Assembly: GCA_963924565.1 (NCBI GenBank) | Contig: OZ004613.1 | Location: 9,610,001 to 9,674,000, forward strand | Direction of reading: 5' to 3' | DNA: 64,000 nucleotides | Origin: Ascidiella aspersa | Lineage: Eukaryota | In this document: positions 1-64,000 of the stretch, piece after piece | Layout of the letters: every line of letters begins with the position of its first letter | Position numbering within the stretch: position 1 is the first letter of the stretch | Made by a program: the position numbers and the translations under genes | Notes under the pieces: generated by a model | Databases searched by the model: none | What the model saw: only the letters and a program-made list of their open reading frames with translations | What the model was told of the DNA's origin: nothing

Positions 1-1055
1 ACCACCTTATACTACCCCCCATCTTGGAAATTTTGGATAATATGGGATTAAAGCAGTGTAAAACTGAACAGCTTTAAAGGTAACTTTCATAATTTTCTTG
101 TTTATGAGAAGGGTTCTGTGTAGCACTGCATGCTTCACTTGAGTTTGTGCTGCTGAACTGATTTCATAACGGTTTATAAAATGAATGGTGGTGGCTTTGG
201 AAAAAATTCCAACTGTGATCCTAAACTTTTCAACTTCAGCCTACCCTCCCATACTGTTTCGTTTTTTAATATGTAATGCATGGTCAAAAAAAATGTTTTT
301 AACGTTTCTGTTCATTTAGGAAAACATCAGAAGTTATACACCCTCCATAGTGCAAGATATAGTAATAATTTACTTTAAGAAATTTGCATTCAAACTTAAA
401 AGTTGGTTCGCAAATTATTTAACTGAACTTGATGTGTTCAATATTGTATTGTGCTGTCTTTGTTGTGTTCACCTGATAACCGATTTGTTTATATAAATAC
501 CTGAGTTACAGTGCTAACTTTAATTAATTAAACATCTAATTATATTTGCATTCAGTTTTATACTCTTGTTTTGCACATAAACTTTAATAAATGATAAACA
601 TACTCACAGTAAACAACTGCACTATGTTAAATCAGTCAGCCATGTAAATAAAGTGTATAACAATTTTAAATTAAAAAAATGCTATATATTGTTTTTGTGC
701 TATCATATTGATAAAATTAACCTATACCAATAACCAGGACTGGAATATCAGACTAAATTATCGGTATGCGACATATCTCCAAATTAACATATGCTTATTT
801 GCACAAGGGTTGTCAGCTAAATTGATTTTTTTGACATTTCACTATTTTGTACTGTTTATTTTATGTTGGGATAGTATTTATGAAACAACTTCTGGTTACT
901 TTAATATTGTTAATTAGAGATGAAAAATCCAGCATCGGTTTGTATGTGATAACAGTCGATCTCTGTTGTTAATCTTCAATGTCCACTACTTAAAACTTGT
1001 ATTTCATTTATTCTTAATTTTACTATTACATTTCAGTTTTCTTTTTCCATTTCAG

Positions 1056-1219
1056 TTTATCTTTTACTGTGTTCGACATGTCGGGTCAGGGACGGTACCG
1101 AAACCTGTGGGAGCATTATTACAAGGAGACCCATGCTATAATTTTTGTGCTGGACAGCTCAGATGAACTTAGAATGGCTGTTGCAAAATCCGAACTAGAC
1201 CAGCTGCTTCAAAATACTA
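1056..1219 (+). CDS. ARL6: ADP-ribosylation factor-like 6 (BBS3), internal coding exon; earlier exons not found, probably upstream of the window
   Basis: ttcag| ... |gtaag. Translates [54 protein letters not shown], containing the ARL6-specific [16 protein letters not shown] switch II. Confidence 0.95.
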
Positions 1220-1621
1220 GTAAGAAGATGATGGTTTTGTAAAAATCTTAATCACATGTCCAGTACTAAACAAAATATTTGGTTTAGACTGTGATATGGT
1301 GGATTGATTGTAACTTTTGGAAAATACCTAAACATTAGTATACTATTAGTTCTTTTAAATTATTTGATTTAATTTTTCTCCTGGGTTTCCTATTATTTTC
1401 CTGCCAATATATCAATTTTTAGGGCAAAATTTTCTATGGCAGGTAATTATCTTAGGTATAGTTTATGATTAATACTGTTTTATGTAGCATTTCAACAGAC
1501 CCAGCTCATCACACAGATGACTAACAAACCAGATTTTTATGTGAAAGCAATTTTTATGAGATTTTTATGTGTTTTTATGTGGTTTCACTTTATGAATAAT
1601 TAATTTATATTATTGTTTTAG

Positions 1622-1751
1622 ATATTGCTGCAAAACGAATCCCAATACTGCTATTTGCAAACAAGATGGATATGACTGGATCAATATCGTCTGTCAAATG
1701 CACACAGATGTTGGGCCTTGACAGCTTAAGAGAAAAGCCCTGGTTTATTTG
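1622..1751 (+). CDS. ARL6: ARL6 internal coding exon
   Basis: tttag| ... |gtatgt, phase-compatible with both neighbours. Translates IAAKRIPILLFANKMDMTGSISSVKCTQMLGLDSLREKPWFI with G4 NKMD. Confidence 0.95.
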
Positions 1752-2691
1752 GTATGTGGTTAATTAGAAAATTGCCTGTTTTGTATATTGTAAACAATTA
1801 AGAAATGCCAAGTTCTAGTAATTTAAATTACAAAGTACCTAAATGTATTGTAGAAATGTGAGTAAAATTGTGCACTACGGCAAAAGTAATAAATCTGTTT
1901 TTACAATAAATTGTATTTTTTTAGTATCAAATTGCCCAACAATAAGCATGTGTTATAAGTAGCATCAGGTTAAATGTATAACATTTTTGAAGTCGAACAA
2001 GAGGGAATATAGTACAAAACTTAATAAGTAATGTCTAACTTCATTATATTTGTGTTTTTTATAGTTAATATTTCAGTCCTTTTCCACAAGTAGTTATTTA
2101 CTGTAATTAGGTTCTTAAAATGGGTAAACCAACAATGATGGCAAAACTTTTTTTTACAAAAAAAAATTTTGAACCTTGCCTAGTTTCTTCCTGAACATAT
2201 TAGGGCGTTTGGTTATCTCTAAAACAAACATTTAAATTTTTATTTGGTTCACGACTACAACAGAAATTAATATACCGTTAACCAACCAGAGACAATATTA
2301 GTTTATTTTGCCTCTGTAATAACTTTCGGTGTGCTTTATTTTACCTGATTAGTAATTTGCTAAATGTGTGGAATAAAATGTCCTCAAAATTTACAAATTT
2401 TGTTATGTGTTTTAATTCCGAAAGATTTACATTTGCAATTTTGCAGTGTTGTAATGACATAAAACTCCGTGTACTATTGCAATGCTCTCATTCTCATAAT
2501 GACTTGACTGAGACTTGTTATTTATTCAAACAGACTTGACTAGGACTTGCGTCATCATTTCAAAATGACAAACATTTGAAATGTATGTATGTTTAATATG
2601 CATTCAACTTAAGTTCAGTGTTGCATTGAAAACAACTTCTTTCTATTTCATTTCCAAAAACAATAAGACGGACAATTTTTTCTTTACGCAG

Positions 2692-2770
2692 CTCTAGCAA
2701 TGCTATGACAGGCGAAGGATTGGAAGAAGGAATTAAATGGCTTTCTGAACAGCTTGAGACCGTTAGATAG
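2692..2770 (+). CDS. ARL6: ARL6 last coding exon
   Basis: tctttacgcag|, then (C)SSNAMTGEGLEEGIKWLSEQLETVR*, matching the Arf-family G5 and GEGLxEGxxWL C-terminus. Stop TAG at 2768-2770. Confidence 0.93.
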
Positions 2771-4853
2771 AGTCTCATCTCAAGAGTCTACGAATGTTGA
2801 ACGTTTGTTTACCACCGCAGCGCCGCATATGCACGGCGATCGTTTTTCAATTATTTATGTGCACGGCAATTTTTATGTTCGGCACTTCTTCCCGTCGGGA
2901 CGCCTGTTAGGCCAGTTTACGTTGCCACAAGCTTACCAGTATCTGTCAGACTTTTATGCTTTTTTTAAACCCTTTTACGTTGCATTTGGCCGCTTAGAAT
3001 TTGGATGGGTCACTTTTTAATCCGTGGGAACACTTTGGCTGGTTTTAATTTTTTTATTTGACCGGCCGAAATCACATTTTTTGAAAAGGGTATTAAGGGT
3101 ATAGGGATATTATTATAATAAATTTAGAGCAAGCACTCCAAAACGTAACTATCCCATAAACTGTTAAGTTACCAACTTTTCAGATTTTGCTATTTTGCTT
3201 CAGAAAAGTGATTTTCAGTTAAAGTTGTCTGCTTCTTTAAATAAAAACCCAAAGTAAGGTGGTGCGCCTTTCAATTTGATCCAAGTATTGTTTTGCCAAA
3301 GACAAAGCTGGACGCAGAGATAACGAACGGTTTAAACGTAAAAAAATCCCATTGATAAACCACTTACTTGAGTCAAATTGCTGTTTCTACTACTTTTGTT
3401 TCTTATGTCAGTTTAATGCTGGTTGAGACATTTTTAGAAGGGCGCACTTTTTTATCTTCAGTCTAAAACGCCCTGGTTGTCATAAGCGACGGCTGGTATA
3501 CTGCGGTTAATGTTGTTTTAAATTTCAATTTCAAGGACCGCTTAAGCACGCGTGGCCAAACACGCCCAGTCACGCCTTTAAGTCCTTACCCTTGAAACGG
3601 AAAGTAAGCTGGTAACGAGAGGTCATGCTGCGCCTACCAATACTTTCTCCGGTGTATAGGAAACACGTCAATCTACTCTAGTTCGAATTTTTGTGTTGTG
3701 TGCACTATTACAGTTTCACTTTAAAATCTGTTATATCAAATGTTTTGCATTAACGACAACGTATTATCTTGTCCACGTCGAAAAGCGTTTGTTCGTTTTA
3801 TATACGTTGAAATATCCAGTATTTAAATATTTCCGACGAAGTAAGCTTCTTGGTTTATTTTAGCAAGTATTTACCTTTGCCTGGTTTTGGGGAACACGCT
3901 ATACAGCTGTTGTCTAAAGTTTTTTCGTTGTGTTGCTTTTACGCGTTTGCAATTGGATTCTTACTGTTTTATTGTGCGTCTGATGTATTTTTGGGAAAGC
4001 AAATGAAGATATACAATTATACACATTACACGTTCAGTATGTTTATTACAGCGTTGGGTTCTAACTTGGCTGTATAACCTTATGTCAAGTGTTGTAGTTT
4101 TTATGTCTATCTATGCGTAATGTAATCGTTTTGACGCTCGCCGCTTAAAATAGGCTTAAACAGCTACGGTTTCCCAAATACTTTTGATTCCAAGACCCTT
4201 CCGTTTCTATAAACTATTTTAGATCACAACCAATTCGCCATTCTCTTCTTGGTTTTCAGTAAACATGATTTGCCGTTGGATGGCGTCGTTGTGGCCAACC
4301 TTCTTTTTTCTTTCCAAACTTATAAATAAGTTTTATCGTTGGGTGGCGCTATTGCGTCGTGTTTTTACCACAATCGTAGTAAGACATTACCGAAATTGTT
4401 ACGATCTTTAACTAGCCGTTTAATGGGCCGTTCGGCGTTTTTACGGTTCTCTCAAATAGGAAACACTAATCCCTCGGTTTTTCTGTTTTACTAGTGCAAT
4501 TAAAGCGTGTGAATATTTCGAACGGGTTTAAATTAGTCGGTGGAAAGTTTTTTTTTCAATTAAAACAAAACTATATAAAAAAACAGCGATTGTTGCCAGT
4601 TTTATTGCTTTTTATTACCACGGTATTTTTTGTTGCTTTCAAATGTATATTTTTATATTAAAGTGTTGTCATATAACAGTATCTTATATTTCGAAATCGC
4701 AACTTTTCGACGCGGTGCTAAGTATTGCTTTTAGGTAGTTAAAAAAAGTCATATTAGCGCAAAAAAACGATTTGCCAAATGCTCCATATCCCTTGCATGA
4801 CTGATCGTTATACAGGCGGTGTATGTGTGTGCAATAACACTGTGACCTCGACA

Positions 4854-4859
4854 AATAAA
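4854..4859 (+). terminator. Candidate ARL6 polyadenylation signal
   Basis: AATAAA followed about 15-40 nt later by a strongly GT/T-rich tract, at the end of a T-rich 3'UTR-like stretch. Confidence 0.35.
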
Positions 4860-7634
4860 CGGAAATAACCAGTTGTTTTACATTTTGTGTTGTTTTTTGT
4901 TGCAAGAGTTACGACATCAAGTATATGAAGAAACTTAGTTACGTTATACAGTGAGAAAATTTTAGTAGTAGTTACTTCAGACTTTAAAAAAAACCTTGGT
5001 GAAGTTGGATTTAAAACGATAGGTCCCTGTAGGCAAATTGCACAACGACAACAAAAATAAATACTACGTACATAAATTAGTAAACCGAAACCAATTTTGT
5101 TTGGATGGCATATGATAAATATATTTCGCTACCATTATAAGAAACAACAGTCAGTATCTTATTGAATTAGAATGATTCTAATTTAATCTTTATCATTGAC
5201 GTGCAACCAGAATCGTTTGTTTTTCACCATTCAGATTCAGGCAGATTCTGTTATTCGAAAGAAAATTCCGACAACAAAAATAGAACAAAGTACATCTAGT
5301 TTTGAACTAACAGTGAATGCTTACACACCTAGTTTTGGGTTGACAACAGTGATTCCATAACGTAGCATACTGCTAAAAAGCCTGGAAAAGCTTACAACTA
5401 TACGCTTAACAACGTGTAACACTTGAAGAAAGTGATAAAAAACGTTAAAAACACCCGTGCAAATTACGAACGCAAAAACACTTAAATTATAGGTAGTTGT
5501 TAATACAACGTGAGGCGTTGGAAAAAAACACACTGGAAAATTTCATCGATACTTAAAAATCACACAGCTGGGCAGAAATCTGGTGGCAGTGAAAAATAGA
5601 GACATAAAAGAGGAATTTGCACTCTGGACAACATTGGCAATAAAAATAGAGGTAAAATATTCAGAATAAAACAAATACGTGAGCAGGCAAGACTTTCAAT
5701 TTTTTTTTTGTAAACCACGTGAATATAAGAAAATAGCACGATTAGGAATGCAAAGTAAAAAGGTAATTTCTGGTAATAAACAAAGATGTTAACTTGATAA
5801 TTCACCATGCATTCAACGAAGTAAATCGACGAGCTAAAAGAGCAACAGCAAACGCAAAAACAGCATAGGCTGGCAAAGACAATCTGTTGTTTTTCGTGGT
5901 TAATGCAGTTTTGAAGGTATTAAAATAAAAAAGTTCAGTACGTATACGACTTACAAAGATGCATACAACATAAAGAGTACGTTTGTCGGGCTTTAAGGGT
6001 GTAATTTAAAAGTAAACAAACCGGCCTATGACCGAAGTTCCATTGTTCGATTTCAACTACGCACTTCCGGTGACATAATCATGGTGAAATATAGTTTAAA
6101 TTCGGCCTCATTGTCATCTCACGAGTTCAAAATACAGGCTTTTGTTTATCTCGCTCGGCTGTTGTTATACAATTTAGTAGTTGTTGAAATAAAAACTGAA
6201 ATGTGATAGAAACACGTGGCCACAATATGCCGTAATTTCTTTAAAAACACTGCAATGGCTTACACAACACTTTACGACACAAGCGTTTATCGACTTTAAC
6301 ACACCAGTGGCACAGTCTATTTTAGTGATTCTCACCCAGTGGGTTATTATTCCCCCAAAAGGTAATTTGGCAGTTTTAAAGGGGTTATTTCGACATTAAC
6401 TTTCGATGGTATATTAGACCTCTGAAAAGCAAAAAAGTGTAATCCAATTGTTGTGTTTGAATTGTAATATTGTTCGAATGGAAATTGCACGGCCAGTGTG
6501 GTCGCGTGAATTAAAACATAGTTGGTTAGTATTTCGATAAAGTTTGATAGCGATTGTACTAGTTCAAAGTCCGTAACTCATACGGGGCTCTGCTAACGTA
6601 TTTTCTTTAAAACAGTCACGCTCACCAAAACAAACATTTGATTAGCAAGAATTGGTGGCGGGGTCACTGGTAAGTACTTCACTTCACAAAATCTAGCTAT
6701 ACCAACGTGGTGACGCCTGCAACTTTTAATTTAAACCAGTGACTTAGTTTGGCGGATGTATCAGGTCTGTGATGTTACAGTGATACCCTTTTTAAGATGA
6801 TTTTAGTGGTTACGTTTTTTTTTAAGTATTAGAGCCAATTGTGGAATCATTGATTCGACAGTTTGCAAGACTTAAAATATATTTTAAGGACGTAAAACGC
6901 TGTTCGATTTACTGTAAACGTATTCCGCAAGTCCCAACGTTTTGGTAATTACTGCATATGGACGTTTAGCAACTCCGTATTCAACTATATGTACTATATA
7001 TAAAATATCCACAAAAAAGGGAGCATTGTAGTTGCTAAAATAGCCAACGTGACGAACTGATGTTATTACGCGCGTTTAGCTCGAAATGCAGCGTTGGCAA
7101 AATACGCCGAATGACGCGCATTGGCAATCGTTTGCAGGGCAGCAAACCAAATGTGCTATAGTTCAGAGAAATTTAAACGTTTTTCACAAGACGTCAATGC
7201 AGGCCATGTCATCACGTGGAACTAACATGCGCGTGCATGTAATTGAAAACGACACGCGAAAACGATTACGTTGCGATAAGGTTCGATTTCACAAGTTTGT
7301 GTGACGTTTAACTCCAAGAAAACGCTGTTAAACGCAAAAAAACTGTACCTAAAGCGTTAACTAACCCTGCTAAAATATGGGAAATCCATCCGTACTTGAG
7401 CTTTAGTAAAGAAATGATCTAAATGGCCACGGAAATATTGAACGTAAACGCTCCACAGAAGCGGCAGAAAAAATAAACCAAAGTACGAAAAAAAAAAACA
7501 ATTTCCACTTTGATGTCACTTTTCAAAAAAGAAATAAATCAAGAAATAAATAACCTCTCGGGAAAAAATGGTCACAATCCGAAAAAAGGTTACCATTAAT
7601 TACCACAGCTTCCGACATCGCCAGGTTACAAAGG

Positions 7635-7764
7635 TTAGTAGCAGCACCCCTTCTTTCTCGAAAAATCGTCTTCGTCGCACTCCAGTGGCGGCGCCTGTGG
7701 CACCAGGCCGCACTTGATCCCCTCCCACCCGTCGTCGGGCCGCAGCTCGCCCGATTTCACCAAC
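7635..7764 (-). CDS. RAB39: Rab39 small GTPase, coding exon 5 (last)
   Basis: ccacag| acceptor. Translates LVKSGELRPDDGWEGIKCGLVPQAPPLECDEDDFSRKKGCCY*, with the Rab39-typical GWEGxKxG motif and a CC prenylation site. Confidence 0.93.
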
Positions 7765-7968
7765 CTGTGGTGAAGAGAATTCGGTAAAATGAGGGAGGCT
7801 GTGGCTATACGTAGTAGTGGTGTTACACAGAATGTTTTATTCGTTTTTGTATTTAGTTATTTCCACCATTGAGTTTTCACTTGCTTCCTAACCTATCTTA
7901 ACTCTGGCGCCGCATTACATTTCATCTTTTCACGTTTTACACTGACACCTTTTTATCATTGGTTAGAC

Positions 7969-8757
7969 CAGTGGTTCTCAATCGGGGTGCAGTAGCACCG
8001 ATGGATATTTCAGATTTTTTAAGAATCTAATTTTTGCCCAACTTTTTGTGTAAGATTAGAGCGAAATAAATCCAAATACAACTTCCTACACTATGTAGAG
8101 TTGATGTGGGGTGTTCCTTCCGTTCATTGTGACATTATAGTGCAGGGATGGCGAACCACCGACTGTTTAAATCAGGGCTGCCTAATCTGTGGGTCGTGCA
8201 AAGTGTTTTAAGGGTGATGAGTAGGCCTACATTAACTGCACGTCAACAAATGCGTGCAGAAACGCAAACAACTAAAGCATTTTCACTGTAAAACGTAAAG
8301 GGTGGCGATCCTTTAAAAAAATTAAGAGCTCGCAGACTAAAAATTCTGAAAAACTTGGATAAACCATGCTGAAAAGCTTTCTGCTGAACTCCTGCAATCC
8401 CATAAAAATACTGAAGCATTTTGTTAATTTTTTTTTGTTAAGTTAGGTTCTTATTATTATTATTCGTAGGAATCCGAATTCGGAAATCGTCCAAAAACCT
8501 TAAATTACTCTAGCCCAGGCAATAATAACACTTAAAACGACGCATCAGCAAAGTTTCGCGTAAAATTAGCATATAGTTAAACATATGGCGCACTTGTTCA
8601 TTTTGTAAGAATTAAAGTCGTGCTTGGGACCCGCGCGATAAAAAGGTTCGCCAACCCTGTTATAGTGAATAACCTACGGAAAATTGTAGTAGGGGTGCCG
8701 CAATCTATTAATTATTTCTGAGGGGTGCCGCTAGCCACAAAAGGTTGAGAACCACTG
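7969..8757. mobile_element. hAT-type MITE (outer element of a nest)
   Basis: TIR cagtggttctcaa / ttgagaaccactg; 8-bp TSD ggttagac / ggttagtc. Confidence 0.85.
8143..8659. mobile_element. hAT-type MITE nested in 7969-8757
   Basis: TIR cagggatggcgaacc / ggttcgccaaccctg (14/15); perfect 8-bp TSD ttatagtg. Confidence 0.9.
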
Positions 8758-10473
8758 GGTTAGTCTGTTGGTGAAAACTGTGAGGATGAAGCAGTCTGGT
8801 TGGCCAAGGCTGGGATTACCACCTGTTAAAGATCGTCTTAGTTTACGCCCGATTTTAGTCGCTGGACGATTTATATCACGCCCTTTTATTGTTTTGTTTT
8901 ATATGTAAGTTCGCCAGTATCGTCCTATACTAAAACACCGATACACGTCTCGTTTAGTGCTCAGGCATCCGACAGGCGCAACAGTGGTGCTGCTCAGCCT
9001 TTCGGCCGATTTATTTTTTGAGTTTTTGAAAGACCGAAACGGCCTTTGTTTCTGCAAATGTTATTTTTTTTATTTTCTTTGGGTTGTTATTGTCAATTTG
9101 TCATCGACAGAAAATTACAAGGTTGTAACACAAGTTCATGAACAAACAATTGAAAGACATTCAAAAACTTGAATTTATAGCATTTCAAAGACCTAAAACT
9201 TGATGTAATTTTTTTTTAATAATTTGAATACAAAACAGTATAAATGCCACAGCCATCAAAATTAATAAATATTTTAAGGACACTTTACATCAAAAAAATT
9301 CGAAGACTTATTAACGACTTTTTGGCAACCATAAACTGACAGTTGATCATGACTGTAGAAACTATTAAATATTTCATATATATATTTGGCTTTGGGCGAA
9401 TCAAACTGCCTTTTAATATTTATTACCAGTATTTTTTTATATTTTAAAATAAAATAATGTATTCCGTCAAGCCAAGAGGCAACTACGGTTATTTTCTTAT
9501 GTTTTTTTTACGATTGGTGTGTGTTTGTCCATTTATATTTAAAGGTGTTTAATTTTAAAATGTGTTAGAAATTAGGAAACAAATAAATCTCGTAGTTCGC
9601 AAGAGTTTACGAGAATAACTTTTTCCGATTTTCCATAGAGGATAACTTTTAATTATAGTTAACTCCAGATCCGTTTTGCAAGTACTCCACTGTATTTTTT
9701 TCAAATATAGTCCATACACCGTCACAGTATAGCAGGAACTGGACTTTTGGTGATCATGCTATATTTATACAAATAAATACGCTGTGATTGACTATAGCCT
9801 GACAATGGTCAGTTCGATGACAAAACAGCTCTACATAAAGCGTCACAATGGAGATCCGGTGTGTGATGTCACAATGGACACCAGACATTAACGAGAATTT
9901 GACATTATAATCCAGTATACAAAAGTTCCATGACGTCTCTGCTGGTTAAGGGTTCTTCAATGTGATGGAACGTTTGCTTATAGCCTTGCAACACTAATTC
10001 GCCATGATATATGTATTCTTAAAAAGTATTTATCTTTATCGATTCTGTGATCTGTTTTGTAAATTAAACCCTTAATTGCTTGTCATAGTAATTTTAGGTC
10101 AAGCGCAATTGGAACAATTGCAAATTATTGAATCAAATAGTTTATTGGGTATTAATTTTAGGTAATTTTTGTATTGTGTTTTCAAAAATTCTCCAGTTGG
10201 TTTTAACAACGCTTAAAAACTATTATTTTATTTTTAACTTTTTTTTGCTTTCTTGAGAGTTTACACTTAGTATTAGTTTCGTTTGCTGAGCTGAGACAAT
10301 TTTCGCAGGGCGTATGCGTATGCTGACTTGATGACTAAACAAAGTCTTTCGCAGACTCAGACCATACAAAGCTAATTACGCAAAGGATTACGTCACATCT
10401 GCAAGACAGGCAATTCAGATTCCAATAAGTTGAATGGTCCAACTGCGGGATAATCACATGCCAGACTATGCAT

Positions 10474-10953
10474 CAGTGTTGTAAACAAGTCATTTTGAAA
10501 TGACTTAAGTCCCAGTCAAGTCATTCGTAAAATGACTTGAGTCCAAGTCATGTCTTTTTGAATAAATATTAAGTCAAGTCCCAGTCAAGTCATAGTTAGA
10601 GCAAGTCAACTTCAAGTCAAGACCTTGTCACAAAAATAAAACTTTAAATTATGAAAACTGGCAAATTCCTCTGATTATGAGAACTAACTAAAGTACAAAA
10701 ATAACATAAGCATATAGAAAGCAAATTGTGTTATGTGCAAAGATTAGAGTAAATAACGCAATATGATTAGCAATTGCTTAATGAAAATAATTTATTTTAA
10801 CCAAAGTCATTTTTCCAAATGACTTAAGTAAAATCATTTGTCCAAATGACTTAAGTCAAGTCAAGTGATTTTGCCCAAAACACTTAAGTCAATTCAAGTC
10901 ATTTGAAGACAGTGACTTATGTCAAGTCCTTGACTTAAGTCAATACAACACTG
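10474..10953. mobile_element. MITE with many internal AAGTC/GACTT subrepeats
   Basis: TIR cagtgttgta / tacaacactg. Full-length homolog at 58651-59181; fragments near 2444-2570, 17790-18020, 36350-36480 and 51900-52172. Confidence 0.85.
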
Positions 10954-13900
10954 CTATTTCGCAATCCGAACCGAACTTCAAGCAACGCTTTGATCGCTTG
11001 GAGTGATACTATATAGTTCAGGTTGTCCCAGGGCTGTTATCTTTGCGGACACAAAAATATTTGCGTATTATTCTCCGGCCACATACAGTATAGGCTACAC
11101 TAAAACGTTGGTTTGATTGATTTGTTGAACCTGAAAGTTTTTAAACCATAACAAAACAATTTAAATACGTTTACCATTTTCGAATCATTTATGTTTTGAA
11201 TAACCATCAGTTTAATTGGACGCAAAAAGAACTAACTTTAGAAATCTTGGAATTAAATCAGTGCCCGCAACCTTTTTCACTTGTGTGCTAACAGAATTAA
11301 AAAACTAACAGACTCCAAAATATGTATGTCGATCAACCATAGGCACGAGCAACTATCCAAGGTAGCGGAGAGAAAAAGAGCGTTTTATGGTTAAATAAGA
11401 CGAAGGTGCGAAATTCGTGAGGTAATAGGGGGCCCTTTAAATAGCACTTTTAATTAAATAGCGCGAAACCTGACAATTGTTTTCATAGCGGGGAATGCAG
11501 GCAAGATTACGTTGTTTAGAGTAGACAATGCATACTGAGGCGACAATAATATAGACATACTGACAACAAATTAGCAATGGTATTTAACAAGTTTGGAGTG
11601 TATTGGTAATAATTTCCCTTTGCGCTCTGGTGTAAAGTTTGAAGATCGTGGTGGATATTTTTATGACGCTAATCGAGAAAATTGATATATTACTATCGGG
11701 GATGGGCTTGGTCTCCTGGTTTGCTGGTATAGTTTATGGCTTGATCACTCTGGAAGCGGCATCAGCGTTTCCTTTCATTCGTTATTTTCACTAAATGGGT
11801 TTATCGGTCACGTTTGTCGCCACAGTAGGGCAAAGAAATCTGACTTTAAAGTGACATTATGTTGGCCAGCAGCTGTCCTGTACAGCCATATGTGCGACAC
11901 AGTCTGTTTCCCTGTCCGCCTGACCTGTCATTTAATCTTCGTGTTTGTCTGTAATTTTTGCGTATTTCCTGCTGTCATAATAATAATACAGCCTAGATTT
12001 GACCAGCTACGTCATTATATGTTTCTCGCTGGACGTTGTATAATTCTATGGTTTTTCTGAACAGTGTACAGACAATATATCGAACAACTTCGCAAAAGAA
12101 TAAAATAGGAGTTATTTACAAAACAAAAATTAGATCTTGCTATAGTCATGCGTGGATAAAAGACACCCCCGTGGCCTATTATACGCTTCCGCCAACAAAC
12201 CTAAAAAATATAGTCACCGTAGGAGTTGGATCTTTTTTTTTGCAGACTCCGCTTAGCCTATCGAGACAAACATGTCCCAATAGCGAACAGACTGGAAATC
12301 AAAACATGACGAATAAAACATAAAAGCTAAAAAAGGAAGTATTATGTTTTGACCAATTGAGCTTGTGCTAGATATGGAAGAAAATGGAAGGTCGTTCGTG
12401 GATTTTCGTTTTCCTATGCGTCTGTTGTTGGTCACTTTTGTCGCCTTTGCCTAACTGTTCAATCCAGCCATATGTACAACGCAGCCCCGTATCCTTGTCC
12501 GCCCTTTTCGACTTTGTTTTTCCGCTAACTTAATTTTTTTCTTGTTAAGTTTGAGAGTCCAGCCGAAAACGTAAGAAAATAGATTTGGCCAAAAAAACAA
12601 AACATTTACCATGATGCAATAACAAACTAAGCTGATTTTTGCAAAACTGCGTGGGTTCAACCTGAAATAGAATCGAGTACTTTGAGAGTCAACTTTTAAC
12701 TTAATTTAAATCGTTTCACTGCGGCTAGGCACATCAACCTATGCCTTGAAAAGTGAACTTATACCGATGATCATAAACAGGCGGCTTAAAATTATTGAAC
12801 TCTGTGGTAGGTTTAATGAAAGATACACTTCAAAAACTGTGATCTAACCCTTCCTAACTGCTTTTTGACGAACGATTACGGCTTACGTATCAATCGAGAG
12901 CCATCGCAGAATCACCGAATCTGTCGATGAACGTTGCAAGCATGGAAAGTTTCAATGGAAAGTTCTGAAAATTTGGCCAACACAACACAGAGTCTTGGTA
13001 AAGTCGAAACAGGAGGATATTTGGAAGCCTAAAGGGCGTGGCAAGGGTGTGGCATAACCTGGAAACGACGTCACGGCGTCCTATAGCTACATTTCGTTCC
13101 CTATTTTAGGTCACGTTTGTCGGCTTCCAACCGCCAGTCATTGTGTCCAGTTTTTACGTTGCGCGCCTCCGAGACAAGCCGTTTCCCTTAAACCTCTCGT
13201 TAAATGTTGTGACGCGCTCTCAAGGCTTCCTTCCCGGTAAATGTTTACGCGATTGTCCCCAATGCTTGTTTTTGTTTTACGTTTAGCTTTGATTTCACCT
13301 CGATATTCGCGGAATGGGATTAACGCGGAAGGCAGAAACTATAATTATACGCGCGGTTTTTTAGACGTTAAAGAAAACCGAGCCCAGATGGCACAACGTT
13401 GAAAATCGTCGGAGCAGTGGAGCACTGATGAACGTTTCGCCAAATCGTTAAACCGTTTATCCCTTAAACCAGTGTTTCGTTGCGGCAAATCGAAATGCTT
13501 AGCGTAAGAAATTTGTTACTAACTGAAAATAAGAGAACGTGAAGACAAATAGCATAAATAAAAAGAATTTAATTAATATAACTGAAGACGTAAATTTTGA
13601 TTATTTTTTGAGCATATTTGCTCAGAACAAATTAAAAAAATTAATTTCTGCAGTCGGTGACCTAAACTAAACTAAACAACGACCAAATTAGGGTCGCGAC
13701 CCATTGGTTGAAAACACTAATAAATTATCTTCAAATTAGTCTTTAGCCTTCTTTTAGTCAATAAAACATCTTCATTTTTTTTTTTTTTTTTAAATAAAAT
13801 ATCTTCATATTAGTCTAATTATGCAAACATTTAGTTATCATTTTTTATGTAAAAAATGTGAGCTCGTTACACAGCGGTTTTTATTTTTAAACGTAAAGTG

Positions 13901-16111
13901 TAGGAGATTCAAACAACACCAATAAGGATTGCTCTACTTTATATAATTGCCTTTTAAAAGTGGTTGAAAAAAAGTAATGATTGTCGTAGGAATGTAATGT
14001 TTTTACTTAAAAATAGCCGTTAGTCGCTAAGTCAGGGTGTTTAAGCTATAGGATATATTTGTCTAACCTACTTCAGGGGGTATCAAATATCACGGTATAC
14101 GACATACGATAACATGGTAATAGTAAAAACAACGAGCCGTTAGCTTGTTAGTGTGCACCAAAAACTGATGTTTAAGAACCTGGTTTAAATCACTAAACAA
14201 GTGAACTATCTGAAAAACGATTAAACAACGTTACGCTTTGATTGTCTCATGTCATTACGGTATAGGCCCTATCATATAGGGTACGAGTATTTTTTTTAAG
14301 TTCAGAGGGCAAGGACATAAATATTTAGAAACAACTGCTATACGCCATTTTAGATTCTAGCGGAACTTTGTAAGATGAGTTAGGCCGCTCTCTAAATGTT
14401 AGCAGTAATGGGTCTGTTTGAAAACAACAAGAAATCGTGTCTAGGGTTTTTTTCCATCGTACAGTCGTCAACCATGAAAACCGAAAAATATTTGGGTTCT
14501 AGCCCATCTGAAGCTGCTTTTGATCAAGGTTTACGTTTGAACCTCACTGCAGGCTAGGTTATATTTCTAGCCTGCCTTGCTTGTATCATTGATCGACCGA
14601 CTCGGTGAGTCTGCGACGGCTTTCGTTGTACGTATGGCTAACGTAATAAGATTTGGAACACCAGCGCAAAAAAATCGCCCAACTGGCAGTTTATATTTAT
14701 TTCCCTTGTTTTCTACACCAAAGGCCTAGTTGTACACCGAGTAGGCGCATACTGTGTTGGACAGACGGGCTCTATTCACTAAGCAGCGTGAGTAGCCCCT
14801 TAGGAATTTGAGCAATAAATTTTGGGGTATTATAAACTAACAGAGCATCCGATTGAGAAAAGCATTCCTTTCTCGGTTGTCATTCGGCACACTGGAATCC
14901 AATTGAGACAAAACAACTGGCCTGTTGTTAATAGAGGAGATACTGCATCAATGTACTGCAAATTCGGTGAAATAGACATTTCTTTCCACAAACGTTTGAT
15001 CTTGTATATTACTCAGGTTAGGTACCTTTGAGTTTAACTGTTCTATATACGGGTCAATGTAGTATTAAAACTGGCTGAGAGAGGTTGTCAGTCGTCACGG
15101 AAGCATTAAATATCAACGTAAATTTAAGAGCTACTGCGTACAAGTTTTGTCAAAGTCAAGGAACTCCGAATATACGGTTTCTTCAATTTTTTTCTTCAAA
15201 CAAGAGAAGGAAAACCAATCATTTAGCCAAAATTTAACATCACAAGACAAGTCTAATTTTATAGTAAGCTTTCAAATCCGCACGAAGTGCGTTTCAAATC
15301 CGCACGAACACTTTTTTATCGTTTTGTCACTAGAAAACAAAAAATATCTGGCTTCCTCTGTTGGAGTTTCAAAATCATGCTTTTAGAAAATTTACGATTT
15401 GTTGCTCGTTTATAAATAAGCGCTTAACAGGACACAGCAGTCTATAAAAAAATACAGAAACAAAATGCGTTTGACAGCCTAGCGGGTAATCAAGTATTTT
15501 TTATCGTAAAGCCACACGGAACTGTAAAAGGAACGCCATCATAAAAGCGTGATTGAACCACAGAATTCGAAAGCAACGAAGCGTGAGTTTAGGAAAAGTC
15601 CCACTCTCTGTCTTTGCCGGCAATGTCCGTAACTTTTACGTATAGAGCCCTGTCCTTGGTATGTTTACACAACCGAAGAAAATGGAATTTCGTCGCCCTT
15701 GGCACACTGATAAATGTAAAGGCGTCAACCGAAACGTTTCTACCTAATGTTTCATCTTTACAATGACGTCATTACGATACTCAAACAAGCAAAATAGTTA
15801 AGATTGAAACGATCAAAGGCATTTTTTCCAGGTTATTAGGTTAAAACTTGCATTCGCGTGAATGAATTTGGTTGGCTCCAGTTTTTAACCTATATACTAT
15901 TTTTTGACGAATTCAACTTCCAAGTAAAAATCGCCGCTTTGGGTCGCAAATCATAGCTGGAATCCCTATCTTAATTCGGCATCGGATCGGCACCGATACC
16001 GCCCTAGTATCGGACGATAGCGATACTGCCAAATGGAATCGGGTATCGGCTTTGATCCGATATTATCGGACATCCCTATATACAAGCCTACAGCAAATTC
16101 ACCTGTATGTG

Positions 16112-16340
16112 AACAACAAAACTTAAAGTTTAAAAAAACGAGTGAAACCAGGATCAGACATTTTTTAAAGGAATATATTTCGCCAATGCTAGCATAATCA
16201 GTTTCTTATTCAAATAGAATCTAGATCCTGGTTTTACTCGGGTTTTTAAACTTTGGGTTTTATCGTTAAATGCGCGTCAACCTAACAGTGATCGGCAAGC
16301 AGAAACCTGCTGCCAATGCTTTTGGATTCCATAAAGATAC
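16112..16340 (-). mobile_element. Palindromic hammerhead element carrying an exact spliced-leader sequence
   Basis: Inverted arms 16112-16155 and 16224-16267. On the minus strand: ATTCTATTTGAATAAG (16220-16205), aaa, CTGATTA-t-gcta gcat tggc-GAAA-TATA. Arms and tail are homologous to 39063-39287. Confidence 0.8.
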
Positions 16341-16352
16341 GCCCTTTTATAC

Positions 16353-16474
16353 CTGTATATGAGTTCGGTGAGCATTAGAAAGCACTTGTCTACGTTGATG
16401 CTCTGTTTGGCCGAGACCTCGACGAAAAGCATCTTGTGAAGGCGGGCAAACGCACTCGCTTCTTCGGCTGAAAC
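16353..16474 (-). CDS. RAB39: Rab39 coding exon 4
   Basis: ttccag| ... |gtataa. Translates VSAEEASAFARLHKMLFVEVSAKQSINVDKCFLMLTELIY with G5 EVSAK. Confidence 0.93.
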
Positions 16475-17196
16475 CTGGAAATCGACGAGTGGTTAGCTTT
16501 AAACAACCTCGTTGTGTTGCGCTAAGGCCGAGCTGTTAACGCAGTGCAAAATTATGTATCTTACTTTGGATCATTTCATTTTGTCTTGTTCGTTTAATTC
16601 ACTTAACGTCAATTAATCTGTTATGTTCCTTTCTAAATTTGCGCTTCCCCCCTATGACAACTTGTTGTCAGTGTGCGCGCTAGCCGCTGTGCTACAAATT
16701 GAGCCTTGTGTTGGTGTTCGCGTCACACGGCCACTCTGATATCATAAACACTAATATTTAAGTTTTAGAGCGACATCCGGTCAGTGACAGGCCGCCAAGC
16801 AGAGAATAAATGTGGCGACAACTTTAATACCCGGGATCGTTGCATGTAAGTTAACTCCAATCTTTGGGTATGTGGCAATCCGAAAATTAAAAGACAAATA
16901 AATTTATAAATTTGTCACATGAAGACAATTTTGCTTTTTAATTTGGCAAAAATTATAGTATTAGTAACTGGATTTTATTGGCTGCCTGTTTGGCAATGTT
17001 AAACAACCCCGCAGCGAATTAATTTTTCCTTATAAACCGAGAAAAAACAATTTAAAACAAATAACTCATCACAAATACTACCAATTCTAAAAAAATGCAA
17101 GTACTTCAAAATGCCTCACAAATCAGAGATTTCGACGACTGCTCGAGACGAGCAATACCAAAAAAAGATAGGTAAACAGTTAAGCACAAAGCTCAC

Positions 17197-17377
17197 CTTG
17201 CGCTCGCTTTCAAGGTCACACTTCTGTCCGACAAGGACAAAACTGAGGACGCGAGGGGCCACGTGGAACCGGGCCTCGTCGGCCCACGACTGTAAGTGCT
17301 CGAAGCTGTCGCGGTTTGCAACATCGTAGACCAGGACCGCGCCGGCAGAGTTGCGATAGTACGACTGGGTTATCGAC
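17197..17377 (-). CDS. RAB39: Rab39 coding exon 3
   Basis: ttgcag| ... |gtgagc. Translates SITQSYYRNSAGAVLVYDVANRDSFEHLQSWADEARFHVAPRVLSFVLVGQKCDLESERK. Confidence 0.95.
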
Positions 17378-18110
17378 CTGCAACAATCGGGACACGGTTA
17401 TTTGTTGAATTGTTTACTGTTATGTGCGCGGTTTGTTATATGTACCGTTGTAAGTATATGCAAAAAAATTGCCAACGCTTTCAGGGTTAGTTTTTATGTT
17501 CAAGTCGATAAAACACTCTTGGAGTATATCTGTGCTTTAAATTCTGAAAATAACTCGTAGAAGTTAAGTGGGCTGACCTCGCTTTTTGATAGGTGCTGTT
17601 GTTTTATTGTCGCCCGTCTTTCGATTTGATGTTTAAGCGTAATAAAAATAATGGGACATGGTTAAATTAGAGGGCCAAATTAGCTGCTCTGATTTGAGGC
17701 CCCAGTTTTAGAAGTTATAATATTGAAAGGTATAATGAAGGTCGAGTCATACGACCGGTGGTATTTAAATGGGTGACTGAAATGCACTAAGTCGGTGTTT
17801 TCAACTGACTTGAGTGCGCATTTAAGTAGCTTTACATGTTACTTAACTTGACCAGCCACTTTATTTGAATAACTTTACTTAGGTTTTAGTCATTTAGGCA
17901 AACGCTTTGACTCGGATTTTAAGTTATTAAAGCAAATAATTTGACTTGGTATTCAGTAATTTAGGCTAACAATTTGACTATGTCTTAAGTAATTCGATGC
18001 AAATTGACTCAAAGTCTTTTAATTAAAGGAGTGTTTAATTTTTGATTAGTTGGTCGTTTAATTGCATTTTTGCACATAAAACATTGCATGCTGCGTTTTA
18101 TAGTTTAGAC

Positions 18111-18523
18111 CAGCGGTTCCCAAACTAGGGTCCGCGGACCAAATGGGGTCCGTACAGCAGTTTCAGAGGGTCCGCAAGGAGAATTAGTCTTTTAAGTATT
18201 TTAACATTAGGCTTCAACGAATCTTTTTAAACATTATCTGTCATCATTATTGTCTTTAGTTATGCTTTATTATTCGATCATATGCCGTGTTTTATGATGT
18301 CTATTGTGACATCATAAAGCATCTATTATACTGTACTACCTGCTATCAGCAAATCGTTCGTATTAGTCAGAAAGTTGTTACATTAGAAAGAATCGTGACT
18401 GCACTAGTGTACTACAAGAAACATGGGTCAACTGACCCTTGAAATTTTATAGGGCCGCGAAATATCAAAATAATTGCAACGGGTCATCCAGGGAATTTTT
18501 TTAGAAAAGTTTGGGAACCGCTG
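18111..18523. mobile_element. hAT (Buster-type) MITE
   Basis: Perfect 16-bp TIR cagcggttcccaaact; perfect 8-bp TSD gtttagac. Confidence 0.92.
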
Positions 18524-19151
18524 GTTTAGACTATTACGTCGTTTCAAAATAAAAGGAGTCAATGTTAGGGATTTCGTCAATTTAGGGTTTTTATTTTCGA
18601 CTTGAAGTTTGGCTTCCTATTTCGGTTTGTTTTCTTTCGGCAACCCGCTGTAATAAAGTCAACATACAAATTGATTAATTTATTGAAAATATTAATTAAT
18701 TTTTGTTGTGTGAAACATCGCGCTAAAAGCAAGTTTAAAATGTTAAGAACGGGGCCCATAATAACAATACCACAATTCCCAAAATCGGCTTGCCCGGAGA
18801 TAAACCCTTTTATTGCGTCCATAGCCTGCTCTTATGCTCTCATAAACTGAAGATTTTATATTTAAATCGAACAAAATTGTGCCGTCTACGTCTATACATT
18901 TCCTGAGACGCCAAGACACGTTTTAAATAGACATACTTTTTAAGAGAAAGACCAAGAAAACAAAACGAACTCCGGTGACACGAGTTTATTCGAGATTTAA
19001 TTCGTCTTGACTAACAACGCAATTTACTTGGAATTAAGAATAAATCATCGAAAAAATGCAAAACTGTGAAAATTAAATAGATTAATAAGAACTCTGACAC
19101 CAGCCTAACCTAAACGACAACTCTTTAAAAAAATTAAAAAAATAGCTTGAC

Positions 19152-19261
19152 CTGAATCGTTCTTGACCTGCAGTGTCCCAAACTTGCAATTTGACACGAG
19201 TGGATGGTGCGATTTCGACCAGCCTTGAGTAAAAGTCAACTCCCACTGTTGGGTCAGAAAC
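19152..19261 (-). CDS. RAB39: Rab39 coding exon 2
   Basis: acgcag| ... |gtcaag. Translates [36 protein letters not shown], with the Rab39 effector loop SDPTVGVDF and G3 WDTAGQE. Confidence 0.95.
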
Positions 19262-20250
19262 CTGCGTTACACATTAAAACTTGGTTAGAAGAACTATTTA
19301 CGGCACAGGTGGCGGCGGTTATGGACAGATTGACTTTACAACAAATCACAGCAGGATTTTGAGGGTACTTGTGCTTTGAAATTTTATTCAAATTGCCCTA
19401 AAATTGGTTCCAGTCCGTGTTTAAGGGAATCTCCAGGCAGATACAATTTTCAATTTAAAATGTAACGTATATTATACAAAGTGAGCAGTTAGAAAAATTT
19501 TAATGACATAGATTTGAACTTAGGCTACAAGATAGTAATTTATTATACAGCAAGGTGGCTATGTTGCTTAATTTTATAGGTAAGTCATACACGTAAAAGT
19601 GACAATGTTTGATAAAAATGTGCAGCTTAATGTAAATATTTGAAGGACAATGTTTCCTATAGTTCTGTGGCCTATTTAACTTGTAAACTACTGTAGGGCA
19701 ATGGCCCATGGAACCACTGGTTCTGTATAAATATATTGGAACGGGTTGGAATCCAAGCCCACATGAGAAAACACAATGATTTAACCACGGTTTGTGTTTG
19801 CTTGTATGGTTATTACAAATGGATGCTTCAATCCAACAGTGTTTTGGTTTTTACAATTGAGTTTTGCTGTAAATTGCCTTTTAACTGTAAAAGTATTTTT
19901 TTTTTGTCTTAGACATTTCCAAATTGCAATATTCCTAATAAGCGCTGGTTGGAATAATGGTATGTTGTGCAACTTATGCTTGTGATGAAGACAGTAAACT
20001 GTCATGTTTGAGGTTAGGTTGTGTACCAGGTTATGACCAATACAAATACAGTGGTTAATTTTTAACCATGACAGCAGAAATATTGTCACTTGCACGTCTT
20101 ATCATTCCCAAAGGCATTACAATCGTTGGCTTCACTCAACAATGCATATTGATTGAGATCATTGTGCCAGTAATTATTGAGAAAAAATGTGACACACCAT
20201 ATGGCTGGCGAGAAAATACAATTAGCACTGATTAATAACTAGGTAAAAAC

Positions 20251-20522
20251 CAGTGCTTCCCAACCGTTTTCAGTTTGTGACCCACTTTTAATGCAAGTTT
20301 AATTGTGCGACCCACAATAAGATAGGACCAAACAAATAAAGTTCCTTAAAACCTGCATTTTTACTCCTGGCATACATACTGAAAATAGTTAATGCTACAC
20401 AACACATCTAATTATTACTTATTTGTGATTGTTGCATATATATATATATGTTATGTATTGTTAATGCAATAATTTTCTGATCTAATAGAAATCTAGAACA
20501 TTCCACTGGTTGGGAAGCACTG
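20251..20522. mobile_element. hAT (Buster-type) MITE
   Basis: Perfect 15-bp TIR cagtgcttcccaacc; TSD gtaaaaac / gtataaac. Confidence 0.88.
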
Positions 20523-20729
20523 GTATAAACAATACATTACAACAGCAACATGGGTACATGGAAGGTACTGCAAAATTGATTATCAAATCAATCAAAATTA
20601 TCTAGGCTGCATATTATTTCTATATATACAGGTTGTATACTTGGGAGTGTTAAGTGCAGAATAATCTTTTTTTAAACCAATAATTCTTTGGAATTGCAAT
20701 TTATCTATATTTATACATAAAAATCAAAC

Positions 20730-20855
20730 CTCTAGAAAGCATCCATCTGTAAATCTTCGTATAAGTGCCGATTTGCCAACGGTAGAATCACCAAGCAAAA
20801 CTATTCGAAACTGATAGACCCAGATGGCATCTGAGCTAGCAACTAAGTCACCCAT
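20730..20855 (-). CDS. RAB39: Rab39 coding exon 1
   Basis: MGDLVASSDAIWVYQFRIVLLGDSTVGKSALIRRFTDGCFLE|gtttga, with the Rab39-type IWxYQFR and P-loop GDSTVGKS. The five exons sum to 669 nt = 222 aa plus stop. An acceptor (tttttttcag) lies 1 nt before the ATG. Confidence 0.95.
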
Positions 20856-21236
20856 GCTGAAAAAAACACCAAACGAGTTAAAGCAACAGAAATTTGTCAA
20901 CAAAGCAACCCTGAATTGCTTATAAATTAAAATATAGAGTATGCACAGTAGAAAACATTGGATAGCATGAAAACGAATTGTTTTACAATCAAAACATTTG
21001 GTTTGTTGGGTATTTTGAAGAAATTAAGAGAGATTATTAAAAAACGTATCTTTTAAATTTGGTATAAAAATGAGAAATTAGTTATGAACATAGACAATTT
21101 ACAACCGGTAAACTGATTTGCACAAAATAAAAAACAATTTTTAAAAAATAACAGGAAAACAAGCACAGCAGACTTTTTACACTTTGTACAAGTTAAGAAG
21201 AGGGGTGATTTTATTGTGTTGGATTTGAAAGTACAC

Positions 21237-21323
21237 AGAAATATTTATAGGAGGGATATAGTGAGTTATGATATAGAAATATTTATAGGAGGGATGTAGC
21301 GAATTATGATATAGAAATATTTA
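21237..21323. repeat. 38-bp tandem repeat, about 2.3 copies
   Basis: agaaatatttataggagggat(a/g)tag(t/c)ga(g/a)ttatgatat repeated directly. Confidence 0.9.
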
Positions 21324-22393
21324 CATTAGTAAATAGTATTGGGTTATTAATTAATTACCAAGTTTTAAGCAATGGATATTTACTTAGCTGCCAATAAAAC
21401 AGCAAAGCATCTTTTTTGGTAGCTATACAATATGGCGCATACAACACAAGTTGAAAGACATCCTGCTGTCCCACAAGGTAAAAGACAATAAATGCTGACA
21501 TCCGCAATGAGAAGAAACCCTTAAAATCACTTCACACTTCATTTAAACAATAAAAGTCTCATACAAGCAGACTTCCAATTTAAAATGTTGAAATACATCA
21601 GACTGATGCACAAAACAGTTAAAAAAATGTTTGAAGTAAATAAAAATGCGTTGGTTGACTGGGCTGGCTTTAAAGAATACAATGCATAACTGTCAGCAAC
21701 TCGCATAAAAAATTAAATGCAGATTGCCGTAATTATTAAAGCACAATAAGATAAAACCATTGTTTTACTGTAAGAGTCTGCAGACCATACAAGAGTCCGT
21801 ACAAACACATGACCAATGAGTGTGTTTTAGTACAGATATAACAGTACACAAAACCTATTGCAACTTTTATTAACACAATACAAAATTAAACCAATATTTT
21901 CTAAACGTTAAACCGTTAATAAAGATTGTGTATGACAAATAAGTAAAGAGTTTTAAAATGAACTACTTTTAACTACATTCAGACACCAATAAATACAATT
22001 GGAACTTGGTATGGTAAATTAGGTAAAATTAATTATCATTAGTTTTTTTCAATTGAGATTTTTTATAACAATTCTAAGCTGGCAGGAAAACAGAAAAATA
22101 AATCAGTACAAATATAATGTTTTTTACCAAGTGTTTTAAAGAGATTTTATAATGTGCTGTTAATATATTGAAATTTTTTAAAGCAATGAAAAACGGCATT
22201 TTGTTAAACGAGAAAAGTCTTTGAATGAAATTTATAGGCTGAAGGCATTTAAATTATTGTTGGTCAACCTAAATGGCTCTTGTAAGTTTATCGAAGTCCT
22301 GAGTTTTTAAAGACTATTAATTTATTAAGCTTATTTCTAATATTACAAGAAATTTAAGGCACATACACATAAAGTGAAACATGTATTAACATT

Positions 22394-23995
22394 TTACATG
22401 GGCTCTGCTGTTGTTAGATTTTGCATTTCAACTTTTTTGACAATGCCATTTTGCTGTTTCTTTTTGTTTTTCGTGCTCAAAAGCATCAATACAGGGTGGA
22501 TGTAGGTCAGGGCACATACAACAACAAAGGCAATGTTGACAGCTAAAAAGTCCTCTTCCAAATGACGAAGAACCAAGCTGAATAAGGGAAACTGCAACAA
22601 GGTAACAACACCGGCCAATGTCATGGTAGCGCCGTACAGCTTGCCAAAGTGTTGCACTGGGAAGGTAAAAGCTATAAAGCTGGCATTTCCGCCGTACAAA
22701 AAGGAACGGAAGACCACCTGCAACACAAAGGAAATGTACTGGAGTTGGGCAATTGGAATTGAGATGACTATTGAGAACAAAACGCCGAGAGTTGTGGTTG
22801 TAAAGGCAGAAACAGCTATTGCCTTTGGAGAGCTAGTTGCTGCCCCTTCAGGTGTCTTACTGAAAAATTTCTTCGATCCATCAATAAGAAGTCCGTTTAG
22901 AGGTGCAGTGAGTACACCGAAGAATTGGCAAACACCAAAAATATTTATGTAGCTGTCGATTTCGGACGGAGGGATTTGGTTGGACGCAATAATGCCGGTC
23001 ATCCATTTGAAAAAGGTACCGAGGAAAAAGTAATTTCTCAGTTGTAAAACACTCATGTGAAAAAGATTGGTCCAAAACGGCCTTGTCTTCATGCAGTCAA
23101 TAAAAGACAACTCATCCGATGAAGATTTAACAACTACTGATGAGTTAGTATCATTGGGTGCAGTTGCATCTTCAGCAGATATACTGTCTTGCAATTGCAC
23201 CTTACTTTGGTCCAAAGTATTTTCCTGCTTCTGGCAGCATTCTTGCATGCCATATTTATATTTACCTTTGGGAAGCGGAAACGGAATGTGCATGCGAGGC
23301 ATGAGAAGAATGGTACGGGCCCATTGAAACACAGTGCAAATGGCAATGAATTGAAATATGGCACTGAAACTAATTCCCTGGTCGTACACAAGTTTAACAA
23401 TCAAAAAAACGAATGAGGAAGAATCTAAAGCCCCGTTGAGAATGGTTATCACCGAAGACCGGGCTGAACCAAACAAATTACCCAGCTGCATGTTAGTAAC
23501 CAAAAGCAGAATACCGCCGATCGATATACAGCATGTGGCAGGATATAAAATCCATGATGTTGCAATGGTCGAAATTGAAACCAAAGCACAGCCGCAAGTA
23601 AACAGAAGGATGGCTATTACCCTGGAAACCCAAGTGCCAAATCGATCAAACAAGAAACCGTTTGGCAGAGTGGAAAACGAAAGTGCCCCACTAGCAATCG
23701 TAAATACCAGGTTGATGTTTTCCTCTTGTGCCTTGCATTTTTGCGGAGGGCTCTCAGTAGCAGCAGTGGTTGAAATGTTAGGATCTAAAGTCGTGAAAGA
23801 AACAGATGGGACAGCAGTCGTCACTGAGGAGTTAAGACTGGCCGGTACCTGGTCCTGCTGGCAGTAGTTGCTGAAGTAACCTTCTTTTTCCAATACATAA
23901 TTTATTGATGACCACCCGAATATTAGGCCACTGAACAGAAGGCCCTCAATAATTGCTGTGATCAAGCTTAAAAGGTACAAAGCATTGAACTTCAT
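22394..23995 (-). CDS. SLC43A3: SLC43A3-like (ENBT1) MFS transporter, intronless CDS, about 533 aa
   Basis: Long ORF with many hydrophobic segments and SLC43 motifs (FGWSS..VL..EGYF..YC, CKAQ, GFLFDRFG, TNMQLGNLFG..RS.VIT..NGALDSSS, LLMPR.HIPFPLP, HFGKLYG). Start taken as the first ATG (MKFNALY), about 26-35 nt after acceptor-like AGs; the track's start at 24046 is TTG. Confidence 0.9.
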   Translation of the reverse strand: MKFNALYLLSLITAIIEGLLFSGLIFGWSSINYVLEKEGYFSNYCQQDQVPASLNSSVTTAVPSVSFTTLDPNISTTAATESPPQKCKAQEENINLVFTIASGALSFSTLPNGFLFDRFGTWVSRVIAILLFTCGCALVSISTIATSWILYPATCCISIGGILLLVTNMQLGNLFGSARSSVITILNGALDSSSFVFLIVKLVYDQGISFSAIFQFIAICTVFQWARTILLMPRMHIPFPLPKGKYKYGMQECCQKQENTLDQSKVQLQDSISAEDATAPNDTNSSVVVKSSSDELSFIDCMKTRPFWTNLFHMSVLQLRNYFFLGTFFKWMTGIIASNQIPPSEIDSYINIFGVCQFFGVLTAPLNGLLIDGSKKFFSKTPEGAATSSPKAIAVSAFTTTTLGVLFSIVISIPIAQLQYISFVLQVVFRSFLYGGNASFIAFTFPVQHFGKLYGATMTLAGVVTLLQFPLFSLVLRHLEEDFLAVNIAFVVVCALTYIHPVLMLLSTKNKKKQQNGIVKKVEMQNLTTAEPM

Positions 23996-26401
23996 CTTCA
24001 GTTGACACGCGCAAAAATTAGCTAGAACAACTAAGAAGCAAAGCAATTAATCATTAAAATTGTATAACTAAATAGTGCTTGGCTTACTCCTGATTATATG
24101 AGAAAAGTCTATTCACTAACATATTGTTGTTTAAATTTAAACAGTTCATTGATACACTAATTGGTTTGATATATTCACATAATGTGCTACATTTGTCAAA
24201 TTTTAAAAGAAATATTCATAAAACTATAAAAAACTTTACACAAATTATTCTAATGTTCAATAAATATCAAGCTTTTCATACCCTTAAAACATCGAAAAAG
24301 TTTTTCTGCATGTACAAACAAAGCTATAACCAACTGTGCATATTTCACTGAACAGTCTTTCTAAGTTGCCCCTTACAATCTCGTTTCTCCTAAATAAACC
24401 AACCATTATTAATGAGGGGAGGGTAGCTGGAAAACGCCACAGGAACTGCCCTAGGCGTATAAGCGCACAAAAACTAGGTTAGTGACTCGCAAAATGATTG
24501 GACATTTCTGATGCACGCAAGCTCTAACGTTTCGGAACACACCGTTGCATAAAATAATCAATAACATGGCACACGGAAATGCTGAGTTGTGGCCGTCGGG
24601 CATATGGTTCAATTAAAAAAGAAAAAAAATCATAACACTCATTTACAGCGTTAAGACGTCGGACCATTTCCATTTTTCCAGAGTAAAAACATAGACAGAA
24701 TGCAATCTTAAGAGGAACTGACTGAGAAACTATTTTTTTTCTTCTTTTAAACGATTAATATATACATAACACAACTAATTAAATCATTTAACTGGTCCAA
24801 AAAATCCTAAAATTGTCTAAGATCTCTTCTAAATTGATTTACACCGCAATAACCTTAATAACTTCCGCATATTTTACCAATTATATTCGATTATGATAAA
24901 CGTCACACGTCATACTAGTTTATCGATAACACAAAATTTGAAATTTAAAGGTTTATGATAGAGGTCAAACAAATTACGCAATACGCATACCGGTGCTACC
25001 CTAACAAGCACGTGGTTATTTGTTACAAGGCAGAACCACACCCCTAATTGCTAAAGCCGCGCCCACAAAAAAAACAAAATTAAACAAACAGAATGTATCA
25101 AACGTTAAAATATCACAATCTGTAATGCTAAACAAACGTCATTAAGGGAATAACGATAGCGCTAACGCTTTATTTAAACAGCTGTAAAACTTACAACTGT
25201 TGATCATTCAACAAAGACACGCGCCAAGTAGTCCAACCACATGATTTTGTTTGTGATGGCCGCGAAACGAGCTTCCCGCTTTTGTACACAAAGTTTTATT
25301 TGGGCCTGCTCTTGCAGCTCTTGCCTGCTACCGTGCGGAAATACTAAGGACTTGAAAACTTGGACAAGTCGGTATCGAATTGTTTATTTTTAAACTTTAA
25401 TGTAGTTATTATATAAATTTGAAAATGTACAACTTTTCTGGAATAATAGCTGAAGAATTAAATATAAAAGGGTGATTATTTTCTAAAATCCCATTTCGTC
25501 TGCGTTACTTTTAAAGGTTTGGTTTTATTTTGTTGGTTCAGGTTCAGAATAAAACTTTTCAAAAAAGACATTACAAAAAATAGGTACCGGTAGGCCTAGA
25601 CTTCAATATCGTGCGGCTTTCGGTCAAACTGGACATATATGAAACTAAATTAGAGTCTAAATACGTTCCAAGAGTTAAAGAGAAAGCGTCAAAGTGTAGT
25701 TTTTTTTATCTCGTTACTTTAACAATAACTAAGATTGTATTTGGACCTGCATGGAAGCTAGAACTAATACATATAGCCTACTGTACCGTACGTCCAGTAA
25801 AATAAACCGTGCCTTAAAGTTTCTTTTTCTTCAATCTTCGGGCCGTAGGTATTTTAAAATAGGTTTTTCAGCGCAAAGAAATTTGATTTAAAAATAATTT
25901 AGCCGTCAACCGTCACCTGAAACACGCAAGTTAGTGCTGCGTTATACATCACACTCAATTGCACTTAAGTTAGTAGTAATACATTTAATACCGTTGATGG
26001 ATTTACGTTTTTCGAGGAAATTGACTTCGACTAAATTTGTGACTTTTGATTTTTTCAATAAATATCCATTAGGCTACATAGGGTTTTTAACATTTTAAAA
26101 CTACTGTTTAAATAAATCAATGAAGGTGCAATGGAAATGTGTCGTTCGGGGGACATTAATTTGGAGCATTTGTGCATTAGGTGGACGCAATTATTGAAAA
26201 GCCAAGCCAATTACAACATACCGCTACATAAATTAACTATTAACGCTTTCTAAAAATATGCGGTCCCATATAAACTACAATTCAACAAAAAAATTAGTGT
26301 ACGGTAACTTAAACTTAAATAGGGAGATTTAAAAAGTAACCTTCTGTTTTCTGTCAAACTATGACGCGCAAAAGAGTTAAAATCGAAATTTACATCGGAA
26401 G

Positions 26402-26810
26402 TGTGACGAAATTTACATCGGGGAGACGGGTAGAAGTTTAAATACTCGCCGGAAGGAGAACGAAAGGGATATGGGCAAAAAGGATGCCAACAAATCAGCG
26501 TTGGCAAGCCATGCATTTACCCGCAAGCACAGCATTAACTTTTCTGCTGCTTAGGTGTTGACGAAGGAAACTGATTATCACAAGCGAGGTTTTCTTGAGT
26601 CGTGGAACATCCATTCACGCGCCAGCACCATGAACGTAAAAACTGACGTTCTAATGCCGAGAAGCTGTTGCACGCTCTTGCACCAATGAGCGGTGGTGCG
26701 AGTTTGTAATCGCACGAATTGTTACTTGTCGATTTATAAGGAATCTTGTTTTACATGATACGTCAGTTTCCTGATGAAAACGTTCTGTATAGCACGTCGA
26801 AACGTCGATC
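26402..26810 (+). mobile_element. Penelope-like retroelement 3' fragment: GIY-YIG endonuclease remnant plus hammerhead ribozyme
   Basis: 26402-26689 reads CDEIYIGETGRSLNTRRKENERDMGKKDANKSALASHAFTRKHSINFSAA*VLTKETDYHKRGFLESWNIHSRASTMN, with YIGETGR, SAL..H and KR..LESW.I..MN motifs and one internal stop. It is followed by CTGATGA (26771)...stem II...GAAACGTC (26799-26806). Confidence 0.88.
26767..26810 (+). ncRNA. Minimal type I hammerhead ribozyme (degenerate stem II)
   Basis: CTGATGA-a-aacgttct gtat agcacgtc-GAAA-CG-TC, with the palindromic ACGT stem III typical of Penelope hammerheads. Stem II has two mismatches. Confidence 0.7.
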
Positions 26811-27822
26811 TATTATACAATACTGCTGGAAGAGCAGCACTCCATTATATATTATGCCTGGCAGCAATAGCTTATTTGTTGCATAGTTTATTAGGTAAAG
26901 TTCTGATATTTTAGGACCAACTACACCGCCTCCAAATCAAAATCATAGGTTGCCACAAATGGTGGTTTAGTTACAATTGTACAAAAAGTCGCCGATTCTT
27001 AATTTTATTAAAAAATCAGCATCATTAAACGCCAGTGTTATCAAAAAAATTGAACCCGTTCTGCTTCCATCTCGTCTTAAAAATTAAACCAGTCTCTTGG
27101 TAGACTTTGATTTTTTTTTAATAGGGAAGTCTGATAATATTGGATCGCACATCGGGGCGATAGGCGATGCCAAAGGGTAGTATCCGTAGCGGTCAAATTA
27201 ATGCAAAAATTTCATTCATGATTGACGATGCAACGCAATGATATCGAACTTGATTAACAATGGCGGTCACTTATTATTAAACTTCCTTTAAGCTAAAGTG
27301 CTAAGTTTGGCCTAATAACTAAAATAAAAATACTCTCAAACATTTCAATTCCATCTATTTAACTTCATTTACCGTACTTATAATTGCATGTATTTCTAAT
27401 ACATAGGACAACAGGAATAATATTTGTGGGTAAACAGGTGATTTTCCGGCACCAATTTAGCAAAGATTAAGTTTAATTACACTCAATGAAAAACTAAAAC
27501 ATCGTTCACACTCATTAATCCAGATAAATGCATCAGTGTGCCTTTATTTGTTGTGGGGTCATTAAGTGAACAAATATTTTCAAGCTCTGATAATTAAATT
27601 GCAATTTTATAGTTTTTCTCCCATGGCGTTGGTATATAATGTGGATCGCATTCAATGTTCCTACATCCCTAGTGCTAACGATGCAAGAACCAGTTTTAAA
27701 GTTGATGTATTTACTTCAAGATGTATACTGGGAATTGCATTTTTTCACTACGTACCATGGTGGTTTATTCGACACAGCCGCCACTGCGGACAAAAAAAAA
27801 CACGCTTGTGCATTGTTTTCAG

Positions 27823-28601
27823 CAGCGCTTCTCAACCGGTGCGCCGCGAGCAAAAGAAAAAAATTAATTTAACGAAAAACAAGTATTTCTACTTTCCTAT
27901 TAAGCTTATCTCATTGATTCCACACAGTACTTTCAAGTAGACAACACAATAAGACCTACCAAGCAACAATATATAAATAAGATAATAAGCTATATTCTAT
28001 AATACCAGAGAGTACTAAGACCACCGATATAATAATGCCGAATTCGCAGTAATGACCACGACAGAATAAGATCTAAAATAGTCTATATAAGACCTAAATA
28101 TGTCCAAAATTATACGGAATAAGAAAATAATCGGAATGGACAAAATTACGCCCAAGATTGTAGAGAAAGGGTATGGGATGATTAGGGGACACCTGTTTGG
28201 CATTGGCGCCGGATTTTTTGCCACTGTTTGCGCTTATGGGCGGGTAGTTTTGGTGGTGTTAGAAAGTGGGTTAGGGTTCAAAATATTCGGGGAGTTAGTG
28301 ATAGTTATGGATGGCTAAGGTTGTATCTGGCCTTATTTTGTCCATTTAGGTCTGATTCCGATTTCGTCATTATTACAACTATTATGTATTAGTCCTCATT
28401 TACGCCTTATTCCTAACTGTCTTTTATTCCGAAGTTAATGTTGTTCTTATTTTGGTGTCAAGGCTGGAGTCTCTTTAAAGATATGCAACTATAAATCCTA
28501 TATAATAAAAAAATACGCGCTCGCTTCGCTCGTAAAGTGCGCCGCCACGTTTTCAAATGCCTCTAGGTGCGACCCCAAGTAAAAAAGGTTAGGAAACACT
28601 G
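27823..28601. mobile_element. hAT-type MITE with a nested palindromic insert
   Basis: Degenerate TIR cagcgcttctcaacc / ggttaggaaacactg; TSD gttttcag / gtttacag. The interior has aataag repeats on the left mirrored by cttatt repeats on the right. Confidence 0.65.
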
Positions 28602-29237
28602 GTTTACAGGGTATAGCTTTTCTAGTTTGTTGGACTGGCGCTTGCCTGAAAATCCTTAATTGATAGACAGATCGGGTTGGTCTATTAAAGGCTCCCGGTG
28701 TATTATTTGGTAAAAGGGTTATCCTGGGTACTATAGGCTACACTGCATAAGGCCATAAAGACAGAGCGATTTCACATGAATCAGCGACGGCTTAAACGTA
28801 TATATGGCGTCCACAAATATGACATGCACTAATCTGGCCAATATTGTATACCTTTGGTCAGTTGTGTACCTCAGATTTGAATCTGGTATAGCGTATAGGC
28901 CTACAGTTGGGTATACGGTGTACTACGTTTTAAAGGTTTAGTTTATTACGTCAGGTAACGACATAGCTTTGGGATATAATTTCTAGGCCCCTGTGTACGA
29001 ACCTCGAAAATCACCTCGAAATCAAAATCCCAGGTTGACACGAATGGTGGTTTACTTACTCGAAACAAAGTCGCCGATTATTATTAATTTTACTAAAAAA
29101 GCAGCATTATAAAACGTTATCGTGATCACAAATTGCAACAGTTGTGCAGTCATATTTTTTTAGTTTAGTTTTTCTGCTTCCAACCGTCTCGTCTTAAAAA
29201 TGAAATCAGTCTCGTGGTAGACTTCATTTACCTTGAA

Positions 29238-29953
29238 TAGGGATGATGTCCGATAATAATATTGGATCATCGGGGCTGATGCGCGATACCCACAGGTAGT
29301 ATCGGTACCGATCCGATACCAAACTGAAACAGGTATTTTATTCATGATTGGCGACCCAACGCAATGATATCCAACTTGATTAACAATGGCTGTTTGTTAT
29401 TAAACCTCCTTGAAGCTAAAGCGAATTTTAGCCCAATAACCGAAAAAAATACTGTTAAACATTTCCATTCCCTTTATTTTACTTCATTTACCAAACTTAT
29501 GACGTCCTGTATTGCATGTATCCATACGACAACAAGAATGATATTTGTCGGTAAACCGAACATTTTTCGGCTGCACTTTAGCAAACATTAAAACAAAAAG
29601 TTTAATTACACTCAATAAAAATCTGAAACGTCGTTCACACTCCTCAATCGAGATAAATGCAGTGCATTATTTTTTGCGGTAAAATTGTGTGAACCAATAT
29701 TTTCAAGCTCTGATAAAATTAAATTGTAATTTCACAGATTTTCCCATGTCGTGTGTATAGCCTGCAATGTGAATCGCATTCAATGTTTGTATTAAAGTTA
29801 CAAAAGATATACAAAAAAGTCTAGGTGACTTAATAATATATAAATATGGTACATCTTTTTAAAACACCCCTAGAATCGGGTGGTGTACCCATTTCACCCA
29901 CTGGCGTCCGTTATCGGCTCCGATCCGATATTACTATCGGACATCAATCCCTA
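29238..29953. mobile_element. TAGGG-ended MITE with ccgata/tatcgg subterminal repeats
   Basis: TIR tagggatgatgtccgata / tatcggacatcaatcccta. A deleted duplicate lies at about 27122-27672 and a fragment at about 15975-16078. Confidence 0.75.
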
Positions 29954-30149
29954 GTGCTAACGATGCAAGAACCAGTTTGTGCCCAGTTTTAAAGTCGATG
30001 TATTTATTTCAAGACGCATACTGGGCACTAGTCCTTTTCACTATACCATGGTATCGAACACAGCCGCCACAGCGGACAAATCTCAGAAAACACACGCTCG
30101 AGCATTGTTTATTTTATTTTTATTTTTGTCATTCAGATTGGTATCGTTA

Positions 30150-33100
30150 AGCGTTCGTTAAGCGTTCTTGATGAGATGCAGCAAAACTTCGTCGTTCTAA
30201 ACATCGTCGTTTCTAAATGCAAAGTATTTGTTAAACTTGTATAAACTGTAATACCCGAAAGCCACTTACTTTTTTCGCTGAAATACATACCGTTCCATCT
30301 TAATTCGGGAATCACCAATAACAATTACCAGCCTTTACAAAAATAAAGCCAATCTTAAAAATGAACTACTTTTCCTACACTCTGTAAAAACAATATTAAC
30401 CTGCATGGAAAACATTTGTTAAGTACCTGTAACGAAAAGTAAAGTTTGTAATGCTGGTACCAGAACCTTATGTCATCGGCTTTCTGGAAACCTGACTTAC
30501 AATAAACAACTGGCACCTTTCCTCGTTTTGCGACTGACAAACAATAAAAGACAGGCCAGGAAAAACTTACCCTCTGTCAAGCCAAACATCAAAACTGTGC
30601 ATAGCACAATTGAAAGCTAAAAAAATGTAAATCGCATAATCACCTTGAGTAGGATCCATGAACACACGAGTTGTCCTTTCCGCTTGGAAGATGCTTTAAT
30701 CCTTCCTGGCGCCTACATCTGCATTTAAAATCGTTTATTGTAAAGCACGGTGCAGTTATCAAAGTTTGGCATACGGTATTACCGTTTTAACAATAAATTT
30801 AATGAGAGTTTATTGATAAATTTACTGCTCTTTGTAGACTCAATCCTCTCAATTTTACACAATTACGCAAAACAAGTATAACTCTGTCAGCAAATCGTAT
30901 ACCAGCTGTTTCCACGCCGAGGATTTCAGAAGCAGCAGCAGAAGGTGGAGATCCATTTGGTGGCGGTAAAGAACCGGGCCGTCTTTCTGCAAAACATCGT
31001 AGTTTGACATATGTGTGCTTTTGGTTTAATACAGCATAACTTACTCACTTAATATCAAGGTTTTCTTTTCTTCTTTCTTGCGTCTTTTATCTCTTTGCTT
31101 CGGTTGTTGAGTGGCGTCTTGGCTTGGCTTCTTCCCTAATTGTTTACTTTAGGCGCAAATTTATCTTTTATGTACGCTCAGGCGTATACAGGCGAACGCA
31201 CGACGAAAGGAAGACACAAAATGAACCCACCTTTTTTCCGGAATTGGACGTCATCGTCTCATCAGGACAAACACACATACATGTTTTACTTTTGGTTCAG
31301 GCTAAAATCGGTCTATTAAATCAATATTTTAACTTAAACAAATTATCTAATACACTAGTTATGGTTAGTTTGAGGTTAAATTATTAAACCTCTAAAAAGT
31401 AAAAGTTACAAAAACTTCGCATATTTCTAATTGGGTGATTTGTGAAACCTGAACCGAAAATAAAAGCAAACTTATAAATAGTTAAACAATAAATGGCTGT
31501 AGCGCAGTGGCGACTTTCTACTAAAATAGGCCTATTAAAATTAAGCAATTTTATAAAAAAATGCCATTTTGAAGAAATAGCATTATCCCCAAATCAAGAC
31601 TTAAGAAAAAAAATTGACGATACTATGCGGTTGTCAACTTCGATTGAGTGGTTAATACAATAAAAACACACACACAAACTCAAACACAATAAAGGGTCGC
31701 TTACGCTTATGAACGTTCGATTTGCGCGAGTTATGAAACGCACAACGGCCGTTACATTACCACCACGAAAGCCTATCCTACAATTACAAACAAAACCGTT
31801 ACAAAATCCGTCGACTTTGACGTGCCGAATACGTCATGCGAGCGAAAGCGGGGGTCAAGCGGTGACGTAACGAATAACGTCATATTACACAAAACCCGAA
31901 AAAGCGCGAAAAAGACCACCAAAAGTTTTGGCAGCAAAGAAGCAAGCGAATTGCTTGCGAAAAAATGTTGCACCGTGTTTTTTAAGACTACGGGCTTAAA
32001 AAAAAACAAAAACCACACAATCGAAGTTGACCATGAAACGCGCTACAGCCACTAGCGTTATTTTACGTCACTTGGTATTATATGCAGATTGTAGGCGAGA
32101 AGTCAATCGTGATGCGGTAGAGGACGAAGAAGGAACGGTGCGATGGAGTTGATGAGGTTTCTGAAGGAAAGTGCGGCTTTCAATGTTTATCAGCGCAAAA
32201 ATTTCAAACAAACTTATCTGGAAAGTTGTTTGCTTTAAAATGGCAAACAATTATAACGGCCCAATATTTAATAAAAAATTGCAAATATATCGAGCATATG
32301 TATTTATTTAGAATAACACTTTCTAGAAATAAAATACCTTCTTCAATGTTGGGCCGCCGTAAATTGGAGGGTCCGGATTGCTGCGATTGAGTTTCTTCCG
32401 ATCCTCGTTGTTGACAAATTCCACGCCTAAAAAGGCAGGAAAAAAATTAAAAAAGTGGACAAAAATCAACAAGGCCATTTTCATCAAAATTGGCTGAATA
32501 TGTAAAATTGATTCCAATATTTGTCACTTGTTACTTGGGAATTAAAAGTAAGTAAAAAAAACGTATAGTTTATTTGCCATATTTTGTTTAGCATAGGGTT
32601 AATAAAAAAATCTAATAACTACTAAATAAATGAAAAGTAGCTTAAACTTTTGCTCATAAGCATACCGAATGGTTGAAATCCACTTTGAGTTGTTCATTCA
32701 CTTTGATTCGTCTTCCACGGTCTTCTCCGGATTCCTGCTTCGTTTTCTTCTGATTCCTTCTTCCTATAATAGAAATTATAAATTTTTGAAGCGCCAAGAT
32801 TTTCGTAGCTGTTTTTAAAGTTAAATTGCTGTACAAGCGTACAAGTCACTTTACAGAATTTATTGCAAATAAAAAGACGGTTTGGAAAGATGTTAATGTT
32901 AACAGGCGCGATTAACTTTCGTTGTCCCGTTTAGAAATTCATTAAATATTTGCAAAACAGGGCAAAATATTTTAACAGCAAGATATTTGTAATTTACAGG
33001 ATTATTAAAAAAGATTCATTTAGTAAGCGAAATGAGATGCTACGAAATTAAACCGATTACAGATTTTGTCTATCTTTAGCTGGTTGTATTTTTAACACGT

Positions 33101-34502
33101 ATAAAAATTGTCAATTTTGACTGATTTTAATATTTCTTACCCCATCGTAAACCGGATCTTGTTAGACTTCAATCTTCAACCTGGAGGCCTTCCTTACTCC
33201 CTCGACGAATCTTCTATAAAATAAAATACGTTCAGATGTGCTGTCGAAATATTCCACCGAGAGTAGCAGAGGTGATATTACACGCAAATAATAAATTGTA
33301 AATTTGCGCACAAATGTTAGGAGGGCCTCGCAGCCCACCAAAAGAAGTAAACTAAAACTGTATCTTTGTAAATGAGAAAACCTGTGTTTTCGCTGGTCTA
33401 AGCAATAAATAACAATTTAGTTGTTTCGTAAATAAACTCAACTAAATATGAAATACTAAAAGGCCTAAATGACAGTACAGTTATAGTTCTACTATAACAA
33501 TTTTCTAATTGTGCAACATCGTGATATTTTAAACTATAAGGCATTTATCTAAACGCAACTAGTCGTTTTCTCTCTAAATCAAAAGTTTTGAATTCACGCT
33601 TTCCTTAGAGCTGAATGATTTCACATTTTACCTCAGAAAGCGTTTGTGGCCAATCAAGGTACATTCCAAGGCGCTTCACAGGTAACCGGCCTAAAGTGAA
33701 GTTCGATAATAGTTGCTCTATTTTTTATTATTTAGATTTTTTATATTTAATGTTTTTATTTAAAACGCCGCTAAATTCCTAGAGTTTTATTGGCATATTG
33801 TTTGGAAAATAGGTTTTTGGAAAATACATATTGTTTTGGAAAACGCTTAAAATATATTTTTCTTTATAGCCTTTCAATTTACCGCATTTGTTCCATATTT
33901 AATTACTGTTTTCGTTCAAGAACTATGTGAACACGTTTTTAATATCAGAACGAAGTCATTTTCAAAGCCACCGCTAGATGACATAAACAGCTGTGAAACG
34001 CGCAAAGTAACAAAATTCAATTAAATAAACATACCAAAAAAAACTGCTTTTTTAACAGTTGAAGATGGTATAGACCAGTAAAAGAGGACAACGGTCTATC
34101 CAGGATTTTGATTTGGGGTGTTAAATGTTTAAATTTGATGCCACATGTTAAGTCATTTAACGTAAATCCATAATTCTAGTAATATTAGAAAATGTGATGT
34201 TCTCAACAAACTGACATGTAGCCAAGGTGAAATTAAACGCGGCACGAAGGTATGTTGGTTGAATTTGCAAAACTTGACAAGGGTTTAGTGTTCGACACTC
34301 GAAGTGGACAAAAATATACCATTTTCTCGATAAATGGGAGTTCCGTTAACTCCACAGGTGCACGAAAACCACGTACAGATCAAACGACGGGCAAAGAAGC
34401 AAACGTTCCGTTGATCTTGTTTAGAAGATTGAATATAGGTTCTACTCACGCAATCGCCATATTACATACACGTTATAGATTTAACGGCAAATGTACCAAC
34501 AA
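30150..34502 (-). ncRNA. Putative multi-exon transcript without a long ORF (lncRNA, decayed gene or orphan gene)
   Basis: Series of short, mostly purine-rich blocks bounded by pyrimidine-AG and GT donors: 34502-34451, 33690-33632, 33213-33141, 32763-32666, 32426-32338, 32160-32072, ~31301-31231, 31135-31049, 30986-30903, ~30718-30571, 30491-30427, 30353-30291, and an acceptor at 30213. No continuous reading frame. Confidence 0.5.
31494..32051. mobile_element. Inverted-repeat element (MITE-like) with an interrupted left arm
   Basis: tggctgtagcgc (31494-31505) pairs with 32040-32051; 31633-31653 pairs with 32011-32031 (20/21). Confidence 0.6.
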
Positions 34503-34605
34503 CTAGATAAATTTTGCAGAAATTGTAGTGGTAGCGAGTATGAGCTCATACTGTGCTACGCCATGGAAACGTATAGTATATATGAAAACAGACTATGATC
34601 CATAC

Positions 34606-34753
34606 CAGTGCTCCGACCGGTGTGCCGTAAAAATTTCGAAGCTTTCGTCGCATAAAGTCATAAATCGCTCCTATTTTTCTTTGCTGCCTAGGATATTTGC
34701 TGCTGTTAGATCTGTTGGTGTGACGCAAGTGGAAAAAAGATTGCGGAGCACTG
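34606..34753. mobile_element. Short hAT-like MITE
   Basis: TIR cagtgctccg / cggagcactg; TSD degenerate. Confidence 0.6.
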
Positions 34754-37599
34754 GTCTATATATACAGCACCTTTAGGCTGAAAATATTTCATTGAATGTG
34801 CAGTACATACTAGAAAGTTATAAATTGGGACTACAATACACACCCAACCTACCTTGTGAAGACCTCTACCGCGGTACCCCAGAATAACGCCCGGGCCCCA
34901 AGAGAGTGGGGGGACGGGGCCGCTGGCCTTGTTTGATTTATACTAGGTAATTTGCTGTAGGCCTACATCGTAATGTATAGTCTTGTTTAATTTGTGTTTA
35001 AACTTAACAAATTTGACATTTAAAGTTGATAATGCGTTAAAAAAACAAAAGTTGAGTTACGACAATATTTCAATCACAAGATGGCACAAAGTTGGCTACA
35101 GAAGTTGTACAAACATTACTGCTAAGTGTAGATTTACAAAAGCAAACAAGCTGTTCGTTACATTTTCCCTTGAATTTAAAAAAGGTGTCGGATGTAAGTT
35201 GTCAAATTTTTGACTATATTTCCCCCAAAGCATCGAAGGGTATTCATGCAATTTCATTTTCATCTTTTAGGCGGCTCTTTGCTACAAATTTACTTGTTTG
35301 ATCTTGCACCTAATTTAATTAGCAATTAGGACTGCGTTTCTCAGATTCGAGACCCTATAAGGTTTTGGTCGTTAGCTGTGCATCAGTCCAATCAATCACG
35401 ACTGGTTCTTTGAAGTTTAAACCAAGCACCGTCTTCAGCGGCCATCAACGCAACAAATCAATTACGGTCTGGCTCTCCCAACAACACAATGTTTACGATT
35501 CGACCTATTTGATCCGACATTATTACTGACAAGGGGTTATCAGGGTTTCGTCAGGTCAGGATTGTGCATTATTTTGGAAAGTTGATTGAGACAGCCTAAG
35601 TGACTTTTCACCGCGCCAAAAGAGCATTTGTTTGGCATATAGTGCAGGGGTGTAATAGTTTAGTAAGACAATAAGCTGTACCATCAAATTAGATATAGAA
35701 AAACCTAACATATCAACGTAAACAGAAAATATTTAGCCGGCAAATAATTCCAGTAATTTAGAACTATATGTTCCACAATATGGATCAATGTTATAATAGA
35801 AGAGCGTTGCGCAATGCTTTTGTTTCAACAACTGGACTAAAATCTAGTCGCATTTACCTTTCTTAGCAAAAGGAAAGGACTAAGTGAGCAAAAATAAAGC
35901 AGTGTAGTGTAGCGCGACAATGTAGAAAGGCATTTCAACTACACTCCTCTTAAGCAATTTACACGAGCATTTTGTTTCAGGCTTCTTTAAGGCTGTGAAA
36001 TAGCGCTGTTATTCATCAATTTTCAGTTCAACCAGGGATGTCTTTAAACCAGCTTTATTTCCACCCCAGGCTGTACGTACAGTCGTACACACACCTTTAG
36101 CGTTCCAGACTTTTTAGCCTGTCGCCCCATTGAATTTATTAAACTTTTCTCGATCAGTTGTAAATGGACCATATTACGCAAACGTATTGCGCTGCCGGGT
36201 TCCATTTATTTGCTAAAACCCGGGGATTTTAGCGTTTAGCAAGAATTTTTTTGTTTTGCACAACGAGCAATTTTAATTTCTATATGTGGCTTTTTGTTAT
36301 TTTTTTAATTGAATGATTGCTCATAATCGGTAGATTTACTAATTTTGCACTTGGCTTAAAATCTTAAATGAACTTGCACTATAAAGACTTGACTGGGACT
36401 TGACTTGTTATTTAATTAAAAAGACAGGTATTTTACAAATTACTTACTTGAACTTTTATTTTTCATAAGACTTTGACTTAATTCATTTTCAGATCCAATA
36501 GTTCGATTCTATTTGAGCGAAGATAAACTGGACAATACAAAAGCTGAATAACTTAAAGCCGGGCCTGTTTCGGAAATGGCCACAAAAGCAGGCCTGAGCG
36601 CATTCCGACCCGTGCAGATTTTGCGGGTGTCAAAGTAAATATTGTTGAGCGACCGAACAAAGATAGAGAGGCGTTAAAAAGCCGCCACGGCGCCTTGCGG
36701 TTTAGCCGACGAGCCATTGAAACTGCTCCCAAGTGCTTACTGCTGATGTAGGATTTTGGAAAATCCCGCTCTGAGGTCTAGCAGTGACGGCTCTTGGCGC
36801 CTCTAACGAAACTAGGATGGGGTGTTTGGACTTGGTTGATGGTTGAGGTAGTGGGTGGGAAATGCACCGTACAAATAACAAGGTCACTTTGTAACTTGAT
36901 CCGGTCGCTGTGGAAAATAGGAGCTTTTTGCGACATGCAGGTCGAAGTAACTAATTTTCTCTCGGGTAAATTGTAACAAAAATTCATTCGGGTCGTTAAG
37001 TTTAGCCTACCACCAGCAATGCAAAGTTTGCAGGTGTAATAGCGCGGTTTAGTGTTACTCGTGTTGGCAGTACCTTGACTGAAATAACAAAGATTTTTTG
37101 TACAACTACTCCACTATAAAGCTGGAAATGTGTCTTTATCAGAAATGCTGTAGGGAAATAAAAGCTTTCGTGTTGTACAGCACTGGTTTAGACAAGATCT
37201 GACAAACTGGCAATGTCAGGCAAAAGCAGCCTAATAATTTCCAGTTAAAAAGCATTAACGATCGCATCATAAAACTTTGCAAAACTGTTTTCTATGGGAG
37301 GGTTATTATTTAATAGACTAAACTCAGCAATCATCATATGAGTGACGCTTTTCAAGTCAAGTCATTCAGTTAAATGTCGTGAGCGAACTCTTTTTATTCC
37401 GTTATTATCAGTCAAGTCAAGCCATTCAGCGGAGATGCACCGAAAAGTCATTGGCTTCAGTCAGTCTGATACAAATCATCGCTCGATTGTTTCCTTTCTG
37501 TCATCTGCAAAAGGAGTGGTTCTGGTATACCAGAAAACCAGCCAAAAAAAAGAAAAGTCGTACCGCAAGTTGGGCCATTACTAAGGCAAATCAAGCCAA

Positions 37600-38000
37600 C
37601 AAAACTTGTTTTGGTAGAGCAGCGTGGTTCCATTGGGCCATTTGCCTCTGCTCCTGGCATGGGCGGTCATGCACGAATCTTCCATCTGTGTGCTTCCGTT
37701 CGTTATCTCCCCGGGCCCGGGGATCGCGGGCGGAATGCGTGACGTCATAATAGACGCGGTGGGCCCCCTGTTTACTTTTCTGGCCCAACTCCGTAGTGAG
37801 CGGCGCCGTCAGAAAACCGAAGCGAGATGCGTAATTTTCTTTCTTTTGTGCCGTTCTTCGACGGCGGAGACACAGAGAGAAAGACAGAGAGAGTGGAAAG
37901 GAAAAAAGGGGCGGAAGGCGAACGAGAAAAAATGCGAAAACAGCGTGTGGTGAGCGCCGTTCGCAGCTCGTCCGGAGGGTGAACTGCGGGCAAAGCGCCG
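37600..38000 (+). promoter_or_regulatory. CpG/GC-rich candidate promoter and 5' non-coding exon of EVA1C
   Basis: GC-rich block with GGGCGG, TGACGTCA (37740-37747), a GA-rich leader-like tract and a good donor gtgtg|gtgagc near 37949. It lies upstream of the acceptor at 43776. Confidence 0.4.
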
Positions 38001-39062
38001 TCAGAATGACCGTAGTAGGCTGCGCCGCCTCAAACCTACATAGCCATAATGGAAGAAGCATCAGTCACTAGGCATGTGCCGCAGCGACAATTTTCTTAGA
38101 GATGCTAGTGTCTTTAGAAGCTGGATATTGTTGTTTACCTCATACCTGTTCGACAGGACTGTTTTATGTTTTGTACAGCAGGTGTTAAAGGCTGAAGGCA
38201 TGCAACGACAGACAGTTTTAGACCTGAAAGCATGTTTTTGGCCTCGACTATTTTGTTTATCGACGAACTCCACGTATCCGTGACTGATTTCTCAGCCGCG
38301 CGGCAGCCGAAGCGATTTGCGAGGGAGCTATGGCTTCTTGAACGTGGAAAGAAAAAAAAAACAATACGCACTTTTCGCAGTGTAAATCAAATCGGCACCG
38401 CAACTGCCAAATCGCCGTTTTGCGCCGTTTGTCGACGGCGACTGCCATTTGGGACATGTGATAGGCGAGATGACGTGGGTGTTATCGATAATTGCGGGGC
38501 GTAAACTGCGCCCAAAACATCGGGAGGTACGCTTTGTTGTCACTGACAGTCGTGGATAACTTTTTGTCCTTCTGTGTGATGTTGTCGTATCACGGCGTTA
38601 TGCTGTTCGCCATAGAAGCTTAGAGTACAGTTAAATAGCTATTGTCAGCGAGATCAACTAAAGAAAAGTAAGGAGCCCTTAAAGTTCAAGATTAAGTGTT
38701 TCCGGCAGTATATGTGCTATTAAGTGTAAATATTTACATAGCACGTAAGGTATAATAAATTTGTATAGCACCTATACTTCTTAAAATGTTTAACATTTAA
38801 TTTAATGGCTCTTTACTTTCCTGTGGTTGGCACATTTCGGGATTGAACTTTAAAATAATCTTTAAACGGCAGGCCTAAAATTCGTGTAGTCTAGTGTAGT
38901 TACGATTGTATTATATTGAACAATGAGTCAACCAACAGGCAATTTAGTTATTTTTATTAAAAAGGTGATAATTGGTGGTACAGTGCAGGCTAGCAAATAA
39001 GAATTTTTAAATGCATTAGCAGTTTATTTCGCGTGTCAGGTTTTAGTTAACAAATGAAGCTC

Positions 39063-39287
39063 AAAGTCTGACAACCTGGGTAAAACCAGGATCAGACATT
39101 TTGTTAAAGAAATATATATTTCGCCTATACTGGCATCGTCAGTAGATATTCCTTTAACAAAGTGTCTGGTCCCGGTTTTAGTCAGGTTTTTTAAACTTTA
39201 CGTTTTAGACTTTTATATAGGCGTCAGCAGAACAGTGAACTACAAGCATAAACCTGCTGCCAATGGTTTTGGATTTCATGAAGATAC
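39063..39287 (-). mobile_element. Second copy of the palindromic hammerhead element (intact core, no SL)
   Basis: Minus strand CTGACGA (39142-39136)-t-gcc agtata ggc-GAAA (39122-39119)-TATATA between inverted arms of about 50 bp. Shares the tail aacagtga..caagca.aaacctgctgccaatg.ttttggatt.cat.aagatac with 16112-16340. Confidence 0.8.
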
Positions 39288-42200
39288 TTACTCTTATAGG
39301 TTTTAGCAAGAACGGCCGGGGTCTTGTTAATACAAAGTCATCCAAGCTAGTGTGGAAAAGCATTTACTGCAGCGAGCGCAATCACACTGAAAGGGCCACT
39401 CGTCGACTGCTGCGTCCCAAATTGTCCGTCGCGATTCCCACAGTGGCCAGCATTGTTGTGACCACATTCGCTGAACTCTTGACCAAAAGGCGAGTGGCCA
39501 CTCAAGATTCAAAACCTGCCCCGTGACCCCCTGCCATCCCCCTCTTGGCTCTCTCCACTTTGCGGTCGCTTGATTGAAAGGCAATCAGTAATCGAGTAAT
39601 GTCGAGTGGTTTTGGGCTTTTGTGGTGCGAATTGGCTAGCAAAATTCAGGGGCTGATATGCATATGATATGAGGCTTGAAGCGGTTAGATGCCACAGTTG
39701 GCACGCGTGTTTATCCAATGAGATTTACAGCTTGCTAAATTTAATCTAAAAACTAGTGGGAATAAATAGCGAGACGCAGCTCGCCTGACTGGATAATTTA
39801 GTTGCCATACTAGAGCAGTTAGTTGGCGAAACGTTTCCTGTCATTATTGTCATTCTCTAGTTTGTTGCTGAACATTGATCTAGTATTAACAATCGTATAG
39901 GTCCCTGCACTGGTTTCTGTTCTCGGCGAGAGAACGCAGTTGTATTTCACAATTTCCACGCTTATTTGTTTAATTTGATTTGCCACTGAGTAACTGGAAA
40001 TACTGATTTTAAAATTAGCGAGAAAACAATGGACACAGCCTATTCGATGAGACAATTTGGGTAAAACCGACTGAATTTAGTTAGCGTTATTCGTTTTTTT
40101 TTCCTTTCTTTTTGATGTAGTATTGTTTACTTTGTTGCCTAATAATTAAATCGTAGAAACACCGGCGACTAGTTGAGCGTGTATGACTGTATTTGTGTAT
40201 GTGTTGTGTTCCGTTGTGGACTGCATACATTTTCAGACAACGCCGCCTCGCTAGAAGCATAGTAGCTGATGAAAATGTCATCTTACCTCCCGTTAAAGGT
40301 TAACTTCTGCTGGCAATTCAGCTCTTCGCAGGAATCCAGCCCAGTTTTACCGTCAACACTGTTGTTTGGCGTCTGGACAGTTTGCGTCAACACTCGCACC
40401 CCTGCTTTTTCAGTTTTCCTAGCAGCGGCTTTGGCAACCTCTGCCGTTGCCCGGCCCGCGGTCTAAGCTTCCTGGTCAACAACAGGAGAGCCACTCGGCA
40501 CAGGCCTACCGTTATCGGTACGTTTGTGTGCACAAGAATAACACTACGTGCCACGGCACTCCCGGCAATAGATTGCCCAAGCTAAAGCGCCAAGCTCTTG
40601 CGTACACGGAGGCTCGCTTTAAAGTGGGAAAGTCGACGGGGCTGTAGTTTTTTTCGTCTTCTCCTTTCGCGTCGTGCGAGCGTAAACTTTTACTGCCTCG
40701 TTGTGGGCAAACGTTAACCTCGCAGAATGCCGGAACCCATCAGTGGTCTTCCGGTCGAAGAGGCCGGTTTTAACTTTGCAATGCCTGTAATTAGGCAAAC
40801 TTGTTTACGAGTCAAACATCTTGCTGGTGCAATTAAGCAGTTCGCCACTTTTTTGCGACCAACCAGAAGAAATACCGATTAAAAATTGGGCAAGCTCAAA
40901 ACAACATTAACGGATGCAAAGTAAAAAGGAAGGGTGGTAATGTTTTAAGGTGAGGATGTATTTTTATACCGAAAAATGCGTAGAAATAAGCTGAAATCAA
41001 CAAAACGATTAATAGCATTTTACCCAACACTGTGCTGATGGTTCTTTCTTTGGTACAATTGTTTTGTTTCCACAAATACTAGTCGCTAAACAACCTAATG
41101 ACAACCATATTAAAAGTTAAACGCTATTTTTCTTTATAAGTGAATGCCCACAATATTTATGGGCGATTTTCATTGCAATAACCTTGGCTACATTTCTGCA
41201 GTGTAGCAAATATCCGGTATTCCTTTGAAATAGACACACCCACAATATAAAGTAACTATTGATTTAAGTAGGTAGGGTTAGAACTAACTTTAAAGTAGTT
41301 TTACCCGATGTACAGTTACATCATAATAAGGGAAACCATTTTGTTGGCCCGGTATTTGTCAGCCTTCCTTGATTGTAATGTGGGTTATCTTACAATTACT
41401 GGACGTATTTAGCAATGGTCGTCTATTAAAGGCTATTGCAGTGTTTTCATGTGTATATTTGAAGACAAACCAAATTGATTTACCACGTTAGAATGGCAAA
41501 GATGTCTCACGCATATAAAACTGAAAGGTGGTATACAAGGCCAAACCGAATGTGGTATCTCCAACGGCCAGCGCTATTCTGTTTGATTGTTTACGCAGCT
41601 TATAATCGCATTGTCGTGCCCGCATATACGCGCCGGGCCGCCTTTAGCTCCCCCCTCCCCCTTGTCCGATGAAAATCATTATCCGGGCGGCAAAGGGCGG
41701 TGTTTAATTCGCCGCGGCGCCTTTCTTTGCGCGCGAGCGAGGGACACTGGCAATCGAACGGCGTCCTTGGGCGATTAAAGCCGCTCTTTACTGCCAGCAT
41801 TGAACGAATGGCTTCCGTATTATCGGCGCCCGGCATTATACAGCACTTGGTCGTCGCCGCCGCCGCTGCTGCCAGCTGCTTGTACGATGCACGGCAAAGC
41901 ATGTTTGAGCCGTGGTCAAGCGCTCGTTCACCTGCTGGTAAAGAAGACCACTATTGCTTTAGACTTGTCGCAGTACAAGGAACAGTTTAAAACGTGCTGC
42001 GCATGTTCGCGAAGACTAGAAACTCTAGGAATAAATGCTACAGGAGTCAGTTAATGGATATTTTAGGTTTTGAAATCGGGCATAATGCCGGGCAAGGTGT
42101 TGTCGGATGCTTTGATGATTTTAAAACTGGGGGTGCTGTATAGGCATAGCCTAACTGATTTACCAGGCATTGGATACTTATTCCTTAGTCAGTTACCTGA

Positions 42201-43934
42201 AGTTGTCATGTGTGTTTTAAAAAAATATTGTTGTTAAAAGCCTGGCAGTAAGATTTAACGCAGGACTTTTAACAGTTTCCACACTCGAGATTTTACAGGT
42301 ATACGAAAGCGGTTTGGCGTAGTAAGTGGCGCGTAGTTCGAAATTGGCCTGTCTGGTCTGGCTCCGGTAATTATTCATCTATTTCTGATGGCCAGATTCG
42401 AGTTCAACAGGTCGTAAGTGCGAATGTAAATTTGCGCAGCTCCAACATTTACCTATGCTTTTAGTGAGTGTGATGTAACAGGAAGCTATTCGAAGGTTGT
42501 TGGACTTGTCTCAGACAAAGAGTGAAATAGAACGTGTAGCCTACATTTTTAAAGTCCGAGGGATTTGTAAAACGTTAAAACACACATTATAAAAAAAGTC
42601 CGTATGGATTATAAAAATTGTGTATGGACACGCTGTTTAAAGTCTTTGTCCAGGCATATCACGCCCATGCTTTCTCGTGGAAAGCTGTAAATTCTTAAAT
42701 GGTACCTCTAGCTGTCTGCAGAGTTATCAGCTTAAGCCGAAACGCAGCTCTAAGACCAGTCGCAAAAAGCTTGTGACCAGCGAATACATTTCTACGCTGC
42801 CTGGCTAGTTTCCCAAAAGCACGCTGCTATCTAGGCCTTTGATCGGCTGTAGTAGTACAAGAGAGCGTACCAGCGTTACCGGTTCTTGCGCGCACGATTT
42901 TCCTACCCCAAACGCGCTCATTATCTTTTGCCTTCGAGCGAATTGGAGCGTGACCGCCGCCCTGGCGTCGCAAAAACGCGGCGGAAAATCGAAGTGATCC
43001 TCGGGCGCCGTCGCTATAATTTACGCGTCCGTTTTCTTGCCATGTCCCTCGCCTTGTTTATGCAGGCGACTGGCAGGGCTGCAAAGCGCCCGGCCGCCGG
43101 TCCACTTACCCACCGCGACCCCCTTTCGCCCCCTTTTTGCCAGAGGTGTCCGGTTACCGAGCGCCGTTTTCTTTAGCGTCCTAAAATCGAGGCGATTCTC
43201 CCTATAGTTTGTCGTGTAACGCTGAATCATCAGTGGATGGAAATTTAGCTGCGGCTGGCTTCTTTTGGGTTGGAGAAACACCAGAAAGCCCTAAAAGCCT
43301 AGGTAAAATGTGGGGAATTTCTGCAAGTGACCTTCATCAGATTGACGGAATGATGCCGCCAGGCAGAAACAGTGCCCTTAAGCTTAAGAGGACTATTTTT
43401 CAAATTGTTTGTGGTTTTGAAATAGTAAACGCATTTCGAGGGCCTTGAATAAATTTGTTGTGTTTTTATGTTGTCTTGCTACAGATTTTTGACTAATGGC
43501 ATGTCGCTGGTTTTGTTTCAACATTCCCAAAATACCTTAGGAATAACGAACAGCAATGTAGCCTAGCGTTGTAACTACTGACATAAACCCGTCAATTTCA
43601 GCATGACAACAACAGCAGTTAATGCTGTACAGTCTTCTTAGAGGTTTATGTGGTAGAATGTAGTTAGTTTTGGGACAAGCGTGTTCCAGCATAAAATCGA
43701 TGACTCACTATCTATTTTCGTTATCAAAACACCCTCGGGACACTTTAAGTTTAAAAAATTGTGTTTGTGTTTTCAGGTACAAGTGTCTCCTGCGTTAAAG
43801 TAAGTCTTTTCCCAGCCCTGTGCTTGATAACCTTTATTGAACAAGACCGCAGCCACTCAAACACCAAGGGAATTAGGGTCGCGCCGCTTTCTTGGTTATG
43901 TTGCTCTGCTTTGAAGGCGCCGGATCATCGAAGA

Positions 43935-44244
43935 ATGCCAGCGCAAGATGATGACGTCAAATCCGCACTCCTGAGCCGCCCGGATTATTGTGACGTCACA
44001 ATAAGGGGATCGCAAAAATGCGAGGCAAGCGGGTTCACCAAGGCGAAACGTCAGCAGCAGCAAGCCTGGAAATTCAGCAACCTGGCCGAAAGCTGTGTTG
44101 GATATAATGAAGGCAGGAAGAGTAAAGGCACCGCTAAGTACTCTTGGAGATCATCACCTGGTCTGGCCTGCCTTGTGTACCGCTGGTTGCTGGTTGTACA
44201 GCTACTACACATGTGTCACCTGGTGACTGCCGATTACTACTCAG
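43935..44244 (+). CDS. EVA1C: EVA1C-like (eva-1 homolog C, SUEL/rhamnose-binding lectin receptor), first coding exon
   Basis: Exon 43777-44244 (tttcag| ... tcag|gtaaag). The ORF ends in a signal-like segment LACLVYRWLLVVQLLHMCHLVTA-DYYSG and joins the next exon in phase 1. The start codon is less certain. Confidence 0.75.
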
Positions 44245-47200
44245 GTAAAGCGTTTGTACAGACTGCGAAGTTCAATATGTAATTATATTGTGGTAAATTG
44301 CGTTTAATCTAAATGCATTTGATGGGAAGGAGGGCATTTTTTTGCATGTTAAATTTTATTTTCTGAATTAAAGTATGATATATTTAAAAATCAGGTGCCA
44401 AAGTTAAGCTAAGGTGCTAGTAAACTCGTGGTGATTGGAAAAACGTTCTGCGTTTATTGAATCCCTAGCGTATTGCTCATTTCGGGCTTAATGGTACATT
44501 TTCTTTGAAGAATATGTACTCAGAGTTTAAAAGAAATTGCCTTTACTACCCGAATCCAAACCATTTTTGGGTTCTTATACTAACACCACTCTTATAGTAA
44601 AACATATTCGATGACGATTTTATAGTAAATCTATTCAAGCAGAATTTGGTATCAACCAGTGCCTTTTTGTGCATTCATTGAGTATGAACCACCTTCGTTT
44701 CATAAAACATTTCATGGCAGCATTTTGAAATCCAGGCAAACTTTTTCACCATGTTTTGGAACAATGTTTTTGCTAGTCGAGATTCCAATGGAATGTTGCC
44801 TGTGTTCGACAGTTCCTTTTCCACTTAGTTACGTCATTCCACAATCAGTTACAACTTGTCTATTTGGTGTCTGACATATTTGATACAAGAACGTCGTATC
44901 ATGGCAGCGCTAAGCAAACCAAGTCCCGAAATTCCCATGTTAACTCTCCAAGGTTTTGAAAACAGTGAGGCAACCTGTTAGAAAAAAGGAGAACGGTTAA
45001 ATTAGGTACCATGTAACCTAGCCTATCCCGTTTCGCTGCACGAGTGTTCCAAAGGTTTATTTTTTCAGGGCCGATTTTCTGTATTCTTTGCTGGGCCTAA
45101 ACGCTACCACCCGTTGGTCAACATACGCTGGGCCGCACATTTCAATTTTAATGACCGGCTGCGCAATGTTTGTTCTCTGGACTCTGAGGCTTGTTGCTTG
45201 GCTGAACGTAAATATTTCGGGGCATATGGCGGTTCTAAGTTACAACAAACTGCGCTGCTTTTAAGTTAATGGACAATCCCGGACGGGCCGCCACCTGGGA
45301 ATTTATGCGCGCCGCATAATTGAGATAATGTGCCTTGACCAATCGAACAAATTCACTAGCTTTTGTTGCGACGAATTGCATGTGTCGTTTGGTCAAAGGT
45401 TGTTTGCGAAATTAAGGGAGTGCTTGAAAAGTTGTGTAATTTTCCTTGTTGCAAGTAGGCTGGGGGAATATTGGAACACGAGGAGTCGTTAAAAGTTAGT
45501 TTGATCGCGTCTTTACATAACAGTATAACGTCTTAGGATAATTTATAACAGTATAACGTCAATAGGATAATTTAATTTTTTGCCTTAAAAGAGCTAATCG
45601 CTGCCAACTAATGACGATTTTTGTGCCATTTTTTTTTCAATTAACAGTAAAATCGCAAACCCTTAGACTAAAAAAACGACAGTTTTTGGACGCCATATGT
45701 TCAGTTTGCCAAACGTTTTAAAAGCAATATGCAGTTTCCCACTGCACGGACAAAGCAGCTGCATATCTACCCGGTTCCCAGCATTCTATCGTCAGCCGCG
45801 ACATCTTGTCGACAGATCACAAGTTTTCGCTTCAATTTGCGTTTTCTGCATTGTGTACATAAAATAGGCAAAACATTCGGCTGGTTTCTCAGCATTTTGT
45901 CAACTGCGTGGGAACTTTTATAAAAAAACGCTTCATTGTTTAAAAACGATTTGGAAATGATGTTTTTCGCAGAAAGCTTATTTGCCTAATGCTCTCTAAA
46001 ATCCCGCCTCATTTCGTTTTATCGTTGAAATTGTAGAGGCCGGATGCGCAGCGTCGCATCTGCCGTTTACCGAACGACGCCCAATTGGTTTCGCGTGGCG
46101 CATCCGATCCGTGGCCCGACACACGAACCTTCTCGATTTCCACGTTCGCCTCCCGCGGGAAATGCGACCTGGGCGACGTTGATACCGATCGTTTCCAATT
46201 ATTGACCGTTTTTAACGGGAAATGCGACGAATTCCGCACGCCCTGATCGGAATTTATGCAAATATCACAGGGTTGCTGTTGTTTACATTTTGACGAGGCC
46301 GAAAGCGGCCAGCGGGTCGCAAAATCAAGAATGCGCCCTCCTGTGCATGAACAAAAACTTTGAGGATTGTTTTTAAAATTACAAACTACGTCACAGTTAT
46401 GGGTAATGTTTCAAATGAAACTACTTAACTGAGTGGTACTTTCGTTTTTTCGGAATATGTGACGAGATATAAAAAATAAATTTTGTTTGGCAAAATGGAA
46501 CGCCAAAGAAAATTCCAAGGTTCCTTTTTTGGCACGAAACTTAAACCAACACAGATATATCCCGTTCGGCCACACTTACAACCCTTAAACCTTTCCCAGT
46601 TTCGGATTTAATCCGGCCAGGTGCGCCCTAAGACACAGTTGTCGGCCTTTACTTAACCCTGCTTGTAACCATCTCCAACCAAAGCCCGGGATTCGACTTA
46701 GATCGAGCGGATTTTTCAGTTGCGCAGCGAACCGGGTCGACCCCGCTACACTCGCCAACGCCCCCCCCCAAAAAAAAAATTCCCGCCCACGGGGGCTTAC
46801 GACACGACCCCCTTTCTCCGGCCGTAATTTCCCCGCTGGAATGTTTGCAGAGTGTTGCCTTTCCGTGGTCCGAAATGCGGCGCGCGCTTTCGACTTTCGT
46901 TTTTTCTGCGAAGATATACGGAGACGTCTTGAAAGGCTACAAACCTACAAGTCTGTCTGCGAGGCTTCGTTGTTTGCCGTGGTGTTGCCTTTCGCTGAAA
47001 ATCGCCACACGCAAAATCGACTTTCTATACTGTAGCAAGACAGGCCCCAATAGTTTCCATCGTACAACTGATGAAATATTGAACGACAATATTTCTGTGT
47101 GCTTGCTTATATATAGCTAGGCCAAATTTCTTCAACGAATATAGGCACTTTTTTAATACTCGTCTTTCGGTTATAATTCATGACGGGATGTGTAAAACAA

Positions 47201-47814
47201 GTCATAACGATATGCAGTTGGTTTGGTTTGGTATCAAATAACGCTGTTTTCTTGGTTGTTCAAAGCTTAAAACAGTTAAAAAACATGATTGTTAAGCGTC
47301 GCGTGGCCCTTTATTTCAAGCGGTATCTAATAAAATCCTTGTGTGGTATAAACCCGTCGTCGTACGGCCCTAAGGTTTACCAAAGATGTATTGCGTTAGC
47401 ATCGACTTGGGGCGTTCATGCAAATTACTTGAACCTTCCAAAGCTAAGGCCGATGAATGCCCTTTCTATTGATCCTATCCAGCTTCAAGTTTTAGTCTGA
47501 AAATTGGGCCCGAAATCCCCGTTTCGTAATGCTATCGCTCGTCTGGAATCGATTTTCCGCCCAGCCAGGAATGGAAACCTTTCGTAGATACCTATTTACG
47601 GCGCCTGTTTCTCCCTTAAAACACGTCGTCGTCTATTATATTAATCGACGCAGGCGATTTTTAACGCGAAAAGCGTAAATGCCAAGTTTCGTAATTACAC
47701 GTGTCGCAACACCAGCAAGGTAACGTAGAAAGCCTATTTTTGCCATGTAAATGCGTAGTGAAATTCGAAAAACGAATACAAATTGGTATGTTTCACTCAC
47801 AAAGGCGATATATG

Positions 47815-48272
47815 CAGGGTGTTCGAAAAGTCACTGTGTAGTGTTCTTACAATATAATATATACAGTTTTTTTTTAAAGGTTTGGTTTGGGTGACCGCTA
47901 AGTAGTTTTAATAGACCGCAAGTGTTTCATTTAAATACCAAAAAGTTGCAAGTCCAAAATTTTGGAAACCGCTGGAGAAATTTGGGGGACCGTTTCCCAA
48001 GACACCTTAAAAAAACACTGGTATATATATATATATATTTCAAGCAGCGACACCAGTATTAATTCATTCTATTTCAAGGAAGCAGCTAATTGAGGTGTTT
48101 AGAAACAAAAAAGAAGGTTCCAGGCCTGTATTAATGCTAACGGGGGTTTCAACGTTATTTATAATATTTTCAACGTTATTTATAATTATCATCACATTTA
48201 CCTCCTGGATTCCATACTGACACATGTCTGTTGATAAACGTTCAAGTGCACAGTGACTTTTCGAACACCCTG
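47815..48272. mobile_element. Tc1/mariner-type MITE with a nested hAT-like insert (47864-48020)
   Basis: Perfect 24-bp TIR cagggtgttcgaaaagtcactgtg, with TA on the right flank and TG on the left. The inner element ends are cagttttttttt aaagg / ccttaaaaaaacactg. Confidence 0.85.
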
Positions 48273-48665
48273 TATTGACATTCCATTAACACAGGTCCTG
48301 GAAAGTTCCTGTTTTTTTAGAGTTTCGTTTTTCATTTTTCGCTTCAAAAAATAATAGCCTGGAATAAAGAAATGAAAAACAATGACGTAATGCGAAAAGG
48401 TTATGATCGCCTGATTTCGGACATGCCCCAAATTCGCCGTAGTAGGATTCCTTGTTTACTCTCGCTTCCGTAAACAGAGATCATTTGTGACTGTGAAATT
48501 CACATCCCGTTTGCAAGTACTGCTTCTCCTTTCGTTAAGTGTGTGGGAAAAGCAAAACATCGGGCGGCGACTTGCAAGCCAAGGTCGCCACATGGCTGCA
48601 ATTGGCGGCCGAGTGGCAAAAACAATTCGCGGAAATGGTTAGTGGGGAGGGGGGACTTCTATTTA

Positions 48666-48912
48666 GAAGAACAGTGTTGTGGCTTTAATTTGAGCACGTT
48701 TCATTCGCATCCAGTGAATTTTAAAGTATAAAAACCCGGGAAAGTTTGGAATCACGCATTTGATTAAAAGTTATTTTTTTACAAACGCCCGATTCTGTGT
48801 TTTTTCGGGTTTTACTTGGTTGTTTAAAATGATATATTTTGCACGGATGGCATAAAAATAATCAGTTCTATTAAGAAACTGTTTTTTGGGTGTTTTGACG
48901 TTTGTAAACGTT
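48666..48912 (-). mobile_element. Dispersed repeat with degenerate hammerhead core (copy 1)
   Basis: About 250 bp direct homology to 51308-51554. Minus strand tttcttaatag-aa-CTGATTA...tgccatccgtgc-AAAA-TATAT. Confidence 0.65.
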
Positions 48913-50662
48913 GGTTTAGGGAAAGTTATAAGGTAAATACAATATTAATATAATTTTTTTTTGGATGAATGGTGTACATCCAAGTTTCGCATCCTTCTTG
49001 TCTGCATACAAAAGTTCCGCGCCACTATACTGAGAATCTCCCGAGGCACAATGTATATCATTGTACATTACCACTTACAGTAAAATCACGTACGCTTCGT
49101 GGCTATGTAGCACATTATTGGTGGAGTGGGGTCGTGTGTTCATAAATTATGTCAAGGGGTGCGGCACTTTACTGACCCTTTAGTTATTTCCAGCCTACGT
49201 TTGGGCCAATGGGAAGAAAACTGCCACTACACAGTTACCTTACATTACTTTTGTAATGTTTTACATTACTTTTGTAAATTACTTTTCACTTTCTCATATT
49301 TGTTCAAAAAAACAAAGAAAAAGGGTGTAACATTTCCTATAACGAGCGTCAAAAGCCACCTCTTTCTTGCTTTTGATTTTTTACTGTGGTACACAGTTTA
49401 AGAACCACGCTCTGAAAGGTCGTCTCAAAACAAGCCCGTTTTGTATAAAAATAAACTCCGCTTGCGTCACGCAGTTTCACTCTCTCACCAATTTGTCTTA
49501 ACTTTATAGCGTTGCGGTAAATACAAAATCCCAAGGTGCTGCGATTCTAGCCTAAACGACGCTCGTTATGCGCGGCCTATTGGAAAGTTGAGAACCTCCA
49601 CGAAATACCCTAAGCGGTGCATTACAGAACCTCGTGTGTTGAAAAGACGGTTTAGACCAGGGATTCTCAAAAGTGTTGTGCCGCGCCCCTTGACATCATT
49701 TATGAACACGCGACCCCACTCCACCGATAATGTGCTACATATAGCCATGAAGCGTATGTGCTTATACTGTTACTTGTAATATAGAATGTTCTACATTATA
49801 CAACCAGGGTTATCTGATTAATATAAACGGCGCACAAATTGTACAATGTGGGTTTTTAAAAGTAAAATACAGCGAATCTTCGCGCCTCCCTTGCTGCTCC
49901 CTGTTTAGAAACCCCTGATCAAGTCGTTCGAAAGAATCTCAGTGGTGCCGCTGAAGTTTTCTAATTTGCAAAACAATCTATTCTTCAGTAGAAAAGGAGT
50001 GGCCCGAATAAATGATAAAAGATTCATTTTTATTTTACCGCACTGAAAATGTAATAAGCACTTGCCGAAACGTATGCAAACAAAATATCTTTTATCATTT
50101 ATTTGGCCACTCTTTTTCTACTGAAGATTATGAACAGATCCGCGTTTAGTGTTCCTAAATCTATTCCTATTTTAAATATGGATGTATGAAGGCATGCGAG
50201 TCCGAAGTGCACACTATTTATAAAGTTTTTGATAATATTGTGGTATTTATCTAACCTCTTGCTTTGTCGTAAACTATATAAAGTTGTTATATTCATGGAA
50301 GGATGCATACACATACGACGTGTGCAACAACTGTGATCTTGCCCTTTCGAAGTTGTTGTTTCATCAACGATAACGGCTTATTTATAGTACACTGTAAGTC
50401 TTCAACAGACCAACCGAATCAGTCGATCGATTAAGGATATTCACACTACAGCCGTTGTATTATGATAAAAGTGATTTCATTTACTTTCTGTAAGTTAGTC
50501 GCATCCTGAAAAAGTTCAAGTACCGCTGGTTTGGACTTTAAGGAACAAGGGGCCCTTCTGCCTTAGCCAAAACGGCAGCTGACACTCTACTGTACTGTGG
50601 TATAGGCGCTTTGGGAGGACATAATGACCGGCAATTACAGCGACAATGCCTTTCGATTGCAG

Positions 50663-50760
50663 GGTACATGTCGACTATCATCCGAAGCCACACGAAAAGC
50701 GCCTGTGAGGGTCAGATCCTTTACATCACGTGCCCAGTCGGATCCACCATCGCCGTACAG
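50663..50760 (+). CDS. EVA1C: EVA1C-like coding exon 2
   Basis: ttgcag| ... cag|gttggt. Translates (G)YMSTIIRSHTKSACEGQILYITCPVGSTIAVQ, the start of a SUEL lectin domain resembling vertebrate EVA1C GYL..LL..HT..ACDG..L.L.CP..STISVQ. Confidence 0.88.
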
Positions 50761-51307
50761 GTTGGTGGCTTTAGCTGTATGTGTGTGTGTACTACTCTTC
50801 AGGACACAAAGCTGCGTAAATATCCAGCATCATCAAACAACTTTGTACAGATGATCTAAGACAGTTAAAAAAAAATAAAAATAAAAAGTTAAAAATAATG
50901 TATCGTCAGTTTCTTATTTAAATGCTTTTATAAGCAGTCTTGGATCACCTGATACGAAAACAAGAACTTTTCTTTTACATTTTATTGTCTGCGGGAGATT
51001 CCTTACTTCCTAAAGTATTTCAACTTTTGTATAGTAATTTTTTTTCTTGCGCACTTAAGCATTGTGAATGATTTGTACTATTTATTTTGGAAAAAATGGT
51101 TACCAAGAAGTTTGTGATTCATTTAGGTTCCTGCTAACTCAGCCTAAATGTTCATGCTTACTAACACGAACATTTTCTCATTTTGCAAATTGATAGAGGA
51201 AATACTGTGTGTAAAGTGCTGAAGTATATGCAGCACTATGGGTCCGTTCTATTTATAAGTGGGCTGTTGTTTCTAAATGCTGTACGTCAGTCATTAACCT
51301 TTGAGAC

Positions 51308-51554
51308 GAAGAATATTGTTACGACTTTAATTGGAGCACGTTTTGTTCGCATCCAGTGAAAATTTCAAAGTATGAAAACCCGAGAAAATTCTAAATCACA
51401 CATTTGTTTAAATGTTTGTTTTACAAACGCCTTATCCTGTGTTTTATCGGCTTTCTAGTTGGTTGTTTAAAATAATATATTTCGCAAGGATGGCATTATC
51501 AGCTGTTTCTATAAAAAAAAACTTTTATTGTGTGTTTTGAAGTTTGCAAACGTT
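51308..51554 (-). mobile_element. Dispersed repeat with degenerate hammerhead core (copy 2)
   Basis: Minus strand tttttttttatag-aaacag-CTGATAA-t-gccatccttgc-GAAA-TATA-tt; homologous to 48666-48912. Confidence 0.65.
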
Positions 51555-54500
51555 ACTCCCATGACCTTGAGACTAAAAAACTGATACTTATATACTTTTC
51601 AGTCAGGACTTGAAACTTTTCGAGTCGGACTTGAAATTTATGTTATGATTTGGCGGCAGCTGTCACATGGGCAGAAAAGTAGAAAAAGCCAGCGCCATCG
51701 TCGGCTCTAAGCCAATCTCCCGGTTATTAGAAGGCGGATTATTTTCCATTTACCGACGATCGATCTTGCCGAGCTTGACGTTTTCACGAGGCAATTTCTT
51801 TTCTCGGCGCGCCGCTATCACGACGCAATTTTTATCGCTCTGCTAATTTCCAGCGCTAATTTCGCTGCCTTATTGCTCTCGAGCTATACGAGTTGGTATT
51901 TGCACTTAAGTCAACTGTTTTTTTAATGGTATGCCTTAACCCAAGTCTATGTTTGGCATATGCTTTCGGAGTTTTTGCTTAGTAATTCCAACAACTTTAA
52001 AAAAATTTTTTTTTTAATTTTTCGATGTGAATGACTTGGCTTAAGAAAGCATTGACTTAAAATGAGAATTCGCCCTCCCTATATTTAAATCGACTTGACT
52101 TGTACTCAAGTTATTTTTCAAACGACCTGAATTGGATTTAAGTCGCCTTAAAGCTACTTATTTATAACACTGCTATCATTCAACCTTTTGTATTACAAGA
52201 TTTTGATGAAATTGTTGTCCGGGACACGCGTAAGCTATGAAGTAAGCCGTTCGCGTAAAAAAATACCTTTTGACTAAAATTTGACCGGCGAACATTTCCA
52301 ACCTAGACTTATTTTGTGCGTCCCCTATACTCTGTCGGTTCCGGGCGGTGTCTCGAATTCCTTCCTTGTCAAGTTAAATGGGCGATGTCGGCTTCAATTT
52401 CGACCAACCGCAAAGTGGCCCATCCTTTTTGCTGTACATATTTGTACACTGTCAAGTCCAGGTTGAAGTGGGCGATTTTTTGGCTCGAAGTTAAACGTGA
52501 TAAATTAGCTTAACGCTAATGGAGTTTTGCATCGCTGTGTTCTTGGTTAAAAAAAGTCAAACGTCTGCTTAATCCTGTTTTGTCGGTGACCTGCCCGACC
52601 CTCTGTACTTGGAGGGTGTTGCTAAAGTTTTTTTAATTGACACTGTCTTGCCAATTACGGTATGCTTTCTAACTCCCAAGAAATGGCGGCTTTAACAAAG
52701 TTCGATTGTTTGAACTGGATAAGGTAACCGTTTTTGTGGTGCTTTCGGTTTTAAGGACGGCGTATAAGGTGTAATTACACAAAAAGTAAGAGGTATAAAA
52801 CGGCATAAAGTTCAGACTTTTGGAAGCATTAAACGTATTTTATTTAATGATTTCCTTTTTTTATTTTATCATTTCCAAATGGATAAAACTATTCACTATC
52901 ATTTTTGTTCAGAAAACCAAAAAAATATCGACTTTTCGTTAGTACGTTTTTTAAATGAGTAATTGTTGTTTCTAAATTGCAACGGAATATTGGTATCAAC
53001 ACACGGCGTACTGAAAAAACACGGTTTTCCCCAGTGCAATCACGTGCAAACCCGTTCTGGATATCGCTTTTTCGCCGAACCTCTTACACCATATTGTTCT
53101 TCGAAAGCACGCAAAAAAACAGGGGTCGGTTTCCCCGCGTCAATCATATCCCTTTTACGTCACTCGATCTCACGCAAGCCCCCCTGGGCCCTTACCCTGG
53201 GATAATGGGGCCCGGTGACCCATACGGTCTGTCGCCTACGGGTTATGGCAAGCGCAAAACGTTTTGCAGCCGCGGACCATCGATTGACTTCCCCGCTTTG
53301 GCAGTGTTGCGCATCATAACACGCGTTCTCACGTTTCATGTACTTGCGTGCTTGCTTCATTGGCGCCTTTTCCGTATTACTTATGTGTCCCCATGCATGT
53401 AGAATTGTACTTGGGTGGATTGGGTGTCGGTGTATTGACTGCCGCGTCGTCCCATGTCCATTTATACTCCTAGAAAAAAATGAAACAAAAAAATAACAGA
53501 GCGTTAGGTTAATTTATCTCCATCGATATCTGTCTTGAGATGCAGCCGAATTTCGTGATCCTGGGTCTGACCATGCAGCGTAAGTTTGAATGCGGTTTTA
53601 TAACTGGTTTCGAACAACAATTTTGCATTTCAAAGCCCACACTGACGTATGCGTGGCATATTGTGAACGTGTCAGGTATTTCTTTTTGACTCAGTAAACA
53701 AATGACGAATTTTTTACAGATGTTGAAAAGGAATAAAGAATTATTAGGAACGTTTAAATTATGTTACCTAGTTCTGTACGGGCTTTGATATTAATTTTAT
53801 ACCTCTAACTATACGATTTCCGGGCTTGACGCTTCTAACTTAATAATATTGTGAATGAACTTTGTATTTAAAGGCCATTTTGATTCTGTTTCTTTGTCGT
53901 TACTGGACAAGCGGTTTTGTCACTTACATAGTTTTTCGTGTAAAAAAAGTGAAGAAAAACAGATATTGCCCATGTAGCTCATAAGATACCAGCCTTCAAT
54001 CATCGTCTGTTTTGCTGTTTTCCTAAAAGCGCATGACGCACTGTCAATATTTGTTTTGAGATTCTCCTACACACATCTCGGAAAACTCCACGCTGAAAAA
54101 ACTCGCGTCATCCCACTCCAAATGCATTACCGATGTAAAACGCGCTGTTTCGAAATTCAAAACTCGCCCAAGTTCGATTAGGCCCGGTTCTGATTTGACT
54201 CGATTTCGAGCGATCGGAACTCACGGGCGAGCATCAATTATTCACAAGTCGCCGTTAAAACTCGATACCTGCCATAAATCGATTGAAAGTCGAGACCTAA
54301 CGGCTTTTGTTTTTCGAGGTCGCCTGCCAATGGCAATAACGCGGCACTTTTCGTTTCAAAACGGCGGCGCCCGTTGATGTTTTCTTGAAATATTAATCGA
54401 GCGATTAGCGGAGGATTTTAATCGTCGGGGGAAAATGGCTACCGGTTTAAATCAATTGCGAAATGGCGCCGCGAGGTTTTAATCCATTTTGGCCGTTTGA

Positions 54501-56423
54501 ACGCACCGTAGGATTTAAAACGACGGTTCTGTTTGAATTCTGTCGCCATGTGGTCAGCGGTGGAACGGAAATTTACAATACGCTCCAGCATTTTAGCTCC
54601 CGCTATTAGTTATAGCATTATGGTCTTTGAACGAAGCTCGTTAATCAAAATGTAGAATGTAGAGCCACGGCGAAGTAAAAGGCTAATGATTTTGTATTTT
54701 CCTTCATTTTTTACAATTTGGTGGTTCACTTGTTGCCTGTATTAATATGTTTATCTTTTCACTTTCTTACATGCGTTTGCTAAAACGCAAACGGGTTAGT
54801 CTGTCACGCGAGATGCCTAAACTGGAATTATGCGATTTTAGCGTTTTATTTCAGTATTGTCGACGATCTTCACCATTCAGCGAGTTATAGGTCAAACTAC
54901 AGGATTGTAATCTCGGGAAACCGAATAATCCAGAACGGTCTAGTGCTGTTTTCGTTATCCTGCTAAGGCTGCTGCTATATAGCGTTTTTCATTAGAAGCC
55001 ACACTCGAAATTACTCAAAGCGCCCTCAAGTACGTTTTTGTCACCTGCCAAACTGGAAAAGCGACCCACTGTGTGAACGAACTCATTGTTAGCCCGCACT
55101 GCGTAACCCAAGATCCAGGTTAAACCGCAACTTTCAAATACGCCATGTGAAAGAATCACCGCCAATCCGCAAGAAAAACTGGCCTAAGTGTATTCCGACA
55201 AAAAGCGCTGTTTTTCCCAGCAATGCCACCCACAGCCTTGAACGCACCGGACTGAACCGGTTTTAGCTGGGCGAAGTTTGTCTTTCTCAAAGCCAAGTCA
55301 GCCCTAATGGGTATCGTATCATCTTGGGCAAACAAGGTTTTACATCAGAAGCGCCCGTTGGGTTTCAAGTGGTGTTTTAAGTTGCTGGAGTTGAGAAAAC
55401 CGCATTTAAAGATGTAAAAGTTTTCGAATTCGAAACGTGTAACTGCATTAATATACATCTAAAATTAAAACACTACATTGCCCATGTTGTCAACCACTGC
55501 CGCTAAAGAAACATTTTTTTCTGAAATCCGTAATGCAACAAAGACATTACTAACGATTTCCCTAACTGGAGAGAGTCAAATAAATTGTTTTGTTTTGTTT
55601 TACACTAGTTTTCTCAAGTGTAGCGTGAACCTCGGTTAGGATTGTGCTTCTCATTGGTTTTACGTTTTGCATATCGAAAGTCAGTAAATGTACAGTTTAT
55701 GTAGTTGTAACATCACTCATCAGTGTGCAACTTATATAGGCTACTAGTGACCCCAAAATGTTATTGCGCAAAACTCTTGCCATTAGTTATGAACCTTCAA
55801 TCTAAATGATCTTACCTGACAGTTAGAATTACTAATTTTCCCCAAGGCTGGTTGATTTTAATGGGTTTACTACTGACCTTCTAAGAATTCGGAAAGGTAG
55901 CCTATTGTAGGTTCTAGGCAATTGGAACGCAGGTCGACTTTCCTGCTAATAATGTCGGTGTTAAAGGCCTTTTTGAACAGGCGACCCACTTCCCTTCGAC
56001 TTAAGGCCCAAACTATCGAGTTTCATCTTTAATTTTTGCCACTCTCCGGTTACACTTTGTTCCCACCGGCGCGGCGCTTGTTTTCACAAGCGATTCCGTG
56101 TTTTCTTGCCCGCTTTTCTTGCGGGATTATCGCCTCCCGCTTTTCCTACACACCACTGCTGCTGCTGTTTTGTGTAAACGGGCTATCGCGGAAAATTCGT
56201 CTAGCGCGCGTCGATCGTTTCTAAAACGAGTCTCTTGCTAGTTTGTTTGGCGGGGGGTGATTTCTTCACTGTTGTTGCCGCCTGTGAAGCGCCGCATTCA
56301 CAACATTGCGGTGAAAACAAAAGAAAACACGCCACTGCTTCGCAAACTGAAGGAGATCGCTTTTGAACGAAAACTGAAACTATTTCATTGTCTGCGAATC
56401 ATTTATAAGAGTTGTGCACGTTC

Positions 56424-56541
56424 AGCTGTCAATTTTGCCAGGTTGAAATGCACCCGATCTCCTCCGATTTCGGAAGTTAGCAACTTCGGGATTGGTTAGT
56501 ACTTGGATGGGTGACCGCCTAGGAATACCAATTGTCGTAGA
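56424..56541 (+). pseudogene. 5S rRNA pseudogene or 5S-derived sequence
   Basis: gttgaaatgcacccgatctcctccgatttcggaagttagcaacttcgggattggttagtacttggatgggtgaccgcctaggaatacca...gtcgtag follows animal 5S rRNA, with box C intact. It has many substitutions and no T-run terminator. Confidence 0.85.
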
Positions 56542-57560
56542 AAACAAAAGATTGACGATCACAAAACAACAAATATGCCATAAAATACTTCGTACTGTTA
56601 TTACAAACCCTACATGACGCCCTTAGAACCAACAGGTCCAGTAGTTTAAGAATTAGTTTTGCTATTTCAGCCAGGTCGGTTGTCAGTGCCATTGTTCCGT
56701 GAGTTGTTTTTAAAATATATGACTTGGTTTTGCCTCCTTTTGATGAAAGCTGTCTTTCGTGGATCACAAATCTAGTGATGTCTGTTGGTTAAGGAAATGT
56801 ATATATAAACCTGCAGGGAATACACTTCCGATGATGCGCATTCATCATTTATATCTAAGATAATTTATTGTTTCATACCGTTAGATAATATAGGATGTAT
56901 TCTTGATCCAAGGTAACAGAACCTGAAAAAAAAAAACGGTTTCCCTTTGTTTCTGTCTGTTGAACAAACAACAGGGGAAATATTTTCAAAATAACAGACA
57001 GTTTTATAAAACAATGTATGTCATATATAGACGTTTTGAAAGTTGGTGGATATTTTTGTTTTAGATTGGTGTTTAACCGTCATTAGGCGGTGTTTGTGGT
57101 TAATGCTTCTACCCACATAAGCATTGTTTTTTCAGTTGGTGTTTTTACCCTTAGTTGGTTGCTTTTCAGTTTGTGTTCACCCTTGAAAGGTTGTTTGTGT
57201 TGTTACCGTGATAAAGTCTTCAGTGGCGATGTATTCTCGTGATATTTCAACCGACAAGTTTGCAGACGCCAAAGCAGGCTTCCAAATAACAGCTGGTGTT
57301 TTAACTTTCCTTTGCCGGAAAAAGCAACGACCAACATTATGGTTACGCAAAGTCAGCGAGAACCCAGTTTTTCAGCAGCTTGCATTCTGCCAGCGAGGAC
57401 GGACTCCGCGGCGGGACGTCCATTCGACAAAGAACCTTCATCCCTTTAGCAGGCAATCCATCACGAGAAAATCACGACCGACGACCGATTCGTCTATATA
57501 GCGGACTCAGCAGGGCGCTCGGCCCGCCAAATTAAACAACAGAGGACGAGGCGTTGTTTT

Positions 57561-57996
57561 GCACAAAGTGCGCAAAAATTTGACTATTTCACAAATCTGC
57601 GCACATTTTAAAATGCTTTTAAAAATGTGTCCACTTTTTTCAGAATGTGCGAACATTCTAAAATGGCTTTAGAAAAGTGCGCACTTTTTTCAGAATGTGC
57701 GCACATTTTAGTGGCCACATATTTAAGTTAGAGTTGTGCCCGCATTACCTATCTCAAAATGTGCGCACATTTCATTCTCATCCCCTTTTTAAATGAAGGG
57801 CGGCTATACCGCGCCAAGCTGCATTAGATGCCCAGTGTTTCCTTGTCAGAATTTATGTTTGTCAGAATTGTGTCAGAATCCCAAATTTTGCGCACTTTTG
57901 GGCACACATTGTGAAAAAATATTCTCATCCCCTTCTCAAATAAAGGTCAGCTATACCGCGAAAAGCTGCATTAGATGCCCTGTGTTTTCTTGTCAG
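57561..57996. repeat. TGTGCGCACA-rich inverted-repeat element with a 76-bp direct duplication
   Basis: Ends aaagtgcgcaaaaatttg / caaattttgcgcactttt with repeated aatgtgcgcacatt units; 57774-57849 is duplicated at 57921-57996. Confidence 0.7.
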
Positions 57997-58650
57997 GCGT
58001 CCGCTCTTTTGCTGGAAACGCGTATCGACTTTCGCGCCCGCCCTTCTCTCTTCAGCGAGCGTTACACGAAACGGCGAGCGACAATCTTCGAAGCCCTCGG
58101 CCATCCCTTTTGTAAATTGCCCTCGAAGGCAGCCGAAGCGAAACGGACGTCGGTGTCGCGCTGCAAAACAATTGCGGATCCGTTTCGATTGCTGTTTTTT
58201 TTTCTAGACAGCGACCGTGCTGTGTTGGCACGATTTCAGGGGGCCATTAGTATGTGACGTTTTTTCTCTTTTTTGAGTAAATTTGTACCCACTGGTTGTT
58301 TTTTAACGTCAAAATGGGAAACAACAACGTATCCAAACATTTTTTATCGTATAAACTTTATTAGTTTTAAGGCCTAAAATGCTTCTTAACCAGCGCTGGT
58401 GCGCCCCTGTTTGTCTAAAGATATATGGTTGGTAAAAAAATATTCTAAGAAAGGCGAAACAGAACTCACAGGCGACCCTAGCAATGGACTTAAGGGCTAT
58501 TTGTTGTCTTATATCGCTTTTCAGTCGGTCCAACCACGCGGCCACACTGCCAGCCTAAAATAACACGAGCTATTTGCCCCAAGCCGCCACGCCAGACGCC
58601 TAACCGACATTTCATCAAGATCTTCTGTTGTACATGTAATGTGCCATTGT

Positions 58651-59181
58651 CAGTGTTGCAAACGAGTCATTTAAAAATGACTCAAGTCCCAGTCAAGTCA
58701 TTGCTAAAATACTTTAAGGCAAAGTCAAGTATTTTTAATAAATAACAACCAAGCCCCGGTCCAAGGAATCAGTTGCCCAGTCCCGGTCAAGTCATAATTT
58801 GAGCAATTCAACTTCAAGTCACGTCCTGGTCATAAAAAAGAAACGTTAAACTATTGGAATTGTTAAACTCGTACGATTATGAGCAATAAGTAAATTAAAC
58901 ACAAACAAACGAAAAACGCAACTAGTATTTTTTTTAGCAAGCAACATGTTTTACGTGCCAAAATTATGATAAATAGCAGATTTTTATAAAAAAAAAAAAA
59001 AAAATGCTTAACGAAAACACTTCATTTCAACACAAGTCATTTGTCCAAAAGACTTCTAGGTCAATTCAAGTCATTTGTCGGAAAGACCTAAGTCAAGTCA
59101 TTTTGCCCAAAAAAGTTCAGTCAAGTTAAGTCATTTGAAAACATTGACTTATGCGTTTTGACTTAAGTCATTACAACACTG
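58651..59181. mobile_element. MITE of the AAGTC/GACTT subrepeat family
   Basis: TIR cagtgttgca / tacaacactg; colinear with 10474-10953. Confidence 0.85.
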
Positions 59182-60731
59182 GCCGTAGAGTTACACAGAA
59201 CCACGTCTTTCTTGGTTAAACTGCCGCAAAACCAGCAAATGGTGATGGAGAACGCCGCAATTTGTTCACTGATAAATCTAATGGCCCTTCTGTTGTGTAT
59301 GCGGAATCTCTCTTGGGACAACAAGTCGTTTTATACCTTGGTTATGTACAATGCTATTTAATGGGAACGGTCGACCGCTTGTAATAACGCGGTTTCAGCG
59401 CGTGTATGAGAAATTTCGAGGTCGCAAAAACAACGATTGCTGGTTGTTGGAATAGCACAGCTTTTAAAGATTAAACCAAATTCGCCTTGCAAAAATTTAA
59501 ACATATAAAGTGTGAAATAACTGCTTTATAATTTAATAGGTAATCGGGAGTAGGTATCAACACATTGAAAATGAATAAAGATACGAAACGTTCAAAAATG
59601 ATACCTAACCGATCCTTTCTGTGTAAGTCGAGCACTATCCATAACGCCATTAGTCTTTGCTGGTAAAACGGGTAGCAGTTAAAGCTCATTGCGTTTTACT
59701 TCTGCCAGAGAGGTGAGCGGAACCCGATATATTAAAACGAGTGGAGCAAAAAAACCCAAAAAACTGACCAAGTTGCGAAAAAAAACGGGCTCAAAGACCT
59801 GGCCAAAAAACAGAATTACGCCACGATCTGTAAAACTGTAAACAGTCACGAACTCGTTCGCCGCCAGAACCACGGGCTCCGGAGTTTTCTCACGCTCGAA
59901 AAGAACGACGTGGAATCAGTCAACTCCATTTCCGCAGTTCTAGCCCGATCAAGACTGGCAGCTGTGTAAGCTCGTCGCTCCCGCGGTCCAGCGCTGATAT
60001 CGCACTTGTCGCTACAAAGGGCGAGTTTAGTAGTAAAGGGGGTGAGGGCCTGTTGGGGCTGAGTGACACGCTTTGGCTTTGCCCCTATTTTCGCCTCTGT
60101 AATCGTTGCCCCCGCGCAGATGTGACGTTGTTCGTCGCGCACGATTATTTATCTTAACCGCGATTTCCCAAAAGGGCGACCTGTTGATGTTGTTCGAATT
60201 TCTCGGCCGCGCGACCAAAATAGAAATCACGCAATCGGCCGTGCGACTTTCGCGTCGATTTTTTTGTGAAACCTCGTGCAAAATAGCGCTCCTCGAGGCT
60301 TTTCTGGTTGCCGCGTGTGGCGTTTAGTCCTTATTTCAATAAAAGCGTAAGCTGCGTGCCGCGGAGCTTTAGCGAAAAGGCCTTGTACAGATAATAGTAG
60401 ACTTTTCCAATGGGACTATACCTTGGTATATGTTTGTACTATACGTTTTAAGTCAGCAGTACTTAAAGCTGTTAGTCTGTCTTTTGCGATGGCGTCATCT
60501 GTATGTGAGTTGGTAATAAGCCAATAATTAAAAATGTCAGTGTCGTTCAAGAAATCTTTGCCCATAAAGGTTTTTAAAAGACGTAAAAGGGCAAATGCGC
60601 CACCTTGTATTTGAAAACAATTAGGATTAGCCTGCCATCAATAAAAAAAATACATTTCAAAGAGGTTATTGTTGTGTTGAGCAAAGTTTAAGATTACATT
60701 GTCATATTCGTGCACAAAACATATACTTCTG

Positions 60732-60837
60732 AAAATATGTTCTTCTGGTATATATTTGTTCGTCCAACGTTTCGGCTAACTCTCCAGAAAGCCTTCAAAC
60801 GTTGGACAAACAAATATATACCAGAATAACTTATTTT
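60732..60837. repeat. 41-bp-arm inverted repeat enclosing a hammerhead remnant (Penelope-type inverted end)
   Basis: Arms 60732-60772 and 60797-60837 match at 38/41. On the minus strand the loop reads TGAA-ggct...agcc-GAAACGTT. Confidence 0.75.
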
Positions 60838-60930
60838 TAGTATACGATGCCTGGTTGCAACAGCATATTTATTGCACACATAAACTCGAATCGCAAGAAT
60901 TTGCACAAATATCCCCCTTTTTTATTGTAG

Positions 60931-61056
60931 AGCGCTATGTACGGACGCAAGGTTCCCAGCAAGCGAATGTGTCCCGCTTTCTCCTCGATCCTCGACACTC
61001 CAGCGCCCTTGCGTGGCAAGGAGAACACCGACTGCGAGGCGATGACGTCATACGTG
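60931..61056 (+). CDS. EVA1C: EVA1C-like coding exon 3; gene continues beyond the window
   Basis: ttttttattgtag| ... gtg|gtaagt, phase 0. Translates SAMYGRKVPSKRMCPAFSSILDTPAPLRGKENTDCEAMTSYV, with the SUEL SAxYGR...C...C motif. Confidence 0.88.
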
Positions 61057-64000
61057 GTAAGTAATGACGTCATACGTGAATAGTTTCCAGGCGGTCGCGA
61101 TTTAACCTGGGTGACTATAATGAGGGCAACTGCGATTCGTACCTATGACGCATAATTGCGGACCATCAGTTAAAATATTATTGACCTATTTGCTGTTTAT
61201 ATGGTGAGACGAATATCCACCGAAAATTGAACACACTAAAAAATCATCCAAAAAAATCTCACGTATGGCGAACTTTTGTGAGATGGACGCACTTGATTCG
61301 TGTAAATTAGAGTTTCTCAACTCTTAATCGTTTATGGACTATAGCTCGTCTTTTGTATGCCCCCAAGAAGATACGGACAAAATGCATATTCTTCGACCTC
61401 AACCTCAAATATTGTTAATAATTGTGTAATATTAGATTTAAAACTCCTTGATTTCATTTAGCAAAAATTATACAGTCACCGTATTTATTCAGGTTCTATA
61501 CTTAAAATTAACTTTGCAAACGAATGCCAGCAACGAATGTATTAATTACTAAGAAAATTCTGTGGACCCCTTAGACAGGACACCATTGACCCCAGTTAAG
61601 ATGCCCTGGTTAAAATCACCTCTTTATTTTGTCTTAAAGTTTTATGACAAAAAAAAACTTAATTTCCTGGACTTTATTGACGTTTTTACATAGCAGTAAA
61701 GGTTTGTCATGGGCCTATGTGATTTTGCAGGCTAATTAAAAAAGCTTGTAGACAACCTAATTAGATCCTGCAAATAGGATAAGACCGACTTAGAGAGGAT
61801 TCTAGTAATCGGGTTTTGACTGTGGGTGTTAATTAGTTCGTCAGTATTATGCGAGAGATAGCACGTAATTATTCCAATCGCATTCAATTATTGGGGTCGG
61901 AAACAATAGGATAAAATTGCTGACGGATGTGCTACCCCTGTAATTTTTTTCAACATCTCACTGTGAGACTCTCACTGCTATATGGTTTTCGTTGATTCAT
62001 GTTCTTCTACATAAGTTGTAAGTGTGAAGTAAGTTTTAATTCGTGTGTTAATTGTTAGGCTTTTTTTATAAGTGTGTTAATCGTTAGGCGTTGCTTGAGC
62101 TTGATAAGGCCAGCTATACTACAGCCAACTGGGGTTTTAGGTTGACAAAATTTCGGTTTAGCCACATTTTCTTAAAATATGTATAAAAATATCCCATGCT
62201 ATACTCAAACGCTGTAAAATGTTATCAATGCGAAAACTAACTTTGTTAAGACTAAATTAGTCTTAACATCTGCTCTGTCTAGCGTGTGTATTCATTCGTA
62301 TATTTGAAAGGTAAATCGAAAAACAGTTCCTATCATATGTGTGCCGTTATCGTTGATAAGTACGAGTTCTGAAGGACCAGATCGCAGTCGTTCACACTTG
62401 TGTATAAATGTTTCAGTGTAGATCGACGAACTACTAGTTAATGCCTATAAGATAGACTGCTTGAAAACTACCAACACAGGCCTATAGCGCATAAAATGCG
62501 TAACGAATTTAATCCTTAAATACAACATAGCGTGCAACCAACCTCTGATTCCTACGCAAGTGTATAGGAGGGGACTAATGCGGCGCACAGGGATTGGATC
62601 CTGGGAATTATACGCCGTTAACCGCGAATTATACACCAAAAGGGCCCATATAACTGTCACGCCGACACTCGAATGACGTCAGTTGCCACCTGAGCGTCGT
62701 TTAAAAATACGCGCCTAAAGGTAGAGGTTTGTTACGTCACACAGGGATCAACAGATAAGCGCCAGCCGACGGACGGACAAAGCTGAGAAAACGGTTTGCG
62801 TATGTGTCAACTTGTCAATGTGGTTTTCCAGGTGGTTGCTGTGAAAGCCTATCTACAGATTTTTGTTGGTGGATTAGAATCTAACCTAAGCTTTAGAGTC
62901 CAGCTTTGCTTCGGGATTTCACATGTCGTGATTTAAAACTTCAAGTAAAACCTGAAAATTGGGCTTTCCGATTTTTTTCGGATTTGTCTAGTTTCCGAAG
63001 CAAACGTGTTTTATGGAGTACGTAAGAGTATTTCACCATGAATAGAAGTTTTCCTGATGTTATTTCATGGGAAAATTGTTCCGTTCTATAGGTTAAACCG
63101 TAAATTATGCTTTTTTAGTTCTCTAACTATGCTTTTTTAACACATTTTTCGTTTTTGAACAACTTTTTTTATCCAAGATTTAACCCAAGCAAATATTGTG
63201 ATATTGTTTTATAATACACAACGCGAAATTCCCAATTTATCGCCAAATAATAATTAAATTCTCAAAAACTTTGAGCAACATATTAGTTCACTTGAGAATA
63301 GACAACCCGCCCACAAAAATTAATTTATTTCAACACTATATCTCAAGGGCTGCACGACTTGCACGTGTCCTTCTCAACCAGCTAATCGATTTAGGTAAAA
63401 CACTCAATTAAACCCCGATGTTTCTCGCGCCCCATTGCCTGTGAACATGCAGCTCGGCCTTTAAGACAAAGGATTCGAAGCGGACAACCAGCTGTGCCGT
63501 TTAGCAGCAATCAAAAAAACAGTACATCGCTATAGTGTCTAGCTGCTCGACTGGAAAACTGCCCGACGGTGCGCATAATGCCCCGTAATCCACATAGATC
63601 GCTCCCTAAGGAGGTAAGGGAACAGGAAAGGGTAATTGCATGGCTACATGATGACGTGGTTGCGTGATTGACGAGATTTCCAGAGCAATCGATAGGAACT
63701 TGTCCATCTTTAGGAAAGTTTGACCGACAAACGGTTATCGCGAAGTTAAGTTGCCGGGAACCTAGGGGATATCATTTGACTTAGTTTTTCAATTTACGTG
63801 TCGTATTTCGGTAGTCGTTATTCTGTTTTTAATGGGTTACCGTCGTTCTGTAATAATTTATTTCGTAGGCTGCTTCGTTTTGAATTTTTGCGCAAATCGC
63901 CGGAAAGTGAAACCCATACTGTAAGGTACATGGTTTATGTCCAGACAATTAGGGCCTGATTAAAATAGAAAATAGTTTTCTGCGCAAATAAAGAAATATT

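Follow-up and report, generated by a model that had tools for sequence, protein, structure and literature searches.

An exact spliced leader next to a minimal hammerhead motif in a short Penelope-type retroelement insertion of Ascidiella aspersa

The window, a stretch of 64,000 nucleotides of Ascidiella aspersa DNA, carries at 16113–16350 (minus strand) a composite insertion of 238 bp, in which an inverted 5′-truncated element copy is followed by a forward copy that joins a spliced leader to a hammerhead-like core. Read along the minus strand, the sequence runs from the inverted arm through TAG, ATTCTATTTGAATAAG, AAA, CTGATTA, T, GCTAGCATTGGC, GAAA and TATA to TTCCTT. The insertion is bounded by a 12-bp direct repeat, i.e., a target-site duplication (TSD), and can be aligned over its full length with about 30 relatives, every one of them flanked by a TSD of its own. 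The upstream TSD copy (TCATATACAGGT in the minus-strand reading) lies at 16351–16362 and takes in the final 10 nt of a Ras-family exon together with the donor GT, and the downstream copy (TCACATACAGGT, minus-strand reading), which has one mismatch to the former, lies at 16101–16112. The inverted copy occupies 16224–16350 on the plus strand, with its arm at 16224–16267 and a tail of about 83 nt at 16268–16350 that is found on this side only. The remainder of the forward copy (16113–16167, minus strand), including the arm at 16113–16155, ends in a short 3′ end without a tail. The two inverted arms, 16112–16155 and 16224–16267, are 44 nt long and 84% complementary, and together with the TSD and relatives of the same architecture they bear out the inverted-arm, Penelope-type structure claimed in the earlier note.

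The forward copy begins after a filler TAG (16221–16223, minus strand), which places a G at position −1 of the leader. The leader itself, the 16-mer ATTCTATTTGAATAAG at 16205–16220 (minus strand), hereafter SL-A, matches the published Ciona leader exactly (PMC1488885) and lies 3 nt before the core, letter for letter as the earlier note had described it. No donor GT stands 3′ of it; instead, the junction AAA (16202–16204, minus strand) would represent the first element bases past the splice site and helix I positions 2.3–2.1. On the same strand, the hammerhead box CTGATTA (16195–16201) departs from the family box CTGAYGA by a G8 to T change. At 16182–16194 (minus strand) follow an extra U (16194) between positions 9 and 10.1, which is a listed trait of Penelope minimal hammerheads (PMC4209133), and helix II with its loop, GCT, AGCATT and GGC (GCTAGCATTGGC, 16193–16182). 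The GAAA box (16181–16178), a minimal palindromic helix III and the predicted cleavage-site base, an A at 16174, occupy 16174–16181, and the 3′ strand of helix I, TTCCTT (16168–16173, both minus strand), would pair with the leader AAG and the junction AAA with one A–C mismatch. The G8 to U change (CTGATTA against CTGAYGA) and the helix I mismatch indicate that the window copy is old and presumably dead, in agreement with the inactivity that had been predicted for it.

The element lies 2 nt inside the intron that follows a Ras-family exon at 16353–16474 (minus strand; Pfam Ras, E = 1e-6), in sense orientation relative to the gene. Since its TSD doubles the donor CAG-GT, a second donor is present 250 nt downstream. 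A 5S rRNA gene is located elsewhere in the window, at 56425–56542 (plus strand; Rfam, 59.4 bits).

The exact leader 16-mer occurs once in the 64-kb window, and allowing up to two mismatches gives 2 matches versus 0.07 expected from shuffles. The near match, with two mismatches at 5158–5173, belongs to a second, degenerate leader-hammerhead junction at 5120–5173 (minus strand), where the leader is followed by ATA, a core-like stretch and GAAATATAT, which makes it a member of the subfamily with junction ATA. A relative of the same family without a leader, already reported in the earlier note, is present at 39053–39287 (minus strand); here a forward copy cut short at CTGACGA adjoins an inverted copy, the core (39115–39142) is intact, and the relative shares 75% identity with the window copy. 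This relative had also been considered as a ribozyme with a long stem I, a reading that was rejected, as the long stem is the joint of the inverted copy and the 5′-truncated forward copy. A degenerate core-like stretch, CTGATAA ... GAAATATA, lies at 51476–51502 (minus strand), and about 75 nt beyond it follows a 3′ arm that resembles those of the family.

Counts across 308.6 Mb of genome, with the reversed 16-mer as the control, returned 623 occurrences of SL-A versus 1 for the control. SL-A is followed by a GT donor in 354 copies, mostly in 584-bp tandem arrays, which are leader RNA genes; these tandem genes with donors support that A. aspersa uses SL-A as its own leader, as had been supposed. 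When relatives of the window copy were aligned, a second 16-mer, SL-B (ATTCATTCGAATTAAG), was spotted in the same place. SL-B occurs 2651 times in the genome, 2272 of these followed by a GTAAG donor (GTAAGCATATGGGACC), and its genes form 429-bp tandem arrays on the window's own contig (C7, ~14.76–14.83 Mb), with dispersed copies genome-wide. From this organization SL-B appears to be a second leader gene family, of which no published description was found in the literature searched; an Rfam scan of two leader-gene loci matched no leader RNA family. A second and far commoner leader gene family in an ascidian would bear on 5′-end annotation and operon calling in this species. The leader of the window copy does not belong to such a gene, which comprises leader, GT donor, RNA body and tandem repeats: true leader genes have a GTAAG donor within 584-bp (SL-A) or 429-bp (SL-B) arrays, whereas the window leader continues into AAACTGA, and the earlier note was thus right to set it apart from the SL RNA genes.

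Exact leaders were also observed in other repeats. Two further repeat families (L001, L009, L011 and L028; L010, L021, L023, L024, L026, L027, L029 and L030) have a conserved context, on the upstream side too, in which the leader is followed by GAACTAAGTTG... or GAATCCACTTG..., and both junctions are present with SL-B as well. At L003–L008 (C1, 3.28–3.34 Mb), each unit of a ~10.7-kb tandem repeat contains an A-rich run, an exact leader and AGAAAAAGATGCC..., as though a segmental array had taken in the retrocopy of a trans-spliced mRNA.

A genome-wide pattern count (leader, CTGANNA within 16 nt, a helix II stretch and GNAA) identified 231 dispersed leader-hammerhead loci, 72 with SL-A and 159 with SL-B, versus 0 for both controls; as copies within a subfamily are kin, these counts overstate the number of independent events. 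By their junctions the loci fall into seven subfamilies, namely AGA, ATATA, AAA, ATA, GAA (two subfamilies with different cores) and one with a junction of 12–13 nt. Both SL-A and SL-B occur in seven of the seven, at a nucleotide that is constant within each subfamily. The exact leader+AAACTGA junction of the window copy, which the earlier note had proposed to search for, is shared by 11 loci genome-wide. The sequence 5′ of the dispersed leaders varies by locus, and leader-gene flank was never seen there. A G at position −1 of the leader is present in 32 of 71 leader-hammerhead copies, compared with a background of 17.8% (p = 1e-7), and this excess would fit a base added opposite the cap, as other reverse transcriptases are known to do. 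At L083:500–640 and L118:500–640, two leader-hammerhead copies face each other head to head, meeting at leader base 1 or close to it, and L118 contains a doubled leader and junction as well; both look like the outcome of a fold-back or template switch at the RNA 5′ end. A tRNA gene (L095:695–767, plus strand; Rfam, 71.5 bits) lies about 200 nt from another leader-hammerhead copy.

The position of the leader in these elements becomes intelligible from relatives that have none. The 16 bases upstream of the junction were listed for copies with an intact core, 300 from a subfamily termed b and 193 from the window's family. Among the first 100 copies listed in these two groups, counted by hand, about half show a pyrimidine tract whose final AG directly abuts the junction, and in about a third this place is taken by SL-A, SL-B or the decayed remains of a leader. 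Two copies of the former type that were compared have a further ~170–200 nt upstream of the AG in common. The pyrimidine tract and AG most probably represent an unspliced acceptor. Three upstream versions, i.e., outron plus acceptor, SL-A and SL-B, thus join the element at one and the same nucleotide, which argues that the leader came from repeated SL trans-splicing of the element RNA and that both RNA forms were copied back into DNA. A tree of 15 window-family copies, from which one segmental duplicate was left out, is star-like with no strongly supported branch, and leader type is unclustered on it (5 changes versus a shuffled mean of 4.4). The leader ends at its exon end, the acceptor of the relatives lies at that place and alternative leaders occupy the same site, as would be found in retrocopies of trans-spliced RNA. 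Together with the G at −1 and the Penelope architecture, this supports the proposal of the earlier note that a trans-spliced hammerhead RNA was reverse-transcribed to its 5′ end and reinserted, and the window copy would have arisen in this way like hundreds of its relatives. Re-splicing at the terminal AG of a genomic leader had been considered as the main route and was demoted once the abundant unspliced acceptor form was found.

The structural evidence for a hammerhead comes from the family rather than from the window copy. Both boxes, CUGANGA and GAAA, are present in 38 of 58 distinct SL-A copies, whereas the window copy departs from the first (CTGATTA). In a register-true alignment of 27 distinct copies with explicit pair counts, paired cells amount to 94.4%, versus 87.0% for 500 shuffles, of which 0 attain the observed figure, and 47–65% in slid registers; compensatory changes affect two pairs of helix I and one of helix II. 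The pair G10.1–C11.1 is GC in 24 of the 27 copies, and the third helix II pair changes from CG to UA in 5 copies. The U after A9 is invariant, A15.1–U16.1 is found in all 27, and most have UAUA as the helix III loop. Position H17 holds A or U; the parser admitted no G there, so that the lack of G carries no information. Helix I pairs 2.1–2.6 are kept in 34–43 of 43 copies, pair 2.7 in only 18 of 43, and AU, GC and UA types are all present at pairs 2.2 and 2.3. Helix I and helix II both appear when three young copies are folded to minimum energy. Just one of these three folds beats its shuffles (z = −2.6), and the window copy shows no such advantage (z = +0.63). RNAalifold, applied to all subfamilies in a plain MAFFT alignment whose 3′ strands stood out of register, predicted nothing for that reason and was set aside.

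The Rfam hammerhead models, to which the earlier note had looked for support, provided none, the window region and ten family loci remaining without a match up to E = 10; across the whole window and one unspliced copy Rfam likewise returned no hammerhead, and gave weak hairpin (microRNA-precursor-like) matches. A relaxed descriptor had to be devised in 2014 for motifs of this kind (PMC4209133). Two subfamilies that have multiplied (GCGTAA; e.g., L025, L089, L105 and L031–L041) carry GUAA in place of GAAA, an A13 to U change that should disable the hammerhead core. Their multiplication suggests that spread needs no intact core and no cleavage, so that either the core is dispensable for spread or GUAA is a tolerated variant. 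Penelope minimal hammerheads were reported to cleave poorly in vitro, and only as dimers (PMC4209133). Judged by pairing and core conservation, these short elements appear to carry a minimal type-I hammerhead motif, for which self-cleavage is predicted.

The earlier note further suggested that the leader completes stem I and thereby couples trans-splicing to self-cleavage. The pairing part of this suggestion held up: the leader AAG is paired with CUU in 40 of 61 short-junction copies, compared with 0.63 paired bases on average for random leaders, helix I enters the leader by exactly three bases, and the pairing ends at the next (fourth) leader base. In the subfamily with a 5-base junction, the CUU lies two places further on, showing that the register follows the leader, which on these alignments would form part of helix I. 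As to the coupling part, the acceptor AG of the unspliced form pairs alike and loses one A–U pair only; as it supplies all but one of the pairs made by the leader, coupling between trans-splicing and cleavage is not supported, nor is a switch from an inactive to an active ribozyme upon trans-splicing. The subfamily with a junction of 12–13 nt has a 7-bp helix I without any leader base.

The insertion architecture was examined in the window's family, for which BLAST gave more than 1100 candidates. Thirty aligned copies each have their own TSD of 8–14 bp and share one layout: an inverted copy, whose truncation point varies, meets the forward copy at a joint that varies as well, and only one of these two copies carries an extra tail (about 95 nt). 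Subfamily b has the same architecture with a tail of about 75 nt, and it includes simple insertions, e.g., L098, in which the TSD directly abuts the leader and no inverted copy is present. The hallmarks described for Penelope-like elements are an inverted 5′-truncated copy, tandem or inverted structures and a one-sided tail (PMC8557442), the tail having been traced to internal initiation of reverse transcription (PMC11167929); an inverted 5′-truncated copy, a one-sided tail and a TSD of variable length are what the Ascidiella copies show. Downstream of the leader-hammerhead copies, no ORF of note was found, indicating that the elements are non-autonomous. The genome contains 25 GIY-YIG matches, and at L127:2100–3832 (minus strand) lies a 5′-truncated canonical Penelope-like ORF, a single frame with RVT_1 and GIY-YIG of which 453 aa are open. 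About 180 nt past its stop is a minimal hammerhead of its own (CTGATGA ... GAAA, palindromic AGCT). As to a link to Penelope RT/GIY-YIG ORFs, for which the earlier note had suggested looking, such ORFs are present in the genome, but L127, the sole Penelope-like locus examined for a shared 3′ end, differs from the short elements in both hammerhead and 3′ region.

RNA data came from one 2026 run under the same species label, a standard paired cDNA library of a type in which short RNAs and 5′ ends go missing; the reads examined, about 6% of the run, were compared with the young copy L098. The element family is present in RNA on both strands at a depth that tracks DNA copy number, and 96% of the reads continue into other flanks. 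The best-supported loose end at the junction is the unspliced pyrimidine tract (15 reads), and those junction reads that were listed show the unspliced form, so that transcription of the unspliced form is seen directly. In the ~6% read of this one standard library, there were no read-start piles at the leader or at the predicted cleavage site, and no clear leader-started RNA in a library type that loses 5′ ends. A run filed under another organism label contained 40% of the sampled L098 words and may derive from a close relative with the same young element family.

Taken together, we are highly confident that the window feature is a dead, old, short, non-coding Penelope-type retroelement insertion with a minimal type-I hammerhead motif, made from a leader-capped RNA. 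A full-length member would consist of ~170–200 nt of its own sequence followed by a pyrimidine tract and an AG placed directly on the 5′ strand of helix I. In transcripts that offer this acceptor no upstream donor, the spliceosome would join SL-A or SL-B to it and remove the 5′ part of the element, a step suggested by the DNA copies. Unspliced and leader-capped RNAs would then both be copied and inserted in trans, to judge from the insertion architecture by a Penelope-like RT/GIY-YIG enzyme, leaving the inverted 5′-truncated copy beside the forward copy, the one-sided tail and a TSD of 8–14 bp. The window copy would descend from a leader-capped RNA and would later have lost G8 and one helix I pair.

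Other origins of the leader have to be weighed against this one. One capture of the leader as DNA, or a small number of captures, followed by inheritance without repeated trans-splicing would suit the close kinship of the copies within a subfamily, and RNA read through a leader-bearing copy would indeed hand the leader on. Such inheritance is already disfavoured and highly unlikely, as every one of the seven subfamilies has both leaders at one nucleotide, the unspliced relatives show a canonical acceptor just before that nucleotide and leader type does not cluster on the tree. In trypanosomes and nematodes, some retrotransposons are known to insert into leader genes, and the head-to-head and doubled leaders at L083 and L118 could be taken as traces of insertion into leader RNA genes or of a reverse transcriptase that jumped from element RNA onto leader RNA. 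The joint, however, always falls exactly at the end of the leader exon, it is constant within a subfamily, unspliced copies have an acceptor at that very place, and neither leader intron nor leader-gene flank is seen at the dispersed copies; we therefore consider this origin even less likely than DNA-level capture.

The remaining alternatives concern the nature of the insertion itself. A MITE-type DNA transposon whose terminal inverted repeats enclose a leader-like word by chance would account for the 44-nt inverted arms and for the weak microRNA-precursor-like hairpins in Rfam, but it would not account for a TSD that varies in length, an inner joint that differs in every copy, a tail on one arm or simple insertions without an inverted arm, and it is hardly credible. 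That an AT-rich 16-mer merely happens to stand beside CTGA and GAAA words could be argued from the window copy alone, whose core is mutated and whose fold is matched by shuffles, and the earlier note had roughly put a chance exact 16-mer in the window at a few in 10^4. The counts against controls (623 versus 1 for the leader, 72 versus 0 and 159 versus 0 for the fusions) refute coincidence, to which we assign a negligible probability. The preferred reading remains that of an insertion made from a leader-capped element RNA.

Going beyond this reading, SL trans-splicing may be a regular, selected step of the life cycle, with the acceptor kept in helix I so that the leader gives a cap and a defined 5′ end, removes the 5′ part of the element and completes helix I, and so that ribozyme folding and splice-site use regulate each other. 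Leader-bearing copies could, in addition, be re-spliced at the terminal AG of their leader on read-through, which would leave them promoter-free yet mobile. We put this forward tentatively and regard it as rather doubtful. Penelope-like elements and their hammerheads are little understood, and the sole known link between them and splicing is a Drosophila cis intron that ends at helix I. The same acceptor placement now appears in a chordate, for SL trans-splicing, with hundreds of DNA copies that would record both unspliced and spliced RNA. Three questions become testable, namely the competition of ribozyme folding with splice-site use, the preference for capped leader RNAs as templates and the sharing of two leaders among targets.

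In comparison with known systems, Penelope minimal hammerheads, their insertion structures and the D. virilis cis intron ending at helix I have been published, whereas no paper joining spliced leaders to hammerheads, retrozymes or Penelope-like elements was found in the literature searched, subscription journals being outside its scope; to that extent, the absence of a prior description presumed in the earlier note stands. As in the Penelope minimal hammerheads of Cervera and de la Pena (2014, PMC4209133), the Ascidiella motif has CUGANGA and GAAA boxes, an extra base between 9 and 10.1, a G10.1–C11.1 pair, a 1-bp helix III with a palindromic UAUA loop and many variable families per genome. 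As in Penelope insertions (PMC8557442, PMC11167929), an inverted 5′-truncated copy lies beside a forward copy, the tail is on one end and elements with RT and GIY-YIG are present in the genome. Unlike the published Penelope-like elements, those of Ascidiella are ~235–430 nt long, have no ORF and carry a tail of ~75–95 nt rather than 30–40, and about a third of their copies start with a host spliced leader, which is unmentioned in those papers. The 3′ end of the Penelope intron in Drosophila virilis maps to the 5′ end of hammerhead helix I (PMC4209133), so that in both systems the acceptor is on the 5′ strand of helix I and spliced and unspliced RNAs would have different versions of that helix. 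In D. virilis, however, splicing to the acceptor takes place in cis and the intron persists in the genomic copies, whereas Ascidiella would use SL trans-splicing, with both forms fixed in DNA.

The elements also resemble animal non-LTR retrozymes (PMC7229834; bioRxiv 10.64898/2026.07.22.740005) in being short and non-autonomous, in their type-I hammerheads and in their tie to Penelope-like elements; neither of these two papers mentions a leader. Retrozymes are tandem repeats that give circular RNAs, whereas the Ascidiella copies are dispersed singles or inverted pairs; a search of a single subfamily, b, at a single core-to-core spacing of ~213–243 nt gave 0 head-to-tail dimers. A further parallel is found in retrocopies of leader-bearing mRNAs, such as dinoflagellate genes with relict leaders. 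In both cases, a genomic leader without a donor marks the copy of a trans-spliced RNA. The template in Ascidiella, however, would be the RNA of a retroelement that carries a ribozyme and has a Penelope-type 3′ end rather than a polyadenylated host mRNA, and its splice site lies inside the predicted ribozyme.
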